Shown piece after piece: positions 1 to 64,000 of a stretch of DNA of 64,000 nt. Source of the stretch: a bacterium (GTDB lineage Bacteria > Zhuqueibacterota > Zhuqueibacteria > Residuimicrobiales > Krinioviventaceae). The stretch is from NCBI GenBank assembly GCA_963675755.2, contig CAXXMD010000002.1, forward strand, positions 1,248,001 to 1,312,000. The letters run 5' to 3'. Position 1 is the stretch's first letter. Every line of letters begins with the position of its first letter. Position numbers and translations under genes: made by a program. Under the pieces are notes generated by a model. The model saw nothing but the letters and a program-made list of their open reading frames with translations, did not search any database and was not told where the DNA came from.

Positions 1-648
1 GCTTTTGTATTGATTATTCCTGGCAATCAATTGACGAATTGTTGCCGTGGTAATGCCATAGGCTTTACTGGCCTCTTCACTGACAATCACTTCAATAGAT
101 TGCTGCTGACCACCCAGCGTTTCCACACTTGCCATACCATCAATATTTGCAAGCTCGTCGGTAATCTTTTGATCAATGACCGCGCGAATCCGCTCTAAAC
201 CACCGCTTCCCCGGACCTGTAATGTCATAAACATGTTTGCCAATTGTTCGGTATCTATCTTCATGACATTGATCATAAACTCGTCTTCAAGTTCGGCTTT
301 TAAAGCGGTAAGACGCTCTTCAAGGCGGAGATATGCGTATTTGATATTTACACTGGGATTAAAGTAGATAAAAACCGTACTGCGTCCCCGATCAGCAAAT
401 GATTCTATTTTGTCAATCCCTTCAAGAGTACTAACTACACCCTCAACCGGGATAATGGCTTTTTTCTCAATATATTCCGGGTCTGTATCCTGCGCACCGG
501 CAATAGATACAATCAAATACGGCATTTCTGTGTTAGGCAGTAATTCCACCGGAAGCTGATAGTAGGAAACCAGCCCCAGAAGACACAGGCCCACAAACAG
601 CATTGAGATAAAAACTTTACGATTAATAATAAAACGTACTATTTCCAT
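1..648 (-). CDS. RND efflux permease (AcrB/AcrD/AcrF family), second subunit; N-terminal part only, runs off the window
   Basis: Not in the ORF track. Hand translation from ATG at 648 gives MEIVRFIINRKVFISMLFVGLCLLGLVSYYQLPVELLPNTEMPYLIV..., the typical AcrB TM1 plus LP(V/I)xLxP start. It begins 12 nt after the stop of the preceding RND gene. Confidence 0.85.
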   Translation of the reverse strand, partial: MEIVRFIINRKVFISMLFVGLCLLGLVSYYQLPVELLPNTEMPYLIVSIAGAQDTDPEYIEKKAIIPVEGVVSTLEGIDKIESFADRGRSTVFIYFNPSVNIKYAYLRLEERLTALKAELEDEFMINVMKIDTEQLANMFMTLQVRGSGGLERIRAVIDQKITDELANIDGMASVETLGGQQQSIEVIVSEEASKAYGITTATIRQLIARNNQYKS

Positions 649-660
649 AATTCAGCACCG

Positions 661-3600
661 TTAATCCGGATATGTGGGATTGATTAACCGATCTATTTTC
701 AGATAAACACATGGTATCACGATCAGGGTCAACAGTGTTGAACTCACCAAACCTCCGATCACTGCAAGGGCCAATGGAGATCGCAGCGAAGCGCCTTCTC
801 CTATGCCCAATGTCAACGGTAATAAAGCCAGAATTGTCGTCAAACTGGTCATAATGATGGGACGAATACGTCGCTGTCCCGCAGCAAGAATAGCTTCTCT
901 GCGTGGTATACCTTCCTGCTTGATCTGGTTTATAGCATCAACGAGAATAATAGAGTCATTTACCGCAATACCGGCAAGCATAATCATACCGATAAATGCC
1001 ATTACATTAAAAGTTTGTCCCATAATCAGGAACAATAAAACAGATCCAACACCTGCAAGCGGTATGGTTAACAATATGGTAAAAGGATGAACCAGAGATT
1101 CAAATTGAGATGCCATGACCATATATACCAGAATGATAGATAATAACAATGCAAATTTCAAATTACCAAAGGCTTCACGGCGCATCAATTCTTCACCAGC
1201 GACTTCATACCGGTATTCCGGAGGCAGTTCGAGCTGGTCCATTTCATCCTGAATTTGTGATACAATAGCATTCAAAGGTTTATCACTCTGAATTTGTGCA
1301 GACAATTTGCCAATTCTTACCTGATTACGACGATAAATTTCATTCAACGTCTGACTGGTTTCAATATCAGCAAGTTGGTCGAGTCTATACACCTCGTTAC
1401 CGGAGCGAATTTCAAGTCCGGGAAGTTCATTCAAAGTGACATCCGGTACTTTGACAAGTATATCCTGGCTTTCGCCTTCGTTCTGCCAGTCACCGGCCTC
1501 ACGACCCGAGAGATGGTCTTCAATCTGCTGTGTAATGGTTTCAATATTGATACCCAACAAACCAGATCGAACCCGATCGACATGGACCTGAACTTCGGGG
1601 CGACCTTCATCAAAATTAGTAGTCATATTTACCAGATCACTGATATTTTCCAAACGCTGTTTTGCCTGTTCTGTCAAAGTTTGTATGGTTTCCAGATCCT
1701 GTCCCTGGATTTCCACAACAATGGGTGAACTTTCAGTACCCAGAATATTCTGCAATTCAGATTGTTCCTGAACGATATCAAATTCAAAATCAGCAATCTG
1801 ATGTAATGCGATCGAAAGCTTTGAAATAACTTGCTTTCCGGTCTCTTTATGATCAGGTACTAATTTGAATAAAATGGATGCTGTATTTTCATCCTGATAC
1901 TCGGTCTCTTCAAGACCGGTCAAGCTGGTTGTTGGTCCAATAAGACTGTATAAAATTTCTATTTCATCACCAAGCATATTTTGAACAACAGTTTCAATAT
2001 TCCTGACCGTACCTTCTGTGCGATTGATCTCTGTGCCTTCCGCAAGACGGATATTGATTGTAAAATCATTAGACTCTGTTTTGGGTATAAACTCACTACC
2101 TACTACCGGTAGCAGAAAATAGGTACCCACAACCAGAACCAAGGCAATCAATATAACTCTACCGGAATTGTTCAACACTTTGGCCAGAAAACCAGGGTAT
2201 CCTGGAAAGCCTACAGATGTCATTTTTTTGGATTTTTCATGCTTTAACAACCAAACACTCAACATGGGTATCACAAGAATCGCAACAAATAATGACGATA
2301 TCAGAGAAAAAGCAACCGTCCAGGCTTGATCTTTGAACAATTCGCCGGCAGAGCCGTGCATATAGACGATGGGTAAAAACACAACGATGGTAGTCAGAGT
2401 AGACGCAGTAATTGCGCCACCTACTGTTGCAGTTCCCTTGATGGCTGCATCTTTGAGTGAAAATCCATCTTCCAGGTAACGGTAAATGTTTTCCACTACA
2501 ATTATAGCATTATCTACCAGCATACCGGCGCCAAGAGCAAGGCCACCCAAAGTCATAATATTGAGTGTTAATCCTTTAAAATAAAGCAGATTAAATGTTG
2601 CCACAATAGAAATGGGGATAGCTATACTGATAATTGATGTAACCCCAAAACGTCTTAAAAATACATATAAAACCAGTACCGCAAGCAGAACACCAATGAG
2701 TGCAGTTTGTTTGACTTCATTCACTGAGGAGATAATAAAGTCACCCTGGTTTCGTATCAATTGAAATTCATAACCGGGAAGCGCGGCTTTTAATTCATCA
2801 AGCTCGCCGAGCAATAGTTCAACAGCTTTGACTGTATTGAACCGGGTTTCTTTATATATTGCCAACGCCATACAGCGTTGACCATTAACATGTACAATAT
2901 TGTCCGGTTCATGATTCACAAACCTTACCTCTGCAACATCTTTGAGAAAGACGGGAATCCGGTTTGAAACACTTGCGTCTGAACTTGTGGTAGATACGTT
3001 AGAAGCTGTTTCCTGTTTATAAGTCACAATAACATTTTCAATATCTTCAATGGTTTTAAACTCTCCCACACCTTTGATGATATATTTTCGTCCCATCTCT
3101 TGAATAGAACCACCAGACATGTTTAAATTATAGCTGGCAAGTTGCTGTGCAATCAAATCCGTTGTAATTCCAAAAGCTTCCAATAGATATGAATTGGTCT
3201 CAACGACAACCTCCTGAACCTCCTGGCCCAACAATTCCACTTCGGCTATACCTTCAAGGCGTACCAGTTCATTACGGATATAGTTTTCCGCAACCTGTCG
3301 CAATTCATCCATATCGGTTATTTCAGGATGACTGAATCCCAACAGCATAACCGGAGCGGCATTGGGATCGTAACGGGATATGGTCAACTCGTCAATGTCC
3401 GAATTTTGCTCAAAGCTGGTAAGGGCTTTTTGCAGATCCAGGAATGTTTCATCCATATCCGCATCCCAGGTGTATTCTACAGTGATCTCGGCAGTTCCAA
3501 CACGAGAAATAGAAGAAACCTGTACTGCGTGACGTTGACGAATTGCTATGGACTCTATGTTTTCCACAAACTGTTTTTCAATTTCGTCAGGTGGACGTTC

Positions 3601-3759
3601 CCCAGCTTTTAATTCAATGAAAATCTTGGGACTGTTCAGATCCGGGAACAGATCCATTCCCAATTTTTTAAAAGAAATGAAACCCAGTAACAAAAATGCC
3701 AATACAAGCATTAAAATTGAAACGGGATATTGTACCGAAAATTTTGCCAGTTTTTCCAT
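661..3759 (-). CDS. RND efflux permease, AcrB/MdtB-like (1032 aa)
   Basis: Two-repeat transmembrane architecture with large periplasmic loops. Motifs LNIMTLGGLALGAGMLVDNAIIVVENI, RIRPIIMTSLTTILALLP and PLALAVIGGL. Confidence 0.95.
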   Translation of the reverse strand: MEKLAKFSVQYPVSILMLVLAFLLLGFISFKKLGMDLFPDLNSPKIFIELKAGERPPDEIEKQFVENIESIAIRQRHAVQVSSISRVGTAEITVEYTWDADMDETFLDLQKALTSFEQNSDIDELTISRYDPNAAPVMLLGFSHPEITDMDELRQVAENYIRNELVRLEGIAEVELLGQEVQEVVVETNSYLLEAFGITTDLIAQQLASYNLNMSGGSIQEMGRKYIIKGVGEFKTIEDIENVIVTYKQETASNVSTTSSDASVSNRIPVFLKDVAEVRFVNHEPDNIVHVNGQRCMALAIYKETRFNTVKAVELLLGELDELKAALPGYEFQLIRNQGDFIISSVNEVKQTALIGVLLAVLVLYVFLRRFGVTSIISIAIPISIVATFNLLYFKGLTLNIMTLGGLALGAGMLVDNAIIVVENIYRYLEDGFSLKDAAIKGTATVGGAITASTLTTIVVFLPIVYMHGSAGELFKDQAWTVAFSLISSLFVAILVIPMLSVWLLKHEKSKKMTSVGFPGYPGFLAKVLNNSGRVILIALVLVVGTYFLLPVVGSEFIPKTESNDFTINIRLAEGTEINRTEGTVRNIETVVQNMLGDEIEILYSLIGPTTSLTGLEETEYQDENTASILFKLVPDHKETGKQVISKLSIALHQIADFEFDIVQEQSELQNILGTESSPIVVEIQGQDLETIQTLTEQAKQRLENISDLVNMTTNFDEGRPEVQVHVDRVRSGLLGINIETITQQIEDHLSGREAGDWQNEGESQDILVKVPDVTLNELPGLEIRSGNEVYRLDQLADIETSQTLNEIYRRNQVRIGKLSAQIQSDKPLNAIVSQIQDEMDQLELPPEYRYEVAGEELMRREAFGNLKFALLLSIILVYMVMASQFESLVHPFTILLTIPLAGVGSVLLFLIMGQTFNVMAFIGMIMLAGIAVNDSIILVDAINQIKQEGIPRREAILAAGQRRIRPIIMTSLTTILALLPLTLGIGEGASLRSPLALAVIGGLVSSTLLTLIVIPCVYLKIDRLINPTYPD

Positions 3760-3768
3760 AATAAACCG

Positions 3769-4824
3769 CTATCGTATTATTTTGACTTTGGAGTGATCAC
3801 GCAATGTTTCATAACCTTTAATGATTATGCGATCATTTTCTTTCAGGCCTTCAAGCACTTGAACCTGTAATGGATTTTCAATACCAGTAACAATCCGTCT
3901 GTCTTCTGCCGCACCTTTTTCAACCACAAAAACCCGTTTTGAATCGCCTCGGGCTAAAATGATCTCTTTGGGAACAACCAGCGCACTGTCTTCACTGGCA
4001 ACAATAATTTCAGATTTAACAAACATGCCCGGTCTGAATAATAACTTGGCATTATCTACTTCTACTGCAACTTTGAAAGAACGACTGTCCGGGTCCAAGG
4101 CCGGTGCAACCTGTGTTACATTGCCGTTCAGGGTATCATCTTTAACCATATAATTCATAATGCGAACAGGCTGTTCTTTATCTACACGGCCCAATTCTTT
4201 ACCTGGTAAAGAAAGCTCAAGATAAAGTTTTCGATAGTCCATCAATTCAACAATCAACACACCTGTTTCAACGCGTGTTCCCGGGGTAAAATAGGGCAAG
4301 TCAACAATAACGCCATCAAAAGGAGCAATAACTTTAGTTTTGGCAAGCTGTAATACAGCATTTTCATAACTGTATTTAGCATCAATATAAGATATTTCTG
4401 CATTTTTCAATTCACGAAAAGTGACCCCTCCCTTTTCGTACAAGGATTGCTGCTTGGTATACTCGCTTTCAGACACTTCAAGGTTGAGCTTTTGCGACTC
4501 GAACGCGATGGAATTTTCCAGTTCAGGATTGTCCAGATACACAATCACCTGGTCTTTTTTCACCTGATCACCCATCTGAAACGGTTTTCCTGTCATCGGA
4601 TTTTTAGCTATACGATAATATCCATTGGTTTCAGAATTCAGTTCAACAACCTTTGTTGCATAGACAGTTCCGGTTGCAGAAACATATTCTTGAATGGGCT
4701 GAGGTTTTAATTCTTCCACAGAAACCGGAACTGCAATCTGCATATCCATTCCGGCATCCTGGCGACTACATGCCGAAAACATTACAAGAAAAGCAGCAAA
4801 CAAAATGATTAAATACTTTTTCAT
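3769..4824 (-). CDS. RND periplasmic adaptor (membrane fusion protein), lipoprotein
   Basis: Lipobox-like FSAC, with motifs VIAPFDG, FRPGMFV and VVPKEII. Start moved to ATG 4824 (MKKYL), which follows an AAGGA ribosome-binding site. Confidence 0.92.
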   Translation of the reverse strand: MKKYLIILFAAFLVMFSACSRQDAGMDMQIAVPVSVEELKPQPIQEYVSATGTVYATKVVELNSETNGYYRIAKNPMTGKPFQMGDQVKKDQVIVYLDNPELENSIAFESQKLNLEVSESEYTKQQSLYEKGGVTFRELKNAEISYIDAKYSYENAVLQLAKTKVIAPFDGVIVDLPYFTPGTRVETGVLIVELMDYRKLYLELSLPGKELGRVDKEQPVRIMNYMVKDDTLNGNVTQVAPALDPDSRSFKVAVEVDNAKLLFRPGMFVKSEIIVASEDSALVVPKEIILARGDSKRVFVVEKGAAEDRRIVTGIENPLQVQVLEGLKENDRIIIKGYETLRDHSKVKIIR

Positions 4825-4844
4825 AAGACAATTCCTTGACACGT

Positions 4845-5186
4845 TTATTGTTTTTCCCTGCCGCGATACAACTTGATTTCAACTTTTTCAAGTGTCACGA
4901 GTCCCTCTTTGATCACATCTTTAATGTGGGGCCAAAACGATTCAATTTTTTCTATTGTATCAACTATTTCAATAATAATAGGTAAATCTTCAGACAAGCG
5001 TAATATTTTTGATGTATGCAATTTACTGGTTGGACCAAATCCTTCTATACCTCGTATAACCGTAGCGCCTGCCAGCCCTTGCTCTCTGGCTTTTCGTACA
5101 ATCCATTCATACAAGGGTTTGTGCTCGTATTTATCACTTTCTCCAATAAAAATGCGTAACAGGTGTCCCTGTTCTTCGAGCTTCAT
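4845..5186 (-). CDS. DUF190 family PII-like protein
   Basis: LLRIFIGESDK...GLAGATVIRGIEGFG...LSEDLPIIIEIVD is the DUF190 signature, and the gene sits in its usual position next to crcB. Confidence 0.92.
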   Translation of the reverse strand: MKLEEQGHLLRIFIGESDKYEHKPLYEWIVRKAREQGLAGATVIRGIEGFGPTSKLHTSKILRLSEDLPIIIEIVDTIEKIESFWPHIKDVIKEGLVTLEKVEIKLYRGREKQ

Positions 5187-5196
5187 ACGATTCTCC

Positions 5197-5574
5197 TTAA
5201 ATCATACGGGAGACAAAATCTCCCAGATATACAGCGGATAAACCCAATAAAATATGTACAACCACATTAACCACTGCCGGTGCTACTTGTCCATCACGAA
5301 TAAAACTGAATGATTCATATCCAAAAGTTGAAAACGTGGTAAAACTTCCCAAAACACCCACAAAAAGAATCAATCGGGTTTCGGTATGAAACACGCCATG
5401 TGTTTCACCAATCCCATTCAACAAACCAATGATAAAACAACCTAAAATATTTACAGTCATGGTACCATAAGGGAAATATGCTTTATCTAATATCTGGTGA
5501 ACCAAACCGCCTACTGCATATCGCAATATTGCACCAATGAATCCGCCTATACCTACTAGTAATGCTTTGAACAA
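5197..5574 (-). CDS. crcB: Fluoride efflux channel Fluc/CrcB
   Basis: Motifs GGFIGAILRY, FPYGTMTVNILGCFIIG and GVLGSFTTFSTF; about four TM helices; TTG start after GGGAG. Confidence 0.96.
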   Translation of the reverse strand: MFKALLVGIGGFIGAILRYAVGGLVHQILDKAYFPYGTMTVNILGCFIIGLLNGIGETHGVFHTETRLILFVGVLGSFTTFSTFGYESFSFIRDGQVAPAVVNVVVHILLGLSAVYLGDFVSRMI

Positions 5575-5586
5575 ATCAAACTCCCT

Positions 5587-7047
5587 TTAATGCTTTTCAT
5601 ATTCCGGAACTACCGGCTCATTTCTCACAAAATCCCACATGGATTCAATCTTTAAATTCAGGAGCGCCAATTTGTAATCAATCAAAGCAGAAATCAGGCT
5701 GTTTTTACGATCAGATAACTGGGTCTGATATAAATTCAGATCCATACTGGTGAGGTCTCCATTCTGATATTTTTCAAGATTAATCTCATACGTCAACTCT
5801 GAATTTCTAACATTCTGACGGGCGATATCAATTTGAATTTCAAGGTTTTGCAGATTACGCACAGCCTGGCGGATACCAATAATGATATCATCTTTTTGGG
5901 TTCTTTCCCTCAACCGGTTGGTCTCTAGCGTCGCTTCAGATGCTTTAATGCGGGCCTTGCGTTCACCCCAGTCAAACAATGGTATGTCAAAAGAAACCGC
6001 AACACGTTGGTTTTTGGTAGCTTCGTCATAAATATCCGCATACTGTTCATTGGTCCCGATAATACCATAAGAGACGGTTACATCCCCTTTGAATTCATTA
6101 TATGCTTTGGTTTCAGTCAAAGTAGCCAAAGCATTTTCAATATCAATACTACGTTGGCGCATTTCCATACGGCTTGCCAAACCTGTATCAATCGCTTTTT
6201 GCATATCTACTTTGACCGGTACATGTGTAACATCTGCCGTTACATCTACATTTTCAAGAATTGAAATACCAATCATTTGTTTGAACTGGTCCAAAGCATT
6301 GTCCCATGTTAGTTTGGCATTTTGCATTGTTGATTTACTGGTAGCCAGGTTGACTTCTGCCTGATACAGTTCTTCCATTGCAGAGATACCAGCATCCACC
6401 TTGTTTTTAATGATCTGATAACTGGCTTCCTGATTATTATATTCTTCAACAGCGATATTATAACTCATCTTGGCACTGTACACGCTGTAATAAGATTGCG
6501 TTACATTGTATTCAAGCATCAACATACGCAATGCGTAATTGATAGACGCATTTTCAAGGTCCAACTCTAGAGATCGCAACTCCAATCGGGTACGATTATA
6601 TGTAAATATGGGCTGGTTATAACTGAGATAGAGGTTATTGCTATATGTCTCTTGCCGTGAGTCACTGAACTCACTGTATGCGTCCTGCCATTCAAGCTGA
6701 TTGTTCAAAGAAATGGTTCCATCGGTCCATTCAATGGGTTGGGAAATGCTGAATACACCGGAATAAGAGGTGTTTTCATTGGTATTCCAGGTATTATAAA
6801 AAGTATTAAATTCTCTTACCTTTGTATATTCAAAAGGTGTTACAGACAAGTTGAACTTGGAACGCAATGCTGCCTTTTGGGCTTTTAATAATTGCTGGCT
6901 GCGCTCAAGTGATAGACGATATTCCATAATATCAGGGCTATTTTCACGTGCTGTTTCCATTGCACTTTCAAGGGTAAACATTTTCTGAGCAAAAGTCAGC
7001 GGCGTGATACAAAAGACCAAAACGATCAGAACATTGAGATATTTCAT
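5587..7047 (-). CDS. TolC family outer-membrane efflux protein
   Basis: Signal peptide, two helical OEP repeats, motif SFDIPLFDWG and C-terminal ALIDYKLALLNL. Confidence 0.92.
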   Translation of the reverse strand: MKYLNVLIVLVFCITPLTFAQKMFTLESAMETARENSPDIMEYRLSLERSQQLLKAQKAALRSKFNLSVTPFEYTKVREFNTFYNTWNTNENTSYSGVFSISQPIEWTDGTISLNNQLEWQDAYSEFSDSRQETYSNNLYLSYNQPIFTYNRTRLELRSLELDLENASINYALRMLMLEYNVTQSYYSVYSAKMSYNIAVEEYNNQEASYQIIKNKVDAGISAMEELYQAEVNLATSKSTMQNAKLTWDNALDQFKQMIGISILENVDVTADVTHVPVKVDMQKAIDTGLASRMEMRQRSIDIENALATLTETKAYNEFKGDVTVSYGIIGTNEQYADIYDEATKNQRVAVSFDIPLFDWGERKARIKASEATLETNRLRERTQKDDIIIGIRQAVRNLQNLEIQIDIARQNVRNSELTYEINLEKYQNGDLTSMDLNLYQTQLSDRKNSLISALIDYKLALLNLKIESMWDFVRNEPVVPEYEKH

Positions 7048-7056
7048 TTACATTCC

Positions 7057-10000
7057 TTACTGTTTAACCCATTTAATTGCGTCTGCCAGAACCACCCTGC
7101 CTCCGGTTTTATCAGACAATTCGACAACAGCCTTTCCGGATGACAGATAATAATTTCCCAACAGTACCCAACCATCTTCAGCGGATTCAAGAGATACGGG
7201 TACTTGTTCATTACCATCATCATGGTAGACAATATAATTAAATTCTTTCAATCCATCACTATCTCCGCCGCCACCAGGACCTCCGGGAGGTCCACCGGGT
7301 CCTCGTCTTCTACGAAACATATTGAGCGACGATGTATTTATATAGGTGTAAATATTATACTGTCCGTTTGTAGGTATGTCTGCAGTCCAGGAAACTTTGT
7401 TGGTTCCATTTCCTTTTTTCACTGCATATGCTGAATGTATATTTTTACCCCAGAATTCATCATTAACTGTTTTTTTCCACTGTGTGGGTATTCTCCAGGG
7501 ATTTAAACCGATATATTCTTCATCTTCAACTTCTTTTATACCCAGAAAGCGTTTTAACATACTGGCTTCCTGTACCTGCTCTACCTTGAATCCATTATCT
7601 TCATTATCCACAACGATTTCACCAGGAATGATTGCAGCTTTATATTCTGCAGGGCGAATTAAATCCAAAGGAACGGCTCGCTCATTAAGGTCCATTTTTT
7701 CAAAACGCTCACTGATTTCATTAGGAAGGTTCATAGATGTCAACGTATTAATTGTCATACCACGGGGTTCAGTATCCAGAACAATTCCTACATGATATGC
7801 ATTTTTACTATCCAGTTTATATAACCGGGGTGGTTCTTCATCTTCATTTCCGCCGCCACCAAATCCCCGGAAACCACCTCTTCCTCCCATTCGAAAGGAT
7901 ACCGAAATTACACCATCAACATCAGAATCATTCTGTATATCAAATCTGAGCTGGTAACGGGTACGATTATTATCCAAAACTTTATAGGATTGCATGTTGG
8001 ATACATAAAATGCAGGTAATTCAGTCTGGTTATACCAGTTTTCTACAAACGACTTGAATTCAGATTGAAAATCTCCGGGTAAGGTTTTAACAAAAGATTC
8101 GAATCCGGCAGTATGGAACCGATTTTCTGCTAAATATTGTTTTAGTAATTCATCAAACGTATCAATACCAACCTGTGATTTGATCAATGAAAATAACGCT
8201 TCACTTTTCACTTTTAACACATCATTCCACATTTCAGATTCTTCTGAATTGCTCAAAACATTTGCAAGGCTGTTCTCTTCAAGAAGAAGGTTGGCTTTTT
8301 CTTCTTCAACCAGCCCCTCCATCCTTCGAAAGAAACTTGGCCTGTTGTCTTGCATCTTTGTTAACATAAATGCTTCAAATGCTTTATCCAATACTGGCCA
8401 ATCAGTGGATTTTACTGTATTGATAAATGTGTAAAAGTTGGGAAAAAGATTACCATCGGGCTGTTCTGCATCATCATTACCCCGAAAAGGACGGCCAAAC
8501 TGTTGTCCTTTGAATACATTGGTCACAAACATGTTGAACATTTGTGATTGACTTTCACCAGGACTTACACTACGATTACTGCGCTGGCTGAAACGTTCCT
8601 GCCTGCGAACAGATTGGTTAAAATCAGCAGATTCATATTTTACTGCATTTTCTGTTAGAAAAACCTGTGCCGGTTGAACAACTTCCTGGTGGAATTGCAG
8701 CGGTTTTTCAAATGCTAGAAAATGTACCGGGACTTCAATGACTGACAATCGTTTATATGGATAATCGGTATTGAACTGGATCTCCAGATCATTCATATTA
8801 TCACGAATCAAAGCCTCAAGTGTGTCAGCAATGTCTGTAAAGAAAGGTTTATAATAATTGTGGTTTTTATTTGTATAAAGCTCATACTCAACACTATCAA
8901 CATTAATGCTGGCTCTCTGATATTCACCAATGACAAGCGAAATTTGCGGAAGTGGAATTTCGGGTATAAAATGATATTCACCTTCACCTGCTTTTTCAGT
9001 CTGTCCTTGAGAAATCACAGTCAAATCGGGACGGGTTTTTACAGTCATTTCAAAATCAACAAAATCCTGATTTTGTTGATAACCAAATCCATTTGTACCC
9101 AATGCACCAGCTACAGGATACCAGAGATTTTCACGGGTAAGCAAAACATAATCGGGTTTTACAAAACTGTGCTTTTTGCCCAATTTGTACATTGCCAGAC
9201 TGTTTAGCAATTGTTCCTGTTCGACAGATAAATCGGGATAACATGCAAAATCCAAAGGAGAACCAGAATAATCGACGGTTAACGCTTTGGTTTCTCCCGC
9301 TGCAATACCTTTTGAATCGGTAATAAACAGTAAATGCTGATTCTGCTTAAATTCAAGAGAGGTATTATCCACAGAAACAGATTTCACAGTAAATCCGGGG
9401 TTCAAGCTAAATAGATATTCAGAGATATTTTTTTCTGTATTATTTTGAATATTCATTACAGCAGTTGTCTGAATACTGTTCCCCTGATGTACAACATTTA
9501 AATTGCAGTCTTTGATAGATACAATGGAATGGTTTTTATATTGTTCATTCAGTTTTAAAATTTGCGCGCGAACATTTTTATGTTGAAAATATTGAGAAAC
9601 ATAGCTCACAGAAAAAAATGATGCCAATGCAATAAATATAACAAAAAACACCATAGACAAACGGTTCATAAACTTTGACTGGGGTAACCGTTTCATAAAC
9701 GTAACGGTTAAAAATATAAATCCGAGCCCAAAGAAAAGATAAATTGAGCGTTGTAATATGATCTGATGCAGATCACTAAAACCTACAAAGTCAGAAAAAG
9801 CTAGCGGCAGGTAAAACGCAACAAAGTCAAAAATATAATTTACCTTGTTGCCCAGATAAAAAATAGTCAAAGCAACCAGACCAATCATAATCACCCAGGT
9901 AACCGGAGGATTTCTGAAAATTGACATAAAAATAAAAGCGATTCCAATGGCAAATATCATTGTGGGTAAGCTGATTATCAAAAAATAAACCAAAAAGTTT

Positions 10001-10434
10001 AATGGCTGAAAAGGAACATCAGCGAAAATACCATTGACAATTGCTCCCATAAACAATACGAGTAAATTTAGAGTAATAAAAACCGAAATCACCCCAATTG
10101 TTTTACCAATGACATATTCTGCATTGGAAATAGAGCGCATATAGATCACTTCAACCGTGCTTGCCTTGGTATCTCTTTTTAAAAAGTCAGAAGCAAGAAA
10201 AACACAGAGAATTGCCTGTACTGTATTTAACATCATTAAATTAAAATAAGGTACAGATGAAGGTATTCCTCGCAGCAACCAGGGGACATATTCAGTCACA
10301 CCGGTAAAAAACATAATATTTAAGAATGTTAAAACTCCAACAACAACCAATCCAAAAATCCGAAAGAACCAGCTGCGAAACAACAACTTCATTTCATAAC
10401 GCGCTACTACCCAGAGATTATATAAAGAGAACAT
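7057..10434 (-). CDS. Large fusion: ABC-2-type permease + M1-aminopeptidase-like domain (no HEXXH) + C-terminal beta-sandwich (golvesin/xanthan-lyase C-terminal-like)
   Basis: The first ~280 aa are multi-TM, with VARYEMKLLFRS and ISNAEYVIGKTIG. M1-like elements follow (FSLNPGFTV, YSGSP, NLWYP, YPYKRLSVIEVP). The C-terminus has IVVDNEDNGF...GWVLLGNYYL...VLADAIKW. Start set at ATG 10434 after GAGG. Confidence 0.75.
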   Translation of the reverse strand: MFSLYNLWVVARYEMKLLFRSWFFRIFGLVVVGVLTFLNIMFFTGVTEYVPWLLRGIPSSVPYFNLMMLNTVQAILCVFLASDFLKRDTKASTVEVIYMRSISNAEYVIGKTIGVISVFITLNLLVLFMGAIVNGIFADVPFQPLNFLVYFLIISLPTMIFAIGIAFIFMSIFRNPPVTWVIMIGLVALTIFYLGNKVNYIFDFVAFYLPLAFSDFVGFSDLHQIILQRSIYLFFGLGFIFLTVTFMKRLPQSKFMNRLSMVFFVIFIALASFFSVSYVSQYFQHKNVRAQILKLNEQYKNHSIVSIKDCNLNVVHQGNSIQTTAVMNIQNNTEKNISEYLFSLNPGFTVKSVSVDNTSLEFKQNQHLLFITDSKGIAAGETKALTVDYSGSPLDFACYPDLSVEQEQLLNSLAMYKLGKKHSFVKPDYVLLTRENLWYPVAGALGTNGFGYQQNQDFVDFEMTVKTRPDLTVISQGQTEKAGEGEYHFIPEIPLPQISLVIGEYQRASINVDSVEYELYTNKNHNYYKPFFTDIADTLEALIRDNMNDLEIQFNTDYPYKRLSVIEVPVHFLAFEKPLQFHQEVVQPAQVFLTENAVKYESADFNQSVRRQERFSQRSNRSVSPGESQSQMFNMFVTNVFKGQQFGRPFRGNDDAEQPDGNLFPNFYTFINTVKSTDWPVLDKAFEAFMLTKMQDNRPSFFRRMEGLVEEEKANLLLEENSLANVLSNSEESEMWNDVLKVKSEALFSLIKSQVGIDTFDELLKQYLAENRFHTAGFESFVKTLPGDFQSEFKSFVENWYNQTELPAFYVSNMQSYKVLDNNRTRYQLRFDIQNDSDVDGVISVSFRMGGRGGFRGFGGGGNEDEEPPRLYKLDSKNAYHVGIVLDTEPRGMTINTLTSMNLPNEISERFEKMDLNERAVPLDLIRPAEYKAAIIPGEIVVDNEDNGFKVEQVQEASMLKRFLGIKEVEDEEYIGLNPWRIPTQWKKTVNDEFWGKNIHSAYAVKKGNGTNKVSWTADIPTNGQYNIYTYINTSSLNMFRRRRGPGGPPGGPGGGGDSDGLKEFNYIVYHDDGNEQVPVSLESAEDGWVLLGNYYLSSGKAVVELSDKTGGRVVLADAIKWVKQ

Positions 10435-10448
10435 AATTTGCCTCAAAA

Positions 10449-11348
10449 TTAAAAAATAATGTGTTCTTTATCTTTAACACCAAACTCCATACGGTAAACA
10501 TATGCATGTTCAAGATTCGGTTCGATGGGCTTTCCGGGGAAATCGTTCAACTCTTCACCTACGATCTGAACTTCCCAGCCATTGTCTGATGGTATTGTTG
10601 AAATAACCGGATACTTTTCTTTGATCCCTTCAAGCTCCTGGTCCAAAGCTTCAATAGCCCATACATGACCGCGGCATTCCTCGATTAACAGCTCGGGTGA
10701 ATCATTAAAGATGACTTGTCCCTTGTTCAACAGAGCCATATCCGTACAGGTACTGGAAATATCGCCTACAATATGAGTAGAGAGAATAATAATTACATCC
10801 TGTGTACTTAGCTCGGAAAGTAAATTTCGAAAACGAATGCGTTCCTCAGGATCAAGACCTGTTGTAGGTTCATCAACAATGATAATTTTAGGTGTGCCAA
10901 TCAAAGCCTGAGCAATACCCAACCGACGTTTCATACCACCAGAGAGTTTGGTTGCCTGTCTGTCACGTACCTGAAATAACCCAACACGTTCCAGCATTTC
11001 ATCGACGGCGCTCATGCGTTCGGTTTTCTTTTTTAAACCGGCAAGGCAGCCTACATAATCAAGAAATTCCCAGGTCCTTAAACGTGATACCACCTGAAAA
11101 TCCTGTGGAAGGTAGCCCAGAACCGCACGGATTTCTTTTCGGTTCTTTTGCAGGTCCCAGTCATTCACCTTGACGACACCCTTACTGGGCTTTAACAAGG
11201 TCACCAAAATACGCATAAGAGATGTTTTACCTGCCCCATTGGGGCCCAATAAACCAAACATCCCGTTATCAATTTCAAGGTTAACATTGCTTAAAGCCTG
11301 ATGTCCATTTTTGTAGATTTGAGCAAGATTTTGGATAGAAATGTGCAT
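10449..11348 (-). CDS. ABC transporter ATP-binding protein
   Basis: Walker A GPNGAGKT, signature LSGGM, Walker B IIIVDEPT, H-loop STH. Confidence 0.95.
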   Translation of the reverse strand: MHISIQNLAQIYKNGHQALSNVNLEIDNGMFGLLGPNGAGKTSLMRILVTLLKPSKGVVKVNDWDLQKNRKEIRAVLGYLPQDFQVVSRLRTWEFLDYVGCLAGLKKKTERMSAVDEMLERVGLFQVRDRQATKLSGGMKRRLGIAQALIGTPKIIIVDEPTTGLDPEERIRFRNLLSELSTQDVIIILSTHIVGDISSTCTDMALLNKGQVIFNDSPELLIEECRGHVWAIEALDQELEGIKEKYPVISTIPSDNGWEVQIVGEELNDFPGKPIEPNLEHAYVYRMEFGVKDKEHIIF

Positions 11349-11451
11349 AATCAAGTCTTTATATTAGAGATGATATAAAATTACCTGAAAGTTGGAATCC
11401 CAAATGGATTTCTGTAAATAATAACGGTTAGTTGAAATAAAAGTTCTAAAA

Positions 11452-11484
11452 AAAATAAAAAAAATCCCGCTCGAAAGCGGGATT
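11452..11484 (-). terminator. Rho-independent terminator after the LOG gene
   Basis: Minus strand AATCCCGCT-TTCG-AGCGGGATT followed by a long T tract. Confidence 0.85.
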
Positions 11485-11492
11485 AAAAATTT

Positions 11493-12374
11493 TTACCAAT
11501 GCCAGTATTTTCGTTTGCCAACAAATTCTTTTTCAAAATGTTTTCTCAGTGTGATAAAAGCATCTTCAACATCGTCAACAAAAGTGAAAAGATTCAGATC
11601 TTCAGCATTGATGACTCCCCAGTCAACAAGTTTGTCAAAATTTATAATACTTTTCCAGTAATCAGTACCATAAACAATAACACTCAGAGGCTTTTTAACT
11701 TTTTCGGTTTGTCTTAATGTCAGCAATTCAAAAAGCTCATCAAATGTACCAAATCCACCCGGAAAAACCACCAGCGCTTTGGCTGTATATACAAACCAGA
11801 ACTTGCGCATGAAAAAGTAATGAAAATCAAAAGACAAATGTGGTGTAATATATGGATTCGGATCCTGCTCCATTGGCAAGCTGATATTAAAGCCAACAGT
11901 TTTGCCACCTGCTTCAGCAGCGCCACGGTTTGCAGCTTCCATAATTCCCGGGCCACCACCAGAGCAAACCATGAATCGCTGTTTCTCATCGAGATCCAAT
12001 GACCATTTTGTCAATTGATATGCAAGCTGTCTGGCGTCTTCATAATAGCGGGACATTTCAAGGCCTTGCTTGGCGGTAAACAGTTTTTTTTCAATTTCTG
12101 CTTTATCCCCGTTACCATTGCCCGCTGCAATCTCGGCTTCTATCGTTTTGAGATTTTTATCAGCATCTGCATGTGAAGGGATTCTTGCTGAACCATAAAA
12201 TACAACGGTATCTTTGATGTCATAATGGCGCAGACGGCTCGCCGGTTCAAGATATTCCGCAAGAATGCGGATAGTTCTGGCATCCGCACTGTTTAAAAAT
12301 TTTGAATTTTTATACGCTTTGGTATATTCAAAAGCTTCATCATCATGCATTGCAGAGTGATCAGTTTTATCCAT
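11493..12374 (-). CDS. LOG family protein (TIGR00730-like nucleotide phosphoribohydrolase)
   Basis: Motifs VFYGSAR, SGGGPGIMEAANRGA, FHYFFMRK and PGGFGTFDE. Confidence 0.92.
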   Translation of the reverse strand: MDKTDHSAMHDDEAFEYTKAYKNSKFLNSADARTIRILAEYLEPASRLRHYDIKDTVVFYGSARIPSHADADKNLKTIEAEIAAGNGNGDKAEIEKKLFTAKQGLEMSRYYEDARQLAYQLTKWSLDLDEKQRFMVCSGGGPGIMEAANRGAAEAGGKTVGFNISLPMEQDPNPYITPHLSFDFHYFFMRKFWFVYTAKALVVFPGGFGTFDELFELLTLRQTEKVKKPLSVIVYGTDYWKSIINFDKLVDWGVINAEDLNLFTFVDDVEDAFITLRKHFEKEFVGKRKYWHW

Positions 12375-12393
12375 AAAAAAACCTTTCTTTCGG

Positions 12394-13155
12394 TTAAAAA
12401 TTCCTCATCAACCAGATCAATGTCTGGCGTATTGCTTGCCTGCGATGATTAGAGGTTTGAAATGTATGTCCTGCTTCGGGTATTTCCATAAAATCTGCAG
12501 GAGGAACAACAATATCTCTGAATTTATGAAATCCCTCAACAAATACGGGATTATCAGCGGTACCCTGTAATATAAATTTGGGTATTGCTATCTCTTTTAA
12601 CGAGTCTCTCACATCATACGTTAGTGCGTCAAGCATAAAATCTTTATGAATTCTCCACCCATTGTAATCAATTACTGTAATATCATTTTCAACAGCTTTC
12701 TGAAATTCAGATGTTTTGTCTTTAAAAATCTCCTGCATATCTGGTACCGATGACCATAATACGAGTGCTTGAATATCCAGATCTTTGGCAGTAAGAATAG
12801 CGGTAGCCGCTCCCATGCTGATTCCTAATACAGCTATTTGAGAATATCCTTTTTGCTGAATAAAAGCAAAAGCATCACGCAGGTTTTGAATATTGATAGA
12901 CACACGGGTTTCTTCAAAATCACCATCACTGTCTCCCGAACCATAAAAGTCAAAACGCAAAACATCACAATGCTGCTCTGCATATATTCTTGCAGCTTCT
13001 ACATATAATCTTTTATTTTCAATTTTACTTCCGGTAAAGCCATGACACATGATCAACGCCTTTTCATGACCGGCGGTATGCATTATACCAACTAGCTGAC
13101 TGTTGTCACTGATGAATGTTACAGGCGTTTCTGTTGTTTTTTTCTTTTTAGCCAT
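12394..13155 (-). CDS. Alpha/beta-fold hydrolase (esterase-like)
   Basis: HGF oxyanion motif, GISMG nucleophile elbow, QGTAD acid and AGHTF histidine. Confidence 0.88.
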   Translation of the reverse strand: MAKKKKTTETPVTFISDNSQLVGIMHTAGHEKALIMCHGFTGSKIENKRLYVEAARIYAEQHCDVLRFDFYGSGDSDGDFEETRVSINIQNLRDAFAFIQQKGYSQIAVLGISMGAATAILTAKDLDIQALVLWSSVPDMQEIFKDKTSEFQKAVENDITVIDYNGWRIHKDFMLDALTYDVRDSLKEIAIPKFILQGTADNPVFVEGFHKFRDIVVPPADFMEIPEAGHTFQTSNHRRQAIRQTLIWLMRNF

Positions 13156-13170
13156 AAATATACAATCCGA

Positions 13171-14427
13171 TTACTTGAATTTTTCCGCAACAACCTGACT
13201 GATATGCTTGACCTGTACCGGCATTTTATTTTTTCTGGTACCAAATGCCAACTGCATTACACATGCAGGACAGGCTGTTACAAGCACATCTGCTTCTGTT
13301 GTCTTGACATTATCCATTTTTATATCAAGTATTTCAAAAGACATTTCAGGATGCGCAATATTATAAGATCCCGCTCCACCGCAACACATGTCTGCTTTAT
13401 CCATTTCAACGTAATCAACATGAGATAGATTTTGCAATATATCACGAGGCGCTTTTCTTTCTTTTAAATGATGCGCCAAATGACAAGGATCGTGATAGGT
13501 CATTTTGGTCATTCTCCCATTTGTGGGAAATTCAACATCATTAATATTTTCATTTATCCAGTTGGTCATATCTTTAAACTTGGCAGCAACTATTTCTGCT
13601 CTTTTTTTCAAATCAGAATTTTCAGTAATTTCAGCGTAACTTTTAATAAATGACGAACAGCTACCGCAATCGCTAATAATTACATCGGCATCTGTTTTCT
13701 CAAGGATTTCAATATTCTTTTCAGCAAACCATTGAACCGAGTCGAGATCTCCGTATGCATATGCAGGCAAACCACAGCAGACATTATCCAAAATCTCTAC
13801 ATCATAACCAAAATTTTGCATTACTTTGATACTTGCTTCACCAATATCTGGTTGTGCGTAATTAATACCACAACCACTAAAGTAAGCGATCTTGCCTTTA
13901 GCATTGGGAACTGTTATATTTTTTTCTCCCATGCGTTCACGAAGATTTTTAAAAGGAATCTTTTCCAACAATTGTTCAGCATTGGCAAGGTTTCGTCCAA
14001 ACCATCCTAATACTCTAAATACCTGAACAATTCTAGACAGGCCGCTGTTTTTACCAACGGATACAAGTTTCAGCAAATTAGCCAACTCTTTGGGATGGCG
14101 TAATAAATGTTTAAATATATACTTTTGTAAAGCCGGTTGGCCATATTTTTTTATATATTCATGTCTTGCATGCGCAATTACATGATCAGTCTTGACTGAT
14201 GGAAAACAATTGCTGTAACAGGCGTTACACATTAAACATTCGAATATCATCTCTTTGGTATCACGGGTTAATTCGATCTTGTTCTCAATGATACCGCGAA
14301 CCAATTGGTGCCTGCCCCGTGCTACCTGATGTTCTTTACCTGATACAACAAATGTAGGACAAGTGGGTTGACAAAATCCACATTTACTGCATGATATTAC
14401 ATCATTATATACATTCTCTATCGACAC
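13171..14427 (-). CDS. glcF: Glycolate/D-lactate dehydrogenase Fe-S subunit GlcF
   Basis: Two CxxCxxCxxxC motifs and two CCG domains (VCCGLP, YHDPCHL, MCCGGAG, TACPAC). GTG start. Confidence 0.9.
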   Translation of the reverse strand: MSIENVYNDVISCSKCGFCQPTCPTFVVSGKEHQVARGRHQLVRGIIENKIELTRDTKEMIFECLMCNACYSNCFPSVKTDHVIAHARHEYIKKYGQPALQKYIFKHLLRHPKELANLLKLVSVGKNSGLSRIVQVFRVLGWFGRNLANAEQLLEKIPFKNLRERMGEKNITVPNAKGKIAYFSGCGINYAQPDIGEASIKVMQNFGYDVEILDNVCCGLPAYAYGDLDSVQWFAEKNIEILEKTDADVIISDCGSCSSFIKSYAEITENSDLKKRAEIVAAKFKDMTNWINENINDVEFPTNGRMTKMTYHDPCHLAHHLKERKAPRDILQNLSHVDYVEMDKADMCCGGAGSYNIAHPEMSFEILDIKMDNVKTTEADVLVTACPACVMQLAFGTRKNKMPVQVKHISQVVAEKFK

Positions 14428-14442
14428 GTTAACTACCTCTTG

Positions 14443-15696
14443 CTATATTCCATCAATAAACCGTCCACCAACAAACACACCTTGTGGATCAAATTCCTGT
14501 TTCAGCTTTCTGTGCCAAATGGTCTGATCAGGTTTGACATCCCAGGCATCACATGGTTTCTCTGCAAAATCGGGTCCATTAAAACATAAAAACTTACCTT
14601 CAAGATTATGCGCATGATTACGTAATTCTTGCAGAGTTTCTAATGTAAAACTATTTTTATCAATCCGGGCCAAAACAATACCTTTTCCCGGATAGCTTTC
14701 AATCTGCTGTGCAGAAAAACCAGCATCATTATGTAATTGCTCCAAAACATCGGCAACTTTAGAAACAGGTACAATCGATTTTAAAAGTGCTTCTTTTTCA
14801 ATATCCAATTTTGTTGGTTGAATAGATTGCAGATATTCATCCCATGATAAAACTTTTAGCTTTTCTGTACTGAACATGGCTTCCAGTTTTTTCTGATAAA
14901 ATGCTTTTTCATCAGAAATGCATCCACATTCAATAACAATAGATGCTTTACCCTCTTTTTCAACACAATTAAAAGCCAATAATGGCAAAGCACTGGTATT
15001 TACCAGTTTCTGTACTGGCAGCAAATCTTTTGGAGAGTTGATATCCATTTCAACAACCAGCACAATCTCCGGGATGGGTGACAACTTTAATGTCAATTCC
15101 GTAACAACTCCCAGAGTACCCATTGCACCTATGAATAGTTTGGCCATATCATAACCGGCAACATTTTTTACAGTCTTGCCGCCAAAACGTATCTTGCTGC
15201 CATCTGCCAATACCGCGCGACCGCCTAATACCAGATCACGAAATGTACCGTAACCTTCGATCCAACTTGAATAATGATTTGCAGAAACCAATCCGCCAAG
15301 CGTTGCATCTCCAGCATCCGGATTTATTGGCAGGAACAGTCCTTTTTCCCCGACAATTCTTTGCAGTTCATTATATGTCATTCCACTGCCAACACTGATT
15401 GTGAGATTGTCGGGTTCAAATTCAGTCACACTATTCAACAAACGTGTGGATAAAGTTATATCATATCTATCAAGCGGATTTCCAAGGATTTGATGCTGTC
15501 CATTACCCCAGATATTAACAGTAGAGCCGGAATTCCTGCATTCTGCAAGCAATTCAGCAATTTGGTCTACATTTTCCGGTTCAATAACAGCAAAAGGAGA
15601 TTTGTTTTTTACTGAAAATTTGTTACAGGTTTCCTGATCGAGGTATATGTGTTTATGTTGAAAATTTTCAATCAAAGCTCGGGTATCATCACGCAT
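14443..15696 (-). CDS. glcE: FAD-binding oxidoreductase subunit GlcE
   Basis: Motifs ATLGGLV, GGKTVKNVAGYDMAKLFIGAMGTLG and KQEFDP; lies between glcD and glcF. Confidence 0.88.
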   Translation of the reverse strand: MRDDTRALIENFQHKHIYLDQETCNKFSVKNKSPFAVIEPENVDQIAELLAECRNSGSTVNIWGNGQHQILGNPLDRYDITLSTRLLNSVTEFEPDNLTISVGSGMTYNELQRIVGEKGLFLPINPDAGDATLGGLVSANHYSSWIEGYGTFRDLVLGGRAVLADGSKIRFGGKTVKNVAGYDMAKLFIGAMGTLGVVTELTLKLSPIPEIVLVVEMDINSPKDLLPVQKLVNTSALPLLAFNCVEKEGKASIVIECGCISDEKAFYQKKLEAMFSTEKLKVLSWDEYLQSIQPTKLDIEKEALLKSIVPVSKVADVLEQLHNDAGFSAQQIESYPGKGIVLARIDKNSFTLETLQELRNHAHNLEGKFLCFNGPDFAEKPCDAWDVKPDQTIWHRKLKQEFDPQGVFVGGRFIDGI

Positions 15697-15715
15697 TAAA
15701 TTGACCTTATTCTAT

Positions 15716-17095
15716 CTAACCTTGTACAAATATTTTTCCGGGATTACAGAGTTCTGATGGATCAAAAACCTGCTTTACCTGCTTCATGGCATTCAGATCC
15801 TGATCATTAAACAAATATTGCATTGCTTTTCGTTTTTCCATTCCAACGCCATGCTCACCCGTTATTGTTCCACCCAGATCTACACACAATTGCATAATCT
15901 TTTCGCAACCTTGCATGACTCTGGCGGTTTCCTGTTCATCGCGTTCATCATAAACAATAATGGGATGTATATTACCATCACCGGCATGTAACAACGTACC
16001 GTATTGCAGATCATATTCTTTACAAATCTTGTCAATCTCTATCAGAGCCGTTGGAAGCTGATTGCGGGGTACGGTTCCATCAAACACCACAAGCGATGGA
16101 TTCAAGCGCGTCATGGCTCCAAGTGCTCCGCGTCTGCCTGCCCACAATGCGTTTCGTTCTTCATCGTTACCAGCTAATCGGATTTCACCTGCATGATTAT
16201 CACGACATATTTGTGTTATCACATCTACCTGTTTGGCCAGATTTTGGGCGAATCCATCTACTTCAATAATCAGAATTGCTGCAGCATCTACAGGATAATC
16301 CACATTCAAAGATTTTACTACAGTCCTGATACACAAATTATCCATATATTCCAGCGTTGCGGGTATAATTCCACGGGCAATAATATCAGACACTGCCTGT
16401 GCGGCATGCTCAATATCATTAAATGAAACCAGCAGCGTTTCAAGACTTTCCGGTTTGGGTTGAATATGTAGAAACAATTTGGTTACAATACCCAATGTTC
16501 CTTCAGAACCATTCATAATACCAACCAAATCATAACCCTGAGATTCAAAGGTTTTTCCGCCAAACTGCACGGTTTCACCATTTGGTAGCACCATTTCTAA
16601 TCCCATAACATGGTTAACCGTAACACCATATTTTAAACAATGAGGACCACCGGCGTTCATGGCAACGTTTCCGGCCAAGGTAGAAACTTTTTGGCTCGCA
16701 GGATCAGGAGCAAAGAAAAATCCATGTTTGCTCAATGCATTTTGTAATTCAAGATTAAAAACTCCCGGTTCAACTACTGCTACCCGATTTTCAATATCAA
16801 TCTCGAGTATCTTGTTCAACTTGGAACACTCAATTACAATGCCACCCTTTTCTGCAATTGATCCTCCACACAAGTTTGTGGCAGATCCTCTTGCAATATA
16901 GGGTATTTTTTCAGAAACAGCGAGTTGTACAATTTGTTTTATATGTTCTGCTTTCAATGGAAAAACAACAACATCCGGTTTGCCCAGTTCTATACTTGCG
17001 TCAAATCCATAAAGAAACAGGTCCAGGTCTTTATATAAAACATTTTCTTTGCCGCAAATTGATTTTAATCTTTTTAAGACAGACTTTTCCAGCAT
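15716..17095 (-). CDS. glcD: FAD-linked glycolate oxidase subunit GlcD
   Basis: Motifs FFAPDPAS, NAGGPHCLKYGVT, GSEGTLG, HAGDGNIHP and GEHGVG. Confidence 0.93.
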   Translation of the reverse strand: MLEKSVLKRLKSICGKENVLYKDLDLFLYGFDASIELGKPDVVVFPLKAEHIKQIVQLAVSEKIPYIARGSATNLCGGSIAEKGGIVIECSKLNKILEIDIENRVAVVEPGVFNLELQNALSKHGFFFAPDPASQKVSTLAGNVAMNAGGPHCLKYGVTVNHVMGLEMVLPNGETVQFGGKTFESQGYDLVGIMNGSEGTLGIVTKLFLHIQPKPESLETLLVSFNDIEHAAQAVSDIIARGIIPATLEYMDNLCIRTVVKSLNVDYPVDAAAILIIEVDGFAQNLAKQVDVITQICRDNHAGEIRLAGNDEERNALWAGRRGALGAMTRLNPSLVVFDGTVPRNQLPTALIEIDKICKEYDLQYGTLLHAGDGNIHPIIVYDERDEQETARVMQGCEKIMQLCVDLGGTITGEHGVGMEKRKAMQYLFNDQDLNAMKQVKQVFDPSELCNPGKIFVQG

Positions 17096-17124
17096 TACGT
17101 TCTTTCTTTTATAATTGATTTACA

Positions 17125-17153
17125 AATATAACAAGCATGTGACAGGAAAACAA
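17125..17153 (-). promoter_or_regulatory. Putative housekeeping-sigma promoter of the glcDEF operon
   Basis: Minus strand TTGTTT-N17-TATATT with an extended TGn element, in the 63-nt gap upstream of glcD. Confidence 0.55.
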
Positions 17154-17158
17154 GCGCT

Positions 17159-17875
17159 TTATAATTTACCAAAAAGACTCTGAAATTTTAATTTCCAGAC
17201 CATCCAGATAGCTTCGCGAAGTATTTTTTTAGACATCTTGGAAATACCGGCACGACGATCAAGGAAAATGATAGGAATTTCACCCAGTGTAAATCCTTTT
17301 TTCCATGCCTTGTAACTCATTTCAATCTGAAATGAATACCCATTAGATGTTACTTTATCTAGATCAATTGATTCCAATACTTTACGATTAAAACATTTAA
17401 AACCGCTTGTACAATCATGAAGGGGTAAACCGGTAATAATGCGGGTATATAAACTAGCGCCCATACTTAATAAAAGCCGGCTCAATGGCCAGTTGATAAC
17501 ATTAACTCCATTCACATAACGTGAACCCATAACCAGATCATAATCTTTTGCAGCATTGATCAGGTTTGGCAATTCTTTGGGATCATGTGAAAAATCAGCA
17601 TCCATTTCGATCATGTAATCATAATCGCGTTCCAGAGCATATTTGAAGCCGGCAACGTATGCTGTACCTAATCCTTGTTTGCCTTCCCGGCTCATCAGGT
17701 GAATTCGGGGATCATTTTCAGATAAACGGGTTACCAAATCGCCTGTACCATCGGGAGAATTGTCATCTACAATGAGGATGTCAAGATCTTTAATATTTTG
17801 TTCAAATACGGCAGAGACCAGGTTTTCTATATTTTCCCGTTCATTATAGGTTGGAACAATAACCAATGTTTTCAA
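17159..17875 (-). CDS. Polyprenol-monophosphomannose synthase (GT2, Ppm1/DPM1-like)
   Basis: Motifs IVPTYNERENI, VDDNSPDGTG, GLGTAY, EMDADFSHDP, DCTSGFKC, GYSFQIE and GISKMS. Confidence 0.92.
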   Translation of the reverse strand: MKTLVIVPTYNERENIENLVSAVFEQNIKDLDILIVDDNSPDGTGDLVTRLSENDPRIHLMSREGKQGLGTAYVAGFKYALERDYDYMIEMDADFSHDPKELPNLINAAKDYDLVMGSRYVNGVNVINWPLSRLLLSMGASLYTRIITGLPLHDCTSGFKCFNRKVLESIDLDKVTSNGYSFQIEMSYKAWKKGFTLGEIPIIFLDRRAGISKMSKKILREAIWMVWKLKFQSLFGKL

Positions 17876-17893
17876 AGGCTACTCCGCGGTAAA

Positions 17894-18778
17894 TTAATAT
17901 GCCATATATTTTTTCAGACCTGTTATTACATCACTGAATTTCATATTCAATTCCGATTCAGCACGTTTAACAATTAAACCTGAATTTAAAGGCCTTGGCG
18001 CAGCCTGGCCCAATTCAGCAGTTGAAATTGAATGTATTAATGATGCATCAAGCTTGTATAATTCAGCAATTTTTTGTGCAAATTCGTAGCGGTTCACAAT
18101 TTCACTACCAGCCGCATGTAATATACCTGAATATCCTGTTTGAATCACATTCCAAACGGCTATTGCAAGTTCTTCAGCAAGGGTTGTGTTTCCATATTGA
18201 TCATTTACAATTCTTACTGAATTACCCGCTTTGAGCTGTCCTACCAGCCAATCGACGAAATTGGGTCTGGTATTCAATGTGCGGCCATATAAAACCATAG
18301 TACGCAGAATGGCAAAATCGATGGTTGAGCCTAGCAATTCATTTTCTGATGCCAGCTTGCTTCTTCCATAATACCCTAATGGATTGGGACGGGCATCTTC
18401 ATCATAGGGTCCGTTTTTACCATCAAATATATAATCGGTCGATATGTGGACAAGCTTAGCTTTGAGTTTGCGTGCGCAATACGCCAGATTACTTACAAGA
18501 TCCACATTGATCTTCCAGCACGTTTCTTTATCTGTTTCAGCTGCATCAACATTGGTAAAAGCTGCAGCATTAATAATCACATCCGGAGATAATTCTTTAA
18601 TCAGTTTCCAGGCCAGGTCTCTATCGGTTAAATCAATTTTAAAATACTGATTACTTTCAAGAGTTATTCCCTTTTCTTGGATATCTATACCGATTATATT
18701 TGTATGATCCGGTTGTGAAAATAATAAATTTTGTCCAAGCAGTCCATTACATCCGGCTATCAATATTTTTTTATTCAT
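17894..18778 (-). CDS. rfbD: dTDP-4-dehydrorhamnose reductase (RmlD/RfbD family)
   Basis: Motifs GCNGLLG, NAAAFTNVDAAE, HISTDYIFDG, YGRSK and APRP. Start set at ATG 18778 (MNKKIL). Confidence 0.88.
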   Translation of the reverse strand: MNKKILIAGCNGLLGQNLLFSQPDHTNIIGIDIQEKGITLESNQYFKIDLTDRDLAWKLIKELSPDVIINAAAFTNVDAAETDKETCWKINVDLVSNLAYCARKLKAKLVHISTDYIFDGKNGPYDEDARPNPLGYYGRSKLASENELLGSTIDFAILRTMVLYGRTLNTRPNFVDWLVGQLKAGNSVRIVNDQYGNTTLAEELAIAVWNVIQTGYSGILHAAGSEIVNRYEFAQKIAELYKLDASLIHSISTAELGQAAPRPLNSGLIVKRAESELNMKFSDVITGLKKYMAY

Positions 18779-18782
18779 AGAA

Positions 18783-19241
18783 TCAGATCTTGCAGCCTTT
18801 ATCACGGAACTGTTTCAATTTTTCTTTAATACTTTCATTTGTAAGGGAAAGCATTTGTGCTACATAGATAGCAGCATTAGCGGCACCGGCTTTGCCAATT
18901 GCCATGGTAGCGACGGGTACACCCTTGGGCATTTGAACAATAGCATACAGAGCATCAACACCGTTCAATGCGGAACCTGCTAATGGTACTCCAATGACAG
19001 GCACGGTTGTCATGCTGGCAATTACACCCGGCAAGTGAGCTGCCATACCGGCACCTGCAATAATTGCAGAAAAACCACGTGCTTCTGCGTTTTTAGCAAA
19101 ATCGGCTGTTTGTTCGGGTGTACGATGCGCCGACAAAGTAAATACTTCACTTTCTATTCCAAAATATTGTAAATATTCTTTTGCAAGGGCCATAACTTCA
19201 GCATCTGAAGTACTTCCCATAACAATTGCTGCTTTAGGCAT
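18783..19241 (-). CDS. purE: N5-CAIR mutase PurE
   Basis: Motifs MGSTSD, SAHRTP, AGAGMAAHLPG, PVIGVP and VQMPKGVPVAT. Confidence 0.97.
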   Translation of the reverse strand: MPKAAIVMGSTSDAEVMALAKEYLQYFGIESEVFTLSAHRTPEQTADFAKNAEARGFSAIIAGAGMAAHLPGVIASMTTVPVIGVPLAGSALNGVDALYAIVQMPKGVPVATMAIGKAGAANAAIYVAQMLSLTNESIKEKLKQFRDKGCKI

Positions 19242-19244
19242 AAT

Positions 19245-20303
19245 TTACTCCTGTTGCTTTTTAACTTCACCTTTAGTTCTAAATGTATGTGCAACGATGT
19301 CCAAGTGTCTTAAATAGGGCCATTTTCTTTCATCCGGAGCATAGACCGAACCATCTATTAAATATAAACGCTGATCGGATTCATTATAAAATCCATAACT
19401 CCTGAACGGACCGCCGGCAACCAGGGAATCATTCTGCCAAATACCTTCCAGCTTGATAGCATAACGGTCTAAAAAGTTAACAACCTCTTCACGGACTTTG
19501 ATATTATCATCTTGATAAACTTCATCACCACTGTAATATTTTTTTGCCAACCTGGCTCTGGTTTCGAGCATCCATTCTTTACTTAAAACAGAAGGATCAT
19601 CAACCGGTTCCCAGTAAACAAAAAATTCTCGTTGGGGGCGCATTCTGCGAATCCAGACAAATCGGTCTTGATCGTTTTCCATTGCAATAAACCATTCCAA
19701 AGGAACGTCAACAGTCCAGCCATGGTTGTCCATGAGCTGTTGAACGAGTTTTTCCTGCGGCTCTCTAAAATACAACTGTTTTTTCACACGATAATTGGCA
19801 TGTTCATCATATGTATTAAAAATCAGGTTATCATCCTGTTTTAAATTTTCTATTAGAGTTGCTTTATCTTTACCAACAAGAATACCCAATATCTGATCAC
19901 GCGCCCAGGGTTCATCGTATTGAAAGAAATATCTTTCATTATTTTGAACGAGTTTTCGTGCTTCTGATTTGGAGGGCATCATTTGATCGAGAAGATTTTT
20001 AGTCTCCCCTTCCATATCCAATGTACCGATAAACAATATCTGTGCATAGCGTTCAAGGCGAGTAAATTCATTTGGAGACATTTGGTTTAATGCAAAAATG
20101 TATTCAGGTTGAGGAGTAAAACGTTCAGGAGACAAGGTACTCTTGACCTGAACTTCTATATCCTGCCATAAAACAGAGTCTACAACCACAGCAATATTTC
20201 GGGTTGTACCTCGGGATAAACTTTTTTGTTCACAGCCTGTAAAAAACATCAAGCTCAAAACAATCAGGGCTGCTCCCAGATTCATTAAATAATATTTTTT
20301 CAC
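19245..20303 (-). CDS. DUF4837-like lipoprotein
   Basis: Lipobox FTGC, with PQPE, PWARDQ, GIW...GGPF and YAPDERK...L patterns. Confidence 0.75.
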   Translation of the reverse strand: MKKYYLMNLGAALIVLSLMFFTGCEQKSLSRGTTRNIAVVVDSVLWQDIEVQVKSTLSPERFTPQPEYIFALNQMSPNEFTRLERYAQILFIGTLDMEGETKNLLDQMMPSKSEARKLVQNNERYFFQYDEPWARDQILGILVGKDKATLIENLKQDDNLIFNTYDEHANYRVKKQLYFREPQEKLVQQLMDNHGWTVDVPLEWFIAMENDQDRFVWIRRMRPQREFFVYWEPVDDPSVLSKEWMLETRARLAKKYYSGDEVYQDDNIKVREEVVNFLDRYAIKLEGIWQNDSLVAGGPFRSYGFYNESDQRLYLIDGSVYAPDERKWPYLRHLDIVAHTFRTKGEVKKQQE

Positions 20304-20316
20304 AACTAACCCCTTT

Positions 20317-21303
20317 TCAATCTATTTCAGGTTTTGTATGTTCCTTGCGAAATGCAAAAATAATCCCGCCGGGTATTGTTGCAATTATACCTACCAGATA
20401 AGCAATAAATTCAAATGCAACTACCCTGGCCGAAGCAATACCCACCTGAGCAAACAAGGTAACTCCACTTTGTTCTCTTACACCAATACCGCCAAGTGAA
20501 ATGGGCAAACTTGCTGCCATTGCCACAATCGGGATAAAAATAAAGAAATAATAACCATCAATATTGACACCCACCGAACGAGCAGCAAACAGATGGGTTA
20601 GTATCCTCAAAGATTGAACACCAATTGCAATTACAAATATTTCAATCAACATCATCTTGTTATGTCTGAATTCATTCAGAGCATAATACAATTCTTTGAG
20701 TTTACTGGTCAGTATTTTGGGAAGCACCAGTTTGAATAAAAATGAAAATTTTCTGGCAACATCTTCACGAAATAATAAATACAGGCCAAATATCCAAACC
20801 ATAAAAACAATACCAATGGTCAATACAGTCAATTGGGATGACAGCCGTTGTAACCAGATCAGAGTAACAATCATTGCCAGAGAAGTCAGTGCAAAAAATC
20901 CAACAAACCGATCAAAAAATACGGTTGAAATTGCACTGTTGGTATCTCCGGACAACTTGTGTATATCATAGATCCTAAAAGCGTCACCACCAACATAACC
21001 GATTAAAAAATTATTAAAGAACAAACCGACGTGATAATATTTAATCGCTTTCCAGAGTGAAATGTTCACTTTTTTTGATTTTAACAGTAAAAACCATTGA
21101 AAAGCGCCTAAAACATTACTAATCATAAAAGTTAAAATACTCGTTATGATCCAAAAGGGATTGGCAGTAGTGATGTGCAAAAGCAACTGATGCACACCAA
21201 TACGTGCCATTAAAAAAATCAAAAGAGCAACACTAATACAAACTTTGAGAACTGTAACTAAAACCTGACGAGTACTCTGTTTCTTGCTTTGATCTGCGGC
21301 CAA
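20317..21303 (-). CDS. LPG-synthase TM domain / flippase-like membrane protein (UPF0104)
   Basis: Multi-TM, with motifs GLFFNNFLIGYVGGDAFR, VFFDR and LPISLGGIGVRE. Confidence 0.85.
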   Translation of the reverse strand: MAADQSKKQSTRQVLVTVLKVCISVALLIFLMARIGVHQLLLHITTANPFWIITSILTFMISNVLGAFQWFLLLKSKKVNISLWKAIKYYHVGLFFNNFLIGYVGGDAFRIYDIHKLSGDTNSAISTVFFDRFVGFFALTSLAMIVTLIWLQRLSSQLTVLTIGIVFMVWIFGLYLLFREDVARKFSFLFKLVLPKILTSKLKELYYALNEFRHNKMMLIEIFVIAIGVQSLRILTHLFAARSVGVNIDGYYFFIFIPIVAMAASLPISLGGIGVREQSGVTLFAQVGIASARVVAFEFIAYLVGIIATIPGGIIFAFRKEHTKPEID

Positions 21304-21325
21304 CCGTACATTCCTTTACTAAAGG

Positions 21326-23992
21326 TTAGTTTTGAACGGTTATACTGTCACTGCCTGCCGCACTTGCCTCGTTTAACAACTGTTTTTCAGATTCAAGTTT
21401 GCGCTTTGCTTCAGGATCATCAGGATGTTTAACAATCCAGTCTTCGAGTAATTCAATTGCTCTATCATGCATTCCTTCACGACTGTACAATTGTACCAGA
21501 GTACCCACTACATAGGTATTGTCTGGTTCATTTCTCATGGCCCATTCCGCTTTTTCAATAAATTTGTCAGTTTTACCTGCACGTTCATAGAGCAAGCCAA
21601 TCTGAATGGGTAATCTTACATCTGGTGGCGGAATAACATCATCGGGCATTACCGTATCCATTTTATCCAGTACGGTTAACAGATTTTCATAATCACGATT
21701 ACTGTTATAATATGAAGCCAACTGCAAAAATGCTGCACGATAATTCTGCAATAAACCTTTGGTATTATCGTTCAAATAAACATCAGGATCATTCAATCCA
21801 CGATATTGAAAAGTTTCAAGCATGTTTTTATGCAGGTTTCTGGCCATCACATCTTCATCCGGTTTTGGAGTTACTTCAAAACACATACCGTCCATTCTCA
21901 TATATTTATCGAGATTGATCTTGTTCTGGTTGGAAACGGTAACCGCAAAATAGACCGGTTTTTGCCATCTGTTGGCATATAAAATATTCAGGATCATAAA
22001 GTCCTGTACACGGATACCCTGGCCCATTATAGTGGGTTTTACAGTAAACGTAATTTCAGAAGGAATGCTGGTACCATCAAATTGTTCCAGTTCCTTGGTT
22101 TCTTTGATATCACTCAACAAATTCTGCCGTTTCTGTTCCGGTACGGGAATAGAGATGGTTCTATCAGACCAGGGCATAACCTGCAATGCATCAATGTCCC
22201 TATCTGGTAAAGAAATCGGTACTTTGGGATCTTCATATTTGAGCTGTTTAATATACCAGGGAGTATTCAACAGACTCAGGTTTACAACGCGCACATCGGT
22301 ACGGATACCATAAACATATTGCAAAAACCAAAGTGGAAACGTATCATTATCACCATTGGTGAACAGGATAGCGTCTTTTTCACAGGTTTGCAAAATATTA
22401 TAAGAATAATCATAAGCCACATAATTACCGGTACGATCATGATCCTGGTAATTGTTAGCCAGTAAATTAATTGGAGCAACCAGTAACAATACTGCTGCTG
22501 TTGCTACCGATAATCCGCGCCTTAATGTCTGCTTGTCTCTGAAACTTTCCTGAATCATCTCAAGCAAGGCAGTAACGCCCATTCCGATCCATATAGCAAA
22601 TATAAAGAACGACCCCACAAAGACATAGTCCCTTTCGCGTGGCTGCGGGTCCTCCTGATTTAAATAGATGACAATAGCAATACCCGTTAGAATAAAGAAC
22701 GCGGTTAGAGACATGGCATGCCGCCAATGTCGATAAAAATGATGTATCATCCCCACAAGTCCAAGAAATAACGGCAGCCCCAATAATCCATTAAAGGATA
22801 GGGTCTCCACAATGTATCCGTCAGATCCAATAGTGTTGCCTTTACCGGCAAACTGCCAGAAAAAGTAGCGGAAATACATTTTCTTTATCTGATAATTCCA
22901 CATAAAATCCATTTGCTGTGACCAGTTAAAGGTCTTGTAGCTTTGACGAGGATATTGTTGTTCGAATTGCCATTCCGGCGGTAGTCCGGGGAATCTGCGA
23001 GGAAACGTACTCCAGGTTCCATACTGTTCACGATTCAGATAACTTACCATTTGTTTGGTGGTTTCAGGATCATTTTCATCAATTTTAGGATCTAATCCGG
23101 AACGAATATAAATCATGGAATAGGTTGAATATCCCATAATCACCAACACTGCGGACATGAGCGCAAGACTGGCAATTTTCATTTTATTTTTAACTACATA
23201 AAATACCGCGGCGAACAAAATCAATATCAATGCCAATACAGCCCAAAGTGAAAACGAACCAGCCAAGCGTGGAATATATTGTACAACACCGGGATAAATA
23301 GCAGCAAAGATACCAACGGTTATGAGGCCAAATATTGCAAAGTTGGTAAAGGTAATTTTTTCATTTCGGCGTTCCAGGTAGCGAAAATAAACAATCATAA
23401 AGACAGCGGGTAATGCTAGAATCATTAACAAATGCACACCAATTGCAAGACCTACCGTATAAGCGATGAACAAAATATAACGCTCAGCACCGGGTTCATC
23501 AGATTTTTCAAGCCATACCATAATCAACCACAGAATGATTGAAGTAAAAAACATACTGATAGCGTAAACTTCGGCTTCTACTGCATTGAACCAGAATGTA
23601 TCAGTAAATGCAAATGCCAGTGCACCAATCAGGCCGCTGGCTACCAGGGTAAAAATATCTTCACCACTCTTGGGTTCGCCACGCCATTGTTTTACCAGGC
23701 GTACAATGATCAAATAGGTAAGCATTACGGTTGCGGCAGATGTTAATGCAGAAATAAAATTAACCCGCAAACCTATATCCGTAGCAAAGGGAATCATGCT
23801 GAAAATACGTCCCAACAACAGATAAAACGGCGCACCCGGAGGATGAGGAATACCTAAAATATAAGAACAGGTAATAAATTCACCACAGTCCCATAGCGAC
23901 ACAGTTGGCGCAATGGTTCTGAGATAAATAATGATTGAAAACAAAAAAGAAACACCGGCGAACACCCGGTTAATCAACTTAAAGTTCTTCAT
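21326..23992 (-). CDS. DUF2723/TMEM260-like GT-C membrane glycosyltransferase with C-terminal TPR-like region
   Basis: Motifs WDCGEF, LGIPHPPGAPFYLLLGR, FWFNAVEAEVY, YLNREQYG, QPRERDY, FTNGDNDTFPLW and NLSLLNTPWY. Confidence 0.92.
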   Translation of the reverse strand: MKNFKLINRVFAGVSFLFSIIIYLRTIAPTVSLWDCGEFITCSYILGIPHPPGAPFYLLLGRIFSMIPFATDIGLRVNFISALTSAATVMLTYLIIVRLVKQWRGEPKSGEDIFTLVASGLIGALAFAFTDTFWFNAVEAEVYAISMFFTSIILWLIMVWLEKSDEPGAERYILFIAYTVGLAIGVHLLMILALPAVFMIVYFRYLERRNEKITFTNFAIFGLITVGIFAAIYPGVVQYIPRLAGSFSLWAVLALILILFAAVFYVVKNKMKIASLALMSAVLVIMGYSTYSMIYIRSGLDPKIDENDPETTKQMVSYLNREQYGTWSTFPRRFPGLPPEWQFEQQYPRQSYKTFNWSQQMDFMWNYQIKKMYFRYFFWQFAGKGNTIGSDGYIVETLSFNGLLGLPLFLGLVGMIHHFYRHWRHAMSLTAFFILTGIAIVIYLNQEDPQPRERDYVFVGSFFIFAIWIGMGVTALLEMIQESFRDKQTLRRGLSVATAAVLLLVAPINLLANNYQDHDRTGNYVAYDYSYNILQTCEKDAILFTNGDNDTFPLWFLQYVYGIRTDVRVVNLSLLNTPWYIKQLKYEDPKVPISLPDRDIDALQVMPWSDRTISIPVPEQKRQNLLSDIKETKELEQFDGTSIPSEITFTVKPTIMGQGIRVQDFMILNILYANRWQKPVYFAVTVSNQNKINLDKYMRMDGMCFEVTPKPDEDVMARNLHKNMLETFQYRGLNDPDVYLNDNTKGLLQNYRAAFLQLASYYNSNRDYENLLTVLDKMDTVMPDDVIPPPDVRLPIQIGLLYERAGKTDKFIEKAEWAMRNEPDNTYVVGTLVQLYSREGMHDRAIELLEDWIVKHPDDPEAKRKLESEKQLLNEASAAGSDSITVQN

Positions 23993-24007
23993 TATGGATC
24001 TCCGATA

Positions 24008-25126
24008 CTAATTAATTACATCCTCCATGATTCTCACAGCCGTCTCTGCGGACTGGTCCCAACTAAATTTTTGAACCCAATGTAAGGAATTTTTTGATAA
24101 ATTTTGCCTTATTTTTTCATTTTTCAACAGAAAAATCATCTTTTCCTGCAATTTTTCAACATTTCCAAAAGGATACAGGTATCCGGTTTCGGTATCAACC
24201 ACAGAATCCCACAACCCGGGTGAATCTGCTGCAATAACCGGGGTACCACAGGCATTTGCCTCGATAACCGTCAATCCCCAACCTTCTTTGGGTGATGGAT
24301 TAACAGCAAACCACATTTTATTCAACCACTCCACTTTTACCTCATGTGGAACAAAACCGGTAAAAGTAATCTTTTCTGCAACACCCAATTCATTTGCCAA
24401 GATCTCTAATTGGGGTTGATAGTCTCCTCCTCCCATTATAACAAAACGGGTTTCAGGAACCGCCTCAATTACCGCGGGCATTGCTTTTACAAAATGCTCA
24501 ACCTGCTTGTACTTTTTCAAACGTCCCAGATAACCCACTAGAGGTGTCTGACTTTTTAATATCTCATCATATTTATAATCATTCAATTCAACGGCATTAT
24601 ACAGTAGATCTATTTTGCTTTTCACACCGGAATTCAGCAACTCTTGCCGGGTACTTTCCGAAACCACGGCAAAAGGAGTGTTTCTATATACAAATGGTAC
24701 AAGTTTCTCTGAATAATAAACATAACTCGCAGGGATAAAAAAAGTTTCCATAAAAATACTTTTGCCAAACAGGTGGTGCTCAATAGCAAGCAAAGGTTTC
24801 TTGACGTAATAGGGAGTATAAAATGGAATCTTGTTAATATCATCTATAACAATATCATAATCATGTTTTTTTAAAAGCTTTTTGTACATAAACGGTACAT
24901 AAAAATTGAACAAATTTCGTGAACCCGCACGCACAATTCGGATTCCATCAAGTTCTTCATACTCGGCAGCACCAGGATATTTACAACACAACAACGTTAC
25001 CTTGTGCCCCAAAGCGGCAACACGCTTAAATATCTCATGAAAATGGACTTCTGCTCCCCCGCCAAAGGGATTGGTAATATCCTGCCAGTTGATAACCAGT
25101 ATGTTCAAAGGTTTACTTTTTGTCAA
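24008..25126 (-). CDS. GT4 family glycosyltransferase
   Basis: Motifs GGGAE, YLGRLKKYK and EGWGLTVIEANACGTPVI (EX7E). Confidence 0.92.
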   Translation of the reverse strand: MTKSKPLNILVINWQDITNPFGGGAEVHFHEIFKRVAALGHKVTLLCCKYPGAAEYEELDGIRIVRAGSRNLFNFYVPFMYKKLLKKHDYDIVIDDINKIPFYTPYYVKKPLLAIEHHLFGKSIFMETFFIPASYVYYSEKLVPFVYRNTPFAVVSESTRQELLNSGVKSKIDLLYNAVELNDYKYDEILKSQTPLVGYLGRLKKYKQVEHFVKAMPAVIEAVPETRFVIMGGGDYQPQLEILANELGVAEKITFTGFVPHEVKVEWLNKMWFAVNPSPKEGWGLTVIEANACGTPVIAADSPGLWDSVVDTETGYLYPFGNVEKLQEKMIFLLKNEKIRQNLSKNSLHWVQKFSWDQSAETAVRIMEDVIN

Positions 25127-25129
25127 AGA

Positions 25130-25909
25130 TCAAACCTTTTTCTTTTTACCAATGATACCAATGTCCATAAATGTATACAAGGCAAAGCGGGTTTTGGCAA
25201 ACGTCTTTTCGAAAGACTTGACAAGTGGAGATAATACCGGAACCGGTTTGGGATACAAAGGTAGCTGAATACCCACTTTTTTCATCACTTCACGCAATGA
25301 ACGATAAAAAAAGCTGGGACGCATCCAGTCTCCATAGGATTTATGGATATCGAAACCCAATCCTTTGAACATTTTACCGAGCTGTCCAATTGAAAATTCA
25401 GTTTCCCAACCGGCAAACCACTTGTTCATCCAGATGAGTATATGCTTAACAACCGTATATAAATGATATCGTTGTGGTACATCTGCCAGTGTATAACCAC
25501 CGGGTTTTATTACCCTGTGATTTTCTGCCAGAATATCCTGGGGATTGGTAAAATGCTCAAGTAATCCTTGATGATATACCAGATCCAAGGCATCGGTTTT
25601 AAACGGCAATTGAAAGGCATCGCCCTGCACCAGAATTACAGGTTTATTAAATTCCTGTGCCAGCTTTTTCAAAACATCAAGCGAACTCTGCGCATAATCG
25701 AGCAATATGACTTTGGCACCCATATCCACAAGTTTAAATCCATCGCGACCTGAGCCGGCACCAATTTCCATTACCCATTTATCTTGCATGGAACCCAATT
25801 CCCGAATCTGATTAATAATCCGGTCATTGTTAGAATATACATTATGTATATCTTTTTTATCTTCCCAAAAATCTTCCCAAACTTGTCTACTGTGTTTTCC
25901 CATTTCCAT
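25130..25909 (-). CDS. Class I SAM-dependent methyltransferase
   Basis: Motifs MEIGAGSG, GDAFQLPF, GLLEHF and RVIKPGG. Confidence 0.9.
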   Translation of the reverse strand: MEMGKHSRQVWEDFWEDKKDIHNVYSNNDRIINQIRELGSMQDKWVMEIGAGSGRDGFKLVDMGAKVILLDYAQSSLDVLKKLAQEFNKPVILVQGDAFQLPFKTDALDLVYHQGLLEHFTNPQDILAENHRVIKPGGYTLADVPQRYHLYTVVKHILIWMNKWFAGWETEFSIGQLGKMFKGLGFDIHKSYGDWMRPSFFYRSLREVMKKVGIQLPLYPKPVPVLSPLVKSFEKTFAKTRFALYTFMDIGIIGKKKKV

Positions 25910-25915
25910 CCAAAT

Positions 25916-26194
25916 CTATTTCTTGTTTTTTTCTGATACGTATATGGTTTGCAGTTCTGTTAACGCATTGGTCAGGAACTGTTTCTCTTCTTTTTCCAGA
26001 TTGTTTTCAGTTTTCATTTTCAGCATTTCAAGTAAATCGATATAGTTTTCAGCCTGCTCAAGGTCTACTGTCATTTCATCAGTCATTGGGTTTTCCTGTT
26101 GACCCAGATTTTGCAATGCAGCAGTCTGCATGCTGTAAACCAAATTCAGAAACAACATTTTGTAAATCTCGCTTTTATCCCGGTTTTTTGACAT
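25916..26194 (-). CDS. DUF1844 family small protein
   Basis: Pattern LG...NPMT...VDLEQA...IDLLEMLKMKTENNL..EE..FL..ALTELQ..YV. Confidence 0.8.
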   Translation of the reverse strand: MSKNRDKSEIYKMLFLNLVYSMQTAALQNLGQQENPMTDEMTVDLEQAENYIDLLEMLKMKTENNLEKEEKQFLTNALTELQTIYVSEKNKK

Positions 26195-26212
26195 TTTAAA
26201 ACCTCCGTTTTA

Positions 26213-28312
26213 TTATGCTACCCATGCCAGGTCAAATTTTTCATTATAGGTCCTGACAAAATGGTGCCGGGTACCAAGATCAGTATCCAATTTCAACTGT
26301 GGATCTTTTTGCACCAGTTGAAACGCTTCTTTCCGGGCCTTGTGTAAAAGGTCCATATCTTTAACAATATCTGCAATTTTCAATTCGGGGAACCCATGCT
26401 GCTTTGTTCCAAAAAACTCACCGGGTCCTCGTAATTCCAAATCGATCTCGGCTATCTTGAATCCATCATTGGTCATGGCCATAGTATCAAGGCGTTTTCT
26501 GGCTTCCACGGATAATTGTCCATATCCTATCAAAATACACCAGGATTGCTTTTCACCGCGTCCAACTCGTCCACGCAACTGGTGCAGCTGGGTTAAGCCA
26601 AAACGTTCGGCATGTTCTATCAACATGATAGTTGCATTGGGGACATTCACACCAACCTCAATCACCGTGGTACTCACAAGGACTTGAATATCACCCTTTT
26701 TAAAAGCAGCCATTACCGCTTCTTTTTCTTCGCTTTTCATTCGACCGTGCAACAAACCCAATCGATAATCTTTGAAAAACGTGGTACTCATAATCTCATA
26801 ACTATCGGTAGCAGCTTTTAAATCCGACTTTTCTGTCTCTTCCACCAATGGAAAGACAATATAAACCTGCGAACCTTTGGCTACCTGGTCCCGAACAAAA
26901 TGATACACTTTGGAACGAGACCGTTCCTGCCGCCATTCTGTAACAATGGGCTTTCTTCCTGCAGGCAGTTCATCTATAATCGATACATCCAGATCACCAT
27001 AAACAGTCATGGACAACGTCCGGGGAATTGGAGTTGCCGTCATGACAAGAACATCAGGATTGATTGCTTTTTCCATAAGCTTTGCACGCTGCATTACACC
27101 AAAACGGTGCTGCTCGTCAATGATCACAAGTCCCAAATTCTGAAAATCAACAGTTTCCTGTATCAGTGCGTGCGTACCAACTATTATATGCGCTTGCTGT
27201 GTAGCAATTGCTTCAAGTACTTCCTGGCGAACCGCTTTGCTTTGTCCACCTACCAACAAGACGGCTTTAACTCCGATAGAATCCAGCATTTCATGGATTG
27301 TAAGGTAGTGCTGCTCTGCCAGAATTTCAGTTGGCGCCATAATAGCAGCCTGGTAATGGTTTTCTACAGCAATCAGCATGCTGATAATGGCTACCATGGT
27401 CTTTCCTGAACCTACATCACCCTGTAATAAACGATTCATGGAACGGGGACTCTTCATATCCGCACGAATCTCGTGGATCACACGTTTCTGGGCATCAGTC
27501 AGTTCAAAAGGCAGATTGTCAACCAACGTTTTTACCCGGTCTCCAACCTGTGTAAACTGAATACCGCCACGGCCATCCGAGTAATGGGTTTTCCGTAACG
27601 CAACCAGCAGTTCCATAAAGAACAACTCGTCAAACTTTAACCTTTTACTCGCTTCAGCTTTAACCTCATGACTCACAGGAAAATGGATTTGCTCAAGCGC
27701 GTCTGCCAGTCCCATTAACTTTTGGCGTTCAAGAATATCTTGCGGTATAGTCTCTCGTATGCTTTTTTTATAAAGCTTGATCAGATCAACCATCTGTCGC
27801 CGAAAACCACGACTGTCAAATTTGGTCTTTGTCAGGGCATCCGTAGAAGGATAAAGTGGTATAATTTTACCGGTGTGTATCAACTCTCCTTCCGCCTGAT
27901 TGCCCAGCATATCAAACTCGGGATGTACCATCTGCATACCGTCAAATCGGGTTACTTTGCCGCTGAATGCGTACCAGTCTCCTGGCTTGAACAATCGCTG
28001 CCAGATGGTAAACTTGCTGAACCAGATACAGGTCAGATACGATGTTCCATCAGTCACATACAAATGGAACCGATTCCGTTTACCGCGAACAAGCTCGTAT
28101 TTCACAACACGACCAATAATGGTTGCTTCCTGACCGTTTTTCAACTGGGCAATTTTGCCAATATAAGACCGGTCCAGATACCGTCTTGGGAAATAGTAGA
28201 AAAAGTCGATGATCTGATAGATACCCACTTTATTCAAAGCGGCTGCACGCTTGGGCCCAATGCTGGGTAACTTTTCAATGGGCTCGTTTAATATGGATGC
28301 AGCCTGGGTCAT
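26213..28312 (-). CDS. recG: ATP-dependent DNA helicase RecG
   Basis: Motifs QGDVGSGKT, IIDEQHRFG, MTATPIPRT, QLHQLRGRVGRG and RGPGE. Confidence 0.98.
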   Translation of the reverse strand: MTQAASILNEPIEKLPSIGPKRAAALNKVGIYQIIDFFYYFPRRYLDRSYIGKIAQLKNGQEATIIGRVVKYELVRGKRNRFHLYVTDGTSYLTCIWFSKFTIWQRLFKPGDWYAFSGKVTRFDGMQMVHPEFDMLGNQAEGELIHTGKIIPLYPSTDALTKTKFDSRGFRRQMVDLIKLYKKSIRETIPQDILERQKLMGLADALEQIHFPVSHEVKAEASKRLKFDELFFMELLVALRKTHYSDGRGGIQFTQVGDRVKTLVDNLPFELTDAQKRVIHEIRADMKSPRSMNRLLQGDVGSGKTMVAIISMLIAVENHYQAAIMAPTEILAEQHYLTIHEMLDSIGVKAVLLVGGQSKAVRQEVLEAIATQQAHIIVGTHALIQETVDFQNLGLVIIDEQHRFGVMQRAKLMEKAINPDVLVMTATPIPRTLSMTVYGDLDVSIIDELPAGRKPIVTEWRQERSRSKVYHFVRDQVAKGSQVYIVFPLVEETEKSDLKAATDSYEIMSTTFFKDYRLGLLHGRMKSEEKEAVMAAFKKGDIQVLVSTTVIEVGVNVPNATIMLIEHAERFGLTQLHQLRGRVGRGEKQSWCILIGYGQLSVEARKRLDTMAMTNDGFKIAEIDLELRGPGEFFGTKQHGFPELKIADIVKDMDLLHKARKEAFQLVQKDPQLKLDTDLGTRHHFVRTYNEKFDLAWVA

Positions 28313-28323
28313 AATCCTGATAT

Positions 28324-29676
28324 TTATTTAAAAAGAACAGTATATTCAAATTGAGTTTCGCCATTCGCTGGCACTTTGATCTCAAACTCTACCTTGTGCG
28401 CTTCTTTTTTAGAAATTTTTGGGGTATCACCAATAAATTCCCAATCACCCCAAAGATTTTCTACAACATAAACAGTTACAGCCTCATCCTTGTGGTTACG
28501 CAGTTTAATGCGTACCGTTTGCTGCCGGCTTTCACGTCCAATTTTCTTGGTATCTACAACAATACGTTCACCAACAATATCAAACGCATCTCCAAGGTAT
28601 ATACGTACAGTTTCATCCTTGGGAGTATGGTCAATTGTATCTTCTCCAATAAACTCTTGAGATCCATCAACATCGGTTTTATACACCCGAATCTTGCCTT
28701 TTGGCAGCGGCATACCCAAACCATTATCTTTACTATTTTTCATCTCAAGGGTAACATTGACCTTGTTTTGCCTGTTGCCGTTAAAAGTATATATCTTTTT
28801 TACATCGGCACCGGCCGGGGGAAACAAAGAAAGTTGTTTAATTTGACGATCTTTGATTGTAGCGGGGCGTTGAAGCGTATATAAATGGTATTCAAAAAAG
28901 GATTTTTCTTCAAATTGCGGTTCAGCAGCTGCATATAAAACATCAGCTTTGGCCATACGGTCATAATTACGACGAGATTCGGGTTGTTCAATATTCACAT
29001 CACCTGCGACCAGTTTTAACTTGGCATTCTCATAGATTGCTCCGGAATTGTTTTCAACAGAAACCCAGCCACTCATGTTCAGTGCTGTATCATCCGTATT
29101 TACCACAGCAACATACTCGGCATGCCAGTTGATGCCCCGTGTAAGATAGCTGATCTGAGCATTATAATCACCTGTTTTGGGAGAGTCGAGCAGCCAAACC
29201 AGTGTTGGCCGGGTTATCAATCCATCAGATAATGAGGGAAATTCTACACTTTCAAGTGAAGTGGATTTTAATGCTTTTATCGTTCCATCAGATGTCTGAA
29301 CGATAATATCACCACCCATTGCACTCAGCAAAGTGCCATTTATGGTTCCACCGTCTTTGATGGTTGCAACAATATTCTGGTCAATATACTTTTCCAGCAA
29401 TCTGTTTGTACCAACCAGATCATATTCATAGTTTTGCTCAAGCATGTTTACACTATTATTGCCTGAAACAGCCTTGAAATGCACAGATGTAGCATCAATT
29501 TGTGATGCTACATTGGTAAACCGAAAAGGTTTTACACCTTTTTCAAGAGATACATTACGAGAATCTCTTACAAGTGCCAAATTATCATTATATATTGTTA
29601 CTGCCATATCATTAGCAAAAACAACCGCAGCAGACAGCAATAACAGCATAATTATAATTCCTTTTACTGTTTTCAT
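28324..29676 (-). CDS. DUF4139 domain secreted protein
   Basis: Signal peptide, with VTIYNDNLALVRD, LEQNYEYDL, SYLTRGINWHAEY, FFEYHLY and GLGMPLPKG. Confidence 0.82.
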   Translation of the reverse strand: MKTVKGIIIMLLLLSAAVVFANDMAVTIYNDNLALVRDSRNVSLEKGVKPFRFTNVASQIDATSVHFKAVSGNNSVNMLEQNYEYDLVGTNRLLEKYIDQNIVATIKDGGTINGTLLSAMGGDIIVQTSDGTIKALKSTSLESVEFPSLSDGLITRPTLVWLLDSPKTGDYNAQISYLTRGINWHAEYVAVVNTDDTALNMSGWVSVENNSGAIYENAKLKLVAGDVNIEQPESRRNYDRMAKADVLYAAAEPQFEEKSFFEYHLYTLQRPATIKDRQIKQLSLFPPAGADVKKIYTFNGNRQNKVNVTLEMKNSKDNGLGMPLPKGKIRVYKTDVDGSQEFIGEDTIDHTPKDETVRIYLGDAFDIVGERIVVDTKKIGRESRQQTVRIKLRNHKDEAVTVYVVENLWGDWEFIGDTPKISKKEAHKVEFEIKVPANGETQFEYTVLFK

Positions 29677-29752
29677 ATTAAACCCCTCTCCTTTGTTTAA
29701 TAAACATAACTTGTGTTCCTGTCAGTAAAACAACAGGTTTGCTTTATTAAAC

Positions 29753-32488
29753 CTAATCCTGGAGCAAAAGTTGCAAATTCTCTTCCAACTTTTTCAAGCT
29801 GGTTTGCCAATTTTCCTGCTTTTCTTTCTCTTTATCAATCACATCCTTGGGTGCGCGTGCAATAAAATCACGATTTGACAGTTTTTTGCTCAAACCGGCA
29901 AGTTGTTTATCAATTCTTTCGATCTCTTTTGAAAGCCTGCTTTTTTCCACTTCAATATCAATCAATTCGGCAAGCGGAACAACAATATCCATTCCCTGCA
30001 CAACGGCTGTTGCAGAAAGTTTGGGACGTTCATTGTCAAAAGTTATATGAGACACCCTTGCTAGTTTCTGAATTGAATGTGAACTGCTTTTGATCAATGC
30101 CTGTTTTGCTTTTGATGCACCCAGAACAATTAAATCCGCTTCTTTGGCCGGGGGAACATTCATTTCACCGCGTATATTTCGGATGGCACCAATAATCTGC
30201 TGTAACAGTGTCATATCTTTTTCAACAGATGCATCAATTCTTTCGGTTTCTGCCTTGGGATATGGCTGGCTCATAATGGATTTAACATCACTTTCCTGAT
30301 GTAATACATCCGGTAGATTTTGCCACAATTCTTCTGTAATAAAAGGCATAAACGGATGCAACAAACGAACAATATTGTCAAGTATATATACGGCGACTGA
30401 ACGTGCAACCTGTTGTTTTTCCGGATTTTCACTATCATATAACCGGCTCTTGATCAGCTCAATGTACCAGTCACAATACTCGGTCCAGATAAAGCTGTAA
30501 AGCGCATGAGTAGCATCGTTCATTCTAAAATCATGTAATGACTTTTCAATCTCGATAATAGCACGGTTCAAACGTGACAAAATCCATTTGTCAGCCATTT
30601 CCAGATTAGATTCAGGAATATCTTTCAGTAAAAGTACCGGTTGGTCTTCATCCAGATTCATCAATACAAAGCGTGAAGCATTCCAAAGTTTATTGGTAAA
30701 CTTTTGACCCAATTCAATCAAGGTGTGGTCAAATTTAATATCTCCACCCAGGGGTGTTAAATAGACCATGGTTAAACGGATAGCATCCGCTCCATATGCA
30801 GGTACACCTTTTTTATAAGATGGATTCACTTTTGAAAATGCTGTAATATCTTTACCATCCACACCATTGATCAGCCAAAGCGGATCCGGAGAGTTGCCAA
30901 GCGATTTTGACATTTTCTTGCCGGACAAATCACGGATCATTCCATTGAAATAAACATCTTTGAAAGGTATATCGTCCATAAATTCAAGTGAAGCCATAAT
31001 CATACGGGCAACCCAGAAGAAAATAATATCCGGGCCGGTTGCCAGTGTATCTGTTGGGAAAAACTTTTTCAAATCTGCAGTATCGTCTGGCCAACCCAAA
31101 GTACTGAACGGCCACAACCAGGATGAGAACCAGGTATCCAATACATCCTGTTCCTGTTCAAGGTTGGTGCTGCCACATTCTACGCATGCTTTGGGTTCGT
31201 CGATGGAAACCGTTACATGTCCATGTTCACAATACCAGGCAGGGATGCGATGTCCCCACCAGATTTGACGGCTTATACACCAATCACGAATGTTTTCCAT
31301 CCAATGGAAATAGGTCTCTTCCCAATGTTTGGGATGGAATTTGATCTGACCTTCACGAACGACCTTGATAGCCGGCTTTGCCAGGGGTTCCATTTTAACA
31401 AACCATTGGTCTGAAAGATGCGGCTCTACAATATCTCCGGAACGGTAGCATTTAGGTATAGCAACGGTTTTATTACGCTCACCACGTAACAGTTTCAAAT
31501 TCTCAAGATCAGCAAGGATCTTTTTACGGGCTTCAAAACGGTCCAAACCGTTATAATGACCAGCATTTTCATTCATTTTACCATGAGCGTCAATTACCGA
31601 GATCTGTTCCAAATTATGACGATGGCCTACTTCAAAATCATTAAAATCATGTGCAGGCGTTATCTTTACTGCTCCACTACCCAATTCAGGATCAGCATGT
31701 TCATCACCAATAATGGGGATCTCACGTCCAATCAAGGGTAAACGCACTTTTTTACCAATCATTGCCTTGTAACGTTCATCTTCGGGATGTACAGCAACAG
31801 CGGTATCACCCAGCATGGTTTCAGGACGTGTAGTAGATACAATGATCTCTCCTGATCCATCAGCCAATGGATATGCCAGGTCCCAAAACTTGCCTTCGGT
31901 TTCTACATTATCTACTTCTTCATCAGCCAGTGCTGTATAACATTTTGGGCACCAGTTGATCAAACGGCGTCCTCTATATATCAAACCTTTATCATATAAA
32001 CTTACAAATACTTTTTTAACCGCAAAACTGAGGTTTTCATCCATGGTAAAACATTCACGGTCCCAGTCACAAGCAGCACCCAGATGACGCAATTGTTTAA
32101 AAATAATGCCGCCATACTTTTCCTTCCATTCCCAAACGCGTTCCAAAAACTTTTCACGTCCCAGCATGTGGCGGTCCAAACCTTCTTCTGCAATGGCAGC
32201 TTCTACCTTGTTCTGAGTAGCAATACCGGCATGGTCCGTACCCGGCATCCATAAGGTTTCATAGCCCTGCATTTTTTTCCATCGAATCAACAGATCCTGA
32301 ATAGTATTATTCAAAATGTGTCCCATGGTCAACATACCGGTCACATTAGGCGGTGGAATTACAATAGAATAATGCTTTTTCTTGCTTGTTTCGTCACCAT
32401 GAAAAAGCTTGTGCTCTTCCCAATAAGTGTACCATTTATCTTCAACTTTGGTCGGATCGTATACCTTGTCAAGTTCTTTAAAGCCCAT
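29753..32488 (-). CDS. valS: Valine--tRNA ligase
   Basis: Motifs PPPNVTG..TMGH, GTDHAGIATQ, DWCISRQ, KMSKS and a C-terminal coiled coil. Start set at ATG 32488 after GAGGAG. Confidence 0.98.
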   Translation of the reverse strand: MGFKELDKVYDPTKVEDKWYTYWEEHKLFHGDETSKKKHYSIVIPPPNVTGMLTMGHILNNTIQDLLIRWKKMQGYETLWMPGTDHAGIATQNKVEAAIAEEGLDRHMLGREKFLERVWEWKEKYGGIIFKQLRHLGAACDWDRECFTMDENLSFAVKKVFVSLYDKGLIYRGRRLINWCPKCYTALADEEVDNVETEGKFWDLAYPLADGSGEIIVSTTRPETMLGDTAVAVHPEDERYKAMIGKKVRLPLIGREIPIIGDEHADPELGSGAVKITPAHDFNDFEVGHRHNLEQISVIDAHGKMNENAGHYNGLDRFEARKKILADLENLKLLRGERNKTVAIPKCYRSGDIVEPHLSDQWFVKMEPLAKPAIKVVREGQIKFHPKHWEETYFHWMENIRDWCISRQIWWGHRIPAWYCEHGHVTVSIDEPKACVECGSTNLEQEQDVLDTWFSSWLWPFSTLGWPDDTADLKKFFPTDTLATGPDIIFFWVARMIMASLEFMDDIPFKDVYFNGMIRDLSGKKMSKSLGNSPDPLWLINGVDGKDITAFSKVNPSYKKGVPAYGADAIRLTMVYLTPLGGDIKFDHTLIELGQKFTNKLWNASRFVLMNLDEDQPVLLLKDIPESNLEMADKWILSRLNRAIIEIEKSLHDFRMNDATHALYSFIWTEYCDWYIELIKSRLYDSENPEKQQVARSVAVYILDNIVRLLHPFMPFITEELWQNLPDVLHQESDVKSIMSQPYPKAETERIDASVEKDMTLLQQIIGAIRNIRGEMNVPPAKEADLIVLGASKAKQALIKSSSHSIQKLARVSHITFDNERPKLSATAVVQGMDIVVPLAELIDIEVEKSRLSKEIERIDKQLAGLSKKLSNRDFIARAPKDVIDKEKEKQENWQTSLKKLEENLQLLLQD

Positions 32489-32561
32489 GAAACTCCTCAA
32501 TCTCTGTCATCGGTTTGGTTCAATACTGCATAAAAGCAGACCTAAATATATATAGTTTATT

Positions 32562-32590
32562 AATATAGTAAAACCCTTTACAAGAGTCAA
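32562..32590 (-). promoter_or_regulatory. Putative housekeeping-sigma promoter of valS
   Basis: Minus strand TTGACT-N17-TATATT. Confidence 0.65.
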
Positions 32591-32694
32591 CGAATTTTGG
32601 CTCCTCTCAATAGAGAAAAAACATTTTAAAATGAATATTGAAAACAATTCATCAGTTTTACGTATAAAGAATAAATAACAGAAAGGATGAATTC

Positions 32695-32928
32695 ATGCAG
32701 ATCAAAACCATTATTATCACCGTACTATTAACTCTATTTACTATAATCCTAATCCAGAATACAACAATTGTTACTTTTCAATTGCTATTCTGGCAGGTAT
32801 CCACATCATTAATCATTCTAATGATCATTATGCTGTTGATCGGATATTTAATTGGATTATTTTCAAGAGCATTATTTAAAAAGCGGAAAAAGCAGGAAAA
32901 TAAACAAACGGAAACCAGCGAAATTTAA
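32695..32928 (+). CDS. LapA/DUF1049-like small membrane protein
   Basis: TM-QN-x-V-x-F-x-LLFW-TM pattern with a basic tail; AAGGA ribosome-binding site. Confidence 0.75.
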   Translation: MQIKTIIITVLLTLFTIILIQNTTIVTFQLLFWQVSTSLIILMIIMLLIGYLIGLFSRALFKKRKKQENKQTETSEI

Positions 32929-32982
32929 AAACAACCCCACTATCCATATCTTCTTAAAATCATCAAATTGAACACTATTGCA

Positions 32983-33012
32983 CACAATCTGTACCTGTAG
33001 GTACAGATTGTG
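32983..33012. repeat. Perfect 14-bp inverted repeat, candidate enhancer or operator
   Basis: CACAATCTGTACCT-GT-AGGTACAGATTGTG, with a 2-nt spacer and no T tract. Confidence 0.8.
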
Positions 33013-33082
33013 ATTCTCCTGTAAACTGGAAAAACAAACCAATCCCTTGAAAATGAAGAACTTGCAAACCAGAAAATAATTC

Positions 33083-33097
33083 TGGCATATCCATTGC
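33083..33097 (+). promoter_or_regulatory. Putative sigma54 -24/-12 promoter
   Basis: TGGCAT-ATCCA-TTGC has exact GG-N10-GC spacing (consensus TGGCAC-N5-TTGC) and ends 47 nt before ATG 33145. Confidence 0.7.
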
Positions 33098-33144
33098 CAA
33101 AACAGGGGCAGAAACAAAAACAAACTAACATACAGGAGAACATC

Positions 33145-34014
33145 ATGAAAGTCTTGACCACCAAACGAATCGCATCATTCATTTCTACAAGTATATTGGT
33201 ATCAATCATTACATTAACAGGTTGTAGTGAAAACAGTCCTATTGAACCGGAGAGTAACTTTGCGTATGATGAAAACGCGGATGTTGCTGAATCTGTTGCC
33301 GGAACCGTTGGTGAAGACACCGGTGGTATGATGGACCAAATGAACGATATGATGGTTCTGGCCGGTGACGAATCTCTGGCAAAAACTGAAGGTGACTTTT
33401 TTGAATCCAAAGAAAAAAACTGGGATGAAGCCACACAATCCTGGATTATTTCAGTTAAACGTGAACGCGGATATGAAGAAAGCTCTTTTTACGCATTGAT
33501 TGAAAGAGAATACCAGGTCCAGTTCCTGAATTCCGGTAATGTTCCTCAAAAATTCTGGATAACCAATAATGATACAGCCACCACAATGACGTTTAAAATA
33601 GTAACAGGAGAAGGACGTCATAAAACACTCAAATTATCACAGGAATTGCTAGAACTGGATGGCAGCTTTACTGCAACGGGTGTAAATACAGATACAGTAA
33701 CATTTGTAGGAAATTACTCACGCGCGGCTGTAGATACCATTACTACAGAAAGGTTTACACGCATACATAATCATTCAACAGCATTATCCTTTACTTTGGC
33801 AGGTCCTCGTATGAGCAGTGCAGACCTGACTCAGCACTATACAGGACAAATTACCGGTACATATAATGCCGATATAGAATTCAACGGAGAAAACGGCATG
33901 GTAGATCGGTCAATTGAAAAATCATTTACAATTGATGTAGATGAAGCTAACGCAGAAATCATTATCAACAAGCACTTGTACATGTGCAGTTTAATAACCG
34001 GACAGGTTGAATAA
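33145..34014 (+). CDS. Hypothetical lipoprotein, beta-rich
   Basis: AGGAG site before ATG 33145; signal peptide II ending in LTGC; no family recognised. Confidence 0.75.
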   Translation: MKVLTTKRIASFISTSILVSIITLTGCSENSPIEPESNFAYDENADVAESVAGTVGEDTGGMMDQMNDMMVLAGDESLAKTEGDFFESKEKNWDEATQSWIISVKRERGYEESSFYALIEREYQVQFLNSGNVPQKFWITNNDTATTMTFKIVTGEGRHKTLKLSQELLELDGSFTATGVNTDTVTFVGNYSRAAVDTITTERFTRIHNHSTALSFTLAGPRMSSADLTQHYTGQITGTYNADIEFNGENGMVDRSIEKSFTIDVDEANAEIIINKHLYMCSLITGQVE

Positions 34015-34047
34015 ATACTCTCTCTCCCCCCTCAAACACACTCTTCC

Positions 34048-34081
34048 AAAAACGACAGTCAAATTTTGACTGTCGTTTTTT
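34048..34081 (+). terminator. Rho-independent terminator
   Basis: AAAAACGACAGTCAA-ATT-TTGACTGTCGTTTTT, a perfect stem ending in a T tract, downstream of the lipoprotein gene. Confidence 0.85.
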
Positions 34082-34245
34082 AATTATAAATTAAAAAAAA
34101 CAAGAAAAACCATTGAAAATTAATTTTTTATTTTGAAATTTAAAAATCTTTACTATTTTATAAATGAATATGGATATCTAATGTATCTTTATAATTATTT
34201 AAAGTTTACATTAATGAACATTTTCTCCACAAAAGGGGAAAATTA

Positions 34246-35806
34246 ATGCAAAATATGCGCGATTTTGACAAACCCTATATACTCCTGGTTGAAGACAATA
34301 AAGACCAGGCATTTGTAGTATCTTATTTTTTAAAAGAAAAAGGTTACCATGTAGACTGGTGTAACACTGCAAAATCCGCTGTGCGTAAAGCCTACCAGCA
34401 TGATTACAATTTAATTTTGCTTGATGTAATGTTAAATTCGGACAAGGACGGATTTGAATTGATCCAATTTTTCAAATCTTCTCCCCCACTCAAGGAAATT
34501 CCGGTAATTATGCTGACGGCAAGATCAAACAGCAAGGATAAAGTCAATGGTTTAAAACTGGGGGCAGACGACTATATTACCAAACCATTTGACAGGGATG
34601 AGCTTCTTGCAAGAATTGAAAGTACTATTGAACGCAAGAATAAAGTCAGATACATTGAACAGTTTAAAGATCTTTTAGAAAACACAGATGATATTGTTTT
34701 ACTGTTAGACAGCAAAGGGATTATTGATCACGCCAATAAACAGGCCAAGATCATCATTCCACAGTTAAAGAACAAAGATAAAAAATATAAACTTGTAGAC
34801 ATATTTGATCCCATGTTTTCTTCGGCTATCCTGGCATTTTTTGACAGGGTGCTTCAAGGTATGGAAGTAAAAGGCACAGATTGGAAATTAAGACAATCAG
34901 CAGAGACCGTCACATCCGTTGATGCCAAATTACTACCCATTTTGCAGGGAGAACGGATCATTGGTGTGGGATGTATCTTTCGGGATTCTTCACAACGTAT
35001 ACAGGCAATTCAGGAATTTGAAAAACGGAATCGTGATCTTCAGCAGCGCGTCAGACAAACAGATGCCCGTTTGAACGAAGTACAGGAAAAACTGATCATG
35101 TCCGAAAAACTGGCAGTTATGGGTGAACTTGCAGCTGCTATTGCACATGAAATACGAAATCCGTTAAATACAATCAGTTCTTCCATATACTTTTTGCAAA
35201 GGATATTAAAATCAGAAGAACCCAAAGCACATGAACATTTGAATATCATTAGACAAGAGATACAACGCACTCAGAATATTATTGTTAATCTTTTAGATTT
35301 TTCAAGAAAATCAGGCTCAGACAAAACAGAAACAGAAATTAACCAGCTTGTAAACCAAACCCTGGTTCTGGTTGAAAAAGAACTTTTTATCAACAATATT
35401 TCACTAAATAAGGAATTAAACAATGTTGAAAAATGTTTTGTGAATCCAGATGATATGAAGCAAATTTTTTTAAACCTGATTCTGAACGCTAGAGATGCGA
35501 TGCCTAAAGGTGGTGATTTAACCGTAAAAAACGAAAATGAAAGACGACAAGATACGGGTGACCATATCAGATACAGGCAAAGGGATCCCAAAACACATTT
35601 TAGACAAAATTTTCGATCCATTTTTTTCCACCAAAGAAGAAGGGCAGAATGTAGGTATAGGGTTATCGATAGTACAAACTGCTATAGAACGAAACGATGG
35701 TACAATTCAGGTTTCTTCCAATGGTAACTCGGGAACGACATTTACAATTTGTCTCCCTGCTATAGATTCTAATCCCAAGAACCCTTTAAATGAACTAAAA
35801 AACTAA
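34246..35806 (+). pseudogene. Hybrid sensor kinase REC-PAS-HisKA-HATPase, split by a one-base frameshift (pseudogene or sequencing error)
   Basis: ORF 34246..35727 carries REC (LLDVML), the H box AHEIRNPL and the N box QIFLNLILNARDAM. The G1/F/G2 boxes (DTGKGI, IFDPFFST, GIGL) lie in ORF 35537..35806. Removing one A from the A6 run at 35526-35531 joins them. Confidence 0.85.
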
Positions 35807-35832
35807 CAAATTCATTCAAGCAGGATTGTATT

Positions 35833-37167
35833 ATGCAAGACTATGAACCAACAATTTTACTGGTAGACGATGAAGACAATTGCTTACGGGTCATTAGCGA
35901 TGTATTCGAACTTGAGGGAATTGAATGCATTACAGCGAATTCGGGGGAAAAGGCCCTGGAGATATTCGAACTCAATGATATTGACATTGTAGTTACGGAT
36001 ATCAAAATGCCGGGGGTCTCCGGATTGGATTTGTTAAAAGAGGTCAAGGCCAGAAAGCCCGAAACTGTAGTAATTATGATGACTGGTTATGGTTCTATTG
36101 GAAACGCCATAGAATCAATCAAACAAGGCGCATATCAGTACATCATTAAACCCATAGTTATGGACGATTTCCTTGCGCAAATCAGAGACATTATGAACCA
36201 GATCCAAAATGGAAAGCCCACAAATGTCTACAAACCAGATAGCAGCTATTTTAACAATAATCTCAAGGGTACTGCGTTTAGGATTCAAAACATTAACAAG
36301 ATTATTGATCTGGTTTCAAAATCTGATTTACCTTTACTCATTACGGGTGAAAGTGGTACCGGAAAAGAACTGGCCGCATTACAAATCCACAAATCTGGTA
36401 ATCGTGCAAACCAGAATTTTGTAACACTCAATTGTACTACATGCAAAGATGTACATCTTGAAAATGACCTGTTTGGTTCCAAAACCGGCTCAAAGCCATC
36501 CGAGATAGAAAAAGCCAATGGCGGCACTTTTTATCTGGAAGAAATTGGAAATCTCAAATCATCTCTACAAACCAAATTATTAGAAGTAATTAAAACCGGA
36601 GAAATTAAATATGCCGGAAATCCGGATCCGGTTAAAGTAGATGTGAGATTTATAGCATCTACAAGCCACAATCTTGAACAGGAAGTTGAAGAAGGTGTTT
36701 TTGATGCCGAGTTGTTTCATGTGTTCAATTCCATCACCTTGAGAATGCCGGCACTGCGCGAAATCACAAATGATATACCGGTACTTGCACAGCATTTTGC
36801 TAACGAGTACAATTCCAAATCCAACAAAAAGATCAAAATTAACAAAGAAACACTGGCAACTTTGCAAAACTATTCCTGGCCGGGTAATGTTCGGGAATTG
36901 ATCAATGTTATTCGCAGCGCTGTATCTATTTGCGAAAGCAACGAGATCATGAAATTTGACCTTCCCGCCCATTTAACCAATGGTAAAGTTAAAGAAAAAC
37001 CCGGGAAAAAAGAAAAACGATCTTCATTGCTCCTGGCAGATGTAGAGCAGGACCATATTATGGGCGTGCTTGATATGGCCAAAGGCAACAAGAGTATGGC
37101 AGCAACCATGCTGGGTATTCACAGGGACACGCTTTTGAGGAAATTGAAAAAATACGGTGTAGATTAA
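35833..37167 (+). CDS. NtrC-like response regulator (REC-AAA+-Fis HTH) with degenerate activator motifs
   Basis: Has VTDIKMP, Walker A GESGTGKE, WPGNVREL and the HTH AATMLGIHRDTLLRKL; GAFTGA is absent. Confidence 0.9.
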   Translation: MQDYEPTILLVDDEDNCLRVISDVFELEGIECITANSGEKALEIFELNDIDIVVTDIKMPGVSGLDLLKEVKARKPETVVIMMTGYGSIGNAIESIKQGAYQYIIKPIVMDDFLAQIRDIMNQIQNGKPTNVYKPDSSYFNNNLKGTAFRIQNINKIIDLVSKSDLPLLITGESGTGKELAALQIHKSGNRANQNFVTLNCTTCKDVHLENDLFGSKTGSKPSEIEKANGGTFYLEEIGNLKSSLQTKLLEVIKTGEIKYAGNPDPVKVDVRFIASTSHNLEQEVEEGVFDAELFHVFNSITLRMPALREITNDIPVLAQHFANEYNSKSNKKIKINKETLATLQNYSWPGNVRELINVIRSAVSICESNEIMKFDLPAHLTNGKVKEKPGKKEKRSSLLLADVEQDHIMGVLDMAKGNKSMAATMLGIHRDTLLRKLKKYGVD

Positions 37168-37200
37168 AAAAAAAAGCCCCTTATTCAGGGGCTTTTTTTT
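37166..37200. terminator. Bidirectional Rho-independent terminator
   Basis: A-tract, AGCCCCT-TATTC-AGGGGCT, T-tract, lying between convergent genes. Confidence 0.9.
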
Positions 37201-37213
37201 GATATATTAAATA

Positions 37214-38641
37214 CTAGTTGGCTTTGCCGTTAGACAAATATTCGTGAATAGATTTTGCAGCTTTACGTCCGGCTCCCATTGCCAGAATTACCGTTGCACC
37301 GCCAGTAACAACATCACCGCCTGCATAAACGCCTTTTTTGCATGTTGCACCTGTTTCTTCATCCACAACAATGGTTCCGCGTTTTGAGCATTCAAGATCC
37401 GGTGTTGTCTGCTGGATCAATGGATTCGATCCATTACCAATTGCAATAATGGCCAAATCAATATCAATCACATATTCAGAGCCTTCCATGGGCACAGGTC
37501 TGCGACGACCGGAAGCATCGGGTTCACCCAGCTCCATTTTGATACATTTCACACCATTCAACCAGCCTTTACCATTGTCTAAAAATTCTAATGGACTGGT
37601 AAGCATTTTGAATTCAATGCCTTCTTCTTTGGCGTGGTGAATTTCTTCATTACGCGCTGGCATTTCAACCTCTGAACGCCGATACAGAATATATGCATTT
37701 TTTGCGCCCAAACGTTTTGCGGTACGTACAGAGTCCATTGCAGTGTTTCCACCACCAATTACCGCTACATTCTTGTCTTTAACACTGATAACCGGTGAAT
37801 CATATTCAGGGAAACGATATGCTTTCATCAGGTTCACGCGTGTCAAGAATTCATTGGCAGAATAAACACCAATCAGGTCTTCACCGGGAAGATCCATAAA
37901 CCAGGGCAGTCCCGCGCCCGAAGCAACAAAAACAGCATCATAACCATCACTCATCAACTCGTCGATGGTATCAACACGCCCAATAACTGCGTTTGGCTCA
38001 AATTCAACACCCATTTTACTGAGATTATTAATTTCCTGTTTTACAATATCTTTTGGCAGACGAAATTCAGGAATACCGTAAACCAATACTCCACCAAGTT
38101 CATGAAAAGCTTCAAATACAGTTACCGCATAACCCATCTGTACCAGATCTCCGGCACAAGACAAACCGGCAGGGCCGCTGCCTACAACTGCAACTTTTTT
38201 CTTGAATTTTTGTTCAGCTTTAACAACCTCAGCAGGTTGATTAACACGTTCATAATCAGCAACAAATCGTTCCAGATTACCAATAGCAACCGGATCTCCT
38301 TTTTTCCCAACAATACACAAGTTTTCACACTGTTCTTCCTGGGGACATACACGTCCGCAAATCGCAGGCAGCATATTGTCTTCTTTGATAGATTGACTTG
38401 CTGCTGCGAAATCACCTTCTACAATATAATTGATGAATCTGGGTATATTGATATTAACAGGACAACCTGACACACAAACCGGTTTTTTACATTGCAAACA
38501 CCGGAGGGCCTCTTTTTGGGCCATTTCAACGGTATAACCTAAATTAACCTCTTTAAAATTCGTAACCCTCTGCATGGGATCCTGTTCGGGCATCTTTTGC
38601 CGCGGTATTTGTCGTCTTTCTTTGGCTGAAAGTTCATTCAT
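37214..38641 (-). CDS. nfnB: NfnB/SudA large subunit of electron-bifurcating NADH-dependent ferredoxin:NADP+ oxidoreductase (GltD-like)
   Basis: Motifs RCLQCKKPVCVSGCP, CGRVCPQEEQCE, GSGPAGL, YGIPEFRLPK, GGGNTAMD and GATVILAMGAG. It is paired with the small subunit and no gltB is adjacent. Confidence 0.9.
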   Translation of the reverse strand: MNELSAKERRQIPRQKMPEQDPMQRVTNFKEVNLGYTVEMAQKEALRCLQCKKPVCVSGCPVNINIPRFINYIVEGDFAAASQSIKEDNMLPAICGRVCPQEEQCENLCIVGKKGDPVAIGNLERFVADYERVNQPAEVVKAEQKFKKKVAVVGSGPAGLSCAGDLVQMGYAVTVFEAFHELGGVLVYGIPEFRLPKDIVKQEINNLSKMGVEFEPNAVIGRVDTIDELMSDGYDAVFVASGAGLPWFMDLPGEDLIGVYSANEFLTRVNLMKAYRFPEYDSPVISVKDKNVAVIGGGNTAMDSVRTAKRLGAKNAYILYRRSEVEMPARNEEIHHAKEEGIEFKMLTSPLEFLDNGKGWLNGVKCIKMELGEPDASGRRRPVPMEGSEYVIDIDLAIIAIGNGSNPLIQQTTPDLECSKRGTIVVDEETGATCKKGVYAGGDVVTGGATVILAMGAGRKAAKSIHEYLSNGKAN

Positions 38642-38668
38642 AAGGGTTGTTCCTTTTACATTCTATAG

Positions 38669-39544
38669 TTATTTCTCTAATTCGTTAACAGCAGCATCCA
38701 ATCGACAACCACCTTCACCATGATCATGATCGATGGATTCAAGCGATGCTTTTTCCTGATTGGCATAAGCAGTATTACGGTTTAACAGACTCTGAAAATC
38801 TACCTGATGTGCATCAAATTCCGGTCCGTCAACACATACAAACTGTACAGAATCGCCAATATTTACACGGCATCCACCGCACATACCGGTACCATCAACC
38901 ATAACCGGATTTAAACTCACCATGGTTTTTATACCGTACTCGCGGGTTATATCCGCAACACTTTTCATCATCATAATAGGACCTATAGCAAGAACAAAAT
39001 CGGGTTTGTTACCGCTATCGATCAGTTCTTTCAACTTGCCGGTCACAAATCCATGATAACCATAACTACCATCATCGGTAGTGACATAGGTTTCATCACA
39101 AAATTCCTGCATTTCTTTTTCCAGAATGACCAGATCTTTGTTCTTGGCGCCAATAATAGAAATGACATGGTTGTCAGCTTGTTTTAACGCTTTTGCAGTT
39201 GGAAAAGCAATAGCAGTTCCTACACCGCCACCAATTACACATGCTTTACCAAATTTTTCAATTTCTGAGGGTTTTCCCAATGGACCTACAATATCCATTA
39301 CCTCATCACCGGTATTGAACCGGTTCAATAACTTTGTAGTCTTTCCAATACCCTGTACAATGATAGTTACGCTCCCTTCAACCGGATCAGAATCCGCAAT
39401 GGTCAACGGTATACGCTCACCTTTGTCATGCACACGCACAATCACAAACTGACCTGCCTGACGTTTTTTACTGATCTTGGGGGCTTCAATTCGGAATAAT
39501 TTGATATCTTTTGCCAGGAATTCAGCATGCAGTATTTTCGGCAT
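38669..39544 (-). CDS. nfnA: NfnA/SudB small subunit (FNR-like, [2Fe-2S])
   Basis: Motifs GERIPLTI, GPLG, GGGVG, TDDGSYG and MVDGTGMCGGCRV...CVDGPEFD. Confidence 0.92.
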   Translation of the reverse strand: MPKILHAEFLAKDIKLFRIEAPKISKKRQAGQFVIVRVHDKGERIPLTIADSDPVEGSVTIIVQGIGKTTKLLNRFNTGDEVMDIVGPLGKPSEIEKFGKACVIGGGVGTAIAFPTAKALKQADNHVISIIGAKNKDLVILEKEMQEFCDETYVTTDDGSYGYHGFVTGKLKELIDSGNKPDFVLAIGPIMMMKSVADITREYGIKTMVSLNPVMVDGTGMCGGCRVNIGDSVQFVCVDGPEFDAHQVDFQSLLNRNTAYANQEKASLESIDHDHGEGGCRLDAAVNELEK

Positions 39545-39680
39545 CTATCTTCCTTTCGTCTCTAATATTTGTGTTCAAAACTACATTTACAGAAGACAAG
39601 TTAGGAAATTTTTCACAAAAAAGGAATGAATTTTTTGCAGAAATACAAAAAGAGGAAATAAATATAACAAGAAAAGTGTT

Positions 39681-39710
39681 CATTCCGGCAGTTTTTGTCC
39701 TGCCGGAATG
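39681..39710 (-). terminator. Hairpin after the GH2 gene, probable terminator
   Basis: CATTCCGGCAG-N8-CTGCCGGAATG, an 11-bp stem; the T tract is weak and offset. Confidence 0.6.
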
Positions 39711-39720
39711 ATCTCACACC

Positions 39721-41970
39721 TTAACGAGAGGCAATTTCACAACTGCCTTTTAACGTTTTTGCTTTGGCAGTAACAGTTATATTACCGGTCAAACCGGTGG
39801 ATTGAACCAGAATCACGGCACTTCCATCTGCTGTTTTGGCAGATGTTGCCCCGCCAATACCTACAATTTTACCACCTTGAGTTGATTCAAATGCAATTTC
39901 AACTCCGTTGTCATGCGCAGGATTACCCTTTGCATCCAAAAGTTGAGCGGTTACGGAAATTGCATCGTATCCATCTGCAATCATTTCATCACTCAGAGGA
40001 GTCAATTGGATTGCTACAGGCTCCCCCGGAGTGATCAACACATGTTCAACCAACTCTCTCCCCTGCTTTGCAACCGCTTTTAATTCACCGGGAGCAAAGG
40101 GAACTTGCCATTCGCATTCAGTTTCTTTTGAGGATTGGATCTTTTTTCCATTCAAAAACAGATCAACTTGTTCACCATTGTGCCAAACATTAACGGCAAC
40201 TGCCTCACCAGGAGTTTTATCATTGTCCCAGGTACCTGCTATATGAACAAAGGGTTCTTTACCCCAGCGAGCCTTTAGATACCACGCGGGCTCCTTGTAA
40301 CGGCGGTAATAATCTACCATACCAGATGTTTGAATGGGCCATACGGGCTTGTATTCTGAACCGTAATCATGAAAACCCCAAACACACGCACCAGGCAAAT
40401 AGCTTTTACTTTCTATCAAGTCTAGATCCCGCTTTACACTTGCAAAAGATTTCATTTCACTGTCAAAATCGCCAATGTATGTTTTATCGGGATTGGTACA
40501 TTCGGAACTGATAAGTACCAGTTCGGGATAATTCTTGTGCAATTCATCATACGTATCAATGGCATAATTGAGTGCCATAATATCGGGTATAAATGCCGCA
40601 CCTGTCTTGATAGCATCATCAATATGATTTTCCGCATAGCAAGTAGGACGAGTAGGATCCAATCGATCTGCAGTGGCTTGCAGTATCTTGAACAATTCAA
40701 CAGAATGTCCTTCATTCATCAATCCCCAGAGAACAATGGATGGATGATTACGGTCTCTGCGCAGCATGGCATCGAACCCATAATCCATGATCTCCATAAA
40801 TCCTTTGCCTCCAATATGCTTCCATGAAAGGGGCTCTTCGTAAACCAGCATCCCCAAACTGTCACACGCATTCAAAAAATCGGGATGCTGGGGATAATGA
40901 GAACAGCGTACAAAGTTAACACCCAGATCCTTTAATATCACTGCATCCTGAACCTGCAAACGTTTGGGTACCGCATTTGCCAAACCGGGATAACACTGGT
41001 GGCGATTGGTGCCATTTACTTTTAAAGGTTTACCATTAAAAATCAAACCCTTGTCAGCAGTAAATTCAAAAGTACGAAATCCGATTTTTGTTTCAAGTTG
41101 ATCAATTAACTGATTATTTTCGATCAATTCTACCTGAAGCAGATACAAATTCGGATCATCAGGAGACCACAGTTTTATATCTTTTACAACACTTTCAAGA
41201 TTTGGTACTGCCCGGATCAGCCCCGGTGGAACGGTTATAGCCTGTTCAGAAACCGCATTTTTCTGATTTCCATCCAACACAGTTGTACGCACCTTGATTG
41301 TACGATACTCTGTTGATGTATTGTTGACTTTGATTGCGGTATTGATAACAGATTTTTTTTCATTCACCACCGGTGTAGTTGCAAACAGGTCATATTTTTC
41401 CAGATAAACATCGGGAAGGCTTTCCAAAGTCACTTCACGATAAATGCCGCCATAGACATTGTAATCAATGCGCCAGCGTCCCGGTGGAATCTCATCGTTA
41501 TGAAGGTTGTTAACCCGGACAGAGATCAGGTTTTCACTGCCCCAGTTCAGGATATCTGTCACATCGATTTCAATGGGCGTATATCCGCTGTTAAACTTGC
41601 CTATATATTGCTCATTCACCCAAATCTCGGACTGGTTACTAATTGCTCCAAAACAGATAAAAATTCTTCTCCCCTTGTGTTCAGCAGGTACCGAAAAATG
41701 TTTACGATACCAGGAATATCCACGATAATACCAGCGAACATCATCAAATGTATCATCCGCATTATAGGAATGCGGAGTACGGACTTTGATCCAATGCGAG
41801 TCTTTCCAATCCCATTGAGTGGCATTATATTTCCCGACCCAATCGTCCTGCTCGAATAACCAGTCATCATTAAAATCCATAATAATCCGGCCATTATCCT
41901 GCTCCGCCAGGACAGTACCGGCAAACAACAGTACAACAAACAGCAACTGCAAAATCACTAATCTTTTCAC
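39721..41970 (-). CDS. Glycoside hydrolase family 2 (beta-galactosidase-like), secreted
   Basis: Motifs WYRKHF, GGIYREV, LWSPDDPNLY, GTNRHQ, RCSHYP, RDRNHPSIVLWGLMNE (acid/base) and ISSEC (nucleophile region). GTG start at 41970 after GAGG. Confidence 0.93.
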   Translation of the reverse strand: MKRLVILQLLFVVLLFAGTVLAEQDNGRIIMDFNDDWLFEQDDWVGKYNATQWDWKDSHWIKVRTPHSYNADDTFDDVRWYYRGYSWYRKHFSVPAEHKGRRIFICFGAISNQSEIWVNEQYIGKFNSGYTPIEIDVTDILNWGSENLISVRVNNLHNDEIPPGRWRIDYNVYGGIYREVTLESLPDVYLEKYDLFATTPVVNEKKSVINTAIKVNNTSTEYRTIKVRTTVLDGNQKNAVSEQAITVPPGLIRAVPNLESVVKDIKLWSPDDPNLYLLQVELIENNQLIDQLETKIGFRTFEFTADKGLIFNGKPLKVNGTNRHQCYPGLANAVPKRLQVQDAVILKDLGVNFVRCSHYPQHPDFLNACDSLGMLVYEEPLSWKHIGGKGFMEIMDYGFDAMLRRDRNHPSIVLWGLMNEGHSVELFKILQATADRLDPTRPTCYAENHIDDAIKTGAAFIPDIMALNYAIDTYDELHKNYPELVLISSECTNPDKTYIGDFDSEMKSFASVKRDLDLIESKSYLPGACVWGFHDYGSEYKPVWPIQTSGMVDYYRRYKEPAWYLKARWGKEPFVHIAGTWDNDKTPGEAVAVNVWHNGEQVDLFLNGKKIQSSKETECEWQVPFAPGELKAVAKQGRELVEHVLITPGEPVAIQLTPLSDEMIADGYDAISVTAQLLDAKGNPAHDNGVEIAFESTQGGKIVGIGGATSAKTADGSAVILVQSTGLTGNITVTAKAKTLKGSCEIASR

Positions 41971-42006
41971 GCCGCACCTCGGTTTTTTAAACAAAAAGTA
42001 TAATGA

Positions 42007-42034
42007 AATATAGAATAATTCTCTTGCAATACAA
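42007..42034 (-). promoter_or_regulatory. Possible promoter of the GH2 gene
   Basis: Minus strand TTGTAT-N16-TATATT, the same -10 variant as at valS and glcD; the AT-rich background lowers certainty. Confidence 0.35.
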
Positions 42035-42051
42035 TAGATAAAATATACTAC

Positions 42052-43035
42052 TTATTCTTTCACCAAACGAACAGACAGGCCTAATCCATTTTCATCATAG
42101 CTTCGTATAATATCATCATTCACATAAGATAATTCACGCGTAAAAGCACTAACATTTGCGACTACACTTGTTGATGTCCAATATCTTGCTCCATAGTCCA
42201 TTGAATAAAAGGCACCGTTAGCATCATATCGATATCCACCCCCACGGGCCCTGAATCCACTTTCATTTGTGGCAGAAGTATTGGGCGTATTCCAATGCGT
42301 TGTACCTTCTTCTTTTAATTTACCACCGTCATCGCAACGGCTGGCACCGGAACTGTTTGCTTCTGCAGATGTCAGGCCTATGCTCATTTCAAGAACTTTA
42401 TAATCATAGTCAGAAGGTACACGCCAACCCTCAGGCGCAAGATTACGCGAATCCACAACAGCATACCAGTTGTACATGGCGCCATAAACAGCAGCATTGT
42501 CGCTGTCATTATTATAATAACAATAAGCACCTGTACTGAGTGCTGTCCACTCTGCATTATCGGTCACATGGGGAATTGGATCACCATTACGATAGGTTGT
42601 AACTCGCAGATCTTCAGCCATCCACCATTTTTCACCAATTTTAACAGTTGCATATACATTACCATCCTGATCGGTCATGGTACCGGTTTCGAGATAGTCC
42701 TGGGCAGTTACGCGTACCATAAAATTGCTGCCGGATATTCCGGGATTATCAGCATAAAAATCCCATACAATGTGTTTATTAGTACCTTTGCTGATAGCAC
42801 TTCCTACATCTCCGCTTACACTGCTGCAATTCAGATCCCAGGTTGAGCCACCATCATCAGACGCGGTCAGCGTTATATTCATCAGATTCATATCATCTAC
42901 ATCATAATAGACATCCACAATCAAACTACCATCTGTTCGCTGTGAAAAACTAACATTCGAAATCACTGGTGCCTGCGCATAAAGCAGACCTGAACAAAAA
43001 ACAAAAAGTAATATTTTAATCTTTTTCATCATCAT
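42052..43035 (-). CDS. Secreted protein: N-terminal Ig-like domain + FISUMP (Fib_succ_major, CLec-fold) domain
   Basis: Signal peptide, then a QRTDGSLIVDVYYDV...KHIVWD domain. FISUMP motifs DQDGNVYATVKIG..WWMAEDL, YGAMYNWYAV, APEGWRVPS, ATNESGF, YWTST and GLSVRLVK. Confidence 0.9.
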   Translation of the reverse strand: MMMKKIKILLFVFCSGLLYAQAPVISNVSFSQRTDGSLIVDVYYDVDDMNLMNITLTASDDGGSTWDLNCSSVSGDVGSAISKGTNKHIVWDFYADNPGISGSNFMVRVTAQDYLETGTMTDQDGNVYATVKIGEKWWMAEDLRVTTYRNGDPIPHVTDNAEWTALSTGAYCYYNNDSDNAAVYGAMYNWYAVVDSRNLAPEGWRVPSDYDYKVLEMSIGLTSAEANSSGASRCDDGGKLKEEGTTHWNTPNTSATNESGFRARGGGYRYDANGAFYSMDYGARYWTSTSVVANVSAFTRELSYVNDDIIRSYDENGLGLSVRLVKE

Positions 43036-43057
43036 TCCCTTTTTCTTTCATACCATA

Positions 43058-44050
43058 CTACTTTATCAGCAAGGCCTTTTGTGTTAACATTTGATTATTT
43101 GCTTTTAATATCACAAGGTACATTCCAGAAGGAAGCGCATTCCCTGCATCATCTTTACTGTCCCATTGAACATTATAACTTGAAGCGGATTGGGTACAAT
43201 TTGACAATTCCCGTACTTTTCTTCCGTTTATATCATATACACTCAATTCAACCTGTGCTTGTTCGGCAAGTGTATAGCGTATATGGGTTTGTGGATTAAA
43301 GGGATTCGGATACAAGGGCAAAAGTTCTGTTGTTTCAGGTATCTCTGCAACTGTACTGCAAACAGTGCCGCATACATGCAGATCACCGGAATAACTGACA
43401 TCGGAAAGACGGTAAAACCAGGTTGTACCGGGTTGAGCGGACGTATCTCGAAAAGTATAATCCTTGGGACTGTCGATTGTACCCCGCCCGGCAAGTTCAG
43501 AATGTGTTTCATAGGAAACAACAACCTGCCAATCAGGATTTGTAATATTCCTTGTACGCTCAAGAATAAATCCCAGGTTATTGGATTCTGTTTCAGTTCT
43601 CCACGAAACAACAATGGAACCTTGCTCCCGTGTTGCAGAAAAAGAAACCAGCTCTACTGGTAAAGATGTATCAAAAGTAAAATCCCATGTGTCGGAATAA
43701 GCACCGGTTCCGGCTACATTGGCAGCGCAAACCCGCCAATAGTAATTATTACTTGTGACCAATTCACCGGCATCATAGGAGGACTCGTTTAAACCGGACT
43801 CGTTCACAACATATGAATCAAAATTAGATGCTAATGATACTTGCAGTACATAGCTTGAAGCATGATCAAGATCATTCCAGTCCAGAACGGATAAAGCAGT
43901 ACCACTATGATTTGCCGGTGTGGACAAAACCGGTTGAGCCGGTGGTAAAGAAGTCAGAGAACCAGTCCCGGAATTACCATAACCGGTATCAGCCAATACA
44001 TTTATACCAGACAAAAAGACTAAAAATGCAAAGTAAAACCATTTTGGCAT
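43058..44050 (-). CDS. Secreted stalk-like protein: FN3-like + LPVEL domain + T9SS-type/FlgD-Ig C-terminal sorting domain
   Basis: ATG 44050 follows GGAGG. Motifs YYWRVCA, LPVELVSFSA and YPNPFNP...VYDINGRKV...WDSKDDAGNALPSGMY...KALLIK; no catalytic domain recognised. Confidence 0.88.
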   Translation of the reverse strand: MPKWFYFAFLVFLSGINVLADTGYGNSGTGSLTSLPPAQPVLSTPANHSGTALSVLDWNDLDHASSYVLQVSLASNFDSYVVNESGLNESSYDAGELVTSNNYYWRVCAANVAGTGAYSDTWDFTFDTSLPVELVSFSATREQGSIVVSWRTETESNNLGFILERTRNITNPDWQVVVSYETHSELAGRGTIDSPKDYTFRDTSAQPGTTWFYRLSDVSYSGDLHVCGTVCSTVAEIPETTELLPLYPNPFNPQTHIRYTLAEQAQVELSVYDINGRKVRELSNCTQSASSYNVQWDSKDDAGNALPSGMYLVILKANNQMLTQKALLIK

Positions 44051-44312
44051 AGTGCCTCCCAATAAAATAAAAAAAGTAAAAAGATATAATAAATATTAAT
44101 AAAATTTTTGCTACTCATAAACTTTGACAAATTAACCAAATTACATCAAAAAAACAAAAATTTTTATTTTCCAGTCACAACTGAAAAAGATTCATTATAA
44201 AGATTCTGAATTGATTAAAGCACGGTGGGATCTTTATGACTATTGATAGAAACAAAGATTTTATTGGCTAATAAAATCCCCAAATAACAAGATATGAATA
44301 AAGGATAGTGGT

Positions 44313-44342
44313 GCAAATAAGGGTAGACTCGAAAGTCTACCC
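44313..44342 (-). terminator. Rho-independent terminator ending the glycan island
   Basis: Minus strand GGGTAGACT-TTCG-AGTCTACCC followed by TTATTT. Confidence 0.8.
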
Positions 44343-44353
44343 CAACATACACA

Positions 44354-46192
44354 TTACTTAATCTCTTTTATCATCACATTGCGGTAATCTACGCCAGTAC
44401 CGTGGGATTGCATGCCGATATGCCCTTTGCGGGGACGCTGGCTGAGCGGCATATAGTCGCCATTGGCGGTGGTGACTTCATCCATGTTGGCGGAATTGAT
44501 CTGTACGCCGTTAAGCATTATAGTCACTTCTGGACCATTGCAGGTGATCTCGTACACGTTCCATTCGCCGGGAGGATTTGTATGTCCCTGTTCCGCAGGA
44601 ACCTGGTAATAGATACCGCCGGTATATTGAGCGGGTTTAAGATCATTGTATTTTTCCGCATTATCGTCTAACACCTGAATTTCCATACCCACATGCGCGG
44701 GATCTCCTTTTTCAGGGTAACGGATTCCAACACCACTGTTTCCTCCCTCGGGAATGCGCCATTCCAGGTGCAGTACAAAATTATCATATTCTTTTTTCGT
44801 AGTAAGCCAACCGCCTTTTTCCGCAATACAGGATAAAACTCCATTCTCATATTTCCAGGATTCGACCTTGCCATCCTTGGCATACCAGCCGGACAGGCCC
44901 TTGCCATTGAACAATGATACAAAATCATCATCAGGTACCGGACTGCTGCTGACCAGGTTCACAGCTTCATCCATATAAATCTCGGCGGTATTTTCTCCCA
45001 GGCTGGTGCGGGTGATATAATTATAGCGTTCAAAACTGTTAAAATCCACTTTGGCAATCATGTATCCAAAAGCGTCGTTGGTGAGCCCAAACAGAAACGG
45101 GTGTTTGGTATTCATGTGGCGTTTTACATAATATCCCACATTGGGCAGTGCCTCACCGGGTATAGTAAGGACCTGTGCTGTACCGATATTCACCAGATTC
45201 AGTGTGGTACTGATGGATTTATCCTCAGACAATGCATACCCCAACGGTGACATTTGCAGTATCATTTGCATCATTTTGGATTCAATGGGAAAACGAATGG
45301 TTTTGGATGTACAATATAATCCGGGATCACTTTGTACTGGTGCATTTTCCACAATGCGCAAAGCCTCATCCGCCATCAAATTACCAATACGTATACATTC
45401 TTCCCAGGTATTGTTCTCTTTACCATCATCCCTACGAACATCTGCAGTTACCATTCCCCCCTGTGCGCTGTTCATAAACAGGGCAATACCGCCCCCCTTT
45501 GCCTCTATGCGGTCATACATAGGGCCACACAGATCGGGTGAGAGTATTCCACGTTCTGAGCCCAGCACTTCCGGGTGTGTGGCATAGTTTATCAGTGTAG
45601 CAATGGGCTTTCCTGCGCTCTCACCAGTTTCAGCGATTGCCTGAATTACGCCCATGCGGGGATCATAAAGCCTGGGAGCATATGCGTTAAAAGCGATTTT
45701 GCCTTTGGCGTCATCAACAGCAATTTTCAAAAATGCGGATTCAAGATTGTCCACAGCTTCATTCACTGCATCCGCTATCTGTTTCACACACCAATCAAGA
45801 TACTCCAGGTCGGCATGGTGCTGACCATTCTGGTCCGGAAATCCATACGCATCAGGAGCGCTATGGGTATGAGTCACACCAATGATCACATTCTCCGGTG
45901 CAATATCTTTGATCAACGCACGGGATTTGTCACCCAACTTGGCAGGCCATCCCAAATTATCAATACTAACAATAGCAATTCGGGTTGTGCCGTCATCCAG
46001 TACCAATGCACGGGCAAACAAGTCTCCTTTTTTCTCTGTCACAGGATTAGGTGTACCCACACCACCGGAAACCGGCAGCAAGGGATCAGGAGTAATAACA
46101 CGAACGGCCGAACCTGCTTTGAACGTTCCCGCAAACAGGGATGGTACGGCTGCAATCATTAATATCAGCATGATGGATACTACTTTTTTCAT
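44354..46192 (-). CDS. Secreted fusion: neutral-ceramidase-like amidohydrolase + C-terminal DUF1080 domain
   Basis: N-part has LFARALVL, THTHSAP, NYATHP and TIPGE. C-part has SLFNGKGL.GW, GGNSGV, EIQVLD, GEWN and GHIGMQSHG..V.YRN. Confidence 0.82.
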   Translation of the reverse strand: MKKVVSIMLILMIAAVPSLFAGTFKAGSAVRVITPDPLLPVSGGVGTPNPVTEKKGDLFARALVLDDGTTRIAIVSIDNLGWPAKLGDKSRALIKDIAPENVIIGVTHTHSAPDAYGFPDQNGQHHADLEYLDWCVKQIADAVNEAVDNLESAFLKIAVDDAKGKIAFNAYAPRLYDPRMGVIQAIAETGESAGKPIATLINYATHPEVLGSERGILSPDLCGPMYDRIEAKGGGIALFMNSAQGGMVTADVRRDDGKENNTWEECIRIGNLMADEALRIVENAPVQSDPGLYCTSKTIRFPIESKMMQMILQMSPLGYALSEDKSISTTLNLVNIGTAQVLTIPGEALPNVGYYVKRHMNTKHPFLFGLTNDAFGYMIAKVDFNSFERYNYITRTSLGENTAEIYMDEAVNLVSSSPVPDDDFVSLFNGKGLSGWYAKDGKVESWKYENGVLSCIAEKGGWLTTKKEYDNFVLHLEWRIPEGGNSGVGIRYPEKGDPAHVGMEIQVLDDNAEKYNDLKPAQYTGGIYYQVPAEQGHTNPPGEWNVYEITCNGPEVTIMLNGVQINSANMDEVTTANGDYMPLSQRPRKGHIGMQSHGTGVDYRNVMIKEIK

Positions 46193-46207
46193 GGATACAC
46201 CTCCAAA

Positions 46208-49192
46208 TTATTTTACTTCCAGTTCTACTTTTTTCATTGCTGTGATTCTCACCGGCCCTAAAAGTCCAGACGCCGGCAATGGCTTAAAGCCCAGTTCCTG
46301 TGCCCGCTCAGATAAAGAGTTACCGAATCTGGATCGCAGTTCTTCCGGTACCGGCGGTGCTTTTTCCCAGGCAGAAACACGGTTGATATTGGTATTTGTA
46401 ACCAAAATGGTCAAGTGGTTCTTTCCATTTTTCAAAAGACCGGTCACGTCCAGCTTCATTCCTGTCATCCAACAAGTTCCGGCATTCTTGTCATTAACAC
46501 TAATCTCAGCAATATTTCCTACTCTGCCAGGATCGAGTGTCAGAACAATATCCTTTTGAAGGTACATGTCAGGCAGAGTAAAGTCAATATCATACCTGCC
46601 GGTCCCGCTGAAATGACAGGTCAGGGAGTCATCAGTCCAGGATTTTAATACCGGCAGGTGTTTTTCAACTCGTTTAAAATGTTCATTCTCAAGTAACAGC
46701 TTCCAATCACCATTAATCACAAAAGGTGGGGGTACATTACTGATAGTTTTCGTTAACAGATGCTCCGTATCTGTCTTGACGTTGGCAAAATAATTTCCGT
46801 TTTCACTTGCAAGTGCAGTTACCCTGGTTTGACTCACATCATGAATTGTATTAAAATTGGTTTCACTCACGTATGGCTCTTTATTATCCGGGCCAAATAC
46901 AAGAATGGTCGATTCCCAGGGAGAAAGCTCAAGCGGTACCTTTATTCCATCTTTAACCTGAGCAAATTCAAGACATCGACGGATGTTACCGGTGTATGGG
47001 TCCCAGTAATAAACATCAGTATTACGGGTACGAAAGGTTACGGGTATAGTACTGGGAACGTTTTGAATATTGCTAACAAAATAGACATCCGAATCATCAA
47101 CCTTGCGATGCAAAAACGCAAGTCCGTTGTTTCTGCGCAGGTTCTCCTGTGCGAAATCAATACCGAAATCCGGAGCAATATGAGTACGGATTGTGTTTAG
47201 AAAGGGATCAAGCATGCTGCTGCGCATGTCCCACCATATTTTTCGATCAATTACATTTTTTATATAATAGGCTTTTCCTTTTCCATAATTAACAGAACCC
47301 ACCTCATCCCTGCGGAACGGTTCTTTGAACATTTCGTCTATAATGTTTTGCACCTTTTCGTCGTTAATACTAAAATCTTCCAGTCCTGTCGAACTATCCG
47401 GGACACGATCACAGGCTATGACTACTCCCCCATTCTTTACATATTCCTGAATACGTAAGAGTGTCTCCAAAGGCAGCGCCTTGATATTGGGAAGCAGCAA
47501 CACCTTGTATTCCATATTCCGAATTTTAATTTGTCCGTTTTCAAAACGAGCAATATTTTGTAATGCGTCGTCATTGAGCAGATCAAAATCGTATCCGTTG
47601 GAAACAAGCAGGAACCCGAGCTCGTCCCAATCAAATTCACGCGTCCATTTACGGGCATTGAGGGCGTCAAGTGCCCACTGGTTGGCGAGTGGCGAATAAA
47701 TGGCGATATCGGGACTAAAATCGCCCTGCCTGAACAAAAACGAACATCTGGCGGTATATTGAGTAAGGAGTGGATAAAACCGCCACCAGGTATTGCTGGG
47801 GTTGATCTGCGGCGCCCACGGTGTTCTGCGGGATGGGGCAAGATCACGCTCTGGTAAATAACAAAAGCCGTGATTATAAAATTTGGTTGCACCGGTACGC
47901 AGGATACCATCTGTGCTGATCTTGACTTCTTCGAGTGTGGCGCGGTAACGCTCCCAGTGCAGAAAAGTATGGGCCTCAACCGAGATAACGTCCCTTCCGT
48001 AAATGTGAGCGCCTGAAGCTACATATTTTTTCGGACCGATGCGATTATCAAACCATCCTTGGGAATCTTTTTCGCCCGGAGTGATCTCCATTTCCGGAAT
48101 ATGCGTTGCACCGGCAGCTTCCAGATTGTCCGTGGAAAATCCATAAGTCTGTACCCGGCCTTTGATACCATTGTTTTCACACCAGGTCATAAAGGTTTCG
48201 AAAAACGTCTGCATCCCCACATGATGTAAAAACTCGTTCACATCATAACGAATTTTAGGGGATATTTCACCCACCTGCCACCAGACAGCCGGCAGGTACG
48301 GTACCAGGTCATAACCTTTAAATTCTTTAAATTTTATCAAGAGGCTATCAGACCAATAGATACCGCTCGCCAGGTTGGGGAGTTCAAAACTGTCACAGAA
48401 AAACGAATCCACAGTTTTGCCGAACTCGGCTCCAAAAGCCTGTTTGAATTTGCCGCCCAGGTAATCGCAGTAACGCTGCATGGCACCCCGGTCAAAATGA
48501 TCAACTGCGTTGGCTTCACCGTTTTTGGCAAGCCAAAAGCACATAATCTTCCATTTACCTTCCGGTACCTGCCAGTCGAGTTTGCCGTTTTTCACCTTAT
48601 CCGTGATCACAACCACGGACTGCTCATCAATGATTCCCTCTTCGAGTTTACCCGCCGCGACCGCAATCAGTTTTTCTGTGCCGTTCAAACGCGGGTGATA
48701 AAGTTCCCATGATCGTTTGGTTTTGGCAAGAGAATCGGGTAACGCATCGTTGAAACGCATGGGACCTGTAATGTCCATGGAGCTGGGAATCATATCTTTG
48801 GATTTGTCTTCCTCCGACACCCATTCCCCACCGATTATCCAGCCCGGTCCGCCGAAATTAAAAGAGATCTCCATACCCAGGCGCTTGGCCTCATTCACCG
48901 CATGACGGGCCATATCCATAAATTCATCAGACAGGTAGGGAATGCCTCCCTTTTCATAAACCGCACCCATGGTAATCTGTTCCACACCCCGGATGCCCAC
49001 ACTACGCATTTGCTCGAGTTCCCAGGTGATTTCCTTTTTATCCATAGGATTCCCCGGCCACCACCAGCGTGTATGCGGCCAGCAATCCATAGGTGGATTT
49101 TTAAACTGCTCTTCTAAGGCTTGCAGAGGTCTTGCCTCTATCGTTCCTGAAAGTATCCATAACACAACAAGCATAAAAATCGAGCGTTTCAT
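46208..49192 (-). CDS. GH106-like glycoside hydrolase (alpha-L-rhamnosidase family) with a GH2-type sugar-binding C-terminal domain
   Basis: Motifs FKNPP...PHTRWWWPG, GPGW..GG.WV, VDHFD, FFCDSFE, ASGAHIYG...ISVEA and SGLLGPV. Confidence 0.85.
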   Translation of the reverse strand: MKRSIFMLVVLWILSGTIEARPLQALEEQFKNPPMDCWPHTRWWWPGNPMDKKEITWELEQMRSVGIRGVEQITMGAVYEKGGIPYLSDEFMDMARHAVNEAKRLGMEISFNFGGPGWIIGGEWVSEEDKSKDMIPSSMDITGPMRFNDALPDSLAKTKRSWELYHPRLNGTEKLIAVAAGKLEEGIIDEQSVVVITDKVKNGKLDWQVPEGKWKIMCFWLAKNGEANAVDHFDRGAMQRYCDYLGGKFKQAFGAEFGKTVDSFFCDSFELPNLASGIYWSDSLLIKFKEFKGYDLVPYLPAVWWQVGEISPKIRYDVNEFLHHVGMQTFFETFMTWCENNGIKGRVQTYGFSTDNLEAAGATHIPEMEITPGEKDSQGWFDNRIGPKKYVASGAHIYGRDVISVEAHTFLHWERYRATLEEVKISTDGILRTGATKFYNHGFCYLPERDLAPSRRTPWAPQINPSNTWWRFYPLLTQYTARCSFLFRQGDFSPDIAIYSPLANQWALDALNARKWTREFDWDELGFLLVSNGYDFDLLNDDALQNIARFENGQIKIRNMEYKVLLLPNIKALPLETLLRIQEYVKNGGVVIACDRVPDSSTGLEDFSINDEKVQNIIDEMFKEPFRRDEVGSVNYGKGKAYYIKNVIDRKIWWDMRSSMLDPFLNTIRTHIAPDFGIDFAQENLRRNNGLAFLHRKVDDSDVYFVSNIQNVPSTIPVTFRTRNTDVYYWDPYTGNIRRCLEFAQVKDGIKVPLELSPWESTILVFGPDNKEPYVSETNFNTIHDVSQTRVTALASENGNYFANVKTDTEHLLTKTISNVPPPFVINGDWKLLLENEHFKRVEKHLPVLKSWTDDSLTCHFSGTGRYDIDFTLPDMYLQKDIVLTLDPGRVGNIAEISVNDKNAGTCWMTGMKLDVTGLLKNGKNHLTILVTNTNINRVSAWEKAPPVPEELRSRFGNSLSERAQELGFKPLPASGLLGPVRITAMKKVELEVK

Positions 49193-49207
49193 GGTAGTAT
49201 TGCTCCT

Positions 49208-50920
49208 TTAATTGATTTCAATATTATCAAGCGGTGAACCATCATCACGGGTTATACGGAGATACAATCCCCAGTTTAATTCTGAATTACAAACTTTGAT
49301 CAAAACCTTGTTCTCACCCTTGTTCAAACGGACAGGTAATATATCTGAATCGGGTGCGGCAGGGCGTTCAACATTTTTAGCCAACAGCTTTTGACTGTTA
49401 AACCACAATGTTGCCGTATCATTGGTACCCAGACGTATCTGTGCATGCTGATCTACCAGACTGGTTACAGTAATTGCTGCATATGCACAAACCCAATCGG
49501 TAGGTTGAAAATATTTTCTAAAATCAAGATATCCACTAATCGGATCAACTGTGCATTGCTGCCATTTTAATACTTTATCATTTATCGTATATTCCGAATG
49601 GACATCCATTTGCGATTCAGGGGGAAATGCAGTATCAAAATTATCACAGGCTTTACATCCAAAAGGACCCACAATATGGAATTCTGAAACAAACCCCAAT
49701 TCAGCATTGAACGCATCAACTTGTCGGTTTTTTGCAAGCATGGCAAGATTTTGAATTGCAGGAGTAGAGATCCATTTTTCTTTAACAACATTACGATATT
49801 TATCAATTTGGGGGTCTAAAGGCAATACGGAATTGCCCACCTTGCCATATTTTTCAACATCTGACTGATTAAACTGCCACCAGGTGGCACCATGCCCATA
49901 GATCCAGCAGTATTTTTTGCTGCCCAGCAGAATACCTGCATACTGATTTTGAAAATCCTCAACAGAAAAGCGACTGCTCTTGTCCGCATAAGAGCCAACC
50001 AGAGAATCACCAAAGGTCTCTTTTTTACCGGACCACCCTAAAAACTCGCCATCTTTATCAACGATTTCGCGGTAATAGCCAAGCGGCCAGCCCGCCAAAG
50101 AAACACCACACGTTTTCTTCCAGTAATCCTGCGCTTTGGGACTAATCGCATCCAAAATTTTGGATTCCAGCTCGAAAGCATAATGGATCAGCCCAAAGGT
50201 GCTTACCATATCATAAGACAATTCAGTCAACACAAACAAACCACCGGGAGCCTGTTGTACTGCCATCGCTTCCAGCCAACCGGTAAACAGTGCCTTTGCA
50301 ATGGGACCATAAAAGGTAATGCTTTCCGGCAGCGTGAGATAAACCATATCCGGATATTCAGCTAACATGGCGTTGACCATTTCACGTCCGCGTTTGTGAG
50401 CGGCAGCTATCAAGTCTTGTTGAGTATAACCGTTATAATCATACCCCTGCCAATCGAACTGATATTGTTCGTTGACATATTCAATATCCAGAGAAATCCC
50501 TTTACAACCGGAGAGTTTTGCAAATCGTGCAGCCTCTGCAAAATTCTTTATTATATCTTCCCAGGCGGCATTATCGGTCCAAAGGGGTACCTGTTTATAA
50601 AACGCGATTTTGATAAAATTATCCGTGATTCCGGCATTACGACAAATGTCATTACAATTTTTTATCCGTTGAAATGTAGCATCCGATTCATTTCGACTGG
50701 ACGGATCACCATCCTGTGCCCAGATATCATCGCCCCAATTGGCCATAATCCCAGACAACATGAATCCATCAAATCCATTCTGCTTCCACTCAACTGCCGT
50801 ATCCGCCAGATATTCGGGAGAAATAGGACTAAAGAGCAGAGTTTTGGGTAAATCCTGCTGTTTAGTATTTGTACAACATAAAAACATGGATACTGCGATG
50901 AAAACAAATAATTTCTTCAT
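49208..50920 (-). CDS. Hypothetical lipoprotein: TIM-barrel GH-like domain + C-terminal beta-sandwich
   Basis: MFLCC lipobox-like end; GISLDIEY (acidic DxE); C-terminal VGPF...CAYA...GTND...WFN...LNKGENKVLIKV...WG module. Confidence 0.65.
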   Translation of the reverse strand: MKKLFVFIAVSMFLCCTNTKQQDLPKTLLFSPISPEYLADTAVEWKQNGFDGFMLSGIMANWGDDIWAQDGDPSSRNESDATFQRIKNCNDICRNAGITDNFIKIAFYKQVPLWTDNAAWEDIIKNFAEAARFAKLSGCKGISLDIEYVNEQYQFDWQGYDYNGYTQQDLIAAAHKRGREMVNAMLAEYPDMVYLTLPESITFYGPIAKALFTGWLEAMAVQQAPGGLFVLTELSYDMVSTFGLIHYAFELESKILDAISPKAQDYWKKTCGVSLAGWPLGYYREIVDKDGEFLGWSGKKETFGDSLVGSYADKSSRFSVEDFQNQYAGILLGSKKYCWIYGHGATWWQFNQSDVEKYGKVGNSVLPLDPQIDKYRNVVKEKWISTPAIQNLAMLAKNRQVDAFNAELGFVSEFHIVGPFGCKACDNFDTAFPPESQMDVHSEYTINDKVLKWQQCTVDPISGYLDFRKYFQPTDWVCAYAAITVTSLVDQHAQIRLGTNDTATLWFNSQKLLAKNVERPAAPDSDILPVRLNKGENKVLIKVCNSELNWGLYLRITRDDGSPLDNIEIN

Positions 50921-50942
50921 GACCCCATCCTGTTTTAATATT

Positions 50943-51341
50943 TTATTTGTTTAACCACTGAACAAACTCGAGCACATTATTATCCGGATCAGTTATATAC
51001 AGCCAGGTTACCATATCAGGAATCAGCATGGGCCCTTTGAGTATATCTATTTGTGCGGATTTTAACTTTTTCACCAATTCATCCAGGTTATCTGTACCAA
51101 TGGCCATATGCGGACTGTAAGGTGGTTTGATTTCATTTTCAGGCGCCGGAATGGGCTGATTTTGCTCATCCAAAAGTTGCAGCAACTCGATATTGCATCC
51201 ATCGAGTTTCAAAAAAGCAAATGCCTCGTGATGTTCCTCATCCACGGTTTTAGACATGAGCTCTAGTCCCAGTTTTTCCTGGTAAAATTTTATTGAAACG
51301 TCCAGATCAGAGACCTGAAACGCAAAATGATCAGCAAACAT
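50943..51341 (-). CDS. VOC/glyoxalase family protein
   Basis: Motifs DHFAFQVSDL..SIKFY...LG, IELL, HMAI and DPDNNVLEF (H/E/H/E metal ligands). Start set at ATG 51341 after GGAGG. Confidence 0.9.
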   Translation of the reverse strand: MFADHFAFQVSDLDVSIKFYQEKLGLELMSKTVDEEHHEAFAFLKLDGCNIELLQLLDEQNQPIPAPENEIKPPYSPHMAIGTDNLDELVKKLKSAQIDILKGPMLIPDMVTWLYITDPDNNVLEFVQWLNK

Positions 51342-51357
51342 TAGGTTCCTCCAGTTC

Positions 51358-53925
51358 TTACTCGATACTATCCATGAGATCATGAAATTCTTTACTACGC
51401 AATTGATGGCGTTCAGCATAATGGGTAATACCTTCCCGTTCTACAATTTCACAAAAACGGGTATAACTTCCATCGTGCTTTGATTGCTGTGGAAAATATA
51501 AACATTTGAGATACAATATTGGCAAACGGGCCATTTCTACACGCTCCAAAACATCCTGGTTGTCCGCAATGACTTCAGCACGATCAAAAATTTCACCGGC
51601 TTGAATAATAAAAGATTCGGTAAATATCTTGTCTTCCGGTTTCATAAATAAATGGATATGCGTTAAAGGTGTTACAAGCCCTTGCAGCAGATCATAATAT
51701 TCACGAATAAACTGTCCGCTGCGCCCATAATAACCATAGATAAAGTCATTTACGACTGTTTCCACATCACAATCCGGGTTCCAAAGTAATTTAGAGATCA
51801 AATAGGCCCGCAGCTCGGCAAACTCACCACCGCGACTCTGATATGCCGCCTGCTCCATAATCCCGATTGCGTTATTCTCCTGAAAGGTCTTTATATTTTC
51901 CTGCAATACCCCAAAATTGGGATACGGCATAATATAATGACCGAAATTCACAACATAATCCCAAATGTACATATGCGGCGCAATAGCAGACCAGCCCTGA
52001 AGATCATCCATAAAAGACTGGTTCAACGAACAGGATTTAAAATCATGTGAAAAACAGCATTCAATACTGCATAAACGGATGACCACATTTTCCCGCGGCT
52101 TTATATTTTTACAGGGCTTACGGGTATATTGATAGGCAAGTGTACCTACATATTTGTCTGGAAATTCTTTTTCAATCTCTTTTGCGATCTTGTTCACAAA
52201 CCAGATCAACGGCCCGGCTTCACTTTCTTCTTTTCGTGCGATTTTCTGGCAATTTTCACATTGACAGGGATTTCGCCAGTCGTTCTGCGACACAGAATAA
52301 ATTAAACAATCGGGATTGTCCCGCATTGCCTGTTTGAGGCGGTTCGTAACAATTTTAAAAACATCCGGATTGGTGAGACACAGCTGCGCATGATCATGGA
52401 CACGTTTGCCATCGATCAAGCTGTAATATTCCGGGTGTTCATCATAAAATTCTGTCGGGGGCATAAACCGATAAAATGTGTGAACAGCCCAATATCCCTC
52501 AACACCGCCGGGTTGTTTACGACTGCCCATAGCGCCGTTTACCCGGTTGCGCGCTGCCCATACCGGATCAAAGGCTTCATAATAAAAATCGTTACGTACA
52601 CGTATGCCCGGGGATTCATGGTTATATAAATAAGTGAATTCATATTTATCTTTTTCAGGAACATTTGTTACCTGCGGAGTATACCAGCGTAAACCCAGCT
52701 CATTTTCCAAAAAGCTAAGCACACCATACATAGTGCCACGTTGACTGCCGCCCCAGATAAAAACATGAGGACCCATATTCTTGTAGGTAAATGCTTCTGA
52801 CAAAGCTTCCGATTTGTGCATATCATCCGGAAACATCTTCAACACATCCGGATGACATCCAACAACGATGGATGGGATTGACTCTTTAAATTGGTTTACA
52901 ATGGGGAAAAAAGCACCACTGACTTTGTTGAGCCAATGTTGAAGTTCACGTGCAGCCCATTGTTCGGATTCTGACGCGTTATTATCTACAACAATAGCAT
53001 ATTTTGTTTTGCGGTCGTTGAAAAGCTCAAAAACCTGACGATTACCCGCACTAAATGTATGGGATTCCTGGAATAACTGGCCATCAATAAACTGTGCCGT
53101 AATTGACAACTTGAATTCTGCGTATCGTTCTGTCGGGACAGAAAGGACCATGTCCTGTTCGGTTTCTAGTTTACCTTGCCATATAACTGACTCTGGAGCA
53201 AATTTGGGAGTTATGGTAACAAGATTTTCCTTAAACAATGAGGCTAAATTGCGTTTATCATATTTAAAATGCAGAACCGGTTTAGCATCCATAGTTAAAA
53301 CAGTGAAAAAAGATCCCGCCCCTAAATCCGAATCAAAAGATAAGAATCGGGTACAAAACGCCCAGACATTACCCAACTCCTCTACCTTGAGTAGTAATGT
53401 ATTTTTTCCCTTTTTTATAACAACGGGGACCAGTCCTTCATCAGGATTTAGTCCGCCGGGTCTTGCTTCGTCCCAAACCAACATACCGTTAAACCAGACC
53501 CTTCCGCCATCATTACAGGCAACGGACAAATAACATATCTGTTCCTTTTCGGCAAAAATCTCCCTATACGCATAAGCGCAAACATTTTCATCAGTAGAAA
53601 CAAAATCATCCAGAACAATGACAGAATCCGGTGCAACAATCTCTTTAAAAGCCAGCTTTTCTCCATTTACAGAAATCACCGTCCCTGCTGTTATATCAGG
53701 ATTTTCTTCTCCTCCGATACCTGCGAGGTAATCGGTTTCAAATCCCGGGATGTGTTGTTGGTCCAGTTCATTATCTTTGGGAGATTCTAGATGAATAGGC
53801 CCGCAAACAGTCCATTCTTTCATCCACTTTCCCATTTCAAACTCATACCCGGCAGCAAAAAGATTTACTGATAAAAATACAAATAAAATTAATATCAGAA
53901 AATTGTGTCTAGATCTCATCATCAC
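51358..53925 (-). CDS. DUF4838 protein (GH67/GH20 N-terminal-like domain + TIM barrel), paralog 1
   Basis: Signal peptide, with RGTMYGV.SFLE..LG.RWY, HPEYYSL, QLCLTNP, SVSQND, TLAYQYT and YIWDY. Confidence 0.85.
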   Translation of the reverse strand: MMMRSRHNFLILILFVFLSVNLFAAGYEFEMGKWMKEWTVCGPIHLESPKDNELDQQHIPGFETDYLAGIGGEENPDITAGTVISVNGEKLAFKEIVAPDSVIVLDDFVSTDENVCAYAYREIFAEKEQICYLSVACNDGGRVWFNGMLVWDEARPGGLNPDEGLVPVVIKKGKNTLLLKVEELGNVWAFCTRFLSFDSDLGAGSFFTVLTMDAKPVLHFKYDKRNLASLFKENLVTITPKFAPESVIWQGKLETEQDMVLSVPTERYAEFKLSITAQFIDGQLFQESHTFSAGNRQVFELFNDRKTKYAIVVDNNASESEQWAARELQHWLNKVSGAFFPIVNQFKESIPSIVVGCHPDVLKMFPDDMHKSEALSEAFTYKNMGPHVFIWGGSQRGTMYGVLSFLENELGLRWYTPQVTNVPEKDKYEFTYLYNHESPGIRVRNDFYYEAFDPVWAARNRVNGAMGSRKQPGGVEGYWAVHTFYRFMPPTEFYDEHPEYYSLIDGKRVHDHAQLCLTNPDVFKIVTNRLKQAMRDNPDCLIYSVSQNDWRNPCQCENCQKIARKEESEAGPLIWFVNKIAKEIEKEFPDKYVGTLAYQYTRKPCKNIKPRENVVIRLCSIECCFSHDFKSCSLNQSFMDDLQGWSAIAPHMYIWDYVVNFGHYIMPYPNFGVLQENIKTFQENNAIGIMEQAAYQSRGGEFAELRAYLISKLLWNPDCDVETVVNDFIYGYYGRSGQFIREYYDLLQGLVTPLTHIHLFMKPEDKIFTESFIIQAGEIFDRAEVIADNQDVLERVEMARLPILYLKCLYFPQQSKHDGSYTRFCEIVEREGITHYAERHQLRSKEFHDLMDSIE

Positions 53926-53976
53926 TCCAAAATAATTTATAATTTAAACTTTCAATATTGAGCCTGTTAATCTGAC

Positions 53977-56538
53977 CTATTTAGCGTATTCCATGAGTTG
54001 ATGAAACGCATTTTTATGTTCCAAGCCATGTTCTGCGTAATGCGTAATTCCCTCCCTGTCCGATATCTCACAAAAACGGGAATATGTCCCATCCTGTTTG
54101 GATTGCAGGGGGTATCGCAAACATTTTAAATACATCAACGGCAGTCTGGCCATTTCAACACGCTGCAGTAATTCCAGATTATCGGCAACAGCTTCAGCTT
54201 TATCAAATATCTTATCCGCATTTGCTATAAATGAATCCGGGAAAATCTTGTCATCAGGTTTTAAACCGAGGTGAATATGCGTTAACGGGGTTACCAGTCC
54301 ATGCAACAGATCAAAATATTCTTTTACATACTGGCCGCTGCGTCCATAATATCCATACATAAAGTCATCAATTACCGCATCTACATCACAATCGGGATTC
54401 CACAAGAGTTTCGAAATTACATAAGCACGCAGTTCAGCAAACTCGCCACCACGACTCTGATAAGCAGCCTGCTCCATGATTCCGATGGAATTATTTTCAC
54501 GGAATGTTTTAATATTTTCCTGTAATACCCCAAAGTTGGGATATGGCAAAGTGTAGTGGCTAAAATTTACTACATAATCCCATATATACATATGCGGAGC
54601 AATCGCTGACCAGGCTTGCAGATCATCCATAAAGGATTGATTTTCAGGGCAGGATTTAAAGTCATGGGCAAAACAGCACTCGATACTACACAACCGGATA
54701 ACGACATTTTCCCGTGGCTTTATGTTTTTACAGGGTTTGCGGGTATATTGATACGCAAGTGTTCCCACATATTTATCTGGAAATTCTTTTTCAACTTCTT
54801 TAGCTACCTTGTTGACAAACCAGATTAACGGACCTGCTTCAGTCTCTTCTTCCTTTGCGATTTTCTGACAATGTTCGCACTGGCAGGGATTATGATAGTC
54901 ATTTTGTGATACAGAAAAAATCAAGCAATCCGGATTTTCCCGCATCGCTTGCTTGAGGCGTTTTGTGATAATCTTGAACACATCAGGATTGGTAAGGCAG
55001 AGTTGAGCGCGTTCATGAATACGTTTGCCATCAATCAAGCTATAGTATTCCGGATGCTCATCATAAAATTCTGTCGGAGGCATAAATCGATAAAAGGTAT
55101 GCACGGCCCAGTAGCCTTCCACACCGCCGGGTTGTTTACGGCTATCCATTGCACCATTCACACGGTTTCTCGCCGCCCATATAGGGTTAAAAGCTTCATA
55201 ATAAAAATCATTACGTACACAGATACCCGGTGCTTCCTGATGATAAAGATAATCAAAAGTATATTTTGCTTTTTCAGGAACAATTGTAACAGCAGGAGTA
55301 TACCACCGTACACCAAATTCATTTTCCAGAAAGCTGAATATACCATACATGGTACCGCGTTGACTGCCGCCTAAAATAATAATATGCTGACCGACATTTC
55401 TATAGATAAAAGATTCGTCCATTTTATCGGGCTTATTAACCAGAGTGGGAAATGCTTTATTCACATCAGGATGATAACCCACAACGACAGAAGGCCGGGA
55501 CACGTCAAAATCATTTACAATTGGGAAATAAGCTCCACTAATTTGCTCCGACCAGCTTTGTAGCTCTTTTGCGGCCCATTGTTCAGAATCCGATGCATTT
55601 TTATCAACTACAATTACATAAGATGTTTTCAAGTCGCTAAAAAGCTCAAATAACTGCCTGTCTCCCACACTAAAATTATATGACTCTTTCCAACTCTGTC
55701 CATCAGGGAACCTGGCAGTAAAGGTCATATTGTATCTTTCATACAATTCCGAATTGATTGGTAACGTCATTTCTTTAACTGCCTGCAAAGGTCCTTGCCA
55801 GACAATTGTATCAGGGCTCCTCATCAAAGACACAACAATATTGGTATCATGAAATAATGATGATAAACCGCCTTCTTCAAATTTGTAACGCAATATCGCC
55901 TGTGAATCCCGATTTATCATTTCAAAATATGAAACAGGGCGAATTTTTGATTCTATTGGTAAAAAACGAGCACAAAACGCCCACACATTGGCGCGTTCTT
56001 CAACTTTGAAAAGCAGTGTATTTTTTCCCTTTTTCAACAAAACAGGCAATAAAATATCATCCGCTATTACTCCCCTTGGTTCGGGACGGTCCCAGATTTG
56101 GGTCCCGTTTAACCACACACGACCTCCGTCATTACAACCCAGAGACAAAAAGCAAATCTGCTCTTTAGGAGAATTAATTTCCCGGTACATATAGGCACAG
56201 ACAATATCTTTTTTACTTATAAAATCATCCAGACTAACAACAGAATCAGTTGCAGCAATATCTTTAAATGTCAAAGTATTACCATTCACAGATATGTTTT
56301 GACCGTTTACAATGTTTGGATTACTCTCACCACCTATACTAACTAGATAATCGGTTTCAAATCCGGGAATATGCTCCTGAGTGAGATCGGATTGATTGCC
56401 AACTTGAAGCTGGATGGGACCACAAACGGTCCATTCTTTCATCCACTGGCCCATTTTTAAATCTGCGCTAAATGCACATATATTTACAAGCAGTAAAAAA
56501 AACAATACGTCTAAAAGGGTGCGGTGTATTGCTCGCAT
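53977..56538 (-). CDS. DUF4838 protein, paralog 2
   Basis: Same architecture as paralog 1, with long identical peptide stretches. Confidence 0.85.
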   Translation of the reverse strand: MRAIHRTLLDVLFFLLLVNICAFSADLKMGQWMKEWTVCGPIQLQVGNQSDLTQEHIPGFETDYLVSIGGESNPNIVNGQNISVNGNTLTFKDIAATDSVVSLDDFISKKDIVCAYMYREINSPKEQICFLSLGCNDGGRVWLNGTQIWDRPEPRGVIADDILLPVLLKKGKNTLLFKVEERANVWAFCARFLPIESKIRPVSYFEMINRDSQAILRYKFEEGGLSSLFHDTNIVVSLMRSPDTIVWQGPLQAVKEMTLPINSELYERYNMTFTARFPDGQSWKESYNFSVGDRQLFELFSDLKTSYVIVVDKNASDSEQWAAKELQSWSEQISGAYFPIVNDFDVSRPSVVVGYHPDVNKAFPTLVNKPDKMDESFIYRNVGQHIIILGGSQRGTMYGIFSFLENEFGVRWYTPAVTIVPEKAKYTFDYLYHQEAPGICVRNDFYYEAFNPIWAARNRVNGAMDSRKQPGGVEGYWAVHTFYRFMPPTEFYDEHPEYYSLIDGKRIHERAQLCLTNPDVFKIITKRLKQAMRENPDCLIFSVSQNDYHNPCQCEHCQKIAKEEETEAGPLIWFVNKVAKEVEKEFPDKYVGTLAYQYTRKPCKNIKPRENVVIRLCSIECCFAHDFKSCPENQSFMDDLQAWSAIAPHMYIWDYVVNFSHYTLPYPNFGVLQENIKTFRENNSIGIMEQAAYQSRGGEFAELRAYVISKLLWNPDCDVDAVIDDFMYGYYGRSGQYVKEYFDLLHGLVTPLTHIHLGLKPDDKIFPDSFIANADKIFDKAEAVADNLELLQRVEMARLPLMYLKCLRYPLQSKQDGTYSRFCEISDREGITHYAEHGLEHKNAFHQLMEYAK

Positions 56539-56557
56539 TTCGACTCCGGTGTTTGGG

Positions 56558-56593
56558 TAAAAGCCGGGACAGGGGTAGAGCGCAGTCCCGGCT
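56558..56593 (-). terminator. Intra-cluster hairpin (terminator or mRNA stabiliser)
   Basis: AGCCGGGAC-N14-GTCCCGGCT with a short T run on the minus strand, right after the DUF1080 stop codon. Confidence 0.55.
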
Positions 56594-56601
56594 GGGTAAT
56601 A

Positions 56602-57195
56602 TTATTTACTTAAATCACGATAATAGAGGTCTTTGGCTTCAATGGTCATACCAGGATTATGGCCCTGAATTGCAAAATGACCTTTGGTGTATTCCGTATC
56701 TTCCCAATCTGTCATTAATTGATCATTGATCCAGATCTGAATGTGGCTGCCAACAGCTTTAACTTTCATGGTAAACCATTCTTCATCTTTGGTAACCAGT
56801 TCTTTGGCCTTACCGGTGGGGGTACCGGGTTTCCACAGCCAACCGGTAAAAGCATCGCCCCTATTGGTAATTTGTGCTTCATAACCACGGGGGAAACCAT
56901 CCGGATTATCTTCAGGGGGATTTGCGCGGAAATAAAGTCCACTGTTTCCTTCCGCACTGACTTTGAACGTGCCTTTTACTTCAAGATCGGTCAAAACAGG
57001 ATCCGCGTAAATATGGCCCATTCCACCTTCTCCAACCAATACTCCATCAACCACTTTCCATTCTGCTTTACCTCGTACGGTCCATCCATCAAGATTTTCA
57101 CCGTTAAACAAAGATACCCATTCAGGTTCTTTTTCAACCGCACATGACATGAACATAGCTGATAGCAGTACAGTCAACAACAAGATTTTTTTCAT
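56602..57195 (-). CDS. DUF1080 (3-keto-glycoside processing family) lipoprotein
   Basis: True start is ATG 57195 (MKKILL...FMSC) after AAGGAG. Motifs SLFNGENLDGW, GNSGLYFR, GYEAQI and GHFAIQGH. Confidence 0.9.
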   Translation of the reverse strand: MKKILLLTVLLSAMFMSCAVEKEPEWVSLFNGENLDGWTVRGKAEWKVVDGVLVGEGGMGHIYADPVLTDLEVKGTFKVSAEGNSGLYFRANPPEDNPDGFPRGYEAQITNRGDAFTGWLWKPGTPTGKAKELVTKDEEWFTMKVKAVGSHIQIWINDQLMTDWEDTEYTKGHFAIQGHNPGMTIEAKDLYYRDLSK

Positions 57196-57235
57196 TGTCC
57201 CTCTCCTTGTAAAAAGTAAATGTAACAGGTTATTA

Positions 57236-58312
57236 TTAATTATATTTTTTTGAAATTTCTTTACACGAATTAATAAAAAATAAAATTCTATCATCAGGGG
57301 TACCGGCTTCGATATCAGCGGCAACAATATCACAGGGACCATATTCCTTTGCAATTCTATCCAGATCTGCCAGGATTTCCTGATGCGATTTATTCGCAAG
57401 GTCCATAGGCGTATACATGATAGCGCGACGTGCATGGGGAAACAACTCTCTGGCTTTAACCAAATCCGAATGCAGCCCCATATCAATATAACCGACATTG
57501 GGGATTTCAGCATAACTTTCAAGATAGGGATCAGCAGTCCATGCGCAATTGTGAATACCAATACATCCAAATTCTTTTGCAAGTCGTTTATCAAATGGCA
57601 GCACAAATTCTCGATACAGATCCGCAGATAACATGTTTACCAGACAATTACTGATGGTAAAAAATGACACATTGAAACCGGAATCCTCCTGAATTTTGTA
57701 GAGGCGCTTTGTTGCTTCTGTCATGGTATTATAAACACATTCAAACAAGTGCATAACCTGCTCAGGACGTTCATACATGTCCATAAATAATTGCTGGCCC
57801 CTCAAACGCTGGGCATTGTTCAAAATACCCTGCCAGTTGATATAACCGGCTACGCTCCCTTGCATCTCTTTGATTTGTTCAACCTGCTCCAGCAGTGCAT
57901 TGAAAAATGGATTGCTATCCAGATCAGGAGGATCAAGTTCGGACATTTGTTCATCCGTAAAATAATTTGCTTCACAGGCAGGCCAATTCTGCTTTTCATA
58001 TCGGATTGGAATCCCATAAATGCCGGCAATAGTACAGGCGCCATATGTACCTGTCAATAAATCCAGGGGTAAATCCGTATTGCCGATATGTGTATCAGGA
58101 AACCGTTGATTCAGTATCCGTCGCATATCAAGAACAGATTCTTTGCGATATACTGGATCAGTATGCCAACGTTCACCAAAATCAATATCCAGATATTGAC
58201 GATACCATGCCGGAGTAAATCCGATTTCGGGGCGCAGATAGGGTAATTCTCCATCAACCGGACGGCGTGTAGCCGGTGCAGAAGGTGCAATATAACTAGA
58301 GAGTTGGTTCAA
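57236..58312 (-). CDS. Uroporphyrinogen-decarboxylase/MtaA-like TIM-barrel protein
   Basis: Motifs QGILNNAQRLRGQQLFMDMYERPE, MLSADLYREFVLPFD, IHNCA (HxC) and AGTPDD. Confidence 0.8.
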   Translation of the reverse strand: MNQLSSYIAPSAPATRRPVDGELPYLRPEIGFTPAWYRQYLDIDFGERWHTDPVYRKESVLDMRRILNQRFPDTHIGNTDLPLDLLTGTYGACTIAGIYGIPIRYEKQNWPACEANYFTDEQMSELDPPDLDSNPFFNALLEQVEQIKEMQGSVAGYINWQGILNNAQRLRGQQLFMDMYERPEQVMHLFECVYNTMTEATKRLYKIQEDSGFNVSFFTISNCLVNMLSADLYREFVLPFDKRLAKEFGCIGIHNCAWTADPYLESYAEIPNVGYIDMGLHSDLVKARELFPHARRAIMYTPMDLANKSHQEILADLDRIAKEYGPCDIVAADIEAGTPDDRILFFINSCKEISKKYN

Positions 58313-58315
58313 AAA

Positions 58316-59233
58316 TCATTTTCCTTTGATGTCAAGGCTGGTGATTAACTCAATAACACGATTGATCAACAAATCAGCAGTTTTTTCATGGATTGTATCA
58401 AAAGTCAGAATTGGTTCCCTGACATTTGAGGTTTCGTATATTCCCTGCTTGTATAGCAGTCGTTTAAAAAAATGTATGGATATATCCAAATGTTGATTAG
58501 CAAATGCAAGAACGGGCAATAGTTTGTAAAACAGGGATTTTGCCTGTTCAATTTTATTCTCTTTATATAATCTGTAAATTTCACAATAAATCTCATGCAT
58601 ACCGGTGGGCATGAATGCATGCACACCCCGGTCCAATCCTTCTATCATTTGCTGAACCGCCCAACCTCCGGAGACGTTCAATCTGTCCTGGGTTGCGGCT
58701 AGAATCTCGCTGTATTTTATGCCTGCGGGCACGACTTCAATTTTCAAGCACCTGAATGCATCAACCGTATCAAACAAATCGCAGATCAATGGGACCGGCA
58801 AACCATATCCGCCAAAATCCCAGTCCTGCAGCATGATCATATCAACATCCATATCTGCTATGCGATAAAGATCAGATTTGTATTGATTTTCATTCTGAAA
58901 CGGTATTTGCAGCAGAATATTTTTACAACCCGTTTGAATCAGATCCTGAACAATCTGAACGCGTTTATCAGCATCCAGTTCACCCGCTCCGCCAATGACC
59001 GGCACTCTGTTATCGACCTGTTCCACTACTGTGGAGACAATGTCGCTTCGTTCTTTACGGGATAATTTATACACTTCGGATGCCATTGCCGGTACCAGAA
59101 ATCCACCAACACCGGCCTGGATAGCATTTTCCACATTTCGCTTTAATCCGGAAAAATCTATCCGATCATCTCTAGTAAATGGAGTATTGAGTACCGTAAC
59201 AATCCCAAACAAGGGATATAATTCTTTTATCAT
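58316..59233 (-). CDS. DHDPS/NAL-family lyase, AraD (2-keto-3-deoxy-sugar-acid dehydratase)-like
   Basis: Motifs TPF...ID, MASE in place of GTTGE, MLQD, Schiff-base LKIE and C-terminal VREP. Confidence 0.8.
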   Translation of the reverse strand: MIKELYPLFGIVTVLNTPFTRDDRIDFSGLKRNVENAIQAGVGGFLVPAMASEVYKLSRKERSDIVSTVVEQVDNRVPVIGGAGELDADKRVQIVQDLIQTGCKNILLQIPFQNENQYKSDLYRIADMDVDMIMLQDWDFGGYGLPVPLICDLFDTVDAFRCLKIEVVPAGIKYSEILAATQDRLNVSGGWAVQQMIEGLDRGVHAFMPTGMHEIYCEIYRLYKENKIEQAKSLFYKLLPVLAFANQHLDISIHFFKRLLYKQGIYETSNVREPILTFDTIHEKTADLLINRVIELITSLDIKGK

Positions 59234-59242
59234 TTAATCGAT

Positions 59243-61564
59243 TTATTGTTTTATTATCCAGACATCAGATATATGAGACCACTGGCGCCAGTTTTGTTCC
59301 AACTCTTCCGGTTTCCGGTCAAAGGTCAATTTAATCGAACCGTCTTTAACAGCAGATTGTGGAATTGGGAACTCTTTGAATGTTTCCATCTCTTTATTAT
59401 ACAATGTAGCGGTAATACGTTCTCCATCTATACGGGGAAATGCTTCACCCTTGCCCGAAACCCGTAATACATACGATGCATCAGGATCAAGATCGTGGTA
59501 CTCGAGTACAGGTGAATACTGGAACACCTGAGAAGACAAGCGGGCCCGGCTTTTGCCCTCGTTCCACCAGGCAAAATGGGGTGCTACATCCGAACAAAAT
59601 ACGGTATGCTGCGACTGGGCTACACTGCCAATGTTATCATAATAACTGCCGGAAACAGGATTTTCCCATTCTACCAGTACTTTGATGCGGGCCAATTTTT
59701 CCGTCTCTGTAGATAATTTACTAATCTTTTCAAACTCATCCTCAAGCCACCAACGATTATTGAGAGGATAATCGACAAAATCAAGCACACAACCGCGTTC
59801 CGGATTTTTGCCCTGGTATTTGGGCACACTGGTCTGTAAACCAATGGACTGATACAGGTCTTCGCACAGATCAACAATCCGTTTACGTAAATCCGGAGCA
59901 ACACAATGACTGTCCGCCTGTTCCAGCAACGCCAAAGCGGATTTCATAGCGGCACCACTTTCAACATCTTTTACATCAGCAAGAATTAGGTTGGCTTTAT
60001 ATTCAAGATCTTTTTCATAAAATAAACGACGGCGCTGATAAGCATCATAATTGGCTCGCAGCAGGCACAACTGCCAGCGCCAGTTGCCGGCAAGCTGTGG
60101 ATTCTCACGCTCCAGATCCTGCCAGTAAGCAAGCGTTGCCTCTATACCACCATTCTGACGAATGGGGCCCACCCAGTTGCCTTCAAGAGCAATAATTCCA
60201 AATGCGACTTTTTCAGCAACCTGATCACTGAAAAACAACCGGCAATAATCTGTAACAATTTTTTGTACATCCTGGTCCGGGTCCCAGGCAAGTTGAGACC
60301 AAAGGGCCTTGTTCACATCATCATGCACACCATCAGAATAGGCCAGAAATCCGTCTGTAAAAGGAGCAGTCTGTTGAAATATTTTAGCGTAATAATAGGG
60401 TTGGGGATTCGATGCTTCCCGCCCCAGCGTAAGGGCAAAAGCCTGGTCCCACCATTCTACTGGATATTGACAGGTCATGTTGTGGGTAATATCAGGATAA
60501 TGACGATGTTTGTATTGCTTTGGCAAACGGTAACGGGTCTCTGACATGGACGGGCTGCCTGGACCAGAAACGACGCCTTCTAACCAGTCCGGTTTTTCAC
60601 GTTCCAGATAATCAAAAAAATAATCAACTTTTTCAGCATTGAACCCCTGTAAAGAGATCCACACTCCGGCAGTTGGGTGAGAATTCTTTAAAAGTTTTGT
60701 CAGTTCCTTCAGATACGGCATAACATCTTTTGGGTGATTATGACCGGGATCACCGCCAGGAAAGAATACATTATCCAATCTTGGACAGGTTTTAAAAAAC
60801 TGTTCATGTTCGTTAAGGGCTGCGGTTCGATTTTCTGTATCAGTCAAATCAAACTGTGCCGGCATCCAGCACCAGTAATCCATATCATATTTAATGCAAA
60901 TCTCGCTGATCTTTTTATTCATCTCTTCACGGGGCAGTTTGAAATGCGGACTGGGACTATCCTGCATGGGGATATTTTCAATACAATTGGCACCAAACAG
61001 CGCCAGCTCTCGGATGTACTGATCAAACTGCTGAGGTGTCCACGCATCCCACGAGTTTGCAGTATTACGGTACCCCAACTGGTGACCACGGATTTGATAT
61101 TGTGGGCCGGAATACACGTCTAATTCATCAGGAATTGTGATGGAACCTTTTTGCAAATCCATTAAAATTAAAAGTCGACCAACACCATACAATGTACCGC
61201 GACGATGTGTTCCCAAAATCCACAACTGGGGCTGGTTATTTTCATGGGTCAAAGAAAGATAAAATGCATCCTGCTCATAAAAAGGCCTGTTTAGGGATTC
61301 AGGGATCTTTTTAACATATTTTTTATTGCTACTTTTATAGATTGCTATTACCGGTTTATCTGATGGCCAGGAGTTAACCACGGCGAGCTTAATTCCGGTA
61401 CGTTTTTCAATCTCTTCCGAAAGGACCTCTGCCGAGACCTGCACAATATTTTCCGAATCATTGCTGATAACAATAACCGCATCATTCAGGTTGATTTCAC
61501 CGGCAAACGCAGAAACCTGAAAAACCCATACTGTAAAAAACAGGATGAAAATATTTTTTTTCAT
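59243..61564 (-). CDS. Secreted hypothetical carbohydrate-active protein with a GH67 N-terminal-like domain
   Basis: Signal peptide, with RGTLYGVGRLL, IRGHQLGYR..ANSWDAW, YPDITH and YSDGVHDDVNK. Confidence 0.65.
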   Translation of the reverse strand: MKKNIFILFFTVWVFQVSAFAGEINLNDAVIVISNDSENIVQVSAEVLSEEIEKRTGIKLAVVNSWPSDKPVIAIYKSSNKKYVKKIPESLNRPFYEQDAFYLSLTHENNQPQLWILGTHRRGTLYGVGRLLILMDLQKGSITIPDELDVYSGPQYQIRGHQLGYRNTANSWDAWTPQQFDQYIRELALFGANCIENIPMQDSPSPHFKLPREEMNKKISEICIKYDMDYWCWMPAQFDLTDTENRTAALNEHEQFFKTCPRLDNVFFPGGDPGHNHPKDVMPYLKELTKLLKNSHPTAGVWISLQGFNAEKVDYFFDYLEREKPDWLEGVVSGPGSPSMSETRYRLPKQYKHRHYPDITHNMTCQYPVEWWDQAFALTLGREASNPQPYYYAKIFQQTAPFTDGFLAYSDGVHDDVNKALWSQLAWDPDQDVQKIVTDYCRLFFSDQVAEKVAFGIIALEGNWVGPIRQNGGIEATLAYWQDLERENPQLAGNWRWQLCLLRANYDAYQRRRLFYEKDLEYKANLILADVKDVESGAAMKSALALLEQADSHCVAPDLRKRIVDLCEDLYQSIGLQTSVPKYQGKNPERGCVLDFVDYPLNNRWWLEDEFEKISKLSTETEKLARIKVLVEWENPVSGSYYDNIGSVAQSQHTVFCSDVAPHFAWWNEGKSRARLSSQVFQYSPVLEYHDLDPDASYVLRVSGKGEAFPRIDGERITATLYNKEMETFKEFPIPQSAVKDGSIKLTFDRKPEELEQNWRQWSHISDVWIIKQ

Positions 61565-61573
61565 GCTTGTTTC

Positions 61574-62401
61574 CTAATGAACCTTGTGAACAATGGGAAT
61601 GCCAATTTGTGGCAATATATATTGGATTTTATCTTTGGAAGCAAGAACGAAATCATTGATATCTACAGTATTTATGGTAAACATGTTGTAATGCATTGGA
61701 ATACTGACTTTTGCGTTTATTGCAATAGCAAAATCTATTGCTTCTTCAATTGAAAAATTAGGTTCCAGATTATATTGCGATGGTTTTTGACCATTAATTG
61801 GCAAAAAAGCCAGATCAATATCAAAGGGTTTGATATAGTCCAATTGTTCAACATAGGGTACAGTATCACCGGCAAAAAACAGAGTTATCTTGCCCAGGCG
61901 TACAATAAAGCTGAGATACGGATATCCATATTCATGGCTGTAATCCAGATCAGAATGAGCTGCGGGTATAGCATAAACACTGATTTTTTTAAATACTTTG
62001 GAATCCAATCCTCTCAACAGTCCGAGTTGTTTTGGATCGACATAAAAAGCTTCCAATCGATTTCTGGCTGCTTCGGGAGCAATGAAAACCGCATCAGGAT
62101 TACGCTGGGCAATGATTGGTATAGTAAAAGGATCAATATGGTCTACATGATCATGACTGCACAAAACATAATCAATACCCTGAACATCCTGGGGGCTAAT
62201 AGGAATGGCGCTCATACGAACATGTTGATTAGGAGTACCGGCGGTCCATTGTTCAGCAAAATCAGATAAATATGGATCAAACAATAAACTCAAAGATTGA
62301 TAACGGATTAAAAAACCATTTTGTCCCAGCCATACAAACGCAATTTCTTTCTCAGAGAATTCAAGATTGTCCAACTGTTGTAGAATAATATGCTTTGTCA
62401 T
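61574..62401 (-). CDS. MBL-fold metallo-hydrolase (UlaG-like lactonase)
   Basis: Motifs WLGQNGF, DPYLS, SHDHVDHID, AGDT, LPING and IPMHY. Its ATG overlaps the upstream TGA. Confidence 0.88.
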   Translation of the reverse strand: MTKHIILQQLDNLEFSEKEIAFVWLGQNGFLIRYQSLSLLFDPYLSDFAEQWTAGTPNQHVRMSAIPISPQDVQGIDYVLCSHDHVDHIDPFTIPIIAQRNPDAVFIAPEAARNRLEAFYVDPKQLGLLRGLDSKVFKKISVYAIPAAHSDLDYSHEYGYPYLSFIVRLGKITLFFAGDTVPYVEQLDYIKPFDIDLAFLPINGQKPSQYNLEPNFSIEEAIDFAIAINAKVSIPMHYNMFTINTVDINDFVLASKDKIQYILPQIGIPIVHKVH

Positions 62402-63201
62402 GCCATCTCCTGATTTACTGAAAACAGTTGTTTTTGTGCGGATTCATTTATGTGACCAATATTTTCCCAGTTTAAACCCAGCAGTTCTGCTGCCATTCGA
62501 TCTATAGCAATGGGATCTGTTCCTGCAATCAATTGATTTACATGCGGATTACATTCCCGTCCACCCAAATGAAAATCAGCAAGTCCTATACTGGCATCCA
62601 TCAATGTCATGTCCGGTGCGCGATAGCAATTGAGATCAACAATTGCCTGATGCATCATATTGTGGAATACCGCTTTTTTCCAGGAACCAAACCTGCCCGA
62701 ATAATATTTTGGGGGTGCAATACCCATCATATTTTTGAGGGTCCCTGTTATTTGCGCCAGCGAATGTGCCTTTAACACCGGCACGGATATCAGATAATGA
62801 GAAAAAACAATTTCAGGTAAATACATTTCAGGAAAGACATTACATTCGGATTTTGTCATTTTTACGAGAGGTGCATGATTCAAATCAACCAATTTCACAT
62901 TATATTCTGACGCAATCTGTTCATAACCCAAAATCCGGAACACCTCGTCCGTTTCCATACTCATGTCTCCGCAACCTTCGGCAATGACAATCTCTGCATT
63001 CGAGCATCCCTGTATATACTCTACAATAGCGGCACTATTAGCCGGAGCGGTTGTAATGGGATGTTCAGACGCCATAATCAGATTGGGCTTTATGAGAATG
63101 TGGGTCTGTTCAGCAAATATTTCTGCTGCACCTATCTTGTTAAATACTTCAAAAACGGATGTCTTGTAAGATTTAAAATCAACAACTGCTGTACTACTCA
63201 T
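62398..63201 (-). CDS. DUF362 domain protein
   Basis: Motifs ILIKPNL, IAEG, SVPVLKAH..AQITGTLKNMMG and DPIAID. Start set at ATG 63201. Confidence 0.85.
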   Translation of the reverse strand: MSSTAVVDFKSYKTSVFEVFNKIGAAEIFAEQTHILIKPNLIMASEHPITTAPANSAAIVEYIQGCSNAEIVIAEGCGDMSMETDEVFRILGYEQIASEYNVKLVDLNHAPLVKMTKSECNVFPEMYLPEIVFSHYLISVPVLKAHSLAQITGTLKNMMGIAPPKYYSGRFGSWKKAVFHNMMHQAIVDLNCYRAPDMTLMDASIGLADFHLGGRECNPHVNQLIAGTDPIAIDRMAAELLGLNWENIGHINESAQKQLFSVNQEMA

Positions 63202-63218
63202 ATACTTCCTACCTCTTT

Positions 63219-63983
63219 TTATAAATCCGGACGACTTGCGCAAAATCCCAAAGTAAGACCACCATCAACAGTAAAAGAAGAACCTGTGATATAGTTTGCT
63301 TCTTCTGATGCTAAAAACAACACCATATTAGCTATTTCTCGTTTAGAGCCTACACGGCCGGCAGGCACGGCTGTTAAAAATTGTTTCTGCCTGTCCGGGT
63401 CGGTTAAACGTGTTGCAATAGCTCCCGGTGCAACCTGGTTAACCTGAATATTATATTCTGCCAATTCGAGCGCCATATTTTTGGTTAGCATAACCAAACC
63501 ACCCTTTGCAGAACTGTAATGCGCAAAATTACGTTTGGTCTGGTATTCATGAACAGAACCTATATTGATTATCTTGCCACCGCCCTGTTCCTTCATCATT
63601 CTTGCTGCAAGCTGACCGCATAAAAATGGCGCCTTTAAATTTACCGCCATAATCCTGTCCCAATCCTCCTCCGGCATATCAATGAAAGGAACGCTGTTCT
63701 GCGTTGCTGCGTTATTTACCAACACATCAAGACGTCCGAAATGGGATTTAATTTTTTTAAACAATTTGCGAATTGCTTCAGGATCTTGCAGATCGCAAAC
63801 CAGGCTGATGGATTCCCGACTGTGGGGAATGACCTGTTCCAATGCGGATGTGATTTCGGTATTATAATCAGGACCATGTACAATCACCTTTGCACCTTCA
63901 CGGGCAAAACAAACAGCGGTCTCTTTACCGATACCCGTCACCGAACCGGTTACAAGAACAATTTTATCCTCAAATCTTTTCAT
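63219..63983 (-). CDS. SDR family oxidoreductase (glucose-1-dehydrogenase-like)
   Basis: Motifs TGSVTGIG, NNAA, IGSVHE, YSSAK, APGAIAT and ITGSSFTVDGG. Confidence 0.93.
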   Translation of the reverse strand: MKRFEDKIVLVTGSVTGIGKETAVCFAREGAKVIVHGPDYNTEITSALEQVIPHSRESISLVCDLQDPEAIRKLFKKIKSHFGRLDVLVNNAATQNSVPFIDMPEEDWDRIMAVNLKAPFLCGQLAARMMKEQGGGKIINIGSVHEYQTKRNFAHYSSAKGGLVMLTKNMALELAEYNIQVNQVAPGAIATRLTDPDRQKQFLTAVPAGRVGSKREIANMVLFLASEEANYITGSSFTVDGGLTLGFCASRPDL

Positions 63984-64000
63984 GTTTCCTCAATCCGTTT

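Follow-up and report, generated by a model that had tools for sequence, protein, structure and literature searches.

Two adjoining genes at the locus

The window, i.e. the whole 64,000-nucleotide stretch of DNA that was analysed, contains two genes termed p1 and p2, the features of which are collected in Table 1. Gene p1 encodes a stalk that ends in a sorting tail, and gene p2 encodes an Ig-like module followed by a FISUMP head. The first-pass annotation had placed the two genes 22 nt apart, and the gap between them (43036-43057) is exactly of this length. The open reading frame that holds p1 spans 43058..44062 on the reverse strand. Its ATG at 44050 was taken as the start, because a GGGAGG sequence lies 5 nt upstream and a database homologue with 97% identity also comprises 330 residues. 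All signal-peptide cleavage sites in p1 and p2 were read by eye from the sequence.

The p1 protein had been described as an FN3-like domain, an LPVEL domain and a sorting tail with no effector. The Pfam and NCBIfam scan, in which the fn3 match stays below its cut-off and no effector domain was found in p1, matches this layout. The sorting tail scores 40.7 bits against Por_Secre_tail PF18962 (cut-off 27) and 44.9 bits against TIGR04183 (cut-off 23). A regular-expression search revealed that the LPVEL domain also precedes a sorting tail in about 20 further proteins of the source genome. The free peptide DTGYGNSGTGSLT (43990-43952), which had been predicted as the mature N-terminus of p1, indeed sits immediately behind the ...NVLA motif.

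Table 1. Coordinates of the features of p1 and p2 in the window
Feature	Position	Strand	Remarks
p1, tag-bearing stalk/anchor gene	43058..44050	-	330 aa; stop codon 43058-43060
p1 signal peptide, residues 1-20, ...NVLA/D	43991..44050	-	cleavage read off the sequence and aligned partners
Docking tag DTGYGNSGTGSLTSLPP, p1 residues 21-37	43940..43990	-	predicted mature N-terminus; interface predicted at residues 21-35
FN3-like stalk domain of p1	43664..43939	-	fn3, 20.5 bits (cut-off 25); conserved among partners
'LPVEL' pre-tail beta domain of p1	43316..43663	-	weak Pur_ac_phosph_N match
T9SS type A C-terminal sorting domain of p1	43061..43315	-	PF18962 and TIGR04183
Spacer between p1 and p2, 22 nt	43036..43057		ORF boundaries
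p2, tail-less Ig + FISUMP gene	42052..43035	-	327 aa; stop codon 42052-42054
p2 signal peptide, residues 1-20	42976..43035	-	read from the sequence; no canonical lipobox
Receptor Ig-like module, p2 residues 21-113, QRTDGS...VRVTAQD	42697..42975	-	Asp-box SDDGGSTW
FISUMP (Fib_succ_major) head, p2 residues 120-327	42055..42678	-	Pfam and NCBIfam

In p2, the Ig-like module runs straight into the head, as had been read before, through ...FMVRVTAQD-YLETG-TMTDQDGNVY, the last part of which is the start of FISUMP. Residues 131-326 match Fib_succ_major PF09603 with 150.1 bits (cut-off 33.9), and TIGR02145 matches from residue 120 with 98.9 bits (cut-off 41.65); no Pfam or NCBIfam family model covers residues 21-119. 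The sorting tail and the lipobox that p2 was said to lack are both missing: the T9SS C-terminal domain (CTD) HMM matches none of the eight Ig-module proteins of the genome, and no canonical lipobox is present, judged by eye on FVFC. The source genome has three FISUMP proteins with no Ig module, two of which bear lipobox-like signals instead.

The four neighbours of p1 and p2 scanned with Pfam comprise a GH2 protein, a protein with a 3-keto-disaccharide hydrolase domain, a GH106 protein and one protein with no Pfam match. The promoter scan at the locus stayed at chance level (6 seen versus 8.1 ± 2.8 expected), and the five terminator-like sites are all located within genes. A blastn search of the genome for a DGR template repeat, using the last 349 nt of p2, returned only paralogues of 72-79% identity. 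The source genome encodes T9SS machinery, represented by PorU in two copies (884 and 877 bits against a cut-off of 420) and SprA (518 bits against 200).

The Ig-like module and the N-terminal docking tag

The Ig-like module of p2 is widespread, with 2147 representatives at E<=1e-3, and carries FISUMP, FGE-sulfatase, beta-helix or ConA-like heads, a diversity that backs the earlier proposal of a swappable tip. In tandem arrays the modules repeat with a period of ~110 residues, yet the match to p2 spans only ~92 residues. Compared to the N-terminal single copies, the tandem-array units have ~17 extra residues at the C-terminus: the match to the tandem-unit HMM (119 positions) ends short of position 107 in 141 of 155 single copies, and 216 of 237 tandem copies extend to this position or further. 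These extra residues support the claim that the single module lacks a strand; however, the module alone is predicted to fold confidently, with seven DSSP strands in the AlphaFold2 (AF2) model of the fused homologue P0070. An HMM of the tandem-array tail, run against the own-genome ORFs, did not find the p1 tag, and its best match was the last strand of the p1 FN3 domain (E 0.58); therefore, homology between tag and tail is not established.

A sequence search of the PDB with the Ig profile matched only the sialidase Asp-box (E>=4e-4) and gave no solved relative. A fold search of the PDB with the P0070 model returned only generic multi-Ig matches, whose query-normalised TM-scores did not exceed 0.19. 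No usable match came from the ESM Atlas, and the single-sequence AF2 prediction of p2, with a pLDDT of 32.6, was uninformative.

The docking tag is an N-terminal stretch of 17 residues with the consensus G.G.S..G.L[TS]S. As a homologue search with p1 residues 18-135 gave only two matches, its distribution was followed by locus scans. The tag core is better conserved than the FN3 domain behind it (mean pairwise identity of 0.61 versus 0.39), and the tag is kept in partners that have no FN3 domain at all. Some partners bear enzyme bodies, whereas the minimal ones (L023, L026, L065 and L066; 135-146 residues) consist of only a signal peptide, the tag, a linker and the CTD. Tandem tags are also present, two in L054 and three in L063. 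When searched against the 10841 ORFs of the own genome, the tag HMM picked out five genes at 25-34 bits, with the next best at 9.0; since all five were in the training alignment, this result shows only that no other gene of the genome carries the tag. The corresponding regular expression hits 21 of the 10841 ORFs within their first 100 residues, five of which are the partners themselves, giving a background of ~0.15% of ORFs.

One subfamily of tag proteins, found at the C3 locus of the own genome and at L018 and L020, has FG-GAP repeats and a dockerin in place of the sorting tail (Dockerin_1, 24 bits, at the C3 locus). Given these tail-less tag proteins, the pair must have some use besides T9SS export. 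In several Ig genes of this subfamily, the module is immediately preceded by a lipobox-like motif (LTGC or TVGC).

Gene pairing and the predicted complex

Eight ORFs of the own genome contain the Ig module. They fall into five loci, each directly adjoined by one of the five tag genes, and at one locus the tag gene stands at the head of four Ig genes in a row. In other genomes, an adjoining tag gene was found at 14 of 19 usable non-self loci; at one further locus the partner N-terminus is cut by the contig end, and four have no tag gene. In metagenomes, 26 of 40 usable loci have an adjoining tag gene, about six of the metagenome loci being redundant (five repeat other-genome loci, and L056 equals L057). 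Five of the remaining loci have an adjoining CTD gene with its N-terminus cut off, and nine have none, seven of these nine having less than 250 nt of upstream sequence. At least one well-flanked locus, L015 (same sequence as L040), has no partner within 4 kb. Twelve new metagenome loci score 15-38 bits with a tag HMM trained on the other-genome set alone. In total, 40 of 59 usable loci from KSB1, Bacteroidota and Calditrichota carry an adjoining tag gene, and the visible C-termini of the partners are nearly always T9SS tails. The first-pass expectation that genes next to QRTDGS-type Ig genes begin with GxGxS-like peptides thus holds across phyla, and the pairing of the p1-p2 type is not due to chance.

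Complex prediction docked the peptide onto the Ig-like fold, as the first-pass annotation had proposed. The model of p1 with p2 has a score of 0.76, compared to 0.01 for the best of three controls (range 0.00-0.01). In calibration, 58 of 80 solved complexes passed the score mark, as did 2 of 110 mismatched pairs, figures that apply only approximately with our own alignments. The three runs share 100% of their contacts, with a partner pLDDT of at least 93. A memorised solved structure is unlikely to account for the pass, because the Ig module has no solved relative by sequence. The interface, judged from contact lists rather than coordinates, is formed by p1 residues 21-35 and two FN3 loops (residues 62-65 and 111-113), which contact p2 residues 21-44 and 93-113. 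The modelled tag lies alongside the F strand of p2 (residues 105-111) in antiparallel orientation and packs against the A strand (residues 28-30), i.e. at the position of a G strand, with p1 Leu32 contacting the core residues Q32, V40, F93 and F105 of p2. Conservation at the interface positions of the Ig module (0.58) does not significantly exceed that of its other positions (0.51, p=0.16). Covariation between tag and module comprises one event, V40A together with L to M, in addition to a clade-level split into two tag/Ig classes.

The first-pass annotation had further suggested that fused homologues might carry the strand in cis. Among the 150 representatives listed, two Ig-FISUMP-CTD forms do have a tag-like stretch after the FISUMP domain, but it is disordered in the AF2 monomer: residues 331-350 of P0070 are predicted as coil with a pLDDT of 37-38, in a region where the alignment has only two rows. 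In the fused forms P0083, P0085 and P0058, the Ig F strand passes directly into FN3 with no tag in between.

A candidate docking system for T9SS export

We consider that p1 and p2 are probably two halves of a modular docking system, in which a tag-in-Ig heterodimer is carried by the T9SS. The p1 protein would be the T9SS substrate, with a Sec signal peptide, the tag, the FN3 and LPVEL stalk and the type A sorting tail, whereas p2 would enter the periplasm via Sec with no outer-membrane targeting signal of its own. The p1 tag may insert next to the F strand of the p2 Ig module, antiparallel to it, and against the A strand; its G-strand position would make this a case of donor-strand complementation and give a non-covalent p1-p2 heterodimer. 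Led by the p1 sorting tail, both proteins would subsequently leave via the T9SS and become anchored to the cell exterior by this tail. In this arrangement, the stalk would present the FISUMP lectin head of p2, a putative sugar binder, at its far end. The domain anatomy, the conserved gene pairing and tag, the modular build of both partners and a confident complex model with clean controls are computational findings. Beyond such piggyback export of p2, we infer the binding of the two proteins in vivo, the assembly site of the complex and the instability of the unpaired Ig module.

It is quite improbable that p1 and p2 are independent secreted proteins, merely co-transcribed, with the peptide being a linker, a site of processing or modification, or part of an extended FN3 domain, and the complex model being a false positive. 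The undocked cis stretch of P0070, the lack of tag similarity in the tandem-array tail HMM, the non-significant conservation of the Ig interface and the two mismatched pairs that passed in calibration all fit independent proteins. However, the adjacency persists across phyla and with unrelated bodies on either side, the tag is kept without FN3, is tandemly repeated and occurs in no other gene of the genome, and the controls lie far below the p1-p2 score. We also find it very doubtful that the two proteins bind without completing the Ig sandwich, either by edge-on beta augmentation or mainly through FN3-Ig contact, the Ig module being already complete and stable. The confident seven-strand fold of the module alone, the FN3 loops that touch p2 and the reading of the model from contact lists point in this direction; against it, FN3-less partners retain the tag, the modelled tag touches both the F and A strands with Leu32 on the Ig core residues, and the extra C-terminal segment of the tandem-array copies begins precisely where the p2 module ends.

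Rather unlikely, in our judgement, is a reading in which the tag-Ig binding is real but acts as a general heterodimerisation module instead of a means of T9SS hitch-hiking. The two proteins could then be released separately and assemble at the surface or on vesicles, or, in some classes, an Ig lipoprotein could be the anchor and the tag protein its passenger. The tail-less tag proteins with FN3, FG-GAP repeats and dockerin, as well as the lipobox-like motifs in their subfamily, would suit such a role; moreover, T9SS co-transport of a tail-less partner was not found in the open literature searched. A description of the tag/Ig pair was not found there either (the papers searched include PMC10994853). 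By contrast, the predominance of T9SS tails at the visible partner C-termini, the one periplasm that both proteins share, the absence of a lipobox from p2 itself and the partners made of little but tag and tail, which have no evident role beyond linking something to the T9SS, count against this reading.

In chaperone-usher pili (Pap, Fim), an N-terminal extension fills the groove left by the missing G strand in the incomplete Ig-like fold of another subunit. The p1 donor, also N-terminal, is modelled likewise antiparallel to the F strand and beside the A strand. Unlike these pili, no PapD-like chaperone or usher is encoded by the four Pfam-scanned neighbours, the Ig module is unrelated in sequence to any solved structure, and the proposed product is a heterodimer (or a 1:n complex with tandem tags) exported via the T9SS rather than a polymer. 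The subunits of type V pili are lipoprotein precursors that are activated by proteolysis and donate C-terminal strands, whereas a canonical lipobox is absent from p2, the proposed donor strand is at the p1 N-terminus, and Pfam and NCBIfam detected no fimbrillin family. SpyTag/SpyCatcher is an engineered split Ig-like domain, in which, as proposed here, a short peptide supplies the last Ig-like strand and joins two proteins; however, the tag/Ig pair is natural and an isopeptide bond is not indicated. Type V pili of Bacteroidota show strand exchange of FimA and Mfa1, and their tip protein Mfa5 depends on the T9SS, according to published reports (PMC4789730, PMC5954841, PMC8512630). The p1-p2 pair shares with them the superphylum, the proposed Ig-like strand exchange and the T9SS link of one component. 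At the system level, the small docking element, interchangeable heads and anchored stalk are reminiscent of cohesin-dockerin scaffoldins, and the tandem tags of L054 and L063 of multi-cohesin ones; the fold and mechanism differ, and p1 and p2 contain neither dockerin nor cohesin (Pfam). Both proteins satisfy the respective family models of ordinary T9SS type A cargo and FISUMP; p1, however, differs from ordinary cargo in having no effector, and p2 from FISUMP lipoproteins in having neither a tail nor a lipid anchor.

More tentatively, and with somewhat less than even confidence, we propose that T9SS-bearing phyla (KSB1, Bacteroidota and Calditrichota) share a natural "tag and catcher" system, in which a peptide of ~15 residues may supply the missing Ig strand, tail-less lectins, sulfatase-like and beta-helix proteins may ride the T9SS on a tail-bearing carrier that also displays them, and the number of tandem tags may determine valency. 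If true, the T9SS would have its first hitch-hiker route, and donor-strand complementation would be put to a new use beyond pili, extending from pilus polymerisation to the modular display of heterodimers. A short peptide/receptor pair of natural origin, the valency of which can be chosen, might in addition serve as a protein-coupling tool. T9SS secretomes would then be under-counted, since tail-less proteins could leave the cell by docking onto a carrier. An Ig-like module of ~93 residues, with more than 2000 representative clusters and no family model, would gain a function, and the arrival at the surface of many FISUMP, FGE-sulfatase and beta-helix proteins with neither tail nor lipid anchor in environmental FCB bacteria would be explained.

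Gene pair and Ig module

The pair consists of two ORFs 22 nt apart, encoding p1 (signal peptide, short N-terminal tag, FN3, LPVEL domain and sorting tail) and the tail-less p2 (signal peptide, Ig-like module and FISUMP head); an ORF scan confirmed every coordinate of the first-pass annotation. p1 has the tail of a typical T9SS type A cargo protein (PF18962, 40.7 bits, cut-off 27; TIGR04183, 44.9 bits, cut-off 23). Its FN3 match is weak, and searches of Pfam and NCBIfam gave no effector domain. The LPVEL-motif β domain also stands right before the tail in ~20 proteins of this genome, as counted by regular expression. By its head, p2 is an ordinary FISUMP member (PF09603, 150.1 bits against a cut-off of 33.9; TIGR02145 starting at residue 120), and its residues 21-119 have no annotation in Pfam or NCBIfam. 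This Ig-like part closes with ...FMVRVTAQD, six residues ahead of the FISUMP domain.

Positions and strands of the features discussed (without prefix, positions in the window)
Feature	Position	Strand	Remark
p1	43058-44050	-	ATG start after GGGAGG; 330 aa, same as a 97%-identical database protein
p2	42052-43035	-	ORF
Mature N-terminus of p1	43990-43940	-	DTGYGNSGTGSLTSLPP, right after signal peptide end ...NVLA
Asp-box in p2 Ig module	42832-42855		SDDGGSTW, p2 residues 59-66
GC-rich hairpin	~44320-44345	-	gggtagac...gtctaccc, after stop of upstream 612-aa gene
GH2	39721-41994	pair's strand	flanks pair
3-keto-disaccharide hydrolase-domain protein	44354-46192	pair's strand	flanks pair
GH106 alpha-L-rhamnosidase	46208-49192	pair's strand	flanks pair
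Set 1 loci with tag gene	L006, L007, L009, L010, L012, L013, L014, L017, L018, L019, L021, L023, L025, L026
Second locus type	G000:C3:3423255-3426378 (L004); L018:5938-12094; L020:3747-12273
Tandem tags	L054:2956-4893	+	two, right behind signal peptide
Tandem tags	L063:1246-3240	+	three, right behind signal peptide
Tail-less 1111-aa protein	L024:3105-6440	+	Cloacimonadota; 3' of fragmented Ig gene
FISUMP proteins without Ig	G000:C2:355032-356876; C3:1553272-1554378		lipoprotein-type signals (..FTSC, ..FTFSC)
Third FISUMP protein without Ig	C3:3508551-3509456		no evident signal
Three small tandem ORFs	G000:C3:3415050-3416724		175-206 aa, N-termini alike; within cluster of T9SS-tailed proteins
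Two tandem PorU genes	C3:1311408-1318919

Pfam and NCBIfam hold no family model of the Ig module, and sequence searches gave no solved relative; the Asp-box alone matches sialidases, in propeller blades. An exhaustive search found the module in 2147 representative clusters (E<=1e-3), with two prominent contexts: a single copy after the signal peptide, and tandem arrays of up to 23-28 copies in giant proteins. The giant proteins P0001 (5686 aa), P0002 and P0003 carry 13-28 copies in blocks of three or four, with spacers of ~440 residues between blocks. The heads on the Ig side comprise one to three FISUMP domains, FGE-sulfatase plus FISUMP, a right-handed β-helix and a ConA-like lectin domain.

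The array period is ~110 residues, compared to ~92 covered by the p2 match, and the extra residues come after ...RVRATD with a pattern like SFGNQGS..SSNFTLDT..P. With a tandem-unit HMM (72 units, 119 positions), the match ends before position 107 in 141/155 single N-terminal copies (median 94), while 216/237 array copies reach this position or further; as array copies were part of the training, only the former count is informative. Judged by its position and pattern, this extra segment would form the final strand of the sandwich. An HMM of this array tail gave no match to the tag, and homology of the two is thus unproven.

Recurrence of the tag beside Ig genes

In this 6.48-Mb genome (window at G000:C2:1248001-1312000), a blastp search of all ORFs with the Ig part of p2 found the module at the N-terminus of eight proteins. 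None of the eight bears a sorting tail, which our own CTD HMM detects in ~261 ORFs genome-wide. Full-length p1 relatives sit immediately upstream at two loci (C2_82076 -> C2_83125; C2_677367 -> C2_678143), another (C2_1617834) lies directly 5' of a four-gene Ig array, and the fifth locus lies on contig C3, where an Ig gene is followed by a 729-aa protein sharing the p1-type N-terminal region. The five neighbourhoods are unrelated to each other. The shortest p1 relative (246 aa) has only a signal peptide, the peptide, one FN3 and the tail. The tag consensus is A|G[TSY]G[IVY]G[ENT]S....[LM]TS[LM]PP, and a tag HMM run against 10841 ORFs scores just the five partner genes (25-34 bits; runner-up 9.0); because these belonged to its training alignment, the result means that no other gene has the tag. 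As background, the tag regular expression matches the first 100 residues of 21/10841 ORFs, five of which are the partners themselves.

The first-pass annotation had asked whether neighbours of Ig genes begin with such peptides, and in most usable loci of other organisms they do. An Ig alignment scan with one genome per species gave 24 loci, 19 of them usable (four came from a record near-identical to this genome and one had no Ig ORF), from KSB1, Prolixibacteraceae, Draconibacterium, Cytophagia, Calditrichota and unclassified bacteria. A neighbouring gene has the tag at its mature N-terminus in 14/19; at L016 the partner is present with its N-terminus lost at the contig end, and four loci (L015, L022, L024 and L027) have no tag gene. 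At L015, whose sequence equals that of L040, no partner lies within 4 kb. The 1111-aa protein of L024 starts with two divergent tag-like stretches, GYGISDAVELNTV and GFAVSEAVTLETG, which may represent a third tag class. A metagenome scan added 43 loci (set 2), of which three were unusable. Among the 40 kept, the tag gene adjoins the Ig gene in 26, five have an adjoining tail-bearing gene with a truncated N-terminus, and nine show no tag gene, seven of these with <250 nt of upstream sequence; about six are duplicates (L037, L044, L040, L062 and L067 equal set 1 loci, and L056 equals L057). The tag HMM built from set 1 alone recovered 12 new set 2 loci at 15-38 bits.

Partners have the tag and, in most cases, the tail in common, but nothing else. 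Four partners of 135-146 aa (L023, L026, L065, L066) have only a signal peptide, tag, short linker and tail, while those of L046, L048 and L050 reach 591-992 aa and that of L047 has an extra LCAT/lipase-like body. In the partner N-terminal region, the tag core, with a mean pairwise identity of 0.61, is conserved to the level of the FN3 core motif; FN3 overall has 0.39. Tandem tags (for example, AVGEGISNFGSLTSII, SVGEGISSVGSLTSII and VGVGISAVGTLSSIP) suggest multivalent docking of Ig-headed proteins. A tail-less subfamily (the C3 locus, L018, L020) combines the tag with FN3, FG-GAP repeats and a dockerin. In this second locus type, one to five Ig+FISUMP genes precede the tail-less protein, and several Ig genes encode a lipobox-like LTGC or TVGC right before the module, so at these loci anchoring may fall to the Ig protein.

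Predicted complex and candidate strand donation

For the complex model, the inputs were mature p2 with an alignment of 31 rows and residues 21-130 of p1 with one of 18 rows. In line with the earlier proposal that the p1 peptide docks on the Ig module as a strand, the complex scored 0.76, versus 0.01 for the best of three controls. The score mark is reached by 58/80 solved complexes and 2/110 mismatched pairs, counts that hold only roughly here as our own alignments were used. Contact agreement among runs was at least 100%, with partner pLDDT of at least 93. In the predicted interface, residues 21-35 of p1 and two of its FN3 loops face residues 21-44 and 93-113 of p2. Its lowest-error pairs are antiparallel (p2 105->110 against tag 32->25), the A strand of p2 (residues 28-30) contacts tag residues 25-27, and tag Leu32 contacts Q32, V40, F93, G102 and F105. 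The predicted geometry is that of a G strand given in trans. The model supports p1-p2 binding, short of showing it; we consider binding via the tag likely, and the G-strand geometry of the docked tag somewhat favoured.

Conservation of the Ig interface showed no significant difference (p=0.16). Covariation comprises one substitution pair and two co-varying classes, in which LTS[LM]PP tags go with the Ig loop DNP (20 pairs) and tags without PP with EHx/DHP (10 pairs), a clade-level signal only. Fused homologues were expected to carry the strand in cis, and this was borne out in part. Both Ig-FISUMP-tail fusions among 150 representatives (P0070, P0101) have a tag-like stretch after FISUMP, a near match in P0101; that of P0070 matches the regular expression and is the top tag-HMM match, yet with E 0.069 among 150 sequences. 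In AF2, however, this stretch of P0070 is a low-confidence coil, where the alignment has two rows, and its Ig module alone folds confidently. Direct Ig-FN3 fusions have no tag between the two domains.

Proposed export and display

An AT-rich stretch of ~250 nt lies between the GC-rich hairpin and p1, and the terminator scan does not list the hairpin among its sites. Given these two features upstream of p1, p1-p2 probably form a separate transcription unit. Like chaperone-usher pili, the pair would use donor-strand complementation, but the machinery of those pili was not found among the four neighbours scanned with Pfam. No type V pilus subunit is involved, as judged by the missing lipobox and fimbrillin domain and the N-terminal donor. 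Viewed as a system, the pair is similar to cohesin-dockerin display. In the open-access literature searched, T9SS was linked to a donor strand for type V pili only, and nothing was found on T9SS hitch-hiking (PMC10994853 included).

Judging from their signal peptides, p1 and p2 would enter the periplasm via Sec, where the p1 tag would complete or augment the p2 Ig module, and the p1 tail would carry the pair to the T9SS encoded in this genome. For such piggyback export of p2, in which we infer co-translocation, we see an even chance. Tag proteins without a tail exist, so the pair has other uses too. The surroundings of the pair are a glycan-degrading neighbourhood, and a role in glycan capture fits the neighbouring genes, although unproven by them; the stalk would keep the lectin head at a distance from the surface.
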